Origin: Escherichia coli
Lineage (GTDB): Bacteria > Pseudomonadota > Gammaproteobacteria > Enterobacterales > Enterobacteriaceae
Assembly: GCF_003334815.1 (NCBI RefSeq)
Contig: NZ_QOWO01000041.1
DNA: 33,046 bases
Reading direction: 5' to 3' (one strand)
In this document: piece after piece, positions 1 to 33,046 of the stretch
How the letters are laid out: every line of letters starts with the position of its first letter
Numbering within the stretch: position 1 is the first letter of the stretch
Position numbers and translations under genes: made by a program
The notes under the pieces: model-generated
What the model was told of the DNA's origin: nothing
Seen by the model: the letters and a program-made list of their open reading frames with translations, nothing else
The model's database searches: none

Positions 1-7290: not shown

Positions 7291-8574
7291 GTGAACACAT
7301 TTTCAGTTTCCCGTCTGGCGCTGGCATTGGCTTTTGGCGTGACGCTGACCGCCTGTAGCTCAACCCCGCCCGATCAACGTCCTTCTGATCAAACCGCGCC
7401 TGGTACCTCTTCTCGCCCGATTCTGTCGGCAAAAGAAGCGCAGAATTTCGATGCTCAACACTATTTTGCATCCCTGACACCAGGTGCTGCAGCGTGGAAT
7501 CCTTCCCCGATTACCCTGCCTGCGCAACCTGACTTTGTTGTCGGCCCGGCGGGCACTCAAGGTGTAACGCATACCACGATTCAGGCGGCGGTAGATGCGG
7601 CAATTATCAAGCGTACCAACAAGCGCCAGTATATTGCCGTGATGCCTGGTGAGTATCAGGGAACGGTATATGTCCCTGCCGCTCCGGGTGGAATTACTCT
7701 GTACGGTACAGGTGAAAAACCGATTGATGTGAAGATTGGGCTTTCCCTTGATGGTGGCATGAGCCCTGCCGACTGGCGTCACGACGTCAACCCGCGCGGC
7801 AAATATATGCCAGGTAAACCAGCGTGGTATATGTACGATAGCTGCCAGAGCAAACGCAGCGACAGTATCGGTGTTCTCTGCTCTGCGGTCTTCTGGTCAC
7901 AAAACAATGGCCTGCAACTGCAAAATCTGACCATCGAAAACACGCTGGGCGATAGCGTAGATGCAGGTAACCATCCGGCGGTGGCACTGCGTACTGATGG
8001 TGACCAGGTACAGATTAACAACGTTAACATTCTCGGTCGTCAGAACACCTTCTTTGTCACCAACAGCGGTGTGCAGAACCGTCTGGAAACGAATCGTCAG
8101 CCGCGTACGCTGGTGACCAACAGCTACATTGAAGGGGATGTGGATATCGTTTCTGGTCGCGGCGCAGTGGTGTTCGATAACACCGAATTCCGCGTGGTGA
8201 ACTCACGTACTCAGCAAGAAGCGTATGTGTTTGCACCGGCTACGCTGTCCAACATTTACTACGGTTTCCTCGCCGTAAACAGCCGTTTCAATGCTTTCGG
8301 TGATGGTGTGGCGCAACTGGGCCGCTCGCTGGATGTTGATGCCAATACCAACGGTCAGGTGGTGATCCGTGATAGCGCCATCAACGAAGGTTTTAACACG
8401 GCTAAACCGTGGGCCGATGCGGTGATCTCTAATCGTCCGTTTGCGGGTAATACCGGCAGCGTAGATGATAACGACGAAATACAGCGCAATCTGAATGACA
8501 CTAACTACAACCGCATGTGGGAATACAATAACCGCGGCGTGGGTAGTAAAGTGGTTGCAGAGGCGAAGAAGTAA
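7291..8574 (+). CDS. ybhC: YbhC outer-membrane lipoprotein, pectinesterase-fold acyl-CoA thioesterase family (427 aa)
   Basis: GTG start with GGAG RBS; lipobox LTAC in MNTFSVSRLALALAFGVTLTACSS. Length and position match E. coli ybhC next to attB. Confidence 0.9.
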   Translation: MNTFSVSRLALALAFGVTLTACSSTPPDQRPSDQTAPGTSSRPILSAKEAQNFDAQHYFASLTPGAAAWNPSPITLPAQPDFVVGPAGTQGVTHTTIQAAVDAAIIKRTNKRQYIAVMPGEYQGTVYVPAAPGGITLYGTGEKPIDVKIGLSLDGGMSPADWRHDVNPRGKYMPGKPAWYMYDSCQSKRSDSIGVLCSAVFWSQNNGLQLQNLTIENTLGDSVDAGNHPAVALRTDGDQVQINNVNILGRQNTFFVTNSGVQNRLETNRQPRTLVTNSYIEGDVDIVSGRGAVVFDNTEFRVVNSRTQQEAYVFAPATLSNIYYGFLAVNSRFNAFGDGVAQLGRSLDVDANTNGQVVIRDSAINEGFNTAKPWADAVISNRPFAGNTGSVDDNDEIQRNLNDTNYNRMWEYNNRGVGSKVVAEAKK

Positions 8575-8590
8575 GAGCAATTAACTATTT

Positions 8591-8795
<205 letters not shown>

Positions 8796-8807
8796 ACATG
8801 GCGCTTT

Positions 8808-11069
8808 TTACATCTGACGGTTTTTATTGAAGTTAATCAAACTACCCGCCTTGATAATCTCGCGCTCTTCAGCAGTCAGACTTTCCATATAGAGCGTAAT
8901 TTCCGTTACCGGCGCATCTTCATGGATCACATAACCTTTAAACGTCGTACCCGGATTATCCAGCGCCGCTTTAATGCCAGGGATGTAAATGTAATCCCCC
9001 ACTTCAAAGGTTGGTACTTCCGCCATTTGCAGCGGTAACATCCCCCAGTTGATGACGTTAGAACGATAGCGTTTAGTCGCGTACTCCTCGGCAATATTCG
9101 CCAGACCGCCAATCACACGCTGGCAGCTCGCCGCCTGTTCACGCGCAGAACCATCGCCTGGTTTCACCGCATAGACCATGCTGCCAATTTCAGTTTGCAG
9201 CGGATCAATATGCTCCTGACCAGCAATCTGCTTAATGCGCGCAAACACCTCTGTCAGCTCGCTGACATTCCCCGCCAGACGCTGATTTTCCAGCTCAGCA
9301 GTCGCTTTACTTCTGCTAACATAACCGGGATCGCGGCGAGACAGGGTAAACTCCGCCAGACCAATCGGATTTGAACGATAAGAAGAGGTTTCACCGGAAG
9401 GAATCAGTTCGTCGGTGGTGGTCACTTCGTCGAGGATCTTCGAGCACACTTTCAGGACGATATTGTCAGTCAGCGCACCCAATTCCGGCCAGTCTTTAAT
9501 GTTCGGCCCGTAAATCAGCGGTTGCTGAGTTGCCCCTTTCACAAAGCCCTGATAAACACGGTTTTTATACGGCGTTACATCGAAGGCGTACTCCGGCACG
9601 TTGTCCCAGCAATCAAGTTCGCTGGCAGAGGTTAAATAGCCACCGTTTGCCGCAGTCGCAGCGATAGAACGAGCGTCCATCAACGCCACCGCTGACATCT
9701 GCCCATTAGCTGGCTTAGAGCCTTCGCGGTTCGGGAAGTTACGCGTGGTGTGGCGAATACTCAAACCGTTGTTGATTGGCGTATCGCCCGCGCCAAAGCA
9801 TGGGCCGCAGAACGCGGTTCTGATGATTGCGCCTGCGCCAATCAAATCTGCTACCACACCTTTTTTGGCGAGATCCATAAACACCGGCTGTGATGACGGG
9901 TAAACTGCCAGCGAGAAGGTGTCATTGCCACAGGATTGACCGCGCAGTGCATTCGCCGCCGCGATGACGTTTTCGTAGTTACCGCCAGAACAGCCCGCGA
10001 TAATCCCCTGCTGCACTTTCAGGCGACCATTTTCCACTTTATCCAGCAGCGAGAGTTTGGCTTTACCGTGCGCCACGCGTTCGGACTCAATTTCAATCTC
10101 ACGCAGAATGTCGGTCAGGTTCTGGTTCAGTGTGTCGATTTCATACACGTTGCTCGGGTGGAACGGCAGCGCAATCATTGGTTTGATGGCGCTTAAATCA
10201 ACGCTGATGCAGCCATCGTAGTACGCCATCGGTTGAGGGTTAAGCTGGCAGTAATCCTGGCCGCGACCGTGCAGCGCCAGCCAGTTATGGACTTCTTCAT
10301 CGGTTTGCCAGACAGAACTTAAACAGGTCGTTTCAGTGGTCATCACGTCAACGCTGTTACGGAAATCGGTAGAGAGCGCGCTAACGCCCGGTCCAACGAA
10401 CTCCATGACTTTGTTTTTGACGTAACCGTTTTTGAACACCGCGCCAATGATAGCCAGCGCCACATCCTGTGGCCCCACATACGGCGCAGGTTTTCCGGTC
10501 AGATGCACCGCAACCACGCCCGGATAGTCGATATCCCAGGTGTCATTAAGCAGCTGTTTTACCAACTCACCGCCGCCCTCACCGACTGCCATTGTCCCTA
10601 ATGCACCGTAACGGGTGTGGCTGTCTGACCCGAGGATCATTTTGCCGCCGCCTGCCATCATCTCACGCATATATTGATGGATGACCGCAATATGCGGAGG
10701 CACAAAAATACCGCCATAACGCTGGGCCGCCGATAAACCAAAAACATGGTCATCACCGTTAATAGTGCCGCCGACGGCGCAGAGTGAGTTATGGCAGTTG
10801 GTCAGCACATACGGCAGCGGGAAACGTTCCATACCGGACGCTTTAGCGGTCTGTACAATACCAACAAAGGTAATATCGTGAGAGGCTAATGAATCAAACT
10901 TAATTTTAAGTTTATCCATATTTCCGGACGTATTATGCGAAGAGAGAATAGACCAGGCAATAGTGCCTTTTTTGGCTTCTTCTTTTTTAATTTCGCCGGT
11001 GAAATGTTCTTCGGCAATTATTTCGTTATTACTGGCGAGAAACACGCCTTTTTCAGATAACTTGATCAT
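8808..11069 (-). CDS. ybhJ: YbhJ, aconitase-family putative hydratase (753 aa)
   Basis: ORF 8808-11093 trimmed from GTG to ATG at 11069 ([10 protein letters not shown]...), which has a GGAG RBS 6 nt upstream. Large aconitase-like protein; gene order matches the ybhDHIJ cluster. Confidence 0.85.
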
Positions 11070-11251
11070 CAAATGCTCCAGATATCTGCGCACCGTGAAG
11101 TGCGCAGAAAGATAATAAATGGATATACTCTAAATAATTCGAGTTGCAGGAAGGCGACAAGCGAGTGAATCCCCAGGAGCTTACATAAGTAAGTGACTGG
11201 GGTGAGCGAACGCAGACGCAGCACATGCAACTTGAAGTATGACGAGAATAT

Positions 11252-12685
11252 TTACAGCATGTTCCAGCCGATCAGCATATTCCACCACCACACGCCGAGG
11301 GTGATATGCACCAGGAAGGTTAATATCGTCAGTACCGCACCGACCAACCACCAGGATTTAATATCGTTATAACCCACGCCAAAGATGACCGGACCTGCCG
11401 CGCCGCCATAGTGAGTAACCATGCCGCCATAGGAGTTGGAGAACAACAGTGCCAGCGCGGTTAACATTAACGGTGCGCCGGAGACGTTCGCCAGCATGGC
11501 AAATACCGGTAACATAGCAACGATATAGGCACTACCGGAAGCGAAGAAATAACGCACGATAATGCTGAGGAAAATAATAACGAAGAAAGCAACGTTACCG
11601 TGACCATCAAATGCCAGGTTATTTTTAAAGACTTCAGCTAACCATTCGAAGAATTTAACTTTCGATAATAAGGAGCTTAAGCCGATAATACCGCCGTACC
11701 AGATTAAGGTATTCCAGCCGCCTTTATTTTTAACCACGTCTTCCCAGGTAACGATACCCAGCAGCAGCATGGTTGCCATAACAACGATTGCCACGGTGGA
11801 TTCATCAACCCCCAGAGACTTACTGAAAATCCAGCCCAGCAGCGCCAGCACAAAGACACCGAGCAGCATTTTTTCGCGGATTTTCATCGGTCCTAGTTCG
11901 GCAAGGCCCGCTTTAGCGATGGTTTTGTTATCCACCTTCTTAATTTCTGGTGGATACATGGTGTAAATCACCAGCGGGGTGACCAGCAGCATAATGATGC
12001 CCGGCAATCCGGCTGCCAGCGCCCATCCACCCCAGCTAATTTGCAGGTGCAGAATGTCGTTGATCATTTTCAGCGCCAGAATGTTCCCCGCCATTGCGGT
12101 AAAGAACATATAGCTGGTGGTTTTGGTGACCATGTAAATGGACATCATCAGGTAATGTCCGACACGACGCGGACTTTTTTCCGGTTCGGACCCCAAAGCC
12201 ACCGCCACGCTGTTGATGATCGGTAACACAATGCCGCCCGCACGCGCGGTGTTAGACGGTGTTGCCGGAGCCAGTACCAGATCGAGGAATACCGTAACGT
12301 AACCCAGACCCAGCGTGGTGTTACCGATTTTACCAATCAGCAGATAGGCAATACGTTTACCTAAACCGGTGGTCACAAATGCGGCGCTTAAGGTAAACGC
12401 CGAGAACACCAGCCAGGTGGTACCTGAAGAGTAACCGCTTAATACGGCGGTGGTTTTAAACGCACCGTCGGATAAGTTACCGACCACCACCATTGAGGCA
12501 GCAACGGCAATTAACAGTACGACAGGTTCCGGGAAAGGCTTGATAACCAGCCCCACAATGGCCGCCAGGTAAATACCAAAAAGCACCCACGCCAGTTCGC
12601 TTAATCCTGCCGGAGCTGGCATAAAACCAATAATACATGGGATCGCTAATATCAGAATTAGCTTCCATAACGATTTCTTATTCAT
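11252..12685 (-). CDS. ybhI: YbhI, DASS-family anion (di/tricarboxylate-type) transporter (477 aa)
   Basis: Highly hydrophobic multi-pass membrane protein; length and position match ybhI. Confidence 0.9.
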   Translation of the reverse strand: MNKKSLWKLILILAIPCIIGFMPAPAGLSELAWVLFGIYLAAIVGLVIKPFPEPVVLLIAVAASMVVVGNLSDGAFKTTAVLSGYSSGTTWLVFSAFTLSAAFVTTGLGKRIAYLLIGKIGNTTLGLGYVTVFLDLVLAPATPSNTARAGGIVLPIINSVAVALGSEPEKSPRRVGHYLMMSIYMVTKTTSYMFFTAMAGNILALKMINDILHLQISWGGWALAAGLPGIIMLLVTPLVIYTMYPPEIKKVDNKTIAKAGLAELGPMKIREKMLLGVFVLALLGWIFSKSLGVDESTVAIVVMATMLLLGIVTWEDVVKNKGGWNTLIWYGGIIGLSSLLSKVKFFEWLAEVFKNNLAFDGHGNVAFFVIIFLSIIVRYFFASGSAYIVAMLPVFAMLANVSGAPLMLTALALLFSNSYGGMVTHYGGAAGPVIFGVGYNDIKSWWLVGAVLTILTFLVHITLGVWWWNMLIGWNML

Positions 12686-12760
12686 TTAAAATCCTGTTCT
12701 TTCTGTATGACTCATACAGAAGTCCTTTATTGATTGTCCTTATCCTGACAACGAATTTTT

Positions 12761-13813
12761 TCAGGGAAGATAAACTTCACCGGAAAATATTTTTCTGGTC
12801 GTCCGAATAACAGATGCGCGTAACGTCGTGGCATCCTGACCTTCATTACTTAAATGAACGTCGAGCGCACCACTGGGGTGTTCAATATTGATATTGCCGT
12901 ATCCTACAGAAGGGACGATTTGTCGGGTGACGGTGCCTTCCAATGCACAACTACTGGAAATAGCAATAGCACCGGTTATCGCCAGCGCGCGATGGCAAGA
13001 ATGCGGCATAAAATAACGCACATTAATTGCCCCGCCTTTCTGCGCTGGAGAAATAAGCACAGGTTTAGGGATAACCATATTACTGACATCACCTAAGCCC
13101 ATTGCTTTACCCGCTTGTAGACGGATAGATTCAATGCGGGCTAATAATGCTTTGTCGGCATCCAGTTCCGCCGGTAATTCATAACCTGTTTTTCCCAGAT
13201 ATTCAGCCGGAATAATGACGACTGGCATCGCCATATCGATACAGGTCACCGGGACATCGTCAAAATAATCAATCTGATTATCAGTCGGGAAAACTTTTCC
13301 GGTTTTGGTTCCAGCGGCATTCAGGAAAGTGAGCGCAACCGGTGCGGCAGTACCCGGTACGCCGTCAATTCTGGCGCTACCCTCGTACTCGACAACACCA
13401 TTTGGCGTTTGCACATCAGCTTCGATGAACGTACCCGTATTGACGTTGCGGATACGTACGCGAGTAACTGGCGAAGTCGCTGCAATCAAACCATTTTCAA
13501 TGGCGAATGCCCCAACACCAGACAGCATATTGCCGCAGTTAGGCGTGGTATCGACACGTTGCTCATGAACGATTACCTGCGCAAACAGATAATCGACATC
13601 AGCACGCGGATCGCTGGAACGGCTAATAATGGCGACTTTACTGGTCAGTGGATTACCGCCGCCAATACCGTCAATTTCCAGATCGTTACCGGAACCCATA
13701 ATTGCCATCAATATTTTATCGCGCTGCGTTTGATCTTCGGGTAAATGTTCCGCTAACAGGAACGCGCCCCTCGAGGTTCCACCTCGCATCATCACGCAGG
13801 GTATTTTTTTCAT
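12761..13813 (-). CDS. ybhH: YbhH, PrpF-family isomerase (350 aa)
   Basis: MKKIPCVMMRGGTSRGAFLL... has the PrpF/methylaconitate-isomerase-like N-terminus. Divergent from the LysR regulator ybhD. Confidence 0.9.
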   Translation of the reverse strand: MKKIPCVMMRGGTSRGAFLLAEHLPEDQTQRDKILMAIMGSGNDLEIDGIGGGNPLTSKVAIISRSSDPRADVDYLFAQVIVHEQRVDTTPNCGNMLSGVGAFAIENGLIAATSPVTRVRIRNVNTGTFIEADVQTPNGVVEYEGSARIDGVPGTAAPVALTFLNAAGTKTGKVFPTDNQIDYFDDVPVTCIDMAMPVVIIPAEYLGKTGYELPAELDADKALLARIESIRLQAGKAMGLGDVSNMVIPKPVLISPAQKGGAINVRYFMPHSCHRALAITGAIAISSSCALEGTVTRQIVPSVGYGNINIEHPSGALDVHLSNEGQDATTLRASVIRTTRKIFSGEVYLP

Positions 13814-13897
13814 AATAATGCCCTCAATTTAAAAACATAACTTATTGCGATATGGTTACATTAAGGGCAAAGCATCTCTAATGACTTTAGCTCAACG

Positions 13898-13920
13898 ATT
13901 AATAACATTTTTTCATTAAT
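13898..13920. promoter_or_regulatory. Candidate LysR-type (T-N11-A) operator in the ybhH-ybhD divergent intergenic region
   Basis: ATTAAT-N11-ATTAAT dyad at 13898-13920, between divergent ybhH and the LysR-family gene ybhD. Confidence 0.3.
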
Positions 13921-13996
13921 TTAAGTTGGCTAAATGCAGTTAAAATTTTTAACGGCCAGCCACCCAAAATCGTCGCTTCCATTTTCCGGAGTAATA

Positions 13997-14950
13997 ATGA
14001 AGCATGAATTATCAAGTATGAAGGCATTTGTCATACTGGCAGAGTCCAGTTCGTTTAACAATGCCGCTAAATTACTCAATATTACGCAACCTGCATTAAC
14101 GCGAAGAATAAAAAAGATGGAGGAAGATTTACATATTCAACTATTTGAGCGTACAACTCGCAAGGTTACGTTAACAAAAGCAGGAAAAAGGTTGCTCCCG
14201 GAGGCGCGGGAATTAATAAAGAAATTCGATGAAACGCTTTTTAATATTCGTGATATGAATGCTTATCATCGTGGTATGGTGACGTTAGCGTGTATTCCGA
14301 CCGCAGTATTTTATTTTTTACCGCTGGCAATCGGTAAATTTAATGAGCTGTATCCCAATATTAAAGTGCGGATTCTGGAACAAGGCACGAATAATTGCAT
14401 GGAATCGGTGCTGTGTAACGAATCAGACTTTGGCATAAACATGAACAACGTCACAAATTCATCCATTGATTTTACCCCACTGGTCAACGAGCCGTTCGTG
14501 CTGGCCTGTCGGCGTGACCATCCATTGGCCAAAAAGCAGCTTGTAGAATGGCAGGAGTTAGTGGGTTACAAAATGATTGGCGTACGCTCCTCCAGCGGCA
14601 ACCGACTGTTGATAGAACAACAGCTGGCCGACAAGCCCTGGAAGCTGGACTGGTTTTACGAAGTGCGTCATCTTTCGACGTCATTAGGACTGGTGGAGGC
14701 GGGACTGGGGATTTCGGCGCTTCCTGGCCTGGCAATGCCTCATGCGCCCTATTCTTCGATTATTGGTATCCCATTGGTGGAACCCGTTATACGTCGAACA
14801 TTGGGAATAATTCGCCGTAAAGATGCCGTACTTTCTCCAGCAGCAGAACGCTTTTTTGCCTTGCTGATTAATTTATGGACTGACGATAAAGACAATTTGT
14901 GGACCAATATCGTCGAACGCCAGAGACACGCGTTACAGGAGATAGGTTAA
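13997..14950 (+). CDS. ybhD: YbhD, LysR-family transcriptional regulator (317 aa)
   Basis: ORF 13934-14950 trimmed to ATG 13997 (MKHELSSMKAFVILAESSSFNNAAKLLNITQPALTRRIKKMEEDL..., N-terminal HTH) with GGAG RBS. Confidence 0.85.
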   Translation: MKHELSSMKAFVILAESSSFNNAAKLLNITQPALTRRIKKMEEDLHIQLFERTTRKVTLTKAGKRLLPEARELIKKFDETLFNIRDMNAYHRGMVTLACIPTAVFYFLPLAIGKFNELYPNIKVRILEQGTNNCMESVLCNESDFGINMNNVTNSSIDFTPLVNEPFVLACRRDHPLAKKQLVEWQELVGYKMIGVRSSSGNRLLIEQQLADKPWKLDWFYEVRHLSTSLGLVEAGLGISALPGLAMPHAPYSSIIGIPLVEPVIRRTLGIIRRKDAVLSPAAERFFALLINLWTDDKDNLWTNIVERQRHALQEIG

Positions 14951-14990
14951 TACACCGGCGCAGGAGAGACTGCGCCGGGTAAATCAGCGG

Positions 14991-16022
<1,032 letters not shown>

Positions 16023-16140
16023 CTAAAATTAGTCGCTTTTGGCGGTGAATGCTGAATTAAAACGCAGAATTTTGTCCGATAGTGGTATCGGTGTACCATT
16101 CGCGCAGACGAAAATTCTTAACCTTAATCTGGAATACGCC

Positions 16141-16959
16141 ATGACCACACGCGTGATTGCTCTCGACTTAGACGGCACCTTATTGACCCCGAAAAAGACC
16201 CTGCTTCCTTCATCGATAGAAGCCCTGGCCCGCGCTCGCGAAGCAGGCTATCAATTAATCATCGTCACAGGTCGCCATCACGTCGCTATTCATCCTTTTT
16301 ATCAGGCGCTGGCGCTGGATACACCTGCTATTTGCTGTAATGGCACCTATTTGTATGATTATCATGCAAAAACCGTGCTGGAAGCGGACCCAATGCCCGT
16401 TATTAAAGCCCTGCAACTCATTGAGATGCTGAATGAACACCACATTCACGGTCTGATGTATGTCGATGATGCAATGGTCTATGAGCACCCGACCGGGCAT
16501 GTCATTCGCACATCTAACTGGGCGCAAACCCTGCCGCCGGAACAGCGTCCGACTTTCACACAAGTCGCTTCTCTGGCTGAAACGGCGCAACAAGTTAACG
16601 CCGTATGGAAGTTCGCCCTGACGCACGATGACCTGCCGCAATTGCAGCATTTTGGTAAGCATGTCGAACATGAACTGGGACTGGAGTGTGAATGGTCCTG
16701 GCACGATCAGGTTGATATTGCACGCGGCGGCAACAGCAAAGGTAAACGTTTGACGAAATGGGTTGAGGCGCAAGGTTGGTCGATGGAAAACGTCGTGGCA
16801 TTCGGCGATAACTTTAATGATATCAGTATGCTGGAAGCCGCTGGTACAGGCGTGGCGATGGGCAACGCCGATGACGCGGTAAAAGCGCGCGCCAACATTG
16901 TGATTGGTGATAACACCACCGACAGCATTGCCCAGTTCATTTATAGCCACCTGATTTAA
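16141..16959 (+). CDS. ybhA: YbhA, HAD-superfamily (Cof-type) sugar/pyridoxal phosphate phosphatase (272 aa)
   Basis: ORF 16039-16959 trimmed to ATG 16141 (MTTRVIALDLDGTLL..., HAD motif I DxDGT). Stop abuts the convergent modC stop. Confidence 0.85.
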   Translation: MTTRVIALDLDGTLLTPKKTLLPSSIEALARAREAGYQLIIVTGRHHVAIHPFYQALALDTPAICCNGTYLYDYHAKTVLEADPMPVIKALQLIEMLNEHHIHGLMYVDDAMVYEHPTGHVIRTSNWAQTLPPEQRPTFTQVASLAETAQQVNAVWKFALTHDDLPQLQHFGKHVEHELGLECEWSWHDQVDIARGGNSKGKRLTKWVEAQGWSMENVVAFGDNFNDISMLEAAGTGVAMGNADDAVKARANIVIGDNTTDSIAQFIYSHLI

Positions 16960-18018
16960 TCAGGCGGTTATCGACACACTTTTAATTTGCGCGTACAGCC
17001 ACAGGCCAGGTTTGATCGCCAGTTCATCCCTGGCCCACGGGCTGATACGCGCCCACAGCGTTTTACCGCCGACTTCCAGTTCCACTTCCACCTGGCCGTT
17101 GTCGTCATAACTATTAACAACTTTTGCCCGCAATACGTTACGAATGCTGGTTTGCTGCGGCGGTTGTAAAACCAGAGAAACATCGGAAGCCTGAATGCGG
17201 ATACGTAGCGCAGCTTGCAGCGGTTCGTCCAGCTTATTGACCCACAAATGCTGATCGCCCAGCGCCAGCGCGGTCATCGCGTAATGCGGATGATGCTCAA
17301 GCACCGTCACTTTCAGAATGCTACTTTGTTGCTCTTTCGGCAGCCACGGATTCATCACGCTACTGCCCCACACTTCCTCCAGCGCGCCAAAGGCTTTCAC
17401 CTGACCGTTTTCCAGTACCATCACTCTGTCTGCCAGATGGAGGATCTCATCCAGCGAATGGCTGACATACAACATCGGAATGTTGATTTCCCGTGTCAGC
17501 CGTTGCAGATAAGGCAACAGTTCGCGTTTACGCGGAATATCCAGTGACGCCAGCGGTTCATCCAGCAACAGCAATTCCGGTGCTGTCAGCAAAGCCCGAC
17601 CAATCGCCACGCGCTGTTTTTCGCCTCCGGACAGGCTGCCTGGTAAACGGTCAAGCAACGGTTCAATGCCTAAAAGCGCCACCAGCTTATCGAACTGATC
17701 GACCATACTTTTCGACATGCCGTAGCGCAGATTGCCACGCACTTTGTAATGCGGGAACAGCCGCGCATCCTGAAAAACATAGCCAACGCGACGCTTTTCC
17801 GGCGTCAGGCAGATACCTTTTTCGGCATCATTTAGTACCCGCCCATTGAGGACAATCCGCCCTTTTTGCGGGCGCGTCAGTCCACTGATGGCGTTAATCA
17901 GCGAAGTTTTTCCGGCACCGGAGACGCCAAAGATAGCAGTGATGCCATTGGCGGGCAGCGTTTCATTAATAGTCAGGCAATGGTTGCCCAACGTCTGGGA
18001 AAAATTCAGTTCCAGCAT
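16960..18018 (-). CDS. modC: Molybdate ABC transporter ATP-binding protein ModC (352 aa)
   Basis: Walker [13 protein letters not shown] signature LSGGEKQRV, Walker B LLLDEP; C-terminal TOBE-type domain. Confidence 0.93.
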
Positions 18019-18020
18019 GA

Positions 18021-18710
18021 TTAGCGCCCCGCCCGTTCACGGCTGATTCTGGCCAGCCATTCTGAAATCAACAGGGAGATCATCGCCAGCGCAATAGAAA
18101 TAATGCACAGTCTCGCCGCTCCACTTTCCCCGCCGGGGGTCTGGATCAGGGTATACATGGCAGAAGGAATGGTTCGCGTTTCACCAGGAATGTTCGACAC
18201 AAAGGTGATGGTTGCACCAAACTCACCGAGAGAACGAGCAAAAGCCAGTACCGTACCAACAATAATTCCCGGTAAGGTCAGCGGTAACGTGATAGTAAAG
18301 AAAACGCGCCAGCGCCCGGCCCCCAGTGTTCTTGCGGCCTGTTCCAGTTTGACATCAACCCCTTCCAGCGCCAGACGAATTGCCCGCACCATCAGCGGAA
18401 ACGACATGACGGCGGCAGCGAGAACCGCGCCGCGCCAGCTAAAGGCGAAGGTAATACCAAACCAGTCATACAGACGTTCACCGATAAATCCGCGCCGTCC
18501 CATCGAAACTAATAATAAGTAACCGACGACCACGGGCGGTAACACCAGCGGTAGATGCAGTACGCTGTCGAGCAGAGCTTTGCCCGGAAACGTGCAACGC
18601 ACCAGTAACCAGGCAAAAAAGATCCCAAACGGCAGGCTAAACAGCACAGCCAGGGAAGAAACTTTCAGGCTTAATAAAACTGCCTGCCATTCTGGATCGG
18701 TCAGTATCAT
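18021..18710 (-). CDS. modB: Molybdate ABC transporter permease ModB (229 aa)
   Basis: Hydrophobic permease; operon position between modA and modC. Confidence 0.93.
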
Positions 18711-19483
18711 TACTTGATTGTAAATCCGTAACGTTTAAAGATTTCCGCTGCCTGCGGTCCCTTCAGATAATCATAAAATGCTTTCACTGTCGCATTGTTA
18801 TGCCCTTCCACAACAGCAACCGGATATTCCACTTTTTTATGTGAATCTTCCGGGAAGGTGGCAACCACTTTTACCCCTTTGCTGGCAACTGCGTCAGAAC
18901 CGTAGACAATGCCCAGAGGCGCTTCGTTACGTTCGACCAGCGCCAGCGCCCCACGAACATCTTCCGCTGGGGCCAGTTTCGGAGAGAGCGTATCCCATGC
19001 GCCCAGTTTTTGCAGTGCTTCTTTTGCATAAATGCCAGCGGGAACATGTTCCGGATCGCCAACCGCCAGGCGACCGCCATTCAGCAGTGAAGTCCAGTTG
19101 GTTTTGCTGTCGATGGTGAAATCTTTCTGCACGCTGGCTTTCGGTGCTACAACGACCAGGCTATTGCCGAGCAGTGTCTGACGCGTAGCTGTATCGATCG
19201 CTTTTTTATCAACCGCATAATCCATCCATTTCTGATCGGCAGAAATAAACAGATCCGCAGGCGCACCCGCTTCAATCTGACGGGCGAGAGTAGATGACGA
19301 AGCGAAAGAAGAAACCACATCCACGCCTTTCTCTTTTTTAAACTGCGTAGCAATGTCCTGCATTGCGTTAGTCAGTGATGCGGCGGCGAACACCGTGATT
19401 TTCCCTTCATCTGCCAGTGCATTGCCAGCAACAGCGAAAGAGAGTGCCGCCCCGGCAAACAAGTTCAACCATTTACGAGCCAT
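18710..19483 (-). CDS. modA: Molybdate-binding periplasmic protein ModA (257 aa)
   Basis: Signal peptide MARKWLNLFAGAALSFAVAGNALA; first gene of modABC. Confidence 0.93.
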   Translation of the reverse strand: MARKWLNLFAGAALSFAVAGNALADEGKITVFAAASLTNAMQDIATQFKKEKGVDVVSSFASSSTLARQIEAGAPADLFISADQKWMDYAVDKKAIDTATRQTLLGNSLVVVAPKASVQKDFTIDSKTNWTSLLNGGRLAVGDPEHVPAGIYAKEALQKLGAWDTLSPKLAPAEDVRGALALVERNEAPLGIVYGSDAVASKGVKVVATFPEDSHKKVEYPVAVVEGHNNATVKAFYDYLKGPQAAEIFKRYGFTIK

Positions 19484-19498
19484 TGGTAACCCCTTAAT

Positions 19499-19529
19499 GT
19501 AACGTTATGTAGGCGACAATATAACGACT
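19499..19529 (-). promoter_or_regulatory. ModE operator overlapping the modA promoter
   Basis: Reverse complement reads CGTTATATTGTCGCCTACATAACGTTACATT, the ModE-protected sequence as I recall it, immediately upstream of the modA RBS. Confidence 0.6.
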
Positions 19530-19649
19530 AACTCGGAATTTTCCCAGCAGTTATTGCTAACCTTTGTGAGGTAGATAAGAAAAAATATCGGCAGGAAAAG
19601 CAGGAAGTTGAGAAAAAGAAAATGCCCGACTAAGCGGGCATTCAGGGAA

Positions 19650-19817
<168 letters not shown>

Positions 19818-19927
19818 TCATGAGACTATTCTAACCGCTAAGCACAGAAAAGCACTCCCCTTTTGTGCGGTCAGCTTTGCGTGGCGTTCGTTTTCCGTCA
19901 CAATAAGACTTTTGCCAGGACATTGTT

Positions 19928-20716
19928 ATGCAGGCCGAAATCCTTCTCACCCTTAAGCTCCAACAAAAATTATTCGCCGACCCGCGCCGCATTTCGCTAC
20001 TAAAACACATTGCGCTTTCCGGTTCCATTAGCCAGGGAGCGAAAGATGCCGGTATTAGCTATAAAAGCGCCTGGGATGCCATTAACGAGATGAATCAGTT
20101 AAGTGAGCATATTCTGGTCGAGCGCGCAACAGGCGGTAAAGGTGGCGGCGGCGCAGTACTGACCCGCTATGGTCAGCGACTGATTCAGCTCTATGACTTA
20201 CTGGCGCAAATCCAGCAAAAAGCCTTTGATGTGTTAAGTGACGATGACGCCCTGCCGCTGAACAGCCTGCTGGCCGCGATCTCACGTTTTTCACTGCAAA
20301 CCAGCGCCCGTAACCAGTGGTTCGGTACCATCACCGCCCGCGATCATGATGACGTTCAACAGCATGTTGATGTCTTACTGGCTGACGGAAAAACACGCCT
20401 GAAAGTCGCAATTACCGCACAAAGCGGCGCGCGTCTGGGGCTGGATGAAGGCAAAGAAGTGTTGATATTGCTAAAAGCGCCGTGGGTAGGTATTACTCAG
20501 GACGAGGCGGTCGCGCAAAACGCTGACAACCAATTACCGGGTATTATTAGTCATATTGAGCGCGGCGCAGAGCAGTGCGAAGTATTAATGGCGCTACCCG
20601 ACGGGCAAACACTGTGCGCCACAGTGCCGGTAAATGAAGCGACTTCTCTTCAGCAAGGACAGAATGTCACGGCCTACTTTAATGCCGACAGCGTGATTAT
20701 CGCCACGCTGTGCTAA
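19928..20716 (+). CDS. modE: ModE molybdate-responsive transcriptional regulator (262 aa)
   Basis: MQAEILLTLKLQQKLFADPRRISLLKHIALSGSISQGAKDAGISYKSAWDAINEMNQL... with C-terminal Mop domains. Confidence 0.93.
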   Translation: MQAEILLTLKLQQKLFADPRRISLLKHIALSGSISQGAKDAGISYKSAWDAINEMNQLSEHILVERATGGKGGGGAVLTRYGQRLIQLYDLLAQIQQKAFDVLSDDDALPLNSLLAAISRFSLQTSARNQWFGTITARDHDDVQQHVDVLLADGKTRLKVAITAQSGARLGLDEGKEVLILLKAPWVGITQDEAVAQNADNQLPGIISHIERGAEQCEVLMALPDGQTLCATVPVNEATSLQQGQNVTAYFNADSVIIATLC

Positions 20717-20783
20717 GCGTGTTGACAATTTGTTATGAAACACGTATCCCTGTCAGTAATCGCTGCACAAAGTGGGATATAAA

Positions 20784-22256
20784 ATGTCATCGTTGCAAAT
20801 TTTGCAAGGCACGTTTCGTCTTAGCGACACAAAAACGCTGCAATTGCCTCAGCTAACGTTAAACGCGGGTGATAGTTGGGCGTTTGTCGGTTCGAATGGA
20901 AGCGGGAAATCGGCCCTGGCCCGCGCGCTGGCGGGGGAACTTCCGCTTTTGAAAGGTGAACGGCAAAGCCAGTTTTCCCACATCACTCGTCTCTCCTTCG
21001 AGCAATTGCAAAAACTCGTCAGCGACGAATGGCAGCGGAATAACACCGATATGCTCGGCCCTGGCGAAGATGACACCGGACGCACTACGGCTGAGATCAT
21101 TCAGGATGAAGTAAAGGATGCACCGCGTTGCATGCAACTGGCGCAGCAGTTCGGTATTACCGCCCTCCTCGACCGACGCTTTAAATACCTTTCCACTGGC
21201 GAGACGCGAAAAACCCTGCTGTGTCAGGCGCTGATGTCGGAGCCTGACTTGTTGATTCTTGATGAGCCGTTCGATGGCCTGGATGTTGCCTCACGTCAGC
21301 AGCTGGCTGAGCGACTCGCCTCGTTACATCAGTCCGGTATTACTCTGGTACTGGTGCTCAATCGCTTCGATGAGATCCCGGAGTTTGTCCAGTTTGCTGG
21401 CGTGCTGGCGGATTGCACGTTAGCGGAAACTGGCGCTAAAGAGGAACTGCTCCAACAAGCACTCGTCGCGCAACTGGCGCATAGTGAACAGCTTGAAGGT
21501 GTGCAACTGCCGGAGCCGGATGAACCTTCAGCACGTCACGCCTTACCCGCCAACGAACCGCGCATTGTGCTGAACAATGGCGTGGTTTCTTATAACGATC
21601 GCCCCATTCTTAATAACCTTAGCTGGCAGGTGAATCCAGGCGAACACTGGCAAATTGTCGGGCCAAATGGTGCAGGAAAATCGACGTTATTAAGCCTGGT
21701 TACTGGCGATCATCCGCAAGGTTACAGCAACGATTTGACGCTTTTCGGACGACGTCGCGGCAGCGGCGAAACCATCTGGGATATCAAAAAGCATATCGGT
21801 TACGTCAGCAGTAGTTTGCATCTGGATTACCGGGTCAGCACTACCGTGCGTAATGTGATTCTTTCTGGCTATTTTGATTCGATTGGCATTTATCAGGCCG
21901 TTTCGGATCGCCAGCAAAAACTGGTGCAGCAGTGGCTGGATATTCTCGGCATTGATAAACGCACGGCTGACGCTCCGTTCCATAGTCTTTCCTGGGGACA
22001 GCAGCGTCTGGCGCTGATTGTCCGCGCACTGGTGAAACATCCGACGTTGCTTATTCTCGATGAACCACTACAGGGGCTTGATCCGCTGAATCGCCAGCTT
22101 ATCCGCCGTTTTGTTGATGTGCTGATTAGCGAAGGTGAAACGCAATTGTTGTTTGTTTCGCACCACGCTGAAGATGCGCCTGCCTGTATTACCCATCGTC
22201 TTGAGTTCGTGCCGGACGGTGGACTCTATCGCTATGTGCTGACAAAAATATATTGA
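20784..22256 (+). CDS. modF: ModF, ABC-type ATPase with two nucleotide-binding domains (490 aa)
   Basis: ORF 20772-22256 trimmed to ATG 20784 (MSSLQILQG...). Two Walker A motifs (GSNGSGKS, GPNGAGKS). Confidence 0.9.
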   Translation: MSSLQILQGTFRLSDTKTLQLPQLTLNAGDSWAFVGSNGSGKSALARALAGELPLLKGERQSQFSHITRLSFEQLQKLVSDEWQRNNTDMLGPGEDDTGRTTAEIIQDEVKDAPRCMQLAQQFGITALLDRRFKYLSTGETRKTLLCQALMSEPDLLILDEPFDGLDVASRQQLAERLASLHQSGITLVLVLNRFDEIPEFVQFAGVLADCTLAETGAKEELLQQALVAQLAHSEQLEGVQLPEPDEPSARHALPANEPRIVLNNGVVSYNDRPILNNLSWQVNPGEHWQIVGPNGAGKSTLLSLVTGDHPQGYSNDLTLFGRRRGSGETIWDIKKHIGYVSSSLHLDYRVSTTVRNVILSGYFDSIGIYQAVSDRQQKLVQQWLDILGIDKRTADAPFHSLSWGQQRLALIVRALVKHPTLLILDEPLQGLDPLNRQLIRRFVDVLISEGETQLLFVSHHAEDAPACITHRLEFVPDGGLYRYVLTKIY

Positions 22257-22422
22257 GTCGGTAGTGCTGACCTTGCCGGAGGCGGCCTTAGCGCCCTCTC
22301 CGGCCAACGGTTCGACGCATGCAGGCATGAAACCGCGTCTTTTTTCAGATAAAAAGCGCAATCATTCATAAACCCTCTGTTTTATAATCACTTAATCGCG
22401 CATAAAAAACGGCTAAATTCTT

Positions 22423-22438
22423 GTGTAAACGATTCCAC
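22423..22438. promoter_or_regulatory. gal external operator OE (GalR/GalS site)
   Basis: GTGTAAACGATTCCAC, upstream of the gal promoters. Confidence 0.7.
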
Positions 22439-22442
22439 TAAT

Positions 22443-22490
22443 TTATTCCATGTCACACTTTTCGCATCTTTGTTATGCTATGGTTATTTC
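22443..22490 (+). promoter_or_regulatory. gal P1/P2 overlapping promoters with CRP site
   Basis: CRP half-site TGTCACA at 22451-22457; overlapping -10 elements TATGCT / TATGGT at 22474-22484. Confidence 0.6.
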
Positions 22491-22516
22491 ATACCATAAG
22501 CCTAATGGAGCGAATT

Positions 22517-23533
22517 ATGAGAGTTCTGGTTACCGGTGGTAGCGGTTACATTGGAAGTCATACCTGTGTGCAATTACTGCAAAACGGTCATGATGTCATC
22601 ATTCTTGATAACCTCTGTAACAGTAAGCGCAGCGTACTGCCTGTTATCGAGCGTTTAGGCGGCAAACATCCAACGTTTGTTGAAGGCGATATTCGTAACG
22701 AAGCGTTGATGACCGAGATCCTGCACGATCACGCTATCGACACCGTGATCCACTTCGCCGGGCTGAAAGCCGTGGGCGAATCGGTACAAAAACCGCTGGA
22801 ATATTACGACAACAATGTCAACGGCACTCTGCGCCTGATTAGCGCCATGCGCGCCGCTAACGTCAAAAACTTTATTTTTAGCTCCTCCGCCACCGTTTAT
22901 GGCGATCAGCCCAAAATTCCATACGTTGAAAGCTTCCCGACCGGCACACCGCAAAGCCCTTACGGCAAAAGCAAGCTGATGGTGGAACAGATCCTCACCG
23001 ATCTGCAAAAAGCCCAGCCGGACTGGAGCATTGCCCTGCTGCGCTACTTCAACCCGGTTGGCGCGCATCCGTCGGGCGATATGGGCGAAGATCCGCAAGG
23101 CATTCCGAATAACCTGATGCCATACATCGCCCAGGTTGCTGTAGGCCGTCGCGACTCGCTGGCGATTTTTGGTAACGATTATCCGACCGAAGATGGTACT
23201 GGCGTACGCGATTACATCCACGTAATGGATCTGGCGGACGGTCACGTCGTGGCGATGGAAAAACTGGCGAACAAGCCAGGCGTACACATCTACAACCTCG
23301 GCGCTGGCGTAGGCAACAGCGTGCTGGACGTGGTTAATGCCTTCAGCAAAGCCTGCGGCAAACCGGTTAATTATCATTTTGCACCGCGTCGCGAGGGCGA
23401 CCTTCCGGCCTACTGGGCGGACGCCAGCAAAGCCGACCGTGAACTGAACTGGCGCGTAACGCGCACACTCGATGAAATGGCGCAGGACACCTGGCACTGG
23501 CAGTCACGCCATCCACAGGGATATCCCGATTAA
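22517..23533 (+). CDS. galE: UDP-glucose 4-epimerase (338 aa)
   Basis: ORF 22475-23533 trimmed to ATG 22517 (MRVLVTGGSGYIGSH..., Rossmann GxxGxxG). Catalytic YGKSK motif present. Confidence 0.93.
   Translation: MRVLVTGGSGYIGSHTCVQLLQNGHDVIILDNLCNSKRSVLPVIERLGGKHPTFVEGDIRNEALMTEILHDHAIDTVIHFAGLKAVGESVQKPLEYYDNNVNGTLRLISAMRAANVKNFIFSSSATVYGDQPKIPYVESFPTGTPQSPYGKSKLMVEQILTDLQKAQPDWSIALLRYFNPVGAHPSGDMGEDPQGIPNNLMPYIAQVAVGRRDSLAIFGNDYPTEDGTGVRDYIHVMDLADGHVVAMEKLANKPGVHIYNLGAGVGNSVLDVVNAFSKACGKPVNYHFAPRREGDLPAYWADASKADRELNWRVTRTLDEMAQDTWHWQSRHPQGYPD
22536..22551. promoter_or_regulatory. gal internal operator OI within galE
   Basis: GTGGTAGCGGTTACAT inside the first codons of galE. Confidence 0.65.
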
Positions 23534-23542
23534 GGAACGACC

Positions 23543-24589
23543 ATGACGCAATTTAATCCCGTTGATCATCCACATCGCCGCTACAACCCGCTCACCGGGC
23601 AATGGATTCTGGTTTCACCGCACCGCGCTAAGCGCCCCTGGCAGGGGGCGCAGGAAACGCCAGCCAAACAGGTGTTACCTGCGCACGATCCAGATTGCTT
23701 CCTCTGCGCAGGTAATGTGCGGGTGACAGGCGATAAAAACCCCGATTACACCGGGACTTACGTTTTCACTAATGACTTTGCGGCTTTGATGTCTGACACG
23801 CCAGATGCGCCAGAAAGTCACGATCCGCTGATGCGTTGCCAGAGCGCGCGCGGCACCAGCCGGGTGATCTGCTTTTCACCGGATCACAGTAAAACGCTGC
23901 CAGAGCTCAGCGTTGCAGCATTGACGGAAATCGTCAAAACCTGGCAGGAGCAAACCGCAGAACTGGGGAAAACGTACCCATGGGTGCAGGTTTTTGAAAA
24001 CAAAGGCGCGGCGATGGGCTGCTCTAACCCGCATCCGCACGGTCAGATTTGGGCAAATAGCTTCCTGCCTAACGAAGCTGAGCGCGAAGACCGCCTGCAA
24101 AAAGAATATTTTGCCGAACAGAAATCACCAATGCTGGTGGATTATGTTCAGCGCGAGCTGGCAGACGGTAGCCGTACCGTTGTCGAAACCGAACACTGGT
24201 TAGCCGTCGTGCCTTACTGGGCTGCCTGGCCGTTCGAAACGCTACTGCTGCCCAAAGCCCACGTTTTACGGATCACCGATTTGACCGACGCCCAGCGCAG
24301 CGATCTGGCGCTGGCGTTGAAAAAGCTGACCAGTCGTTATGACAACCTCTTCCAGTGCTCCTTCCCCTACTCTATGGGCTGGCACGGCGCGCCATTTAAT
24401 GGCGAAGAGAATCAACACTGGCAGCTGCACGCGCACTTTTATCCGCCTCTGCTGCGCTCCGCCACCGTACGTAAATTTATGGTTGGTTATGAAATGCTGG
24501 CAGAGACCCAGCGAGACCTGACCGCAGAACAGGCAGCAGAGCGTTTGCGCGCAGTCAGCGATATCCATTTTCGCGAATCCGGAGTGTAA
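23543..24589 (+). CDS. galT: Galactose-1-phosphate uridylyltransferase (348 aa)
   Basis: HPH motif (NPHPHGQIW) and Cys-rich zinc site (CFLCAGN). Confidence 0.93.
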
Positions 24590-24592
24590 GAA

Positions 24593-25741
24593 ATGAGTCT
24601 GAAAGAAAAAACACAATCTCTGTTTGCCAACGCATTTGGCTACCCTGCCACTCACACCATTCAGGCGCCTGGCCGCGTGAATTTGATTGGTGAACACACC
24701 GACTACAACGACGGTTTCGTTCTGCCCTGCGCGATTGATTATCAAACCGTGATCAGTTGTGCACCACGCGATGACCGTAAAGTTCGCGTGATGGCAGCCG
24801 ATTATGAAAATCAGCTCGACGAGTTTTCCCTCGATGCGCCCATTGTCGCACATGAAAACTATCAATGGGCTAACTACGTTCGTGGCGTGGTGAAACATCT
24901 GCAACTGCGTAACAACAGCTTCGGCGGCGTGGACATGGTGATCAGCGGCAATGTGCCGCAGGGTGCCGGGTTAAGTTCTTCCGCTTCACTGGAAGTCGCG
25001 GTCGGAACCGTATTGCAGCAGCTTTATCATCTGCCGCTGGACGGCGCACAAATCGCGCTTAACGGTCAGGAAGCAGAAAACCAGTTTGTAGGCTGTAACT
25101 GCGGGATCATGGATCAGCTAATTTCCGCGCTCGGCAAGAAAGATCATGCCTTGCTGATCGATTGCCGCTCACTGGGGACCAAAGCAGTTTCCATGCCCAA
25201 AGGTGTGGCTGTCGTCATCATCAACAGTAACTTCAAACGTACCCTGGTTGGCAGCGAATACAACACCCGTCGTGAACAGTGCGAAACCGGTGCGCGTTTC
25301 TTCCAGCAGCCAGCCCTGCGTGATGTCACCATTGAAGAGTTCAACGCTGTTGCGCATGAACTGGACCCGATCGTGGCAAAACGCGTGCGTCATATACTGA
25401 CTGAAAACGCCCGCACCGTTGAAGCTGCCAGCGCGCTGGAGCAAGGCGACCTGAAACGTATGGGCGAGTTGATGGCGGAGTCTCATGCCTCTATGCGCGA
25501 TGATTTCGAAATCACCGTGCCGCAAATTGACACTCTGGTAGAAATCGTCAAAGCTGTGATTGGCGACAAAGGTGGCGTACGCATGACCGGCGGCGGATTT
25601 GGCGGCTGTATCGTCGCGCTGATCCCGGAAGAGCTGGTGCCTGCCGTACAGCAAGCTGTCGCTGAACAATATGAAGCAAAAACAGGTATTAAAGAGACTT
25701 TTTACGTTTGTAAACCATCACAAGGAGCAGGACAGTGCTGA
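24593..25741 (+). CDS. galK: Galactokinase (382 aa)
   Basis: GHMP kinase motifs ([14 protein letters not shown]); N-terminal galactokinase signature [13 protein letters not shown]. Confidence 0.93.
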
Positions 25742-26775
25742 ACGAAACTCCCGCACTGGCACCCGATGGTCAGCCGTACCGACTGTTAACTTTGCGTAAC
25801 AACGCAGGGATGGTAGTCACGCTGATGGACTGGGGTGCGACTTTACTTTCCGCCCGTATTCCGCTTTCCGATGGCAGCGTCCGCGAGGCGCTGCTCGGCT
25901 GTGCCAGCCCGGAATGCTATCAGGATCAGGCCGCGTTTCTGGGGGCCTCTATTGGTCGTTATGCCAACCGTATCGCCAATAGCCGTTATACCTTTGACGG
26001 TGAAACCGTGACGCTTTCGCCAAGTCAGGGCGTTAACCAGCTGCACGGCGGGCCGGAAGGGTTCGACAAACGTCGCTGGCAGATTGTGAACCAGAACGAT
26101 CGTCAGGTGCTGTTTGCCCTGAGTTCAGATGATGGTGATCAGGGCTTCCCGGGTAATCTCGGCGCGACGGTGCAATATCGTCTGACCGACGATAACCGTA
26201 TCTCCATTACTTATCGCGCCACAGTTGATAAACCTTGCCCGGTGAATATGACTAATCACGTCTATTTCAATCTTGACGGCGAGCAGTCTGACGTGCGCAA
26301 TCACAAGTTGCAGATTCTGGCGGACGAATATCTGCCGGTTGATGAAGGCGGCATTCCGCACGACGGCCTGAAATCTGTCGCCGGAACGTCTTTTGATTTC
26401 CGCAGCGCCAAAATCATCGCCAGTGAGTTTCTTGCCGACGACGATCAGCGCAAAGTGAAAGGTTACGATCACGCATTCTTGTTACAGGCCAAAGGCGATG
26501 GCAAGAAAGTGGCGGCGCATGTCTGGTCAGCAGATGAAAAATTGCAGCTGAAGGTCTACACCACCGCTCCGGCTCTGCAATTCTACTCCGGCAACTTCCT
26601 CGGCGGCACACCGTCGCGGGGAACCGAACCTTACGCCGACTGGCAAGGGCTGGCTCTGGAAAGCGAGTTTCTACCGGACAGCCCGAACCACCCTGAATGG
26701 CCGCAACCGGACTGCTTCCTGCGTCCTGGCGAAGAGTATTCCAGCCTGACGGAATATCAGTTTATTGCTGAGTAA
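25735..26775 (+). CDS. galM: Aldose 1-epimerase / galactose mutarotase (346 aa)
   Basis: Start overlaps the galK stop by 7 nt; last gene of the gal operon. Confidence 0.92.
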
Positions 26776-26781
26776 TGTTAC

Positions 26782-26805
26782 GCCCTCGTCATGAGGGCTT
26801 TATCT
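26782..26805 (+). terminator. Stem-loop after galM (weak intrinsic terminator)
   Basis: GCCCTC-GTCAT-GAGGGC followed by TTTATCTC. Confidence 0.4.
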
Positions 26806-26930
26806 CATATTGTTCAAATCACCAGCAAACACCGACATATTTGCAACTCAATATTCACAACAACCTTACACTGCGCCACTATTTTCGCTATGGTTATGCG
26901 TAAGCATTGCTGTTGCTTCGTCGCGGCAAT

Positions 26931-26951
26931 ATAATGAGAATTATTATCATT
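26931..26951. promoter_or_regulatory. Fur-box-like AT-rich dyad upstream of gpmA
   Basis: ATAATGAGAATTATTATCATT resembles the Fur consensus GATAATGATAATCATTATC, about 30 bp upstream of the gpmA start. Confidence 0.35.
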
Positions 26952-26976
26952 AAAAGATGATTTGAGGAGTAAGTAT

Positions 26977-27729
26977 ATGGCTGTAACTAAGCTGGTTCTG
27001 GTTCGTCATGGCGAAAGTCAGTGGAACAAAGAAAACCGTTTCACCGGTTGGTACGACGTGGATCTGTCTGAGAAAGGCGTAAGCGAAGCAAAAGCAGCAG
27101 GTAAGCTGCTGAAAGAGGAAGGTTACAGCTTTGACTTTGCTTACACTTCTGTGCTGAAACGCGCTATCCATACCCTGTGGAATGTGCTGGACGAACTGGA
27201 TCAGGCATGGCTGCCCGTTGAGAAATCCTGGAAACTGAACGAACGTCACTACGGTGCGTTGCAGGGTCTGAACAAAGCGGAAACTGCTGAAAAGTATGGC
27301 GACGAGCAGGTGAAACAGTGGCGTCGTGGTTTTGCAGTGACTCCGCCGGAACTGACTAAAGATGATGAGCGTTATCCGGGTCACGATCCGCGTTACGCGA
27401 AACTGAGCGAGAAAGAACTGCCGCTGACGGAAAGCCTGGCGCTGACCATTGACCGCGTGATCCCTTACTGGAATGAAACTATTCTGCCGCGTATGAAGAG
27501 CGGTGAGCGCGTGATCATCGCTGCACACGGTAACTCTTTACGTGCGCTGGTGAAATATCTTGATAACATGAGCGAAGAAGAGATTCTTGAGCTTAATATC
27601 CCGACTGGCGTGCCGCTGGTGTATGAGTTCGACGAGAATTTCAAACCGCTGAAACGCTATTATCTGGGTAATGCTGACGAGATCGCAGCGAAAGCAGCGG
27701 CGGTTGCAAACCAGGGTAAAGCGAAGTAA
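26977..27729 (+). CDS. gpmA: 2,3-bisphosphoglycerate-dependent phosphoglycerate mutase (250 aa)
   Basis: ORF 26962-27729 trimmed to ATG 26977 ([25 protein letters not shown]..., RHG catalytic motif) with GAGGAG RBS. Confidence 0.93.
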
Positions 27730-27750
27730 ACGTCATTCGTTTAAAATGAG

Positions 27751-27781
27751 AAAGCCGACTGCAAGTGAGTCGGCTTTTTTG
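27751..27781 (+). terminator. Rho-independent terminator of gpmA
   Basis: AAAGCCGACT...AGTCGGC stem followed by TTTTTTG. Confidence 0.7.
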
Positions 27782-27802
27782 TTGCTAACAATGGAGCACA
27801 TT

Positions 27803-27875
27803 GCCTGATGCGACGCTGCGCGACTTATCAGGCCTGTGGTGATTCATCGGATACGCCACTCTGACGGCGCATCCG
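27803..27875. repeat. REP/BIME element between gpmA and aroG
   Basis: GCCTGATGCGACGCTGCGCGACTTATCAGGCC palindromic REP, then a second REP-like palindrome CGGATACGCC...GGCGCATCCG. Confidence 0.55.
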
Positions 27876-27886
27876 ACAATTAAACC

Positions 27887-28939
27887 TTACCCGCGACGCG
27901 CTTTTACTGCATTCGCCAGTTGACGTAACAGAGCATCGGTATCTTCCCAGCCGATGCAGGCATCGGTGATGCTCTTACCGTAGGCCAGCGGCTCCCCGCT
28001 CTCGAGGCTCTGATTGCCTTCCACCAGATGGCTTTCCACCATCACGCCAATAATGGCCTTTTCGCCACCGGCAATCTGCTGGCAAACGTCAGCACAAACA
28101 TCCATCTGCTTTTTGAATTGTTTGGACGAGTTAGCATGGCTGAAATCGATCATCACCTGTGCTGGCAGGCCTGCTTTGTTCAGCCCTTCTTTCACTTCAG
28201 CAACGTGCTTCGCGCTGTAGTTAGGCTCTTTACCGCCGCGCAGAATGATATGGCAATCGCCGTTACCGCTGGTATTCACAATCGCCGAATGCCCCCATTT
28301 CGTTACGGACAGGAAGCAGTGCGGCGCACCGGCGGCATTAATGGCATCGATAGCCACTTTAATCGTACCGTCGGTGCCATTTTTGAAGCCGACCGGACAA
28401 GAAAGCCCTGATGCCAGTTCGCGGTGCACCTGCGATTCGGTGGTACGTGCGCCAATTGCGCCCCAGCTCATCAGGTCAGCGAGATATTGTGGGGTGATCA
28501 TATCGAGAAACTCACCTGCCGCTGGCAGACCGCTGTCGTTAATATCAAGCAGCAATTTACGGGCTATACGCAGACCGTCGTTGATCTGGAAGCTATTATC
28601 CATATGCGGATCGTTAATCAGCCCTTTCCAGCCCACCGTGGTACGCGGCTTTTCAAAATAGACGCGCATTACGATTTCCAGCTCATCTTTCAGCTCTTCA
28701 CGCAGCGCCAGCAAGCGAGTGGCATACTCTTTTGCCGCGACAGGATCATGAATTGAGCATGGGCCAATCACAACCAACAGGCGATCATCATTACCTTTCA
28801 GGATCTTATGGATCGCTTTTCGGGCATGGGCAACCGTATTCGCGGCATTTTCAGTAGCGGGGAATTTTTCCAGCAATGCGACAGGAGGAAGTAACTCTTT
28901 GATTTCTTTGATGCGTAAATCGTCGTTCTGATAATTCAT
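27887..28939 (-). CDS. aroG: DAHP synthase, Phe-sensitive isozyme (350 aa)
   Basis: MNYQNDDLRIKEIKELLPPVALLEKFPATENAANTVAHARKAIHKILKGNDDRLLVVIGPCSIHDP.... Confidence 0.93.
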   Translation of the reverse strand: MNYQNDDLRIKEIKELLPPVALLEKFPATENAANTVAHARKAIHKILKGNDDRLLVVIGPCSIHDPVAAKEYATRLLALREELKDELEIVMRVYFEKPRTTVGWKGLINDPHMDNSFQINDGLRIARKLLLDINDSGLPAAGEFLDMITPQYLADLMSWGAIGARTTESQVHRELASGLSCPVGFKNGTDGTIKVAIDAINAAGAPHCFLSVTKWGHSAIVNTSGNGDCHIILRGGKEPNYSAKHVAEVKEGLNKAGLPAQVMIDFSHANSSKQFKKQMDVCADVCQQIAGGEKAIIGVMVESHLVEGNQSLESGEPLAYGKSITDACIGWEDTDALLRQLANAVKARRG

Positions 28940-29009
28940 GTCTGTTCCAGTGTTGCCATACTTATCTTAGTGAATGCAATACTTCCAATCTATATCTTCC
29001 GTCAGAATG

Positions 29010-29027
29010 TGTAAACGGGGTTTTACA
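29010..29027. promoter_or_regulatory. TyrR box upstream of aroG
   Basis: Perfect TGTAAA-N6-TTTACA at 29010-29027, about 70 bp upstream of the aroG start codon. Confidence 0.55.
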
Positions 29028-29254
29028 CTATGAACGGATTAATCCTGGAATTAGCAAGAAAAACGCCAGATTGTCGCGAAAAACGAGATCTCTCCTACAA
29101 TTTCTAACTGTAACTCCTTTGTTTGTTAATTATTTCAAGATTCTCTGCTGCGTTTCATAACCTGGCTGAAATCTTAAACCAATGCCTTATATTCACCTGC
29201 AAATGCACTGTTGGAAGAGGTTATCCGACATAACGACCATAACAGGAGCATCCT

Positions 29255-29635
29255 ATGAAAATGACAAAACTGGCCACATTATTTCTGACTGCCACTCTAA
29301 GCCTTGCCAGCGGTGCCGCACTGGCTGCCGATAGCGGAGCGCAAACTAATAACGGCCAGGCAAACGCCGCAGCTGATGCGGGCCAGGTAGCCCCTGACGC
29401 CCGTGAAAATGTCGCGCCAAATAACGTCGACAATAACGGGGTAAATACCGGTTCTGGCGGCACAATGCTGCATTCGGATGGTTCTTCAATGAACAATGAC
29501 GGAATGACCAAAGATGAAGAGCACAAGAACACCATGTGCAAAGATGGTCGCTGTCCGGATATCAATAAAAAGGTACAAACCGGTGATGGCATCAATAATG
29601 ATGTCGATACCAAAACCGACGGTACCACGCAGTAA
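29255..29635 (+). CDS. ybgS: YbgS, small secreted Asn/Asp/Gly-rich protein of unknown function (126 aa)
   Basis: Signal peptide [24 protein letters not shown]; low-complexity mature region. Confidence 0.85.
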
Positions 29636-29656
29636 CCCTGCAAAATAGCCAATAAT

Positions 29657-29680
29657 GGGAGAGCGGAGTCTCTCCCTTTT
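29657..29680 (+). terminator. Rho-independent terminator of ybgS
   Basis: GGGAGAG-loop-CTCTCCC followed by TTTT. Confidence 0.6.
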
Positions 29681-29748
29681 AATTTTTCACTTCTAAAAGC
29701 AGTATGATGTCATAAAGTTAAGTGAGAATAATTAAGGGATGACTCGTC

Positions 29749-33046: not shown

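Follow-up and report, generated by a model that had tools for sequence, protein, structure and literature searches.

Which compound is handled by the ybhD/ybhHIJ gene cluster of Escherichia coli? A literature search identified no paper establishing a substrate, and none linking these genes to aconitate by biochemistry or growth; the first-pass annotation of this DNA had likewise considered substrate and inducer not established, in agreement with every paper found. It had described a LysR regulator gene divergent from an isomerase-transporter-aconitase operon, and the open reading frames (ORFs) of the window (the whole 33,046-nucleotide E. coli stretch analysed) lie exactly where it had placed them. 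The RefSeq annotation, which names the four genes ybhJ, ybhI, ybhH and ybhD, agrees. The features are as follows:

8808–11069, minus strand: ybhJ, 753 aa, aconitase-superfamily [4Fe-4S]-type hydratase of the PRK11413/NF008503 clade (longest ORF, 8808–11093)
11094–11251: ybhI-ybhJ spacer, carrying an ERIC/IRU repeat with its core at 11165–11208
11252–12685, minus strand: ybhI, 477 aa, DASS-family anion transporter of the exchanger type (longest ORF, 11252–12685)
12761–13813, minus strand: ybhH, 350 aa, PrpF-fold allylic isomerase (longest ORF, 12761–13813)
13814–13996: control region between the divergent ybhH and ybhD genes, containing a candidate LysR box at 13898–13920
13997–14950, plus strand: ybhD, 317 aa, LysR-type regulator (longest ORF, 13934–14950)

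The annotated start codons of ybhJ (ATG at 11069, with GGAG upstream) and ybhD (ATG at 13997) are located slightly inside the longest ORFs. The 44-nt core of the spacer repeat matches the ERIC consensus exactly (0 chance matches expected). Comparison with complete E. coli genomes revealed a match to the 6.1-kb cluster stretch in every case (5426/5426), with at least 80% of it present in one piece in 5316 of the 5426. Since the dN/dS values of all four genes (calculated against E. albertii) are 0.02–0.04 (0.03 for ybhJ), these are real genes and not chance ORFs; all four belong to the E. coli core genome and evolve under strong purifying selection. The chromosomal location of the ybhD-ybhHIJ cluster differs in Klebsiella and Edwardsiella, i.e. 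it travels as a unit.

Profile scores of the encoded proteins fit the families to which they had been assigned (PrpF-fold, DASS, aconitase superfamily and LysR). YbhD matches LysR-family models only (NCBIfam). Deletion of ybhD strongly increases ybhH expression and a YbhD ChIP-exo site is present at ybhH/ybhI (PMC9068703); these data indicate that ybhH is repressed by YbhD under laboratory conditions, and they bear out the predicted LysR control of the operon. The ybhH/ybhD gap contains a dyad, ATTAAT-N11-ATTAAT (13898–13920), with a T-N11-A core, which may constitute the LysR box of YbhD, and a block of the control region (TAAATTAAT..TTATTAATCG..GAGCTAAAGTCATTAG) is conserved in Edwardsiella. 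Control of ybhH/ybhI by Nac has also been reported, and a purely carbon-catabolic role leaves this unaccounted for.

YbhI scored 554 bits with the DASS model TIGR00785 (cut-off 199). Among solved structures, it is closest to two chloroplast 2-oxoglutarate/malate translocators, DiT1 and DiT2.1, and to the LaINDY exchanger; all of these nearest relatives are exchangers. Two E. coli DASS antiporters, CitT (citrate/succinate) and TtdT (tartrate/succinate), are each encoded beside enzymes using their substrate. YbhI belongs to the same family (family listing in PMC5318444) and would share their exchange mechanism.

The cluster has been proposed (PMC9068703) to handle a C4-dicarboxylate, L-malate, with YbhI as the functional core and YbhH and YbhJ as accessories. 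The sole reported ybhD-mutant phenotype, a growth phenotype of the deletion strain on glycerol plus L-malate (PMC9068703), and the resemblance of YbhI to 2-oxoglutarate/malate translocators are consistent with this. However, an allylic isomerase and an aconitase-type hydratase are not needed for malate, malate acting as counter-substrate of a derepressed exchanger would explain the phenotype equally well, and the rhizobial YbhD-YbhH orthologues are served by an unrelated ABC transporter. Malate handling as the role of the cluster thus appears improbable.

The sequence of YbhH is identical to that of the “putative isomerase YbhH” in PDB 6OTV. Its closest solved relative with known function is LigU (E = 3e-93), whose catalytic Lys66 and Cys100 are kept as Lys59 and Cys93, followed by 3-methylitaconate isomerase (Mii; PDB 3G7K; E = 2e-67). 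Moreover, YbhH passes the NCBI equivalog threshold of NF033377 “OMA_tautomer” (515 bits; cut-off 440). YbhH could thus be a genuine 4-oxalomesaconate isomerase, in a cluster scavenging a gallate/protocatechuate ring-cleavage product with YbhJ in place of the LigJ/GalB hydratase; 4-oxalomesaconate is itself an aconitate-like tricarboxylate. The true (4E)-oxalomesaconate delta-isomerases LigU/GalD do resemble YbhH in fold and in their Lys/Cys catalytic pair, but they form a separate clade (44–49% identity to YbhH), and their genes always accompany those for LigJ amidohydrolase, LigK aldolase and a ring-cleavage dioxygenase. The ybh cluster contains none of the three, and no aldolase or dioxygenase gene was found near ybhH. 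YbhH clusters instead with rhizobial homologues partnered only by LysR and ABC transporter genes. A role in ring-cleavage product scavenging is therefore very unlikely, and the RefSeq name “4-oxalomesaconate tautomerase” is probably an over-annotation.

The rhizobial modules, located on Rhizobium plasmids, consist of a LysR gene divergent from isomerase and ABC transporter genes (58% identity for the YbhH orthologue; 50%, full length, between YbhD and the LysR partner). They contain no hydratase gene, which implies that the isomerase already yields a central metabolite. YbhH is also 41% identical to a PrpF-family protein of a Bacillus thuringiensis plasmid (locus L090), paired with a DMT exporter; judging from the tbrA/tbrB-like gene arrangement, this PrpF-family protein is presumably TbrA. 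The two proven aconitate isomerases, TarA and TbrA, share less (33% identity), and YbhH may accordingly be likened to these enzymes.

YbhJ scored 1541 bits with the aconitase-superfamily model NF008503 (“hydratase”), 343 bits with PRK07229 aconitase (below the cut-off of 612) and 63 bits with the AcnD model (cut-off 1420), and is nearer to mitochondrial-type and PRK07229 aconitases than to AcnD. All three cluster ligands (Cys360, Cys421 and Cys424) are retained in the E. coli protein, as are the equivalents of mitochondrial aconitase His101, His147, Asp165, His167, Glu262 and Ser642 and of Arg447, Arg452, Arg580 and Arg644, which include the three substrate arginines. Across the YbhJ family, no change occurs in the Cys ligands, in the catalytic Ser, His, Asp and Glu residues or in the four Arg equivalents. 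Judged by these residues, YbhJ appears to be built for catalysis and for the binding of three carboxylates. Five family-specific changes distinguish its substrate shell from that of proven aconitases (D100C, N258V, N446T, S643A and N170Y).

An acnAB mutant is reported to have kept the same residual aconitase activity when ybhJ was inactivated (work of Blank et al. in 2002). YbhJ was later called catalytically inactive, and a ybhJ mutant was H2O2-sensitive with low NADPH (PMC4054840). The later report could reflect an aconitase paralogue that has no catalytic function and instead senses or regulates (e.g. in oxidative stress), only incidentally co-located with ybhHI, and the cluster ligands are truly lost in a related clade (P0148, P0156). 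However, neither E. coli YbhJ nor its close family has lost any of the three Cys ligands or of the catalytic residues, ybhJ is under the strong constraint given above, homologues occur inside metabolic operons, and the four-gene cluster is kept after relocation in other genera, all of which makes a non-catalytic YbhJ highly improbable. Repression by YbhD could explain both the unchanged residual activity and the apparent inactivity.

Analysis of species-representative genomes revealed at least 599 YbhJ relatives. This type of aconitase-like enzyme is common in gut anaerobes, and homologues from gut Firmicutes and Actinobacteria show 66–71% full-length identity to E. coli YbhJ. Outside the enteric and Collinsella-type loci, the neighbourhoods of 41 loci were inspected for genes encoding citrate synthase, IDH-family dehydrogenase, citrate lyase and CitMHS transporters, and at 17 of them such a gene lies no more than four genes away. 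Citrate synthase (PRK14032) was found at 10 of the 41 loci, an IDH-family dehydrogenase at 11 and citrate lyase subunits at 3; CitMHS also occurs within four genes in this set. In one case (L019), a LysR gene is divergent from ybhJ-like-citD-citE-citF-citG-citC, and in a metagenomic locus (L007) from IDH-like, PrpF-like and YbhJ-like genes, which repeats the PrpF-like/YbhJ-like pairing. At most YbhJ-homologue loci examined in anaerobes, an adjacent PrpF gene is absent.

These results bear on the analogy with AcnD/PrpF drawn in the first-pass annotation, according to which, taken literally, the cluster would be a module for 2-methylcitrate or 2-methylaconitate. In both systems, a PrpF-fold isomerase is paired with an enzyme of the aconitase family, and PrpF itself is reported to isomerize aconitates (PMC5690661). 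However, this analogy is not the closest, since YbhJ and YbhH (187 bits with the PrpF model; cut-off 441) both score far below the AcnD and PrpF equivalog cut-offs. In addition, the citrate synthases encoded next to YbhJ homologues pass a citrate-synthase subfamily model and fail 2-methylcitrate-synthase models, and methylisocitrate lyase is not adjacent at the citrate-synthase-type loci examined. E. coli already possesses prpBCDE with PrpD, and a second methylcitrate-type module has little probability.

Branched C5/C6 dicarboxylates (itaconate, citraconate, mesaconate or methylitaconate) might also be the substrates, in parallel with Mii and dimethylmaleate hydratase of nicotinate fermentation: YbhH would shift the double bond and YbhJ would hydrate the maleate-type product. 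The closeness of Mii to YbhH, the label “2,3-dimethylmalate dehydratase large subunit” given to some YbhJ homologues (P0035, P0118) in databases, the active-site shell unlike that of true aconitases, and the dicarboxylates carried by the closest solved relatives of YbhI are in keeping with this. Nevertheless, the YbhJ family shows no variation at the equivalent of Arg580, the residue that binds the third carboxylate in aconitase, YbhJ homologues lie beside genes for citrate synthase, IDH-like proteins and citrate lyase and not beside those for C5-dicarboxylate enzymes, and the cluster lacks a CoA-transferase or lyase for citramalate; such substrates are thus rather unlikely. The suggestion that the cluster acts on an aconitate-like tricarboxylate is strengthened by the arginine equivalents and the citrate-centred operons, although AcnD/PrpF was not the best model for it.

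Closer analogues are the trans-aconitate assimilation system TarR/TarA/TarB of Bacillus velezensis (PMC11495376) and the Acidaminococcus route from trans-aconitate to citrate. As in the ybh cluster, a LysR gene (tarR) is divergent from an operon whose first gene encodes a PrpF-superfamily isomerase and which also encodes an importer, a three-part design exactly that of the rhizobial modules. The transporters differ (MFS in the Tar system, but a DASS protein in E. coli and an ABC system in Rhizobium), the E. coli cluster contains an extra aconitase-type hydratase, and TarR is an activator, whereas YbhD is a repressor in the only data available. The trans-aconitate production operon TbrA/TbrB of B. 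thuringiensis likewise pairs a PrpF-fold isomerase with a dedicated transporter, but its physiological direction is opposite (towards export) and no regulator or hydratase gene lies alongside. Acidaminococcus fermentans ferments trans-aconitate via citrate and citrate lyase (Hartel & Buckel 1996, as cited in PMC3035267). In this species, a CitMHS-type transporter gene lies directly upstream of a ybhJ homologue (66% identity to E. coli YbhJ), an arrangement of carrier and YbhJ-family genes like that of E. coli, although no PrpF gene is adjacent in the genome fragment examined. A. fermentans has several aconitase-domain genes.

The best reading, which we consider to have about an even chance of being correct, is that ybhD/ybhHIJ constitutes a normally silent, YbhD-repressed catabolic module for an exogenous unsaturated tricarboxylate, most likely trans-aconitate or a close analogue. 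In the scheme that we infer (substrate, direction of each reaction, exchange partner and inducer alike), (i) YbhI would import the acid and probably export a C4-dicarboxylate (e.g. succinate or malate) in return, (ii) the cofactor-free YbhH, with Lys59/Cys93 as the acid-base pair, would move the double bond to give cis-aconitate, and (iii) YbhJ, an oxygen-labile [4Fe-4S] enzyme, would hydrate this to citrate or isocitrate. Hydration would pull the unfavourable isomerase equilibrium and spare AcnA/AcnB, which trans-aconitate inhibits; the product could enter citrate lyase (anaerobically) or isocitrate dehydrogenase. YbhD, bound at the ATTAAT-N11-ATTAAT box, would release or activate the operon when the inducer is present. 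Comparison with other bacteria thus suggests that the cluster serves the uptake of an acid of plant origin, for example trans-aconitate, and its conversion to citrate. E. coli engineered for trans-aconitate production accumulates 37 g/L (PMC12492653), and native consumption is therefore at best weak in those conditions. In K. aerogenes, the cluster contains an extra DASS gene and is located near the citAB/oadGAB/citS citrate-fermentation genes.

The RefSeq annotation of the cluster gives the gene names ybhJ, ybhI, ybhH and ybhD. The gene boundaries marked in the first-pass annotation coincide with those of the ORF list, and its family assignments were borne out by family scans of all four proteins:

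8808-11069, minus strand: ybhJ, aconitase-family hydratase
11252-12685, minus strand: ybhI, DASS transporter
12761-13813, minus strand: ybhH, PrpF-fold isomerase
13997-14950, plus strand: ybhD, LysR regulator

The annotated starts of ybhJ (ATG at 11069, preceded by GGAG) and ybhD (ATG at 13997) are slightly internal to the longest ORFs. The 6143-base stretch was matched in all of the complete E. coli genomes (5426/5426), 5316 of which carry 80% or more of it at a single location, and the source of the window is an E. coli chromosome. Comparison with E. albertii yielded dN/dS values of 0.02-0.04 for all four genes (dS 0.38-0.59), i.e. strong purifying selection, which indicates that ybhJ, ybhI, ybhH and ybhD are working genes and not relics.

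An uninterrupted copy of the cluster is missing from about 110 of the 5426 genomes. Among the matched E. coli genomes H1-H8, several strains carry IS elements (IS1, IS5, IS903B, ISVsa5) within the cluster, and strain IAL7252 has approximately 1.1 kb of additional unannotated DNA in the ybhH-ybhD interval (locus L001, 11007-12317).

YbhH is a PrpF-fold protein, identical to PDB entry 6OTV ("putative isomerase YbhH"). Its homologues carry PF04303, and YbhH has the Lys/Cys acid-base pair of the PrpF superfamily: Lys59 and Cys93 align with Lys66 and Cys100 of LigU, residues that were mutated for the PDB chains 6P3H and 6P3K. The analogy with AcnD/PrpF of the methylcitrate pathway, from which an aconitate-like substrate had first been proposed, was rejected as the main explanation, since YbhH scored 187 bits with TIGR02334 (PrpF, 2-methylaconitate isomerase; cut-off 440.55) and YbhJ 63 bits with TIGR02333 (AcnD, Fe/S 2-methylcitrate dehydratase; cut-off 1420). 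The name given to YbhH in RefSeq, "4-oxalomesaconate tautomerase", results from its passing the NCBI cut-off of NF033377 (515 bits, cut-off 440). The Azospirillum and Ralstonia homologues have neighbouring genes for a LigJ/GalB hydratase, a LigK/GalC aldolase and a ring-cleavage dioxygenase, which are absent beside the ybhH-type gene in the E. coli, Klebsiella, Edwardsiella and Rhizobium loci. The genes found in such clusters are only 44-49% identical to YbhH, which falls in a separate clade. YbhH thus shares neither the context nor the clade of GalD/LigU, and for these reasons a role in 4-oxalomesaconate metabolism was also rejected as the main explanation.

Outside the enterics, YbhH has its closest relatives (57-58% identity) on Rhizobium plasmids, within a module composed of a LysR gene, a divergent isomerase gene and an SsuA/TauT-type ABC transporter. 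The LysR protein encoded there shares 50% full-length identity with YbhD, so the regulator-isomerase pair is common to plant-associated and gut bacteria, with the transporter swapped. The hydratase gene occurs only in the enteric version. Since such a module has no enzyme besides the isomerase and otherwise only a transporter, the product of the isomerase would already be a central metabolite, for which cis-aconitate is the obvious candidate. The Rhizobium module follows the TarR/TarA/TarB design of the trans-aconitate assimilation system (Tar) of Bacillus velezensis (PMC11495376). The ybhD-ybhHIJ cluster shares with Tar a LysR gene divergent from an operon encoding a PrpF-family isomerase and an importer, but differs in its type of transporter and in possessing an aconitase-like enzyme as well. 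A PrpF protein encoded by a B. thuringiensis plasmid and paired with a DMT transporter also shows 41% identity to YbhH; in its gene arrangement this pair corresponds to tbrA/tbrB, the trans-aconitate production operon of that species. The two proven aconitate isomerases are less similar to each other (33% identity; PMC11495376).

The homologues of YbhJ have the aconitase-superfamily domains PF00330 and PF00694, and YbhJ matches the "hydratase" model NF008503 of this superfamily with 1541 bits. Its residues Cys360, Cys421 and Cys424, invariant in the YbhJ family, align with the [4Fe-4S] ligands Cys358, Cys421 and Cys424 of pig aconitase. None of the curated aconitase equivalog models examined (PRK07229, AcnA, AcnB) was passed by YbhJ, which scored 343 bits with PRK07229 (cut-off 612), at most 96 bits with the AcnA models and 51 bits with AcnB.

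Alignment to pig mitochondrial aconitase showed that the equivalents of His101, His147, Asp165, His167, Glu262, Arg447, Arg452, Ser642 and Arg644 are kept in YbhJ and invariant in its family. In aconitase the third carboxylate is bound by Arg580. The Asp568-Arg580 segment lies outside both the single-sequence and the profile alignments to solved aconitases and was mapped via PRK07229: a 16-residue motif of YbhJ, in which the Asp568 and Arg580 equivalents are spaced by twelve residues (D(+12)R), aligns with the TDD...MRSN motif of PRK07229 aconitases. The numbering of the pig sequence at residues 568-580 is self-consistent with Ser642 in the alignments made here. The substrate shell of YbhJ is altered at five positions (Asp100 to Cys, Asn258 to Val, Asn446 to Thr, Ser643 to Ala and Asn170 to Tyr), at which the mitochondrial and PRK07229 aconitases retain the aconitase residues. 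By sequence, the YbhJ family is a distinct clade whose members are probably catalytic and probably bind tricarboxylates, with altered specificity or properties.

Inactivation of ybhJ reportedly left the aconitase activity remaining in an acnAB mutant unchanged (Blank et al., 2002); this null result, reportedly all that underlies the view of YbhJ as inactive, is uninformative if YbhD holds the operon off. YbhJ has been called a catalytically inactive aconitase paralogue, the mutant being sensitive to H2O2 (PMC4054840); a non-catalytic role was rejected as the main explanation. The ybhJ mRNA was increased 18-fold in E. coli grown on Chlamydomonas compared to LB (PMC10972114).

At least 599 relatives of YbhJ were detected when one genome of each species was scanned. 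The best 80 of these derive mostly from gut anaerobes, including Lachnospiraceae (Enterocloster, Hungatella, Blautia, Butyrivibrio), Collinsella, Ellagibacter, Megasphaera, Acidaminococcus and Erysipelotrichaceae. The full-length identity between E. coli YbhJ and the anaerobe homologues (66-71%) is remarkably high for proteins from different phyla, and the small number of full-length YbhJ clusters in a 50%-identity representative library indicates that the family is compact. In a neighbour-joining tree (constructed without bootstrap) the enteric YbhJ proteins form one group beside those of the anaerobes, far from the PRK07229 aconitases.

For the analysis of gene neighbourhoods, ORFs were called in all fetched loci and clustered, and recurrent neighbours were annotated. 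A citrate-related gene was found within four genes of the YbhJ homologue in 17 of 41 loci (enteric and Collinsella-type loci excluded): citrate synthase of the PRK14032 subfamily (10 loci), an IDH-family dehydrogenase (11 loci), citrate lyase subunits (3 loci) or a CitMHS transporter. Examples of these arrangements are:

L019: LysR gene divergent from ybhJ-like-citD-citE-citF-citG-citC
L069: IDH-like-citD-citE-citF-ybhJ-like, all on the same strand
Acidaminococcus fermentans, which ferments trans-aconitate via citrate (Hartel & Buckel 1996, cited in PMC3035267): CitMHS-type carrier gene immediately upstream of the ybhJ homologue
L007 (metagenomic): LysR gene divergent from IDH-like, PrpF-like and YbhJ-like genes

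Taken together, these citrate-centred neighbourhoods place the chemistry of the YbhJ family on the citrate/aconitate/isocitrate axis, and the presence of citrate synthase, IDH-like and citrate lyase genes argues for a predicted interconversion of citrate, cis-aconitate and isocitrate by YbhJ. Most of the anaerobe homologues lack a PrpF gene next to them.

In the anaerobe loci L005 (4841-10241), L007 (199-10202) and L020, two YbhJ-family paralogues, or a YbhJ-family protein and a standard PRK07229 aconitase, are encoded a few kb apart, which suggests that the two enzyme types are not redundant. In Collinsella (e.g. L039, 3430-16965) the YbhJ homologue is always located between the dnaK-dnaJ-hspR heat-shock operon and clpB. 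It adjoins small proteins matching no other gene family in the compared loci, and no metabolic neighbours were found in the Collinsella loci. The Fe-S cysteines and the catalytic residues have been lost from a distant YbhJ-like clade (proteins P0148 and P0156, 38-39% identity; L008, 8001-10966, and L009, 1175-4287), in which the stop codon of the gene overlaps the start of a Macro-domain gene. This clade may represent a pseudo-enzyme with a different role, and was excluded as dead.

YbhI belongs to the DASS family (TC 2.A.47; 554 bits with TIGR00785, cut-off 198.6). Its nearest solved relatives, chloroplast DiT1 and DiT2.1 and LaINDY, are all exchangers, which suggests that YbhI acts by antiport, as is the case with CitT and TtdT.

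YbhD has the N-terminal HTH and LysR substrate domains of a LysR-type regulator (PF00126 and PF03466 in its homologues), as well as the divergent position and the control of the adjacent operon; all its NCBIfam matches are to LysR-family models. In a systems study from 2022 (PMC9068703), deletion of ybhD strongly increased expression of ybhH, and a ChIP-exo site was placed at ybhH/ybhI. The same study noted database-reported control by Nac and a growth phenotype of the ybhD mutant on glycerol plus L-malate, and its sole functional label was "L-malate utilization related". Antiport by YbhI, as predicted, would readily account for the malate phenotype seen on derepression, and malate was rejected as the main explanation for the cluster, as was a C5-dicarboxylate. 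The literature searched contains no assignment of a substrate, so the initial view that neither substrate nor inducer is established still holds; nor were any experiments on YbhH, YbhD or growth on trans-aconitate found there.

The divergent ybhH/ybhD region (184 bp) contains the block ATTAAT-N11-ATTAAT (13898-13920), which has a T-N11-A core, is conserved in Edwardsiella and constitutes a candidate YbhD site. A promoter and terminator scan gave 5 promoter-like sites compared to 9.4 in shuffled sequence (not used as evidence), and no convincing operon terminator.

We propose that the cluster would serve for the import of trans-aconitate or a close analogue, its isomerization to cis-aconitate, and conversion of the latter into citrate or isocitrate by a dedicated anaerobe-type aconitase, with all of these steps controlled by YbhD. 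At the equilibrium of aconitate isomerase the trans form predominates, and it is inhibitory to ordinary aconitase (PMC11495376), in view of which a dedicated hydratase makes sense. The altered active-site shell of YbhJ counts seriously against this aconitate-type reading, as do the lack of a PrpF gene beside most anaerobe homologues, the accumulation of trans-aconitate by engineered E. coli (PMC12492653) and the reported Nac link, for which it does not account. On balance we give it about an even chance; the C5-dicarboxylate, oxalomesaconate, methylcitrate, malate and non-catalytic alternatives share the remainder.

A broader and distinctly more doubtful reading is that the YbhJ family (PRK11413) constitutes an unrecognised third lineage of working aconitases and that ybhDHIJ of E. 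coli is a mosaic cluster forming a cryptic gut route from trans-aconitate to citrate. In many gut Firmicutes and Coriobacteriia, citrate and isocitrate may then be interconverted mainly by this family, and Cys in place of Asp100 may provide tolerance of trans-aconitate, or even direct action on it. The regulator-isomerase pair of the mosaic would be of rhizobial type, its transporter a DASS exchanger and its aconitase a horizontal acquisition from gut anaerobes, and the trans-aconitate would come from the diet.

The genes ybhD, ybhH, ybhI and ybhJ are long-known y-genes, core in the best-studied bacterium. If such a function is true, E. coli would have a third aconitase, expressed only under certain conditions, and would be able to use trans-aconitate, which is abundant in plants and inhibits aconitase. 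A function would be assigned to the "hydratase" shared by gut Firmicutes, Actinobacteria and Enterobacteria, which would improve the modelling of gut microbial metabolism; the name of YbhH in RefSeq would be corrected and the claim that YbhJ is inactive overturned.

The chromosomal position of the four-gene cluster is different in Edwardsiella and Klebsiella. In Klebsiella aerogenes (L003, 2865-18286) ybhDHIJ is located between ispH/rihC and the citAB-oadGAB-citS citrate-fermentation genes, with a second DASS-type gene between ybhI and ybhJ. In Edwardsiella tarda (L002, 6404-8001) no gene was called at the ybhI position, where the ORF call is split (230 aa and 260 aa), and ybhI may be a pseudogene in this strain; that of E. 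hoshinae is intact (477 aa).

The ybhI-ybhJ spacer (11094-11251) is filled by an ERIC/IRU repeat with its core at 11165-11208; the 44-nt ERIC core consensus has an exact match here, with 0 expected by chance. ERIC/IRU elements usually lie in transcribed regions, and this repeat could alter how stable the ybhJ mRNA is compared with that of ybhHI. The 75-nt ybhH-ybhI spacer contains a perfect hairpin with a 10-bp stem, TTTCTGTATGACTCATACAGAAG (12700-12722), which could act in mRNA processing or stability, or as a partial terminator, inside the operon. Just past the ybhJ stop codon, a match to the Rfam family naRNA4 (REP-derived nucleoid-associated RNA) was identified at 8643-8713 on the minus strand (60.7 bits, gathering score 59.5).

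Directly upstream of ybhC, the window encodes a 356-aa phage integrase (6086-7156, plus strand; PHROG integrase, E = 1.5e-82). A related strain has the same integrase/ybhC layout together with an excisionase and lambdoid genes; thus, a lambdoid prophage seems to be located at the site beside ybhC in the window strain.

Follow-up and report, generated by a model that had tools for sequence, protein, structure and literature searches.

The operator sites of BenM, a LysR-type transcriptional regulator (LTTR), are centred near -64, -43 and -22, and in the tricarballylate system of Salmonella, TcuR/tcuABC, the LysR regulator adjoins tcuA-tcuB. In the classical LTTR layout a regulatory binding site (RBS, or RS) lies near -65 and an activation-type site (ABS, or AS) lies over the -35 region (PMC11495319). 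BenM and CatM of Acinetobacter have classical RBS/ABS operators (RS, AS1, AS2) built on ATAC-N7-GTAT, i.e. a symmetric T-N11-A sequence located in a divergent spacer (PMC11495319). The sites of Nac, the nitrogen-assimilation LysR-type regulator (ATA-N9-TAT; published motif ATAagnaaaanttAT), are of the T-N11-A type too. PsrA of Serratia marcescens, an LTTR that forms tetramers and for which RBS and ABS sites have been reported, is the nearest named NCBIfam model (NF052633) to YbhD, the regulator considered here, and by sequence falls into the same LTTR subgroup.

The stretch of DNA that we analysed (the window, 33,046 nucleotides) is the ybhI-ybhH / ybhD-pgl region of E. coli. ybhD (13997..14950, plus strand) encodes a LysR-type regulator of 317 aa, and the divergent ybhH (12761..13813, minus strand), its regulated target, a PrpF-family isomerase annotated as 4-oxalomesaconate tautomerase. 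The two genes are separated by a spacer of 183 bp (13814-13996). Downstream of ybhH lies ybhI (11252..12685, minus strand), coding for a DASS-family anion symporter, followed by ybhJ (8808-11093), whose product is a hydratase of the aconitase family (NCBIfam PRK11413, 1541 bits). The ybhD start codon and its GGAG Shine-Dalgarno sequence (13988-91) are conserved in the spacer alignment described below. An in-frame ATG further upstream (13934) opens a 338-aa ORF, to which at least one O157:H7 record gives the name YbhD; as the 317-aa start at 13997, with its GGAG, is conserved in all homologues, the 338-aa form is probably a mis-annotation that would swallow the ybhD promoter region. Several E. 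coli strains carry IS1A/IS1B or ISVsa5 insertions within 12700-15000, with ybhD or ybhH annotated as two pieces, which indicates that part of the population has a broken regulator or target gene.

Control of the adjacent ybhH by YbhD is known from genetics. Expression of ybhH rises strongly in a ybhD deletion, and YbhD was proposed to be a repressor of ybhHI (Rodionova et al. 2022, PMC9068703); neither a motif nor a binding site was given in that study, in which ybhD is up in threonine-supplemented M9. A 2024 review of LysR regulators lists the YbhD ligand and binding site as unknown and its targets as PybhH/PybhI (PMC11495319). The only published ChIP-exo experiment, performed with native-level myc-tagged YbhD in glucose M9, yielded one site, inside yihP near yihQ, with a S/N of 3.57 (Gao et al. 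2021, PMC8464067), and no peak was called in the ybhH-ybhD spacer. The missing peak may reflect the very low expression of ybhD (baseMean ~10). The yihP/yihQ peak (NC_000913 4066599-4066632) was considered as a source of the motif and set aside as uninformative, since it is intragenic and contains no ATTAAT, TAATGA or dyad. We found no operator, EMSA or footprint in the papers mentioning YbhD that were consulted. The regulation of ybhH by YbhD is established genetically; the candidate operator described here is new.

A preceding sequence-only reading had drawn attention to an ATTAAT-N11-ATTAAT dyad in the spacer, placed it centrally between the divergent start codons, noted its T-N11-A architecture and named it as a candidate YbhD operator. 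The dyad is located exactly where it had been placed, at 13898-13920: ATTAAT at 13898-13903, AACATTTTTTC at 13904-13914 and ATTAAT at 13915-13920. Measured from its centre (13909), the start codon of ybhH is 96 bp away and that of ybhD 88 bp, which places the dyad roughly in the middle of the spacer. The T-N11-A architecture is indeed present, but it does not discriminate, for the AT-rich 183-bp spacer contains 23 instances of a bare T-N11-A; it is the symmetric arms alone that single the dyad out. The hexamer ATTAAT reads the same on both strands, which makes its two copies a direct and, at the same time, an inverted repeat.

The dyad is real and non-random. An exact ATTAAT-N11-ATTAAT is found once in the 33-kb window, with 0.03 expected, and shuffling of the whole window produced one such dyad in 3 of 100 cases. 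When the AT-rich spacer itself was dinucleotide-shuffled 2000 times, a 12/12 match of the arms arose with a p of ~0.0005; the next-best sites of the actual spacer score 10/12 and 8/12. The hexamer ATTAAT itself is not enriched in the window (15 copies vs 10.7 expected). An Rfam scan of 13600-14200 on both strands returned no match at E<=1 and so offered no indication of a structured RNA.

Conservation was examined in 17 loci from one-genome-per-species collections (Escherichia spp., nine Citrobacter, Edwardsiella hoshinae, Intestinirhabdus and Entomohabitans), whose YbhD proteins are 58-99% identical. The divergent ybhH-ybhD pair is kept in all of them. Among the 18 aligned Enterobacterales spacers, the right arm of the dyad (Box C; cATTAAT at 13914..13920, minus strand, where it reads ATTAATG) is invariant in its ATTAAT. 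The left arm (Box B; gATTAAT, 13897..13903, plus strand) appears in this alignment as ATTAAT, ATTAGT, ATTGAT, ACTGAT or GTTTAT, with T13903 invariant; ATTCAT is a further variant. The N11 spacing of the arms is found in 17 of the 18 spacers. A third TAATG-type element, Box A (CTAATGnC, here CTAATGAC, 13878..13885, plus strand), is present in 17 of 18 anchored lineages, and in the Escherichia-Citrobacter clade its distance to Box C is always 37 bp, start to start. Box A is a direct copy of the Box B core, located 21 bp nearer ybhH.

When 12 lineages are aligned without gaps and anchored on the dyad, the information content of the three boxes is 1.5-1.7 bits per column (Box A 1.5, Box B a mean of 1.5, Box C 1.74) vs 0.44 in the rest of the alignment, where 0.91 is not surpassed by any 7-column window. 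The 11-nt T-rich spacer between the arms (AACATTTTTTC) is weakly conserved (0.68 bits), its T-richness being partly kept. The recognition helix of YbhD (QPALTRR) is conserved across the homologues. The same picture emerges within E. coli, where the dyad is conserved well above the adjoining spacer DNA: the 55 bp containing the three boxes (13872-13926) are 100% identical in 5135 of 5339 matching complete genomes, whereas the adjacent 55 bp (13927-13981) are identical in 2188 genomes and in ~1330 are too diverged for a megablast match.

The sequence-only reading thus overlooked a third conserved box (13878-85), and the operator is probably larger than the dyad on which it had settled. Box A belongs to a weaker T-N11-A site, TCTAAT-N11-AACGAT (13877..13899; 7/12), the centre of which (13888) is 21 bp from that of the dyad; an activation-type (ABS) role for it is what its position would suggest. 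A different pairing, ATGACT-N11-ATTAAT (13881-903, 10/12), was considered as a second dyad sharing Box B and rejected, as only the ATG of its arm is conserved and the conserved unit is CTAATG.

Several of these loci have peculiarities of their own. In Citrobacter koseri NCTC10786 (contig positions 1248-3423), ybhH and ybhD align in shifted-frame pieces and are pseudogene-like. Its spacer retains CTAATGAC and ATTGAT-N11-ATTAAT despite the broken genes, which suggests that the gene decay is recent. The YbhD proteins of Edwardsiella (E. hoshinae and E. tarda) are 85-87% identical to that of E. coli, as close as those of Citrobacter, and the spacer is alignable; such closeness across a family boundary suggests that the ybhD-ybhHI module was transferred horizontally. 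A 509-bp contig in an assembly of Terrisporobacter mayombei codes for a protein 100% identical to residues 1-160 of E. coli YbhD, and it is almost certainly an E. coli contamination of this Firmicute assembly.

A protein search for more distant YbhD homologues (52-67% identity) provided 11 further loci for comparison. A divergent PrpF-family gene is present in 10 of them, and the gene beyond it varies (DASS, MFS or SDF transporter, OprD porin). The spacers of these loci are unalignable with that of E. coli. A perfect ATTAAT-N11-ATTAAT (p<=0.001 per spacer) occurs in Dickeya, Enterobacter, another Enterobacteriaceae locus, Salmonella salamae and Pseudomonas fulva; beside it, YbhD homologues are 54-60% identical to the E. 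coli protein in Dickeya, Enterobacter, the Enterobacteriaceae locus and P. fulva. Mangrovibacter and Serratia have the dyad with one or two mismatches. The loci of Dickeya, Enterobacter, Mangrovibacter and Serratia also have CTAATG(T/C)C, with its offset unchanged. In several lineages (Enterobacter, P. fulva and the marine contigs described below) the inverted repeat grows to 7 bp per arm, ATTAATG-N9-CATTAAT. The distance from the dyad to the PrpF/ybhH ATG is 89-102 bp, and to the LysR ATG 60-111 bp. A near-fixed distance to the PrpF start, as against a variable one to the LysR start, points to positioning by the target promoter.

The canonical dyad is absent from Klebsiella aerogenes and a related metagenome contig, both of which have ATTGAT-N11-ATAAGA in a 272-bp spacer, and from P. 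fluorescens, in which ATTATT-N11-ATGAAA is found instead. ATTGAT-N11-ATAAGA may be a diverged variant of the operator. In these two Klebsiella-type loci the ybhD-ybhH-ybhI module adjoins ispH/fkpB, not pgl. Klebsiella oxytoca has a 57%-identical YbhD homologue without a PrpF neighbour, a lactonase-family gene lying upstream across a 481-bp spacer, so the PrpF gene seems to be regulated by some, not all, members of the family. In P. fulva (contig positions 2288-4889) the LysR gene is placed between two PrpF-family paralogues, one divergent and one downstream, and the spacer has, closer to the LysR gene, further repeats resembling TTAATGCA (TTTAATGCACTAATC); extra sites are possible there.

Taken together, three sequence-level features of an LTTR operator were found: a symmetric T-N11-A core (12/12), a position in the divergent spacer between an LTTR gene and its target, with the same arrangement in 26 of the 27 homologous loci examined, and inheritance together with the regulator while the surroundings diverge. 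The candidacy of the dyad as a YbhD operator is therefore supported, the N11 dyad being kept beside YbhD-family genes whose flanking sequences diverge.

The search was also carried out in the reverse direction, by looking for CTAATG-N14-ATTAAT-N11-ATTAAT in metagenomes irrespective of the genes nearby. At least 120 matching stretches were recovered. YbhD and PrpF homologues flank at least 25 of the three-box matches (25/120 among the matches listed), and in the subset with a GC content of at least 0.45 the YbhD/PrpF pair accompanies 24 of 29 among the matches listed. The remaining 95 of the 120 matches listed have a median GC of 0.32 and no related genes, as chance predicts in AT-rich genomes.

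Three of the 25 pair-flanked matches (among the matches listed) are marine contigs with a GC content of ~0.57, which encode a LysR protein 35-37% identical to YbhD. In two of the marine contigs the flanks and spacers differ, and all three boxes are retained. The divergent operon in this lineage is tcuA-tcuB, a tricarballylate dehydrogenase system (both genes above the NCBIfam cut-offs), with a PrpF-family gene 4.5 kb off. The three-box motif lies at 11645-11740 of contig L084 (it is also present in L038 and L087), in a 78-bp LysR-tcuA spacer, the genes of this contig being located at 9209-11645 and 6101-7198; the marine dyad overlaps the LysR start codon. These contigs resemble the Salmonella TcuR/tcuABC layout in gene arrangement, a LysR gene adjoining tcuA-tcuB; their three-box motif lies in the tcuA-LysR spacer. 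Across all of these contexts, the gene of a YbhD-family regulator is the single constant neighbour of the motif. The marine tcuAB context hints that this regulator family senses tricarboxylates.

A scan for consensus sigma-70 promoters and terminators found no promoter within the spacer, so the positions of the promoters had to be deduced from conservation. On the ybhH strand, a TGn followed by [A/G]AnnnT, i.e. an extended -10 signature in which -11A and -7T are kept, keeps its position relative to the dyad in 16 of 18 lineages. In E. coli it reads TGT AACCAT (13852..13860, minus strand) and is a candidate ybhH extended -10, with a predicted transcription start site (TSS) at ~13845. Relative to this TSS the dyad would be centred at -64 and the weaker site at -43, and Box A would span -33 to -40. 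The conserved block in which the signature lies (ATGGTTACAT, 13852-13861) could alternatively be another regulator half-site. Two further readings of this block, made by eye, were discarded: a sigma-54 -24/-12 element (the spacing GG-N11-GC does not fit) and a CRP site (TGCGA-N5-TTACA is a misfit), neither of them being conserved. TTGACA, the complement of the Box A flank in the Dickeya-type loci, was likewise rejected as the -35 of the conserved TGn-rAnnnT element, from which it is ~24 bp away.

On the ybhD side, most Escherichia, Citrobacter and Edwardsiella rows of the alignment have TAAAAT, TAAACT, TACACT or TAGACT as the hexamer at 13941-46. TAAAAT (13941..13946, plus strand) is thus a plausible -10 of ybhD, with a predicted TSS at ~13953. 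Box C would then occupy -38 to -33 of that TSS, over the predicted -35 region, which would fit the expectation of negative autoregulation.

The predicted -64/-43 layout matches the classical LTTR model; it could be wrong, as it depends on predicted promoters. If ybhH had a long leader, the dyad could instead lie over the core promoter as a simple repressor site.

Compared with BenM and CatM, the ybhH-ybhD spacer likewise contains a symmetric T-N11-A site, a less symmetric second site 21 bp toward the target promoter and an overlap with the promoter (here a predicted one) of the regulator gene, and the predicted centres at -64 and -43 coincide with sites 1 and 2 of BenM. On the other hand, the half-site of YbhD would be ATTAAT(G), there is no recognisable third site, and genetically YbhD has been seen only as a repressor of ybhH. 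PsrA proved less instructive. YbhD reaches 257 bits and its homologues 262-316 bits against the PsrA model, the cut-off of which is 540, so that the proteins are paralogues, and the reported PsrA sites in the pig promoter (TGT-N11-ACA and ACT-N11-AGT) are unrelated to ATTAAT. For these reasons nothing is transferable from PsrA to YbhD, and it was rejected as a proxy for the DNA specificity of the latter.

Based on these observations, we suggest that the dyad is very probably the core of the YbhD operator, and that this operator would be better described as three boxes spanning 13878-13920. Window positions 13860-13940, which contain the boxes, correspond to ~800632-800712 of MG1655 (NC_000913.3). 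The half-site would be ATTAAT(G), and Boxes B and C would form an inverted repeat accommodating one YbhD dimer. Given its 12/12 symmetry and cross-lineage conservation, we propose the dyad (13898..13920) as the high-affinity regulatory binding site (RBS/RS) of YbhD within the larger three-box operator. Box A, two helical turns nearer ybhH, would be the conserved, promoter-proximal half of a weaker activation-type site (ABS/AS), engaged by the other dimer of a tetramer. Without the effector, a tetramer bridging the dyad and the proximal site would keep ybhH(I) off and limit the transcription of ybhD. Relief of repression or activation would follow when an effector, perhaps a tricarboxylate, moved the proximal dimer. 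We infer all four elements of this scheme, i.e. the binding of YbhD, the promoter positions, the geometry of the tetramer and the effector.

The AT-rich boxes might alternatively be core or UP promoter elements, or sites of nucleoid proteins (IHF, Fis, H-NS). The region is AT-rich, Box C coincides with the predicted ybhD -35, and the complement of the Box A flank is TTGACA in the Dickeya-type loci, all of which would agree with such a role. However, as a -10 hexamer ATTAAT would lack the -11A, and as a -35 it is a poor match to TTGACA; a strict N11 inverted repeat with 7-bp symmetric arms has the features of a dimeric-regulator site. Moreover, the LysR gene is the sole constant across loci with different targets, and the distance to its start is not fixed (60-111 bp), the marine dyad even overlapping the start codon. 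We therefore regard this explanation as improbable.

A marginally lower probability is assigned to the possibility that the dyad is also, or instead, a site of Nac. The inner part of the dyad, ATAACATTTTTTCAT, resembles ATA-N9-TAT and is the sole ATA-N9-[T/C]AT in the spacer (13902-16), and a Nac ChIP-seq peak was reported within the ybhH-ybhD spacer (Aquino 2017). This peak is, however, of the lowest tier (coverage 4, in a range of 4-851) and lies at ~13840 (approximately 13837..13851; U00096.2 799955, -27 from the ybhH ATG), which is outside the dyad and ~69 bp from its centre. The E. coli sequence within the dyad is ATA-N9-CAT, not the consensus ATA-N9-TAT, and it is not conserved in other genera. 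The YbhD dyad also differs from Nac sites in that its conserved bases are those of the outer ATTAAT arms, not ATA/TAT; the inner positions of Citrobacter (AGTGAC...), Enterobacter and P. fulva do not agree with the Nac consensus, and in Pseudomonas and the marine lineage the motif accompanies the YbhD-family gene. As it contains the only Nac-like string in the spacer, weak cross-binding of Nac at the dyad may occur. A stronger Nac peak (coverage 46) was reported at ybhI +21 (window position ~12665; U00096.2 801131) (Aquino 2017), which suggests that the transporter gene has a Nac input of its own or an internal promoter.

That the dyad is a functionless chance palindrome in AT-rich DNA, an idea to which the 3 positive shuffles in 100 and the ubiquity of T-N11-A in the spacer might lend some colour, is scarcely credible in the face of the cross-genus invariance, the recurrence in unalignable spacers, the outcome of the metagenome search and the conservation within the species.

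The preferred reading, a three-box YbhD operator centred on the dyad, describes an operator of an ordinary kind and leaves the general view of LysR regulator action unchanged. It supplies the exact bases for mutation or footprinting, and the motif (ATTAATG-N9-CATTAAT with CTAATG 21 bp away) can be used for regulon prediction in any genome. The neighbouring genes (the PrpF isomerase, the carboxylate transporters, the aconitase-family YbhJ and tcuAB) provide a shortlist of candidate effectors. In E. coli the combination of ybhJ of the aconitase family, a PrpF isomerase and a DASS transporter is more in keeping with a tricarboxylate pathway than with the 'L-malate-related' label used in the literature.

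More tentatively, and with rather more doubt than confidence, we put forward the idea that the three-box ATTAATG operator marks a widespread, undescribed LysR regulog for the uptake and conversion of tricarboxylates of the aconitate or tricarballylate type. If this is true, the regulog would span ybhHI(J) of E. coli, the PrpF-transporter pairs of Dickeya, Enterobacter and Pseudomonas, and the marine tcuAB operons, and YbhD would be a tricarboxylate sensor, the regulon and effector of which would be predictable from the motif.

Follow-up and report, generated by a model that had tools for sequence, protein, structure and literature searches.

Strong RNA hairpins lie 3 to 30 nt past the stop codons at two convergent Escherichia coli junctions that have no spacer, ybhA/modC and zitB/pnuC, and these hairpins fall within the coding sequence (CDS) of the partner gene. 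At zitB/pnuC, comparison across species indicates that two hairpins are embedded in, and probably co-evolving with, the neighbor's coding sequence. Their most likely role, by analogy with Rho-dependent transcripts, is to mark and protect mRNA 3' ends. An earlier note on this DNA had reported abutting stops at ybhA/modC and overlapping stops at zitB/pnuC, both of which are confirmed by the open reading frame (ORF) list, the sequence, and the RefSeq annotation, and had concluded that such junctions leave no room for terminators. The conclusion is misleading as worded: a consensus scan indeed finds no canonical hairpin-plus-U-tract terminator at either junction, but the embedded hairpins at zitB/pnuC appear to be conserved beyond coding need. 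The useful correction is that a lack of intergenic DNA is not a lack of 3'-end signals.

Two convergent junctions and their age

The window, meaning the whole 33-kb stretch of DNA that was analyzed (33,046 nt), matches E. coli K-12 MG1655 at 100% identity; NC_000913.3 coordinates are obtained by subtracting the window coordinate from 814572. The RefSeq CDS ends agree with the ORF list, and the four genes are as follows.

16141 to 16959, plus strand: ybhA CDS, pyridoxal phosphate/fructose-1,6-bisphosphate phosphatase; stop TAA at 16957-16959 (RefSeq, ORF list, and ortholog alignment).
16960 to 18018, minus strand: modC CDS, molybdate ABC transporter ATPase, last gene of modABC; stop TGA at 16960-16962 (tca on the plus strand).
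29749 to 30690, plus strand: zitB CDS, CDF zinc exporter; stop TAA at 30688-30690.
30687 to 31406, minus strand: pnuC CDS, nicotinamide riboside transporter, downstream of nadA; stop TAA at 30687-30689 (tta on the plus strand).

From the ORF list and the sequence, the gap between ybhA and modC is 0, with no bases in common, and zitB and pnuC overlap by 4 nt, the TTAA at 30687-30690. The CDS ends are genuine. Orthologs from other genera reach the last residue of ModC (352/352), YbhA (272/272), and PnuC (238-239/239), and across about 12 genera the ortholog alignments stop no more than one residue short of these three ends. The tail of ZitB varies among orthologs, yet it is always His-rich with the same end point.

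With opposite strands, a tail-to-tail arrangement, an allowed tetramer, and real ends, zitB/pnuC belongs to the class of 4-nt stop/stop convergent overlaps, while ybhA/modC, with its gap of 0, is adjacent to this class and not a member of it. Among convergent overlaps, the 4-nt stop/stop type (CTAA, TTAA, CTAG, or TTAG) is the most frequent, and a 2007 study put the number of convergent overlaps in E. coli at 58 (PMC2174442). In the ortholog comparison, 17 additional species from about 12 genera share the ybhA/modC gap of 0, and 20 additional species have the zitB/pnuC overlap of -4 (also 0, -7, and +2), where the shared tetramer is TTAA, CTAG, or TTAG. Both junctions are ordinary, evolutionarily old, and spacer-less, and their geometry is not statistically odd. 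Such compact convergent ends are a known arrangement that has already been catalogued, both pairs being in a published list of excludons. We rejected the fixed gap length as a proof of function: where no spacer exists, almost all indels harm one of the CDSs, and the geometry is therefore expected to freeze. Small shifts are seen at zitB/pnuC (0, -7, and +2). Most simply, the compact geometry is a frozen by-product of spacer loss that persists without need of a function. As first stated, the observation matters little, abutting or overlapping convergent stops being a textbook feature of compact bacterial genomes.

Published transcription and 3' ends

Because there is no spacer, the 3' untranslated end of each mRNA lies antisense inside the partner gene. 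The earlier note had predicted that transcripts reach into the partner gene and overlap in antisense, and this is borne out by work already published for both pairs. Specifically, pnuC-zitB and modC-ybhA are named among the 165 convergent excludons of MG1655 (Table 1 of the "excludome" study, NAR 2025, PMC12288877), which are pairs whose transcription overlapped in 50% or more of 58 RNA-seq samples. In that study, the predicted terminators of 146 of the 165 pairs overlapped the neighbor's transcription unit, p19 capture of double-stranded RNA was uninformative for convergent pairs, and, in single cells, excludon pairs as a class were co-expressed less often than other neighboring pairs. A published Term-seq data set adds one 3' end.

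16191 (798381 on the plus strand of NC_000913.3), minus strand (the modC strand): RNA 3' end (Adams et al. 2021, PMC7815308, Supplementary file 1).

This 3' end lies after GGUCUUUUUC, antisense to about codon 17 of ybhA and 769 nt past the modC stop, and it suggests that at least some RNA of the modC strand escapes termination close to the junction. The source of the RNA may be modABC read-through or an internal antisense promoter. In the curated Term-seq and Rho tables of Adams et al. (PMC7815308), none of the four hairpins described below coincides with a listed 3' end, and the TERMITe and SMRT-Cappable-seq supplements have no entries there. The ybhA, modC, zitB, and pnuC genes were probably poorly expressed in the media used by Adams et al.

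One reading of these data is that both pairs are functional excludons, that is, that they lack termination or 3'-end signals and that long antisense RNA and head-on polymerase traffic make a mutually exclusive switch of each pair. Their presence in the published list, the reduced co-expression of the class in single cells (PMC12288877), the modC-strand 3' end 769 nt into ybhA, and the lack of a canonical intrinsic terminator at either junction all agree with such a switch. However, abutting CDSs enter an overlap-based list almost automatically, which says nothing about the length of the overlap, and the zitB/pnuC stops are directly followed by conserved, selected hairpins. Nor do we know of any functional link within either pair, one joining zinc export to nicotinamide riboside uptake and the other molybdate uptake to a pyridoxal phosphate phosphatase. 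We consider a functional excludon unlikely at these junctions.

Hairpins inside the partner coding sequences

Where the terminators of convergent overlaps lie was already asked in 2007, and for 20% of 116 E. coli genes a predicted terminator fell within the partner (PMC2174442). Our consensus scan for intrinsic terminators found nothing at or just past either junction, and its few hits elsewhere were about as numerous as expected from shuffles; Rfam held no known RNA family at either junction. Folding and a repeat search around the stops identified the following structures.

30694 to 30728, plus strand: H2a, a 15-bp GC-rich hairpin in zitB-sense RNA; arms 30695-30707 and 30715-30727; no U-tract.
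30628 to 30677, minus strand: H2b, a hairpin in pnuC-sense RNA; core GGCCAGAC...GUCUGGCC at 30635-30670; no U-tract.
16989 to 17052, plus strand: H1a, a 64-nt hairpin in ybhA-sense RNA, 30 nt past the ybhA stop, in modC codons about -31 to -10; no U-tract.
16859 to 16934, minus strand: H1b, a branched structure in modC-sense RNA, 25-100 nt past the modC stop, in ybhA codons -34 to -9.
16943 to 16971, not assigned to a strand: an imperfect palindrome centered on the ybhA/modC stops; arms 16943-16956 and 16958-16971.

The GC-rich stem-loop of an intrinsic terminator is present in H2a (-25.3 kcal/mol), H2b (-22.6 kcal/mol), and H1a (-40.4 kcal/mol), with stems that begin 3, 16, and 30 nt after the stops, respectively. 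The run of 7 to 8 U directly after the stem is absent, and the 3' flanks, UGAUCCAC (H2a), CAUGACAA (H2b), and CCACAGCG (H1a), are U-poor.

Within 330 nt on either side of the zitB/pnuC junction, the conserved minima of folding energy (MFE) are deepest at H2a and H2b, with mean z scores of -3.3 and -2.8, respectively. H2a is made of the pnuC codons for N-S-A-R...S-R-A-L-S, has a z score of -4.8 in E. coli, and is within the top 0-5% of local windows in 21 of 21 enterobacterial species. H2b, inside zitB codons about -21 to -5, is kept in about 16 of 21 species although the ZitB tail changes (V-S-G-H, T-A-G-H, H-S-E-H, and Q-P-D-H). Compensatory changes occur at 6 of its 11 pairs, and some of them alter amino acids of the variable ZitB tail. 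For H2b, 87.7% was paired across species versus 78.1% after shuffling, with a covariation score of 0.370 versus 0.202 (0/500 shuffles). For H2a, 83% was paired on the plus strand, with a score of 0.159 versus 0.110 (0/500), and covariation was not significant on the minus strand. Each of the two hairpins is favored in the RNA of the gene that ends just upstream of it, G.U pairs there becoming A.C on the other strand (e.g., -30.1 versus -13.8 in L011); for H2a, this asymmetry is largely due to one outer G.U pair.

We compared the stability of each hairpin with that of synonymous recodings of the same codons, taking the per-species P values as not independent, since the species are related. The median P value for H2a was 0.026, with 12 of 21 species below 0.05, and for H2b it was 0.03 in the pnuC sense (13 of 21 below 0.05) versus 0.085 in the zitB sense. 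Among 116 windows scanned for calibration, H2b was the strongest outlier (15/21), and only four windows had a median P value of about 0.07 or less, namely, H2b, H2a, the more marginal H1a, and one window internal to modC.

Part of this stability could be produced by coding. The hairpins might be by-products of coding in a GC-rich codon context that have no RNA function, at compact junctions where termination is diffuse and Rho dependent. The PnuC tail motif S-A-R-x-x-G-S-R-A-L is conserved, its Ala and Arg codons (GCG and CGC) are self-complementary, and synonymous recodings of H2a still average about -14 kcal/mol versus about -7 kcal/mol for the local background, so the stability of H2a is owed in part to the conserved peptide S-A-R...S-R-A-L. 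The lack of covariation in H1a also points this way. Nevertheless, the observed stability of H2a is below the recoding mean in 21 of 21 species, and both H2a and H2b fall below the 5th percentile in 12 to 15 of 21 species, which is rare in background windows. Moreover, H2b is retained while the ZitB tail varies, its substitutions being compensatory or giving strand-specific G.U pairs, and the hairpins move to the spacer where one exists. An origin from coding only is, in our judgment, improbable, and the sequence comparison supports conservation of the zitB/pnuC hairpins beyond what coding requires.

The movement to the spacer is seen in relatives that have one (Yersinia, Mangrovibacter, Tatumella, Serratia, Pantoea stewartii, and others). 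In these, a strong hairpin lies in the spacer directly after the stop, and the coding-embedded hairpins are weak or absent. Elsewhere in the window, a single hairpin, which lacks a U-tract, occupies the whole 40-nt spacer of ybhD/pgl.

At ybhA/modC, H1a is a candidate 3' structure of the ybhA mRNA, for which the evidence is weaker than at zitB/pnuC. It has a z score of -6.4 (0/200 shuffles), and its median recoding P value on the ybhA-sense strand is 0.02-0.03, with 11 of 19 species below 0.05; the modC-internal calibration window scores equally. The E. coli-type pairing shows no covariation, and RNAalifold does not recover H1a. The hairpin is weak in outlying gap-0 genera, and another local hairpin, CCUGGC...GCCAGG, forms in Pseudocitrobacter, Kluyvera, and isolate RIT691. 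H1b (-35.3 kcal/mol, z score of -2.6) is a weak candidate for a 3' structure of modC-sense RNA, with a median recoding P value of 0.05 on the modC-sense strand (9 of 19 species below 0.05); the cross-species MFE profile dips only slightly there.

We also considered the palindrome across the ybhA/modC stops (fold z scores of -2.3 and -2.9) as a shared bidirectional hairpin and rejected it, as it is specific to E. coli and already weakened in E. albertii. In 16 of 17 other gap-0 species, the 41-nt region folds no better than the local background on either strand, and one Pantoea species reaches 8% on one strand. The palindrome is probably due to chance.

Proposed 3'-end formation and comparison with known systems

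Rho-dependent transcripts carry a stable stem-loop soon after the stop, with no U-tract and with an excess of C over G downstream, sometimes inside the next CDS (Dar and Sorek 2018, PMC6061677). We favor, with moderate confidence, an account in which the same kind of stem-loop, otherwise placed in a spacer, is embedded in the partner CDS. The zitB mRNA would end with H2a in pnuC and the nadA-pnuC mRNA with H2b in zitB; less securely, the ybhA mRNA would end with H1a in modC and the modABC mRNA with H1b in ybhA. Because they lack U-tracts, the hairpins are not self-sufficient intrinsic terminators. RNA polymerase would probably continue into the untranslated, C-over-G antisense region, where Rho, collision with opposing polymerases, or both would stop it. 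Stretches in which C exceeds G by at least 8 per 80 nt start 40 to 170 nt past each stop; such stretches make up 12% of the whole window, and the antisense strand of coding DNA is generally C-rich. Exonucleases acting 3' to 5' would next shorten the RNA as far as the hairpin, and the hairpin would fix and protect the steady-state 3' end. Stable sense and antisense RNA would then overlap over a short stretch only, approximately 100 nt long at zitB/pnuC (30628-30728) and approximately 190 nt long at ybhA/modC (16859-17052).

A broader idea, which we offer tentatively, is that convergent genes without a spacer retain the hairpins of their mRNA 3' ends by encoding them in the C-terminal codons of the partner, with the ZitB and PnuC tails under a dual protein and RNA constraint and with hairpins swapping between CDS and spacer as spacers are lost or gained. 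The signs of such a dual constraint would be compensatory changes that alter the protein and G.U pairs that are specific to one strand, and zitB/pnuC appears to be a small, clean example of it. If true generally for the approximately 58 or more convergent overlaps of E. coli, this would be a rule for genome compaction without loss of 3'-end definition. The embedded hairpins also call for caution in practice, as recoding, deleting, or tagging the C terminus of pnuC, zitB, or modC may alter the 3' end of the neighbor's mRNA.

The known systems nearest to these junctions differ in what they share with them. Overlaps of the 4-nt stop/stop type between convergent prokaryotic genes were reportedly described by Fukuda in 2003 and by Johnson and Chisholm in 2004, and overlapping bidirectional terminators that act with RNA polymerase collision are said to have been described by Ju et al. 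in 2019; convergent excludons with overlapping 3' untranslated regions are a concept of Lasa and Toledo-Arana. The TTAA of zitB/pnuC is one of the four tetramers open to 4-nt overlaps (Lillo and Krakauer 2007, PMC2174442), while the abutting ybhA/modC is a neighboring instance of such compaction. The ExcludonFinder study (PMC12288877) names both pairs as convergent excludons, but the functional claim that defines the class is mutually exclusive expression through interference or RNase III, whereas at both pairs the overlap follows from geometry alone.

The collision-driven terminators of the Ju/Wang/Liu type provide a further possible reading, in which the hairpins are pause elements of Rho-independent bidirectional terminators that pause polymerase from either side until head-on and trailing collisions release it. 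According to the preprint by Wang et al. (bioRxiv 2022, 10.1101/2022.10.23.513370), these elements lie between convergent genes, are unlike intrinsic terminators, and require a stem-loop, all of which is reminiscent of junction hairpins that lack U-tracts and are symmetric around the junction. That element is one shared, overlapping, intergenic structure, and in this model the termination efficiency rises with polymerase traffic (10.1101/2022.10.23.513370), whereas ybhA/modC and zitB/pnuC have separate, strand-biased hairpins embedded in CDSs and the four genes are probably weakly expressed, and we find this reading improbable.

The gpmA/aroG junction in the same window has a canonical bidirectional intrinsic terminator (27745-27783; Term-seq 3' end at NC_000913.3 position 786824), in which one hairpin with an A-tract and a U-tract serves two convergent genes in a 157-nt spacer; ybhA/modC and zitB/pnuC, in contrast, have neither a spacer nor U-tracts. 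The favored account, that of hairpins protecting 3' ends from within the partner gene, finds its counterpart in the protective 3' stem-loops of Rho-dependent transcripts (PMC6061677), which the junction hairpins, as predicted here from sequence, resemble in having a stem-loop soon after the stop and a U-poor flank.

Two convergent junctions without spacer DNA

The window sequence is that of E. coli K-12 MG1655, as the reverse complement of NC_000913.3 (NC coordinate = 814572 minus window coordinate), and a 2.1-kb query around the ybhA/modC junction was 100% identical to K-12 records and was found in 5391 of 5426 complete E. coli genomes. The window contains five convergent junctions that differ in their 3' arrangement, and two of them lack a spacer. 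RefSeq annotation, the ORF list, and the raw sequence agree on the abutment of ybhA and modC and on the overlap of the zitB and pnuC stop codons, exactly as an earlier note had claimed.

ybhA, 16141-16959 (+), phosphatase gene, stop TAA
modC, 16960-18018 (-), last gene of modABC, stop TGA read from 'tca' at 16960-16962, gap to ybhA of 0
zitB, 29749-30690 (+), zinc exporter gene, stop TAA
pnuC, 30687-31406 (-), downstream of nadA, stop TAA read from 'tta', TTAA at 30687-30690 common to zitB
ybhC/ybhJ junction, spacer with a REP element; 8643-8713 (-) matches Rfam naRNA4, a REP-derived nucleoid-associated RNA family (60.7 versus a gathering score of 59.5 bits)
gpmA/aroG junction, spacer with a canonical bidirectional intrinsic terminator at 27745-27783 (A-tract, 16-bp stem, U-tract), on which the published aroG-strand Term-seq 3' end NC 786824 falls
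ybhD/pgl junction, spacer 14951-14990, whose whole 40 nt form one 9-bp GC hairpin (CCGGCGCAG...CUGCGCCGG, z about -3.9 on both strands) with a U-tract on neither side

Orthologues from other genera align up to the last residues, which indicates that the C termini of the junction genes are real.

A convergent arrangement without a spacer is not unusual. Length-4 overlaps are the modal class, the tetramers found in convergent 4-nt overlaps are CTAA, TTAA, CTAG, and TTAG, and 58 convergent overlaps have been counted in E. coli (Lillo and Krakauer, PMC2174442). Both pairs are also named in ExcludonFinder Table 1, a list of 165 convergent pairs that show overlap of their transcription units in at least 50% of the 58 RNA-seq samples of MG1655 (PMC12288877). 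Since abutting coding sequences meet this criterion almost automatically, the listing confirms overlap and not its length or consequence. The earlier inference of antisense overlap was therefore right, and it is, like the arrangement itself, already known and catalogued for both pairs.

To compare the geometry across species, we used GalT, encoded between the two junctions, as an anchor for 80 loci with 10-kb flanks (one genome per species), located the four junction genes by tblastn, and prolonged each match to its stop codon. Another 17 species have a ybhA/modC gap of exactly 0 (E. albertii, three Citrobacter, two Pseudocitrobacter, Kluyvera, Superficieibacter, Escherichia sp. ESNIH1, isolate RIT691, two Enterobacter, a soil MAG, Siccibacter, Cedecea, and two Pantoea). 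Within this set, YbhA identity drops to 62%, and the ybhA stop is TAA or TGA. The two genes are 6 nt apart in Erwinia and separated by 33 to 734 nt in Serratia, Hafnia, Rahnella, P. stewartii, Yersinia, Budvicia, and Acerihabitans. The zitB/pnuC value is -4 in 15 further species, 0 in two, -7 in two, +2 in Erwinia, and +75/76 in Yersinia. The recurrence of the gap of 0 and of the -4 overlap shows that the compaction is old. We do not take conserved geometry as evidence of function, since without a spacer nearly all indels harm a protein and freezing is expected.

In Enterobacter sp. Bisph1 and Phytobacter massiliensis, about 1.2 to 1.3 kb separates the YbhA-like match from modC, which reflects either an insertion at the junction or a paralogous match (61% identity in P. 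massiliensis); the zitB/pnuC overlap is intact in both. In Acerihabitans and Mangrovibacter, pnuC is missing downstream of zitB, and the convergent neighbour of zitB ends in a NadA-like C terminus, which suggests lineage-specific loss or gain of pnuC between nadA and zitB.

Hairpins just past the stops, within the partner genes

We found no canonical hairpin-plus-U-tract terminator at or just beyond the ybhA/modC or zitB/pnuC junction, and neither junction matched an Rfam family. The ybhA/modC stops lie at the centre of a palindrome (16943-16971), which is E. coli-specific and was rejected as chance; in 16 of the 17 other gap-0 species, the folding of the same 41 nt does not surpass that of adjacent coding windows, whichever strand is taken. 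To say that such stops leave no room for terminators is misleading, however, since hairpin signals are embedded in the partner coding sequence just beyond them. Lillo and Krakauer had already raised this point, noting that terminators of convergently overlapping genes must fall in the partner's coding sequence and predicting one in 23 of 116 genes (PMC2174442).

A 41-nt folding-energy profile across species showed conserved minima just beyond the stops, within the partner gene, at both junctions. The two deepest within 330 nt on either side of the zitB/pnuC junction lie at +21 (mean z -3.3, 21 of 21 species) and -39 (mean z -2.8, pnuC-sense), and the deepest at ybhA/modC is centred at +60 (mean z about -1.8). 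The corresponding hairpins are as follows.

H2a, 30694-30728, zitB-sense RNA, 15-bp stem beginning 3 nt past the zitB stop, -25.3 kcal/mol, z -4.8
H2b, arms 30628-30642 and 30663-30677, pnuC-sense RNA, core GGCCAGAC...GUCUGGCC, beginning 16 nt past the pnuC stop within the variable His-rich ZitB tail
H1a, 16989-17052, ybhA-sense RNA, 64-nt hairpin beginning 30 nt past the ybhA stop, -40.4 kcal/mol and z -6.4 in E. coli
H1b, 16859-16934, modC-sense RNA, weaker than H1a, z -2.6

H2a is composed of pnuC codons for N-S-A-R...S-R-A-L-S, and the PnuC tail peptide alone accounts for about -14 kcal/mol, so that the structure is in part a by-product of the protein sequence. In each of the 21 species whose gap is at most 2 nt, H2a falls within the top 0 to 5% of local windows. 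When the PnuC tail of each species was synonymously recoded with that species' codon usage, H2a was more stable than the recoding mean in 21 of 21 species (median percentile 0.026; 12 below 0.05). Its stem pairs third-codon with third-codon positions, several of which covary (aaC:ctG to aaT:ctA; gcG:cgC to gcC:cgG). In the zitB-sense orientation, 83.2% of cells are paired and the covariation score is 0.159 versus 0.110 for shuffled alignments (reached in 0 of 500); in the pnuC-sense orientation of the same region, 74.6% are paired and no value exceeds the shuffles.

For H2b, the median recoding p is 0.03 pnuC-sense (13 of 21 species below 0.05) versus 0.085 zitB-sense, with large strand differences in several genera (-30.1 versus -13.8 kcal/mol in Enterobacter sp. 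Bisph1); mismatches in the zitB sense are G.U pairs on the pnuC-sense strand. RNAalifold recovered the stem, with compensatory changes in 6 of 11 pairs. The paired fraction is 87.7% versus 78.1% shuffled, doubly changed cells number 18 versus 5.8, and the covariation score is 0.370 versus 0.202 (0 of 500 shuffles), with slid controls at or below 0.165. The right-arm residues vary by genus (V-S-G-H, T-A-G-H, H-S-E-H, Q-P-D-H), while complementarity to the G-P-D/E arm is kept. By these comparative sequence measures, H2a and H2b are conserved and selected.

The recoding signal of H1a is likewise stranded, with a median p of 0.02 to 0.03 ybhA-sense (11 of 19 species below 0.05) versus 0.12 to 0.15 modC-sense. 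No covariation was seen for pairing of the E. coli type; a different local hairpin takes its place in Pseudocitrobacter, Kluyvera, and isolate RIT691, and H1a is weak in outlying gap-0 genera. The median recoding p of H1b is 0.05.

As a calibration, we applied the recoding test to 116 windows of sixteen codons each, taken from the final 130 codons of the four junction genes. Four had a median p of at most about 0.07 with at least nine species below 0.05, namely, those at H2b (15 of 21), H2a (9 of 21), H1a (9 of 19), and a sense-strand window inside modC (10 of 19); background windows had median p values of 0.1 to 0.8 with 0 to 7 species below 0.05. All three hairpin signals fall no more than about 95 nt beyond a partner's stop, and each favours the read-through strand in the targeted tests. 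The modC-internal window, 17263-17310 (-), codons -116 to -101, has a modC-sense structure (median p 0.033) that could be internal mRNA structure or chance.

Species with a spacer

Where pnuC does not overlap zitB, as in Yersinia (75-nt spacer), Mangrovibacter and Acerihabitans (convergent neighbour nadA), and Tatumella, the ZitB tail lacks a strong antisense hairpin. Its best 41-nt window there is -7 to -15 kcal/mol; for about 16 of the 21 overlapping species, the value is roughly -19 to -30. The H1a-equivalent segment averages -13.2 kcal/mol in species with a ybhA/modC spacer versus -19.5. Yersinia, Mangrovibacter, and Tatumella instead carry a strong spacer hairpin 5 to 9 nt past the zitB stop (-17 to -26 kcal/mol); the best one downstream of zitB in Acerihabitans is about 108 nt beyond the stop. 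Species with a ybhA/modC spacer also have spacer hairpins, such as GCCCUCCC...GGGAGGGC in Serratia. All of these differences between species with and without a spacer are confounded with phylogeny.

RNA 3' ends and the probable role of the hairpins

The curated Term-seq 3' ends and Rho-termination regions of Adams et al. 2021 (PMC7815308) include none at either junction, and expression of the four genes in LB and M63 is probably low. The same data place a modC-strand 3' end at NC 798381 (+), window 16191 (-), which is 769 nt past the modC stop, antisense to the ybhA start, and follows a weak stem and GGUCUUUUUC; this RNA may arise from modABC read-through or from an antisense promoter within ybhA. 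Strong Term-seq 3' ends (NC 784890/784891) mark the ybgS intrinsic terminator at 29657-29682 (+), GGGAGAG...CUCUCCC plus UUUUAAUUUU. Only 67 nt separate it from the zitB start, so that zitB must have its promoter within that stretch or depend on terminator read-through. At the window edge, 32767-33046 (-) holds tRNA genes and an RtT-family match, in the lysine/valine tRNA cluster upstream of nadA.

An mRNA with its 3' end on the stop codon or only a few nucleotides away would be a poor termination substrate and a tmRNA target. Some 3' extension into the partner is thus practically obligatory, for the gap-0 pair as well. At these old junctions, which lack U-tract terminators and carry hairpins just past the stops in partner coding sequence, the hairpins probably act as protective stem-loops that define 3' ends. 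Should they fix the steady-state ends, the transcripts would share a stable complementary stretch of about 100 nt for zitB/pnuC and of about 190 nt for ybhA/modC. An alternative is the collision-driven bidirectional terminator model, which offers another way of halting polymerase at embedded hairpins.

The end-defining role would match the Rho-dependent transcripts of Dar and Sorek, whose stem-loops are stable and poor in U, precede C-over-G sequence, and in some cases lie within the coding region of the next gene; stretches with C above G begin 40 to 170 nt beyond each stop here, which is weak evidence. The hairpin shared by ybhD and pgl resembles the zitB/pnuC hairpins in having no U-tract. 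The embedded, co-evolving hairpins of zitB/pnuC are a tidy example of a known principle and not a new kind of element.

Follow-up and report, generated by a model that had tools for sequence, protein, structure and literature searches.

A K-12-identical sequence upstream of modA in an Escherichia coli strain is very probably the ModE operator of the modABC promoter

The stretch of Escherichia coli DNA analyzed here (33,046 nucleotides of contig NZ_QOWO01000041.1, RefSeq assembly GCF_003334815.1; hereafter, the window) carries modABC, and a preliminary description had placed a ModE operator immediately upstream of the modA ribosome binding site, on the minus strand at 19499 to 19529. This raises the question of whether the sequence at this position is the chromosomal ModE operator of the modABC promoter and of which of its features would matter for regulation. 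Reading 19529 to 19499 on the minus strand directly from the window gives AGTCGTTATATTGTCGCCTACATAACGTTAC, so the sequence is present where it had been placed, in coordinates and in strand. Within it lies an imperfect palindrome, CGTTATATT-N6-TACATAACG, at 19526 to 19503 on the minus strand, whose outer arms CGTTAT and ATAACG were found by a repeat search to be perfectly complementary (19503 to 19508 and 19521 to 19526). The 24-mer CGTTATATTGTCGCCTACATAACG has a single copy in the window, and 0 are expected from shuffles even with 3 mismatches. The 3' edge of the palindrome (19503) is 7 nt from the Shine-Dalgarno sequence (19495 to 19490) and 19 nt from the modA ATG (19483), which bears out the position next to the ribosome binding site; the interval first given exceeds the conserved core by 3 to 4 nt per side. 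The parts of the site are as follows.

19503 to 19526, minus strand: candidate ModE operator core, CGTTATATT-GTCGCC-TACATAACG; an inverted repeat, unique in the window, identical to K-12, with conserved arms.
19518 to 19526, minus strand: left (promoter-proximal) half-site, CGTTATATT; per-column identity 0.84 to 1.00 in a blind MAFFT alignment.
19512 to 19517, minus strand: spacer GTCGCC, without sequence constraint; identity 0.14 to 0.53 across species, polymorphic at 19516 and 19514 in Escherichia.
19503 to 19511, minus strand: right half-site, TACATAACG; identity 0.84 to 1.00 except at 19509 (0.51, C/T), where the C is the Y of TAYAT.
19490 to 19495, minus strand: modA Shine-Dalgarno sequence AAGGGG; the GG at 19493 to 19492 is conserved at 0.93 to 0.98, and the ATG follows 6 nt on.

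The genes around the site are those of a molybdate transport locus with its regulator.

18710 to 19483, minus strand: modA (molybdate-binding protein), 257 aa, first gene of modABC; NF007958, 505 bits versus a cutoff of 253, and K-12 annotation.
18021 to 18710, minus strand: modB, above the curated NCBIfam cutoff.
16960 to 18018, minus strand: modC, above the curated NCBIfam cutoff.
19928 to 20716, plus strand: modE, divergent, intact and K-12-identical; NF007957, 510 bits versus a cutoff of 369, full length (1 to 262).
19650 to 19799, minus strand: acrZ, from K-12 annotation.
19620 to 19643, minus strand: acrZ intrinsic terminator, a 9-bp stem and then a T-run, which insulates the modA promoter from upstream transcription.

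The encoded ModE (262 aa) has both its repressor and its Mop domains, one winged-helix and two Mop (TIGR00637 and TIGR00638). Its gene lies about 400 nt from the operator and has no mismatch to MG1655. A profile search showed that ModF is encoded beside modE, divergent from acrZ-modABC. We also observed a sub-threshold Rfam match to STnc180, an enterobacterial sRNA family, at 19612 to 19780 on the minus strand (17.8 bits versus a gathering score of 50; E = 0.55). It coincides with acrZ and its terminator and probably reflects acrZ mRNA catalogued as an sRNA in Salmonella.

We asked how close this locus is to that of K-12. The preliminary description had called the regulatory architecture K-12-like and had named alignment to the K-12 modA promoter as a check. 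From the acrZ end into modA (window 19660 to 19470), 191 of 191 bases are identical to MG1655, in which the palindrome (window 19526 to 19503) corresponds to 795,046 to 795,069. Over a longer range, window 7226 to 32781 aligns in reverse orientation with MG1655 781.8 to 807.3 kb; of the 25,556 bases, 4 are mismatched, at window positions 7229, 14135, 22293, and 30491. Between 14136 and 22292 there are 0 differences, and this part includes modF-modE-acrZ-modABC and all of the intergenic regions, so that the block is not just K-12-like but literally K-12-identical. The four substitutions fall beside the att core (7229), in ybhD (14135), between modF and galE (22293), and in zitB (30491). Of 5426 complete E. 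coli genomes, 5392 contain the 551 bp surrounding the site. The MG1655 stretch identical to the modA operator region is reportedly the one footprinted in Grunden 1999, Anderson 1997, and McNicholas 1997; the K-12 modABC operator/promoter (ModE site I) is said to have been studied in Rech 1995, Grunden 1996 and 1999, Anderson 1997, and McNicholas 1997. In sequence, gene order, orientation, and ModE, the window agrees with it, and the element itself shows no difference. The NC_000913 annotation has no binding-site feature at the modA operator. The modA operator is already known, and the element described here is an ordinary K-12 one with nothing new about it.

We compared the site with motifs published for ModE. 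The E. coli consensus is ATCGNTATATA-N6-TATATANCGAT (PMC545781), and the 28-mer at 19528 to 19501, with 4 mismatches, is the best match to it in the 33-kb window.

19501 to 19528, minus strand: 28-bp consensus-aligned span; 16 of 20 specified positions agree, with mismatches at 19528, 19518, 19509, and 19502.

When the 400 nt preceding the coding anchor were shuffled 2000 times with dinucleotides preserved, a match with 4 or fewer mismatches arose once. The departures at 19528 and 19502 are in the outer flanks, which show no conservation across species; the C at 19509 occupies the known Y position; and the T at 19518, where the consensus has A, is kept in 86% of species. An exact match to TATAT-N7-TAYAT was found in the window at the modA site alone, and the site shares dyad geometry and spacing with both this motif and the published consensus. 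A full-text literature search with the operator sequence, on either strand, returned no relevant paper. The next-best consensus match in the window, with 6 mismatches (4671 to 4698), lies inside a prophage and was rejected as a second ModE site, being within chance expectation for 33 kb.

Beyond E. coli, a gel-shift-validated ModE motif of Methanosarcina, RTTATGT-N8-RCATAAY (PMC12327845), fits the site with one mismatch (plus strand, GTTATGT-AGGCGACA-ATATAAC). This motif and the Rhodobacter Mo-boxes represent the archaeal and alphaproteobacterial ModE boxes, which differ from the modA site in having other target genes, the alternative nitrogenases. Methanosarcina ModE also differs in that its binding in vitro is molybdate independent (PMC12327845).

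Identity to K-12 says nothing about selection. Therefore, we sampled the modA loci of other species. The sampling was operator-blind: the FAAASLTNA motif of the ModA coding sequence was turned into a degenerate pattern, with which species-representative genomes were scanned. A site with at most 4 mismatches was present within 400 nt upstream at 50 of the 102 usable modA loci, compared with 0 of 102 when each was shuffled once. In the Enterobacteriaceae, the distance from the end of the site to the coding anchor is almost constant, at about 110 nt. We aligned 44 Enterobacterales upstream regions blindly with MAFFT, using the coding motif as the sole anchor; the families were Enterobacteriaceae, Erwiniaceae, Yersiniaceae, Pectobacteriaceae, Hafniaceae, Morganellaceae, and Budviciaceae. 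The fraction of these 44 sharing the window base was 0.84 to 1.00 at 19526 to 19518, fell to 0.14 to 0.53 in the spacer at 19517 to 19512, and returned to 0.84 to 1.00 at 19511 to 19503, with 19509 (C or T) the exception at 0.51. Both flanks of the palindrome are conserved below 0.6, and apart from the half-sites, block-like conservation is confined to the Shine-Dalgarno GG and the ATG. The outer CG at both ends (19526 to 19525 and 19504 to 19503) is conserved at 0.98 to 1.00. Two conserved arms around a free spacer are the signature of recognition by a symmetric dimer.

Within Escherichia, both half-sites are invariant across 7 lineages, including E. albertii and an E. coli of 93% identity. 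The variable positions are 19516 (T/A) and 19514 in the spacer, 19527 to 19533 in the 5' flank, and 19499 (C/T/G/A), and at all of these the window has the K-12 allele. We observed that the substitutions cluster beside the half-sites and in the spacer (19527 to 19533, 19516, 19514, 19499, and 19496) with none inside the half-sites, and that all four bases occur at 19499 among the 7 lineages.

The left half-site also contains a promoter-like element. TATATT is the commonest hexamer at this position, found at 34 of the 51 loci with a site. The number of matches to TTGACA peaks at spacings of 16 nt (mean over the 51 loci, 2.92) and 17 nt (2.10) upstream of it; the typical background is about 1.0 to 1.6, with two offsets, 24 and 25 nt, reaching 2.2 to 2.3. 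Agreement with TTGACA at 5 or more of the 6 bases was seen at 9 loci for the 16-nt offset and 2 for the 17-nt offset, with 0 or 1 at nearly every other offset. Thus, the left half-site appears to double as the -10 element of the modA promoter, which would be organized as follows.

19541 to 19546, minus strand: weak -35 candidate TGGGAA; 3 of 6 to TTGACA, 17-nt spacer.
19518 to 19523, minus strand: predicted -10 hexamer TATATT of the modA promoter, within the left half-site; TATATT at 34 of 51 loci.
19509 to 19510, minus strand: probable modA transcription start, inside the operator, 8 to 9 nt past the last base of the -10.

TGGGAA aligns with the ATGACA or GTGACA of Yersiniaceae, Pectobacteriaceae, and Erwiniaceae. 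A generic sigma-70 promoter scan of 19400 to 20000 found no promoter, which we attribute at modA to the weakness of the -35 (3 of 6) and not to the absence of a promoter. A start 7 to 9 nt after the -10 would fall at 19511 to 19509, between the half-sites and at the edge of the right one. Rech et al. (1995) are said to have mapped the modA start to a CATAA motif some 26 nt ahead of the ATG. ModE protection from -15 to +18 was reportedly found by Grunden et al. (1999), in three blocks, GTTATATT (-15 to -8), GCCTACAT (-4 to +4), and GTTACAT (+8 to +14). All three fit the sequence consistently if +1 is A19510, and on that assumption the footprint would extend from 19525 to 19493; the interval of the preliminary description would then end about 6 nt before the downstream DNase limit (19493).

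The third of these blocks, GTTACAT (19503 to 19497), lacks conservation between species, and its position 19499 varies within E. coli. Therefore, it may not be a sequence-specific contact. This suggestion, which comes from comparing sequences, perhaps goes beyond the textbook account. The same could be said of position 19518. No base of a -10 hexamer matters more than its final T, and this may be why a T conserved at 0.86 is found at 19518 in place of the palindromic A: the overlapping -10 may impose a conserved asymmetry on the operator. What matters mechanistically is not the adjacency of the site to the ribosome binding site but its predicted overlap with the -10 and the transcription start.

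We considered whether the conserved block could be a sigma-70 promoter alone, consisting of the -10 TATATT and the start region, with the dyad incidental and no repressor involved. The behavior of the left-arm TATATT as a -10 with -35-like hexamers at 16 to 17 nt is what such a promoter would show, as is the T kept at 19518 against the palindromic consensus. However, the right arm, TACATAACG, is downstream of the -10 and yet is conserved like the left arm and mirrors it, whereas promoters have no sequence constraint downstream of the -10, and the 6 nt between the arms vary freely. Moreover, no promoter element explains the conservation of the outer CG dinucleotides, and a bare promoter would not account for the fit to an independently published ModE consensus with modE adjacent. 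We consider this explanation very improbable.

We regard it as just as improbable that a different regulator binds the site or that ModE activates modABC rather than repressing it. As a dual regulator, ModE does activate moa, dmsA, napF, and hyc (PMC3149613; PMC2408646), and one report words modABCD as "upregulated" (PMC2408646). However, the motif is that of the ModE consensus and is found together with modA across families, covering the -10 and the start is the geometry of a repressor, and repression of the mod operon is stated in PMC3149613, PMC11672702, and PMC9171197. The activator sites at moaA, dmsA, napF, and hyc, loci that lie beyond the window, have the same regulator and the same type of palindrome (PMC2408646; PMC3149613), but they are located upstream of their promoters, where they activate; the modA site differs in covering the -10 and the start, consistent with repression.

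The least probable alternative, with hardly any chance of being correct, is that the palindrome functions as a hairpin of RNA or DNA (an attenuator, a terminator, or a riboswitch element) in the leader or in an acrZ read-through transcript: its arms are formally complementary over 6 bp and a review loosely puts Moco RNA motifs downstream of ModE-regulated promoters, including that of modABCD (PMC11672702), but the RNA fold is only -2.7 kcal/mol (z = 0.37; 121 of 200 shuffles fold at least equally well), the predicted start between the arms would leave the modA mRNA with the right arm alone in a leader of about 27 nt, there is no compensatory change (the C/T at 19509 is unmatched at its partner 19520, which is A at 0.93), and acrZ has its own strong terminator upstream. 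A Moco riboswitch (RF01055) or other known RNA was rejected, since no Rfam family came near threshold in 19300 to 20000; over the same interval, Rfam covariance models gave no match at E ≤ 1 except the sub-threshold STnc180 match over acrZ. As a side observation, the wording of PMC2408646 (that modABCD is upregulated) and of PMC11672702 (on Moco RNA motifs downstream of the modABCD promoter) is loose, and neither fits this locus, with its repressor geometry, its leader of about 27 nt, and its lack of an Rfam match.

We read the element as the chromosomal operator for ModE at the modABC promoter of E. coli, a reading to which we assign a probability of about 0.95, taking the binding itself from the literature. 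It has the features of an E. coli-type ModE operator: an inverted repeat that fits the consensus and TATAT-N7-TAYAT, a position in the promoter region of a molybdenum operon, a full-length cognate ModE encoded in the genome, arms conserved around a free spacer in orthologous promoters, and identity to the K-12 modA operator, if, as reported, the MG1655 stretch is the footprinted one. The operator call of the preliminary description is thereby upheld by K-12 identity, by fit to the consensus, and by dimer-site conservation in 43 further species and in 6 further lineages of Escherichia. The sequence, its K-12 identity, the statistics, the conservation, and the gene content are observed here; the -10 overlap and the start are predicted from them. 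ModE binding, its dependence on molybdate, and repression would carry over from the literature, which concerns K-12.

That literature describes ModE as a repressor of modABC (PMC3149613), and repression of the mod operon is stated also in PMC9171197. Molybdate is an allosteric activator of DNA binding by the ModE homodimer: once it occupies the Mop domains, the DNA-binding domains are reoriented (PMC11672702). The molybdate-dependent repression that the preliminary description had proposed agrees with these reports (PMC3149613; PMC11672702) and with the gene content, ModA, ModB, and ModC being encoded downstream and an intact ModE nearby, all above NCBIfam cutoffs. In such a circuit, ample cytoplasmic molybdate would be bound by the Mop domains of the ModE homodimer, and the two winged-helix domains would be reoriented so that each DNA-binding domain could contact one half-site of CGTTATATT-N6-TACATAACG (19526 to 19503). 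The left half-site would hold the -10 TATATT and the right one would span the transcription start. By covering both, ModE would exclude RNA polymerase and halt production of the high-affinity molybdate transporter. Once molybdate runs short, ModE would come off and modABC would be transcribed. Promoter occlusion by molybdate-bound ModE is thus the likely means of negative feedback on molybdate uptake.

Outside the mod locus, the host differs from MG1655 by 4 SNPs over 25.5 kb, by a lambdoid prophage 12 kb away at attB, and by 156 bp in the tRNA-Lys region; its backbone is K-12-like, and the strain is not MG1655. Window 1 to 7244 is the end of the prophage, which occupies the lambda attachment site beside ybhC; the att core, TTAGTATAAAAAAGC, is found at about 7229 to 7243. 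The part from 3161 to 7248 carries int, xis, Ea22, and exo and is 98% identical to lambda, and the part from 78 to 3160 carries a porin, the Q antiterminator, RusA, and YlcG and is 98% identical to phage ev243. The exo side joins the nin/Q side directly, and the recombination-immunity-replication block expected between them is missing. This suggests that the prophage is mosaic or deleted and possibly defective. The int-attL-ybhC junction was present in 1854 of 5426 complete E. coli genomes; therefore, occupancy of this att site is common. BL21(DE3) lost modABC, modE, and modF next to the lambda DE3 insertion at the same att site (PMC3149613). In contrast to BL21(DE3)-type strains, which have lost the whole mod block, the window has 16960 to 22256 intact and K-12-identical despite the neighboring prophage. 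At the other end, at 32728 to 32781, the window lacks 156 bp relative to MG1655, between two 54-nt direct repeats downstream of tRNA-Lys (lysQ); tRNA-Lys genes are found at 32764 to 32839 and 32972 to 33046, the second truncated where the window stops. The missing segment appears to reflect repeat-mediated copy-number variation in the lys/val tRNA array.

The natural variation beside the invariant half-sites could tune ModE affinity or promoter strength between lineages, although we consider this doubtful. If it did, the third block GTTACAT would be an E. coli-specific, nonessential contact.

For annotation, the window represents a strain with a complete and unaltered K-12 molybdate homeostasis circuit, consisting of ModE, its probable operator, the promoter, and ModABC. 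The cross-species footprint would be an independent confirmation of the footprinting result of the 1990s and opens no new question. The site also illustrates a dual constraint, in which an overlapping -10 would hold one base of the operator off perfect symmetry.

Follow-up and report, generated by a model that had tools for sequence, protein, structure and literature searches.

The imperfect, GC-rich palindrome that follows modF in the stretch of Escherichia coli DNA analyzed here (33,046 nucleotides, hereafter the window) is REP71, a Y-type REP that stands alone in the modF 3′ UTR and has partly degenerated. It is a known and ordinary element, transcribed within the modEF 3′ UTR and able to form a stable hairpin there. 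From our analysis of the locus, the most likely arrangement is that the modEF transcript ends at a weak terminator or through Rho, with REP71 acting as a barrier to 3′ exonucleases. We hold this explanation as a whole, that is, the identity of the region as REP71 and a BIME remnant together with the role that we infer for it at the modEF 3′ end, with high confidence. As an annotated REP of a well-studied family, for which a standard mechanism is proposed, REP71 has little significance in itself; the locus lends itself to testing how the insertion of REPs reshapes 3′ ends and shields a promoter downstream, in this case that of the classic gal control region.

Relative to the K-12 map the window runs as the reverse complement, and a K-12 coordinate is 814572 minus the window position, a conversion that is valid across the modF–galE spacer because a single substitution, with no indel, separates the two sequences there. 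With 331 nt surrounding the hairpin as query, 5392 of 5426 complete E. coli genomes gave one match each, and in these the upstream gene end is annotated as that of modF. In the window, modE occupies 19928–20716 and modF 20784–22256 on the + strand (within an open reading frame at 20772–22256, and named by the RefSeq annotation of identical sequence), with the TGA stop codon at 22254–22256; galE (22517–23533, ATG at 22517) and galT (23543–24589) follow. The gal operator OE, GTGTAAACGATTCCAC at 22423–22438 (+ strand), lies outside REP71 and serves as context only. Its midpoint is 60.5 nt upstream of 22491, where gal P1 starts, and it is invariant or nearly so across genera, and the gal control region is nearly invariant within E. 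coli. OE begins 118 nt after the hairpin, so the sequence-only reading, made before this analysis, was right to place the palindrome just upstream of the gal operator.

The palindrome itself, GCCGGAGGCGGCCTTAGCGCCCTCTCCGGC at 22275–22304 on the + strand, has no other match in the window with up to 3 mismatches. Its fold, at −20.4 kcal/mol (z −3.06), has 8 bp and 3 bp on either side of a C/C mismatch and is closed by a 6-nt loop; only 1 of 200 dinucleotide shuffles was as stable, which bears out the earlier description of an imperfect GC-rich palindrome after modF; a wider stretch of 101 nt is unexceptional (z −0.88). The span first given for it, 22257–22330, does contain the palindrome, but its end coordinate excludes the second string that was described with it, AAACCGCGTCTTTTTTCAG at 22330–22348, with a T6 run at 22340–22345. 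Past the modF stop codon, it is 17 nt to the annotated start of REP71 and 18 nt to the first paired base, and an extended stem could begin at 13 nt. Liang, Rudd and Deutscher reportedly found in 2015 that REPs ≤15 nt from a stop codon down-regulate translation of the upstream gene; REP71 lies just beyond that distance by its annotated start and its first paired base, and is borderline if the extended stem is counted.

That the palindrome is a REP follows from both annotation and alignment. The REP annotation of MG1655 in a supplementary table of Harris et al. 2026 (bioRxiv 10.64898/2026.03.23.713779) contains the row ‘REP71 Tandem 792298 792265 modF galE’, and K-12 792265–792298 is window 22274–22307; the element is therefore already catalogued. 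It is a single Y-type palindromic unit, read on the + strand in the ‘iREP’ orientation, with the GTAG-first orientation on the − strand, and the total reported for MG1655 is 697 palindromic units in 355 annotated REPs. The RefSeq feature table of NC_000913 lists no REP here and none at the obvious ybhJ–ybhC BIME either; as it shows no REPs anywhere, it is uninformative on REP71.

Ungapped alignment of REP71 to the canonical REP/BIME copy at 8590–8635 of the window gives 37 identities in 46 positions, and the best of 200 random 33-kb sequences reached 29 of 46. Canonical family copies lie at 8591–8620 and 8683–8712, and alignment to both of these Y-type REPs runs through the stem-loop and the CTAC tail and on into the next linker for about 11 nt. 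Identity to the published E. coli Y consensus, GTAGGacgGATAAGgCGttCACGcCGCATCcGGCA (PMC2817692), is 27 of 35, and the hairpin has its internal C/C mismatch in the column where the canonical form has C/T. REP71 departs from the 26 specified positions of the Y-REP pattern at 4, which is why a 3-mismatch pattern search missed it and why the sequence-only reading judged it not to be a canonical REP. Taken literally that judgment is right, for the tail at 22305–22308 (+ strand) is CAAC, by allele alignment a degenerate CTAC (the complement of GTAG), yet the alignments, the REP71 annotation and near-canonical orthologous alleles make the palindrome a diverged REP. With Y-type REPs, the constituents of BIME-2, it has in common its sequence including the linker, its imperfect palindrome, the position of the mismatch, an extragenic site in a 3′ UTR between tandem genes (after modF and upstream of galE) and its use as a natural IS1397 target; the window allele differs from the consensus in having CAAC rather than CTAC, a G–C pair rather than T–A and a 6-nt loop. 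As an observation on the canonical copies themselves, the ybhJ–ybhC spacer (window 8590–8790) holds two tandem canonical BIME copies, composed of a Y unit, the linker GGTTCGATGCGATT(T/C) and a Z-type unit.

Two other identities for the palindrome can be weighed against these results. The sequence-only reading had raised another class of intergenic repeat and had proposed a genome-wide search for further copies, and the exact variant has no second copy: it matches once in the window and in a median of 1 place per genome across 5050 genomes. To the letter this is one half of the outcome that the sequence-only reading named as refuting it, and it would suit an undescribed class, but the palindrome belongs to the multi-copy REP family by its clear homology to the Y-type REP and the BIME linker and by its REP71 annotation, and the alignments, with canonical REP alleles at the same site in other strains, refute an undescribed class, to which we accord virtually no credence. 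Hardly more credible is a small nucleoid-associated RNA of the naRNA4 type. The − strand does match Rfam RF02564, the only family that Rfam returned, but at 26.5 bits (E 0.004–0.02) the match is far below the gathering threshold of 59.5, and only the first hairpin, the REP, aligns well; because naRNA4 is a Y+Z2 REP pair from REP325, the match merely reflects REP homology, and the proposed nucleoid role of REP325 is itself contested.

Immediately downstream, a remnant of a tail-to-tail BIME linker, GGTTCGACGCAT, occupies 22309–22320 on the + strand (compare GGTTCGATGCGATTT in the canonical BIME at 8625–8639), and 22321–22339 on the same strand is a probable truncated 5′ end of a Z2-type REP (GCAGGCATGAAACCGCGTC compared with GTAGGCATGATAAGACGCG). 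Here GCAGGCATGAAA agrees with the 5′ end of the Z2 consensus, GTAGGCATGATA, at 10 of 12 positions (P about 0.0013 for a random 46-mer) and the longer stretch agrees at 12 of 19, and in E. albertii GTAG is kept at the site of the Z2 stub (11 of 14). A search after the linker for the complete Z2 partner that would make this a BIME-2 found only the first 12–19 nt to be Z2-like; the 3′ arm of the Z2 unit is missing and the T-run is in its place. The linker match, the match to the Z2 5′ end and the missing Z2 3′ half are together best accounted for by a Y unit followed by a linker and a truncated Z2 in 22274–22339; compared with a BIME-2, REP71 is solitary and its Z2 partner a stub of about 12–19 nt. 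In Citrobacter the modF stop codon is followed by TTTCATGCC, of which GGCATGAAA of E. coli might be an inverted copy; we set this aside as a possible coincidence, since the match to the Z2 5′ end explains the same bases.

The history of the element can be followed in an allele set of 21 sequences, 20 of them distinct, from 19 E. coli strains, the divergent Escherichia genome E69 and E. albertii. Among the Enterobacteriaceae compared, REP71 was found in Escherichia and in no other genus. The near-canonical allele GCCGGATGCGGCGTAAACGCTTTATCCGGC is that of strain 106 and of an O157:H7 strain, and E69 and E. albertii have equally canonical REPs with a terminal CTAC at the same site; CTAC is kept in GCEC19, TUM1226, CS18F, SW07099, EC11, NRZ96052a, E69 and E. 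albertii. Judged by these alignments, the window allele is a derived form, in which CTAC has become CAAC and stem pair 7 is G–C rather than the consensus T–A. Both mismatched intermediates at stem pair 7 are extant, G/A in B2-type alleles and T/C in the GCEC19 type, and this allelic series at one stem pair (T–A, G/A, T/C, G–C) illustrates the decay and compensation of a REP within one species.

Pairing in the REP hairpin is kept in 88.8% of cells across the 20 distinct Escherichia alleles, and for both helices together in 90.6%, against 42–51% in slid controls. The covariation is thin, with one REP-hairpin pair showing a compensatory change and 15 of 500 shuffles reaching the observed score, and predicted stability ranges from −13.5 kcal/mol for the B2 type and −16.1 for K-12 to −19.6 for the window allele and −20.5 for the canonical copy. 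The weak covariation and the poorer folding of several common alleles fit relaxed constraint. The one difference that we note in K-12 MG1655, a G to A change at window 22293 (GCGCC to GCACC), leaves one pair fewer at the top of the stem and takes the stability from −19.6 to −16.1 kcal/mol.

Mobile elements have also acted on the site. E. coli Z1323HEC0355 (NZ_CP148363.1; locus L003, 2559–3990) has its spacer broken by a transposase gene annotated as ‘IS3-like element IS1397 family’, within an insert of 1432 bp that has TGAACTG...CAGTTCA ends, lies exactly in the loop of the REP71 orthologue and is flanked by a 4-bp AAAC duplication; it parts modF from the gal promoters by 1.4 kb. IS1397 inserts specifically into REPs (PMC1525189, PMC3184786), and since the allele that was struck is of the B2 type, which also has GTTG, this natural insertion means that a REP that lacks CTAC is still recognised by IS1397. 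Binding and cleavage by TnpA-REP (RAYT) need GTAG and also a stem mismatch (PMC3333891). The window allele has the stem mismatch (C/C), and with GTTG/CAAC in place of GTAG it is predicted no longer to serve as a substrate for REP transposition.

Beyond the REP hairpin lies a second, weak module resembling an intrinsic terminator (22314–22345, + strand), in which GACGC at 22314–22318 pairs with GCGTC at 22335–22339 across a 16-nt interior and the 5-bp stem, at −6.8 kcal/mol, abuts the U6 encoded at 22340–22345. Across alleles 95% of cells preserve the pairing of this stem, which in E. albertii includes two G–U pairs; the 5′ arm lies in the BIME linker, where the change from the canonical GATGC to GACGC gives the second stem better pairing. 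By its sequence, the second hairpin with its U6 would be a marginal candidate for an intrinsic terminator, much weaker than its orthologues. As a separate observation, on the − strand the second hairpin (22306–22346) folds better, by way of G–U pairs, and together with the REP reaches −34.9 kcal/mol (z −2.85); no U-tract follows it on that strand, and we know of no antisense transcript.

The orthologues come from a ModF scan of 80 loci in Enterobacteriaceae and relatives, in most of which galE follows modF. The spacer between the two genes is about 250–260 nt in Escherichia and about 200–217 nt in Citrobacter, Salmonella, Enterobacter, Klebsiella and others, and the hairpin that abuts the T-run has a predicted −4 to −10 kcal/mol in Escherichia compared with −11 to −18 kcal/mol, in GC-rich stems, elsewhere. 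In the other genera the T-run comes 21–30 nt after the modF stop codon and is followed by TTTTCAGA(T/C)AA; in Escherichia it comes 72–83 nt after the stop, because the REP/BIME remnant intervenes, and in E. coli the same T-run is followed by CAGATAAAAAGCG (CAGATAA), which makes it the orthologous T-tract. Compared with the canonical modF terminators of Citrobacter, Salmonella, Enterobacter, Klebsiella and others, then, Escherichia has the orthologous T-tract in the same slot, followed by CAGA(T/C)AA, and the place of the strong stem is taken by the REP/BIME remnant.

A tentative history of the site, which we consider less likely than not, is the following: in an ancestral Escherichia a BIME may have landed on the modF terminator, removing its GC-rich stem and leaving the T-tract, after which the GACGC/GCGTC stem would have been rebuilt out of the linker (5′ arm) and the Z2 stub (3′ arm), termination would have become partly Rho-dependent, and REP71 would have come to serve as an exonuclease stop. 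If true, it would be a natural and datable case of a terminator switching from the intrinsic to the Rho/REP type. The locus in any event provides a clean comparison between a textbook terminator in other Enterobacteriaceae and a REP/BIME remnant, a weakened terminator and a Rho site in Escherichia. Some of the scanned loci have other arrangements. Longer modF–galE spacers with REP-like hairpins of their own occur in Kluyvera sichuanensis (L054, for example GTAGCCCGGCCAAGCGAAGTGCCGCCGGGTTTAC) and in L042, L048 and L055 (Kosakonia), which suggests, from the sequences, that REPs may have inserted independently in the same 3′ UTR in the Kluyvera and Kosakonia lineages; nine loci from several genera (L031, L034, L040, L041, L050, L051, L053, L057 and L065) have 1–2 kb of extra DNA between modF and galE.

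Two published data sets bear on Rho around REP71. Supplementary file 2 of Adams et al. 2021 has as its only modF entry a bicyclomycin-sensitive Rho region inside the gene (K-12 792926, − strand; window about 21646), so many modEF transcripts may never reach REP71. Downstream, a Rho-utilisation peak from in vitro H-SELEX covers 22360–22463 on the + strand, the modF/gal sense strand (rows M_R10_669 and M_N10_804; K-12 792109–792212, − strand), both with and without NusG. These rows are from the table of Harris et al. 2026 (bioRxiv 10.64898/2026.03.23.713779), in which we deduced the meaning of the columns; the Rho helicase-SELEX method is that of PMC9499579. The peak lies 53 nt downstream of REP71 and has 24 C and 9 G in its 104 nt. 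Sites at which Rho loads are usually C-rich and G-poor in this way. The start of gal P1 lies further downstream, at 22491, and so only modF read-through RNA contains 22360–22463.

The sequence-only reading had also proposed mapping the 3′ ends of modF transcripts. We consulted two published data sets, the Term-seq tables of Adams et al. 2021 and the TERMITe supplements, and neither lists an in vivo 3′ end near K-12 7922xx/7923xx, which may be due to low modEF expression. To the letter this outcome goes against the earlier proposal, as no end is listed at the hairpin, but membership in the REP family is established by homology. A full-text literature search on a modF–galE terminator returned nothing relevant.

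Within this setting we propose the following course of events. RNA polymerase would transcribe through REP71, and part of the transcripts would stop at the weak hairpin and U6 at 22314–22345. The remainder would be stopped by Rho loaded on the C-rich, G-poor segment at 22360–22463, and modEF read-through would thereby be kept out of the gal promoter region. Exonucleases acting in the 3′-to-5′ direction would then shorten the tails as far as the stable REP71 hairpin (about −20 kcal/mol), and this hairpin would define and protect the 3′ end of modEF mRNA.

The proposal follows the general behaviour of REPs. According to Dar and Sorek 2018 (PMC6061677), transcripts terminated by Rho are trimmed to 3′ ends that lie at stable stem-loops, REPs among them, and REP71 shares with these protective 3′ stem-loops a stable stem-loop with no adjacent U-tract and a region of C>G with a Rut signal just downstream; it differs in having a weak U6 terminator between its hairpin and the Rut region. 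REP325 (yjdM–yjdN) acts as a partial Rho-dependent terminator and an mRNA stabiliser (bioRxiv 10.64898/2026.03.23.713779). Like REP71 it is a REP of a 3′ UTR, situated between genes in tandem and close to a site of Rho involvement. We propose the same mechanism for REP71; REP325 has 12 palindromic units and direct experimental support, whereas REP71 is one unit whose role we infer. The effects of REPs on mRNA half-life are reported to be context-dependent and often absent, with no uniform effect genome-wide.

The function of the hairpin can be read in two other ways. The sequence-only reading thought that it may be the modF terminator, which in the strict sense would make REP71 itself a Rho-independent terminator of modF. 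A stable GC-rich hairpin of −20.4 kcal/mol placed 18 nt past the stop codon would have the right form, and a few REPs are known from the literature to double as intrinsic terminators (‘REPt’ elements), but most REPs have no poly-U and are not intrinsic terminators, and REP71 is among those without, being followed by CAACGGUUCGACG, with the T6 run 35 nt further downstream. A scan of 21500–23000 for consensus promoters and terminators was empty, a negative result that is weak since the scan misses the known gal promoters, and its loop limit of 3–8 nt excludes the second hairpin. We therefore regard this version as improbable; what does survive of the earlier suggestion is that the T6 run, which belongs to the separate weak hairpin, is orthologous to the T-tract of true modF terminators. 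Considerably more plausible, and a serious alternative although less likely than not in our view, is that REP71 is a neutral, decaying fossil and that modEF termination is wholly the work of the weak hairpin with its U6 and of Rho. The lost CTAC motif, the weakened stems of common alleles, the tolerated IS1397 insertion and the lack of a uniform REP effect on half-life in the literature are what such a fossil would present, as is the variability of the 121-nt region, which is 83.6 to 100% identical within E. coli next to an almost invariant gal control region; yet E. albertii and 5392 of 5426 complete E. coli genomes have kept the element in place, its pairing survives in the 90.6% of cells given above, and both mismatched intermediates are extant for the stem pair that is T–A in canonical alleles and G–C here. 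We prefer REP71 as a 3′-exonuclease barrier downstream of which modEF transcripts would end at the weak terminator or by Rho.

A last observation concerns the spacer between this region and gal OE. The sequence CTGTTTTATAAT at 22377–22388 contains a perfect TATAAT at 22383–22388, and the motif TTG(A/T)TTTA(N)AAT is kept in most genera in which galE directly follows modF, at a fixed spacing of 34–35 nt upstream of gal OE and at about −108 from gal P1. This motif upstream of gal OE could serve as the −10 element of a promoter or be bound by a protein.

Follow-up and report, generated by a model that had tools for sequence, protein, structure and literature searches.

The control region ahead of galE in an Escherichia coli contig matches the galETKM switch of K-12

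The 129-bp block that precedes and enters galE in this Escherichia coli contig is almost certainly the canonical galETKM control region of the species, the same as that of K-12, and it is both real and ordinary. The block occupies positions 22423 to 22551 of the window, by which we mean the whole 33,046-nucleotide stretch of DNA that was analysed (contig NZ_QOWO01000041.1, assembly GCF_003334815.1). The system is already known, and nothing within the window itself is new. Alignment of the gal promoter region with K-12, the check proposed by the first-pass annotation, gave 100% identity and an unaltered operator spacing of 113 bp. Every element which that annotation had named is found where it was placed, with all coordinates exact. 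Its description of the regulatory architecture as complete holds for the DNA elements but is slightly overstated, since looping also needs HU, negative supercoiling and GalR/GalS, and the galR, galS and hupA/hupB genes lie outside the window.

The identity with E. coli K-12 MG1655 (NC_000913.3) is uninterrupted over 22294-22600, and the nearest difference, G22293 in place of A, lies 130 bp upstream of the external operator OE. On a larger scale, window positions 7226-32781 are the reverse complement of MG1655 807346-781791 with four mismatches, of which that at 7229 only marks the border of a prophage junction. Beyond that junction, 7230-32781 differs from MG1655 at 3 positions in 25.5 kb. The gene order modE-modF-galE-galT-galK-galM is that of the MG1655 annotation, and the galETKM sequence downstream of the control region is identical to that of MG1655. 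Of 5,426 complete E. coli genomes, 5,392 carry the control region in a single copy, each time at galE. The gal switch of the window is free of IS insertions, operator mutations and spacing changes, and judged by its sequence the switch of this strain is wild type. Protein binding, looping and promoter behaviour are inferred here from work published on K-12, given that the two sequences are identical.

The external GalR/GalS operator, OE (GTGTAAACGATTCCAC), spans 22423-22438, with its centre at 22430.5, or −60.5 from the P1 transcription start. The internal operator, OI (GTGGTAGCGGTTACAT), spans 22536-22551, with its centre at 22543.5, or +53.5, and overlaps galE codons 7-12. The centres are 113.0 bp apart. 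In K-12, OE and OI are likewise placed at −60.5 and +53.5, 113 bp or about 11 turns apart from centre to centre, and repression is functional at operator distances of 103, 113, 123 and 133 bp but fails at 108, 118 and 128 bp (PMC4693257). The first-pass annotation had proposed two GalR operators with the spacing needed for repressor looping, and the phrase is justified because the published working distances include 113 bp.

Taken singly, the two operators differ in how far they stand out from the surrounding DNA. The GalR operator consensus given in PMC5110547 is GTGNAANC.GNTTNCAC, from which OE departs at 0 positions and OI at 2 (positions 5 and 16). A search of the 33-kb window allowing at most 2 mismatches to GTGKAANCGNTTNCAC, a pattern slightly stricter than the published one, returned 7 strand-matches, where 1.31 were expected and none of 100 shuffles gave more than 6. 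OE is the sole perfect operator match in the 33 kb. Besides OI, two-mismatch matches occur at 12318-12333 and 14777-14792 (GTGTTACCGATTTTAC and GTGGAACCCGTTATAC); these sites are at chance level, and both are absent from the operator tables in the available portion of PMC5110547. OI alone is not significant because these two unrelated sites match equally well. The weight is carried instead by the pair of operators bracketing the promoter at 113 bp, together with the identity to K-12. OE maps to MG1655 792134-792149 and OI to 792021-792036; the same source tabulates both intervals as galE operators, and its ChIP-chip data show strong GalR binding in vivo, with a peak at MG1655 792029 that scores 78.1 (PMC5110547).

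Between the operators lie two overlapping promoters, both on the plus strand and with their cores read from the sequence. The P2 core consists of an extended −10 TG at 22471-22472 and the −10 hexamer TATGCT at 22474-22479, while the P1 core consists of a TG at 22476-22477 and the hexamer TATGGT at 22479-22484. The two motifs, TGnTATGCT and TGnTATGGT, thus overlap with a 5-bp offset at 22471-22484. The published gal promoters are without a functional −35 and have the extended −10 elements −15T and −14G, the −12T of P1 doubles as the final base of the P2 −10 hexamer, and transcription starts at +1 for P1 and at −5A for P2 (PMC4693257). Arithmetic on the K-12-identical sequence places the P1 start (+1) at A22491 on the plus strand, the sole placement that fits the galE ATG at +27, OE at −60.5, OI at +53.5 and the cAMP-CRP activating site (AS) at −41.5 together. 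The published position of the P2 start (−5), also on the plus strand, corresponds to A22486. A generic sigma-70 promoter and terminator scan of 22100-22700 called no promoter or terminator. This outcome is expected because the scanner needs both hexamers and the gal promoters have no functional −35; the null was rejected as evidence against the promoters, since galP1 and galP2 are extended −10 promoters.

The activating site is a 22-bp element at 22439-22460 with its centre at 22449.5, or −41.5, the position published for the CRP activating site (PMC4693257). Its right half, TGTCACA at 22451-22457, is consensus-like and its left half is degenerate. The term CRP half-site used in the first-pass annotation is thus fair, in that the full 22-bp site is present and the right half alone resembles the consensus. 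The HU binding site, hbs, which would form the apex of the repression loop, has a predicted centre at 22496/22497 (+6.5), a coordinate taken only from the published position (PMC2475638, PMC5110547); HU binding is structure-specific and is without a sequence signature. When the whole window was scanned against Rfam, no RNA family was matched at or close to the control region.

Comparison with relatives shows how closely these elements are kept. One genome per species was scanned with a pattern for the GalE N-terminal peptide in which all synonymous positions were degenerate. Because the synonymous positions were left free, the sample is not biased toward conserved operators. The scan yielded at least 120 loci, mostly from Enterobacterales. 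In 106 distinct sequences among the matches listed, codons 7-11 (GGT GGT AGC GGT TAC), which fall within OI, have an entropy of 0.14-0.38 bits at their third positions. The third positions of the flanking codons range from 0.9 to 1.6 bits, with codons 6, 12 and 13 at 1.36-1.58 bits, again among the matches listed. Codon 13 encodes another glycine, yet its third position is free. Past the edges of OI, synonymous variation resumes within one codon.

The upstream operator is kept as well. Among the matches listed, 116 loci have at least 150 nt of upstream sequence, and in 105 of these the best operator-like site agrees with at least 10 of 12 informative positions; the chance of such a site within the 244 positions searched is about 0.009. 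The site lies exactly 113 bp from OI in 74 of those 105 loci, among the matches listed, and the 74 span about 30 Enterobacteriaceae genus-level labels, including Escherichia, Salmonella, Citrobacter, Klebsiella and Enterobacter. An ungapped stack of this 113-bp class, comprising 73 distinct Enterobacteriaceae sequences among the matches listed, gives the entropy of each element. Mean column entropy is 0.01 bits in OI, 0.12 bits in OE, 0.20 bits in the CRP right half, 0.31 bits in the Shine-Dalgarno sequence, 0.35 bits in the −10 block and 0.75 bits in the CRP left half, compared with 0.8-0.9 bits in the spacer and leader and 1.77 bits in the 5' flank. The string TATGCTA is invariant throughout the 113-bp class, among the matches listed. 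At P1, −12T, −11A and −7T are kept among relatives and the middle TGG of the hexamer varies; the conserved bases agree with the published critical bases (PMC4693257). Within E. coli, the block is, on the evidence of sequence comparison, under purifying selection. Identity to the block is 99% or more in 5,089 of 5,392 genomes, with no genome under 95%, whereas the 129 bp next to it upstream reach 99% in 2,755 of 5,391 genomes and drop to 80-95% in 730.

The frozen codons also bear on a different account of OI, in which its invariance reflects the glycine motif of the Rossmann fold (GGSGYIG) and codon preference rather than operator constraint. OI does overlap this GxGxxG dinucleotide-binding motif, and the amino acids are invariant. 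The scan pattern, however, fixed amino acids alone, and the third positions of codons 7-11 are nearly invariant nonetheless, with codons 6, 12 and 13 free. A freeze that begins and stops with the operator, to within a codon, cannot be put down to coding constraint or codon bias. Outgroups without an upstream operator (Gilliamella and a Methylobacteriaceae MAG) use other codons there, for example GTGGTTGTGGATATAT, and GalR occupies OI in vivo in MG1655 (PMC5110547). The coding account is therefore highly improbable. Even less credence goes to the idea that in this strain the resemblance to operators is coincidental or the relic of a switch no longer active, although the window does hold two further two-mismatch matches to the consensus. 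Against it stand the identity to the experimentally characterised K-12 region, a number of operator matches above the shuffled expectation, a 113-bp spacing kept across about 30 genus-level labels among the matches listed, the purifying selection on the block indicated within E. coli, and a downstream galETKM that is the same as in MG1655. Both operators are best read as GalR operators of an ordinary gal switch.

The coding sequence itself raises one further alternative, which concerns where galE begins. The gene for UDP-glucose 4-epimerase (338 aa) starts at 22517, not at 22475, and runs to 23533 on the plus strand; it corresponds to MG1655 b0759 (792055..791039). Its ATG is at +27, as published (PMC4693257), and is preceded by a Shine-Dalgarno GGAG at 22507-22510, also on the plus strand and 6 nt before it, whose columns are conserved in relatives. 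The first-pass annotation had preferred 22517 over 22475 correctly, but the operators by themselves do not settle the choice, since OI is internal to both reading frames. An upstream ATG at 22475-22477, on the plus strand, is in frame and open to 22517, giving a 352-aa reading frame that could be the true galE or an N-terminally extended isoform, with the promoter elements as coding sequence; 62 of 74 close relatives, among the matches listed, likewise keep the extension free of stops. This upstream ATG is not a start codon. It falls in the P2 −10 hexamer TATGCT, where its A serves as −11A of P2, and in the extended −10 TG of P1. Both transcription starts, 22486 and 22491, lie downstream of it, by 11 and 16 nt, which leaves it off the gal mRNA. 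Nothing like GGAG precedes it. In a search of solved structures, the E. coli GalE chains (1udc, 1nah, 1xel and others) have 338 aa and begin with MRVLV, their residues 1-338 aligning to residues 15-352 of the long reading frame, and the RefSeq galE annotation is 1,017 nt long. Finally, the 42-nt extension carries in-frame stops in 12 of the 74 related loci and has no codon-like pattern of conservation, among the matches listed. A long galE is thus vanishingly improbable. The N-terminus expected of GalE translated from 22475 is MLWLFHTISLMERI, and the peptide MLWLFHTISLMER would mark the product of the long frame.

Carried over from K-12, the parts of the switch would act together as follows. 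The overlapping extended −10 promoters P1 (22491) and P2 (22486) would drive the operon, and cAMP-CRP bound at −41.5 would activate P1 and repress P2. A GalR dimer on OE alone would repress P1 and stimulate P2 through contact with the alpha-CTD of RNA polymerase. GalR dimers on both OE and OI, 113 bp or about 11 helical turns apart, would associate with the aid of HU near +6.5 on negatively supercoiled DNA. The resulting antiparallel loop, the repressosome, would silence both promoters until D-galactose releases GalR and lifts repression. Translation of galE begins at 22517 (+27).

Set beside the K-12 galETKM region, with its galP1/P2, OE, OI, AS and hbs and its GalR-HU repressosome, the window shows no difference within the regulatory block. 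The lac system offers a second comparison. LacI, a stable tetramer, and GalR, a dimer, belong to the same LacI/GalR repressor family. In gal, the operators lie to either side of the promoters without overlapping them, and there are two differentially regulated promoters. In the looping of lac O1/O2/O3 by LacI, as in gal, an upstream operator loops to an operator inside the first structural gene, and repression in both systems depends on helical phase, as is known for the family (PMC4693257). HU and negative supercoiling are required for gal looping by GalR but not for lac looping (PMC4693257).

Outside the Enterobacteriaceae, the gal regions vary in operator spacing. In Yersinia, Hafnia, Edwardsiella, Rahnella, Pectobacterium and Dickeya, OI is identical or nearly so and an OE-like dyad lies upstream. 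Many non-Enterobacteriaceae gal loci have a proximal spacing of 110-112 bp, as against 113 bp in E. coli. Rahnella, Hafnia, Edwardsiella, Rouxiella and Yersinia appear to have an extra operator-like dyad 209-233 bp from OI, which places it some 100 bp upstream of OE; the loci with this extra distal site, among the matches listed, are L008, L022, L045, L051, L080, L098 and L109. A distal site at 201-215 bp was the only one found in Pectobacterium, Dickeya, Brenneria, Lonsdalea, Samsonia, Symbiopectobacterium and one locus labelled Serratia (L015, L018, L031, L059, L062, L076, L096, L115 and L116 among the matches listed). Taken modulo 10, the spacing falls at 0-5 with a peak at 3 in 54 of 54 genus/distance pairs among the matches listed, pairs that are not phylogenetically independent. 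This clustering of sequence-derived spacings in half of the 10-bp cycle suggests helical phasing. Natural gal loops of 19-21 turns, or a three-operator ancestor of which E. coli kept the 113-bp pair, are tentative readings of these spacings that we consider somewhat doubtful.

One gal leader in the comparison is interrupted. In the K-12 strain RV308, an IS2 element splits the leader at about +5 of the P1 transcript (2737-4093 of locus L123, corresponding to about 22495 in the window) and is located between the gal promoters and galE. This insertion is presumably a classical polar mutation of the galOP::IS2 type.

The single-base difference from MG1655 nearest to the switch, G22293, lies in a GC-rich hairpin (GCCGGAGGCGGCCTTAGCGCCCTCTCCGGC) directly after the modF stop. 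In the predicted fold it sits in the 3' arm (CGC) of a small inner stem, where the A of MG1655 would probably leave a pair mismatched. The modF-galE segment 22255-22350 folds into a hairpin with an unremarkable z-score of −0.92, and several other E. coli genomes (H1-H5) are 100% identical to the window across 22293. The other two single-base differences beyond the prophage junction are A14135 (G in MG1655), which maps into ybhD, and C30491 (G in MG1655), which maps into zitB.

The left end of the window, 1-7244, is not K-12 DNA but what is left of a degraded lambdoid prophage, which is inserted at attB, with ybhB and ybhC on its two sides, and ends at attL. Positions 3161-7244 are 98% identical to lambda exo...xis-int-attP, and the prophage ends on the 15-bp att core TTAGTATAAAAAAGC at about 7230-7244. 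Positions 1-3160 are not lambda. They hold a 380-aa reading frame (591-1733) that is annotated as a porin (OmpC-like) in other E. coli and is accompanied by quuD/rusA-type genes. At least 80% of this segment is common to 22 of 5,426 complete E. coli genomes, the best match being 52F4 at 100%. An engineered lambda lysogen (DE3) or recombineering strain was considered and rejected: int is uninterrupted, the phage part is just 98% lambda, and the junction to the porin, quuD and rusA genes is as in natural strains.

Repeated and RNA-coding sequences account for further observations on either side of the operon. Tandem REP-type units of about 100 bp, 92% identical between the window and K-12 copies, lie at 8590-8784 in the ybhC-ybhJ intergenic region, with an Rfam match to naRNA4 (nucleoid-associated ncRNA) at 8643-8713 on the minus strand. 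At the right end, 32728-33046, tRNA-Lys(UUU) genes lie at 32764-32839 and from 32972 to the end of the window, and an RtT RNA match spans 32873-33040. Just before lysQ, the window is 156 bp shorter than MG1655 at a 54-bp repeated segment.

For annotation, the value of these results is that the galE start is fixed at 22517 and the 129-bp block can be labelled as the gal control region. To a system studied for about 50 years they add nothing scientifically, and all that is mildly new, the operator spacings outside the Enterobacteriaceae, comes from the comparison with other genomes and not from the window. The comparative by-products serve mainly as a clean positive control for the detection of regulatory sites by sequence comparison: synonymous positions that hardly vary beneath OI, an operator distance of exactly 113 bp kept in about 30 genus-level labels, and distal operator-like sites outside the family.

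Follow-up and report, generated by a model that had tools for sequence, protein, structure and literature searches.

The palindrome TGTAAA-N6-TTTACA lies between the divergent genes aroG and ybgS of Escherichia coli, and the question raised by this locus is whether it is an operator for the regulator TyrR and, if so, which of the two genes it serves. We examined the site in a stretch of 33,046 nucleotides (hereafter the window, meaning the whole stretch of DNA that was analysed) and compared it with the aroG loci of other species.

Locus and gene context

The window contains homologues of gpmA, aroG, ybgS, zitB, pnuC and nadA, with aroG on the minus strand and ybgS on the plus strand, and belongs to the E. 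coli chromosome. The two genes that flank the palindrome are divergent and separated by a spacer of 315 bp:

27887-28939, minus strand: aroG coding sequence, Phe-sensitive DAHP synthase of 350 amino acids, the regulated gene (open reading frame list and RefSeq annotation of an E. coli locus with 100% identity)
29255-29635, plus strand: ybgS coding sequence, 126 amino acids, the divergent neighbour, given for context only (open reading frame list and RefSeq annotation)

A preliminary description of this DNA had placed the palindrome in a divergent aroG-ybgS region, and this assignment was confirmed by RefSeq, which names both genes so in E. coli loci of 100% identity. Many E. coli chromosomes match the 601 bases around the palindrome at 100% identity, and each of the 5426 complete E. 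coli genomes contains this segment. Among the matches of the aroG-ybgS spacer in the E. coli genome collection, two of 5429 were located on plasmids and not on chromosomes. At least one E. coli genome carried two copies of the spacer.

Rfam and tRNA scans detected nothing in the aroG-ybgS spacer. Elsewhere in the window, two tRNA-Lys(UUU) genes were found on the minus strand (32764-32839 and 32972-33046, the second being cut by the window end), together with a match to the RtT RNA family (32873-33040, minus strand), which covers the spacer between the two tRNA genes and overlaps the second. A match to naRNA4 (nucleoid-associated noncoding RNA 4, CssrE) at 8643-8713 on the minus strand was marginal, with 60.7 bits against an Rfam gathering score of 59.5 bits.

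An exact match to the strong TyrR box

Bases 29010-29027 read TGTAAACGGGGTTTTACA and match TGTAAA-N6-TTTACA at 12 of the 12 specified positions. On the aroG strand the same site reads TGTAAAACCCCGTTTACA. A strong TyrR box is defined as matching this pattern at 10 or more of the 12 positions, and it is known that a G and a C 14 bp apart (G-N14-C) are invariant and essential for TyrR binding (PMC4374768). With 12 of 12 matches, and with the G of this pair at 29011 and the C at 29026, the palindrome falls within the definition on both counts.

When both strands were scanned, no other exact match was found in the 33,046 bases, and none of 100 dinucleotide-preserving shuffles of the window contained one. 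As the pattern is palindromic, the chance expectation of an exact match is 33,046 x 4^-12, or about 0.002 per window. With at most two mismatches, one match was found where 1.6 were expected, which is not above chance. What makes the box significant is therefore that the match is exact. The preliminary description had called the site an exact match to the strong TyrR box consensus, and in this it was right. The site is entered in the feature list as follows:

29010-29027, minus strand: strong TyrR box, very probably the aroG operator (12/12 match, 0/100 shuffles, arms kept across species, PMC4374768)
29022-29027, minus strand: distal arm TGTAAA of the TyrR box (kept in the sampled Enterobacteriaceae genera and in Rahnella)

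Position of the box in the aroG promoter

The box begins 88 nt 5′ of the aroG ATG when read on the aroG strand and thus occupies a regulatory position at a gene of aromatic amino acid synthesis. A sigma70 consensus scan of the minus strand placed the hexamer TTTACA (29015 to 29010), a 17-nt spacer and the hexamer TAGATT (28992 to 28987) at this position. Therefore, the proximal arm of the palindrome coincides with the predicted -35 hexamer. The promoter elements are as follows:

29010-29015, minus strand: predicted -35 hexamer TTTACA of the aroG promoter, identical with the promoter-proximal arm of the TyrR box (promoter scan; conserved with 17-nt spacing across Enterobacterales)
28987-28992, minus strand: predicted -10 hexamer TAGATT of the aroG promoter (promoter scan; 1.98 bits per position across 70 box-bearing species)

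Judging from the position of the -10 hexamer, aroG transcription would start near 28980, with a leader of about 41 nt, and the box would be centred at about -38.5 relative to this start. No second, weak TyrR box, sought as a G-N14-C pair with at least 8 of 12 matches, was found in the 315-bp spacer. Such a box would be required for control of the tyrosine/hexamer type or for control of ybgS.

A further block adjoins the box on its upstream side at 29035-29051 (ATTCCAGGATTAATCCG on the aroG strand). It is an imperfect palindrome and is moderately conserved, the consensus base being present in 60-80% of the 70 box-bearing species compared with about 40% farther upstream. This block could be an UP-like element or a site for another factor.

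Comparison of aroG loci among species

For the comparison, one genome per species was scanned with a pattern for the N-terminal coding sequence of AroG, which yielded 120 loci. In 70 of these loci, a box with at least 11 of 12 matches was located 76-94 nt 5′ of the aroG ATG, and its distance was exactly -88 in 51 of the 70. The boxes contained 33 different spacers. The mean information content across the 70 loci was 1.96-2.0 bits in the arms, a value that is partly by construction since the loci were chosen for a match of at least 11/12. The spacer averaged 1.02 bits and the flanks 0.7-0.9 bits. The -10 hexamer, although no criterion for choosing the loci, also reached 1.98 bits, and the 17-nt spacing from the box to the -10 hexamer was invariant across the species carrying the box. 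In the presumed TyrR-using clade, both arms of the box are thus under purifying selection and its spacer is not.

Unbiased evidence comes from the fraction of loci with a box and from a comparison in which loci were selected by the promoter pattern TT[TG]AC[AT]-N16-18-TANNNT only, the distal arm being ignored. The arrangement TTTACA-N17-TAGATT or TTTACA-N17-TAAATT occurs throughout Enterobacterales, including Erwinia, Pantoea, Serratia, Yersinia, Hafnia, Rouxiella and Sodalis. Among the promoter-selected loci, the distal arm TGTAAA was found in every sampled genus of Enterobacteriaceae and in Rahnella, with the variants TGTTAA in Chimaeribacter and TGTAAG in E. albertii. All other taxa lacked it, among them Pantoea, Erwinia, Serratia, Yersinia and Hafnia (loci L011-L113), which keep the -35 and -10 hexamers. 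The distal arm has no promoter role and is therefore the part of the palindrome that is diagnostic of TyrR binding. Its strict retention at a distance of N6 points independently to selection for a dimeric protein that binds palindromes. From the distribution of this arm, TyrR presumably controls aroG in Enterobacteriaceae and Rahnella only.

Within E. coli, the 51-bp stretch containing the operator and the promoter was identical in 5362 of the 5426 complete genomes. An E. coli representative in the species sample (L048) has the box spacer variant ACGCCG. The type strain Escherichia albertii NBRC 107761 (L004), with its TGTAAG arm in a box of 11/12 matches at -88, was the only deviation among the representatives of Enterobacteriaceae. 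Some Serratia loci have sites of the form GGGCAA-N6-TTTACA (9/12) about 80-100 nt 5′ of aroG that retain the G-N14-C pair. On the basis of this pair, these sites could be weak boxes.

TyrR repression of aroG

It is known that aroG has a strong box of perfect consensus, which overlaps the -35 region and represses with Phe and Trp, as described in PMC4374768, citing Baseggio, Davies & Davidson 1990. A review counts aroG among the genes repressed with L-Phe as co-repressor (PMC4174253), the supplementary regulon tables of PMC5343134 place it under TyrR, and it is one of the genomic-SELEX targets of TyrR (PMC5791370). An engineering study of a TyrR helix-turn-helix point mutant recorded no significant change of aroG mRNA (PMC5791370). 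The preliminary description had suggested Phe/Trp-mediated repression of aroG by TyrR, which agrees with the account in PMC4374768, with the promoter scan and with the cross-species comparison. We found no sequence evidence that contradicts a TyrR operator. In our estimate, the probability that 29010-29027 is a single strong TyrR box and the operator of the E. coli aroG promoter is about 0.95. The sequence of the site, its uniqueness, its overlap with the promoter and the selection on its arms come from the present analysis, and TyrR binding and repression with Phe and Trp come from the literature. The box is real and functional, and it is already known and fully described.

As to the mechanism, a TyrR dimer carrying Phe or Trp as its cofactor would bind the arms TGTAAA and TTTACA. 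Because one of these arms is the -35 hexamer, the bound protein would hinder RNA polymerase by competing with it for the -35 region, and aroG transcription would fall. We infer occlusion by a dimer because the anatomy of the promoter shows a single box. Repression of this kind adds a transcriptional layer to the allosteric inhibition of AroG by phenylalanine.

The box in the window shows no difference from the aroG TyrR box of E. coli K-12, which is reportedly covered in "The TyrR regulon" by Pittard, Camakaris and Yang from 2005. In K-12, a single perfect strong box is found at the same site over the -35 region, in the same gene context and with Phe/Trp repression (PMC4374768). The tyrP gene is similar in that a strong box over the -35 region represses by hindering RNA polymerase (PMC4374768). 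According to the literature, however, tyrP has an adjacent weak box in addition to the strong one, is controlled through a tyrosine-dependent hexamer and can also be activated, whereas the aroG spacer has one box only and aroG responds to Phe and Trp.

Alternative readings of the site

Another regulator might read the palindrome in addition to TyrR or in its place, for example CpxR, or the sigma54 holoenzyme at an adjacent element of the TGGC-N7-TTGC type. We consider this improbable. In the case of CpxR, aroG is included among the targets in RegulonDB (table in PMC7657598), and two matches to the motif GTAAA-N5-GTAAA, each with two mismatches, overlap the arms of the box (29001 to 29015 on the plus strand and 29026 to 29012 on the minus strand). 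However, two-mismatch matches of this sort are common (the window has 39), and the feature kept across species is the symmetric pair TGTAAA/TTTACA and not a direct repeat of GTAAA. In addition, ChIP-exo did not place aroG among the direct targets of CpxR (PMC7657598). A CpxR site was therefore rejected, the only matches being frequent two-mismatch ones and the ChIP-exo data giving no direct target at aroG.

In the case of sigma54, a genomic-SELEX peak of the RpoN holoenzyme has been reported in the ybgS/aroG spacer at K-12 position 784656, which corresponds to about 29139 in the window (PMC8743547). A sigma54-like core (TGGCgtttttcTTGCt) with three mismatches is present at 29053-29068 on the minus strand, directed toward aroG and 26 nt upstream of the TyrR box. 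Matches with three mismatches are, however, not enriched in the window (87 found and 117 expected), and among 119 aroG loci the element was restricted to Escherichia and one Erwinia. A sigma54 promoter was considered as the source of the RpoN peak and discarded on these two grounds.

According to a second alternative, the TyrR box controls ybgS as well as aroG, activating or repressing it from a distance, so that the spacer would be a shared bidirectional region. The preliminary description had raised this possibility, which we regard as slightly less probable than a role for another regulator. The two genes are divergent and have the 315-bp spacer in common, and in most Enterobacteriaceae with ybgS the box is 215-236 nt from the ybgS ATG, a fairly narrow range. 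TyrR action on divergent promoters also has precedent in aroP P3 (Wang et al. 1997, as cited in PMC4374768) and in akr-ipdC. As in the spacer studied here, the TyrR site of akr-ipdC of Enterobacter cloacae and of aroP P1/P3 lies between divergent units. In those systems, however, both promoters are within reach of the boxes for class-I activation or for occlusion, and the strong box is paired with a weak one (PMC4374768), whereas the box in the window overlaps the aroG promoter only and has no weak companion.

The position of the box also argues against control of ybgS. The sole promoter-like site found on the plus strand before ybgS by the promoter scan was a sigma70/sigmaS-like candidate at 29166-29193. 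The centre of the box (29018.5) is about 180 nt 5′ of the ybgS start predicted from it, which is well outside the range of TyrR as an activator. For comparison, the activating box of ipdC is 33 bp upstream of the centre of the -35 region (PMC4374768). Across species, between 101 and 259 nt separate the box from the ybgS ATG, with no phasing, in contrast to the fixed geometry between the box and the aroG promoter. When only loci with 800 nt or more of sequence upstream were counted, 49 had both the box and ybgS, 15 had the box only (with zitB or pnuC as the neighbour), 18 had ybgS only and 26 had neither. In the 15 species without ybgS, the box is at the same position relative to aroG. The literature is consistent with this independence: the supplementary regulon tables of PMC5343134 do not contain ybgS, the publications found to name both ybgS and TyrR draw no link between them, and ybgS has been reported to be 82-fold RpoS-dependent.

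In a bidirectional control region, the box would be close enough to the second promoter to act on it, or box and gene would be conserved together, and we found neither. The suggestion that ybgS may share the control region was thus not borne out, given the distance of about 180 nt, the lack of a weak box in the spacer and the independent occurrence of box and ybgS. Shared control finds no support here, which lowers its probability and does not amount to a disproof.

Finally, we assign a negligible probability to the proposal that the match consists of the -35 hexamer and an upstream half-site present by chance and that it lacks a regulatory role. TTTACA is indeed a good -35 hexamer that is conserved even in taxa lacking the distal arm, but TGTAAA is kept at exactly N6 in every sampled genus of Enterobacteriaceae and in Rahnella, although the boxes have 33 different spacers and their flanks have diverged. 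This pattern effectively refutes the proposal, and both the chance expectation of about 0.002 per window and the reported TyrR repression through the aroG box (PMC4374768) stand against it.

Significance of the aroG operator

As the operator of aroG, the TyrR box is a classic regulatory element, and its recovery in this window serves as a positive control and not as new biology. Through this site, phenylalanine and tryptophan levels are coupled to transcription of the gene for the major DAHP synthase, which carries out the first step in the synthesis of aromatic amino acids. Strains engineered to overproduce aromatics routinely have the site deleted or circumvented. It is conceivable, with a likelihood even lower than that of simple shared control, that TyrR at the aroG operator influences the RpoS-dependent ybgS gene or acts together with the Escherichia-specific sigma54-like element at 29053-29068. 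If either were true, TyrR, a member of the NtrC family, would have a role in E. coli beyond simple occlusion of the -35 region. The comparison among species makes a modest addition to what is known of this operator, namely that its proximal arm is kept as a -35 hexamer throughout Enterobacterales while its distal arm is limited to Enterobacteriaceae and Rahnella.
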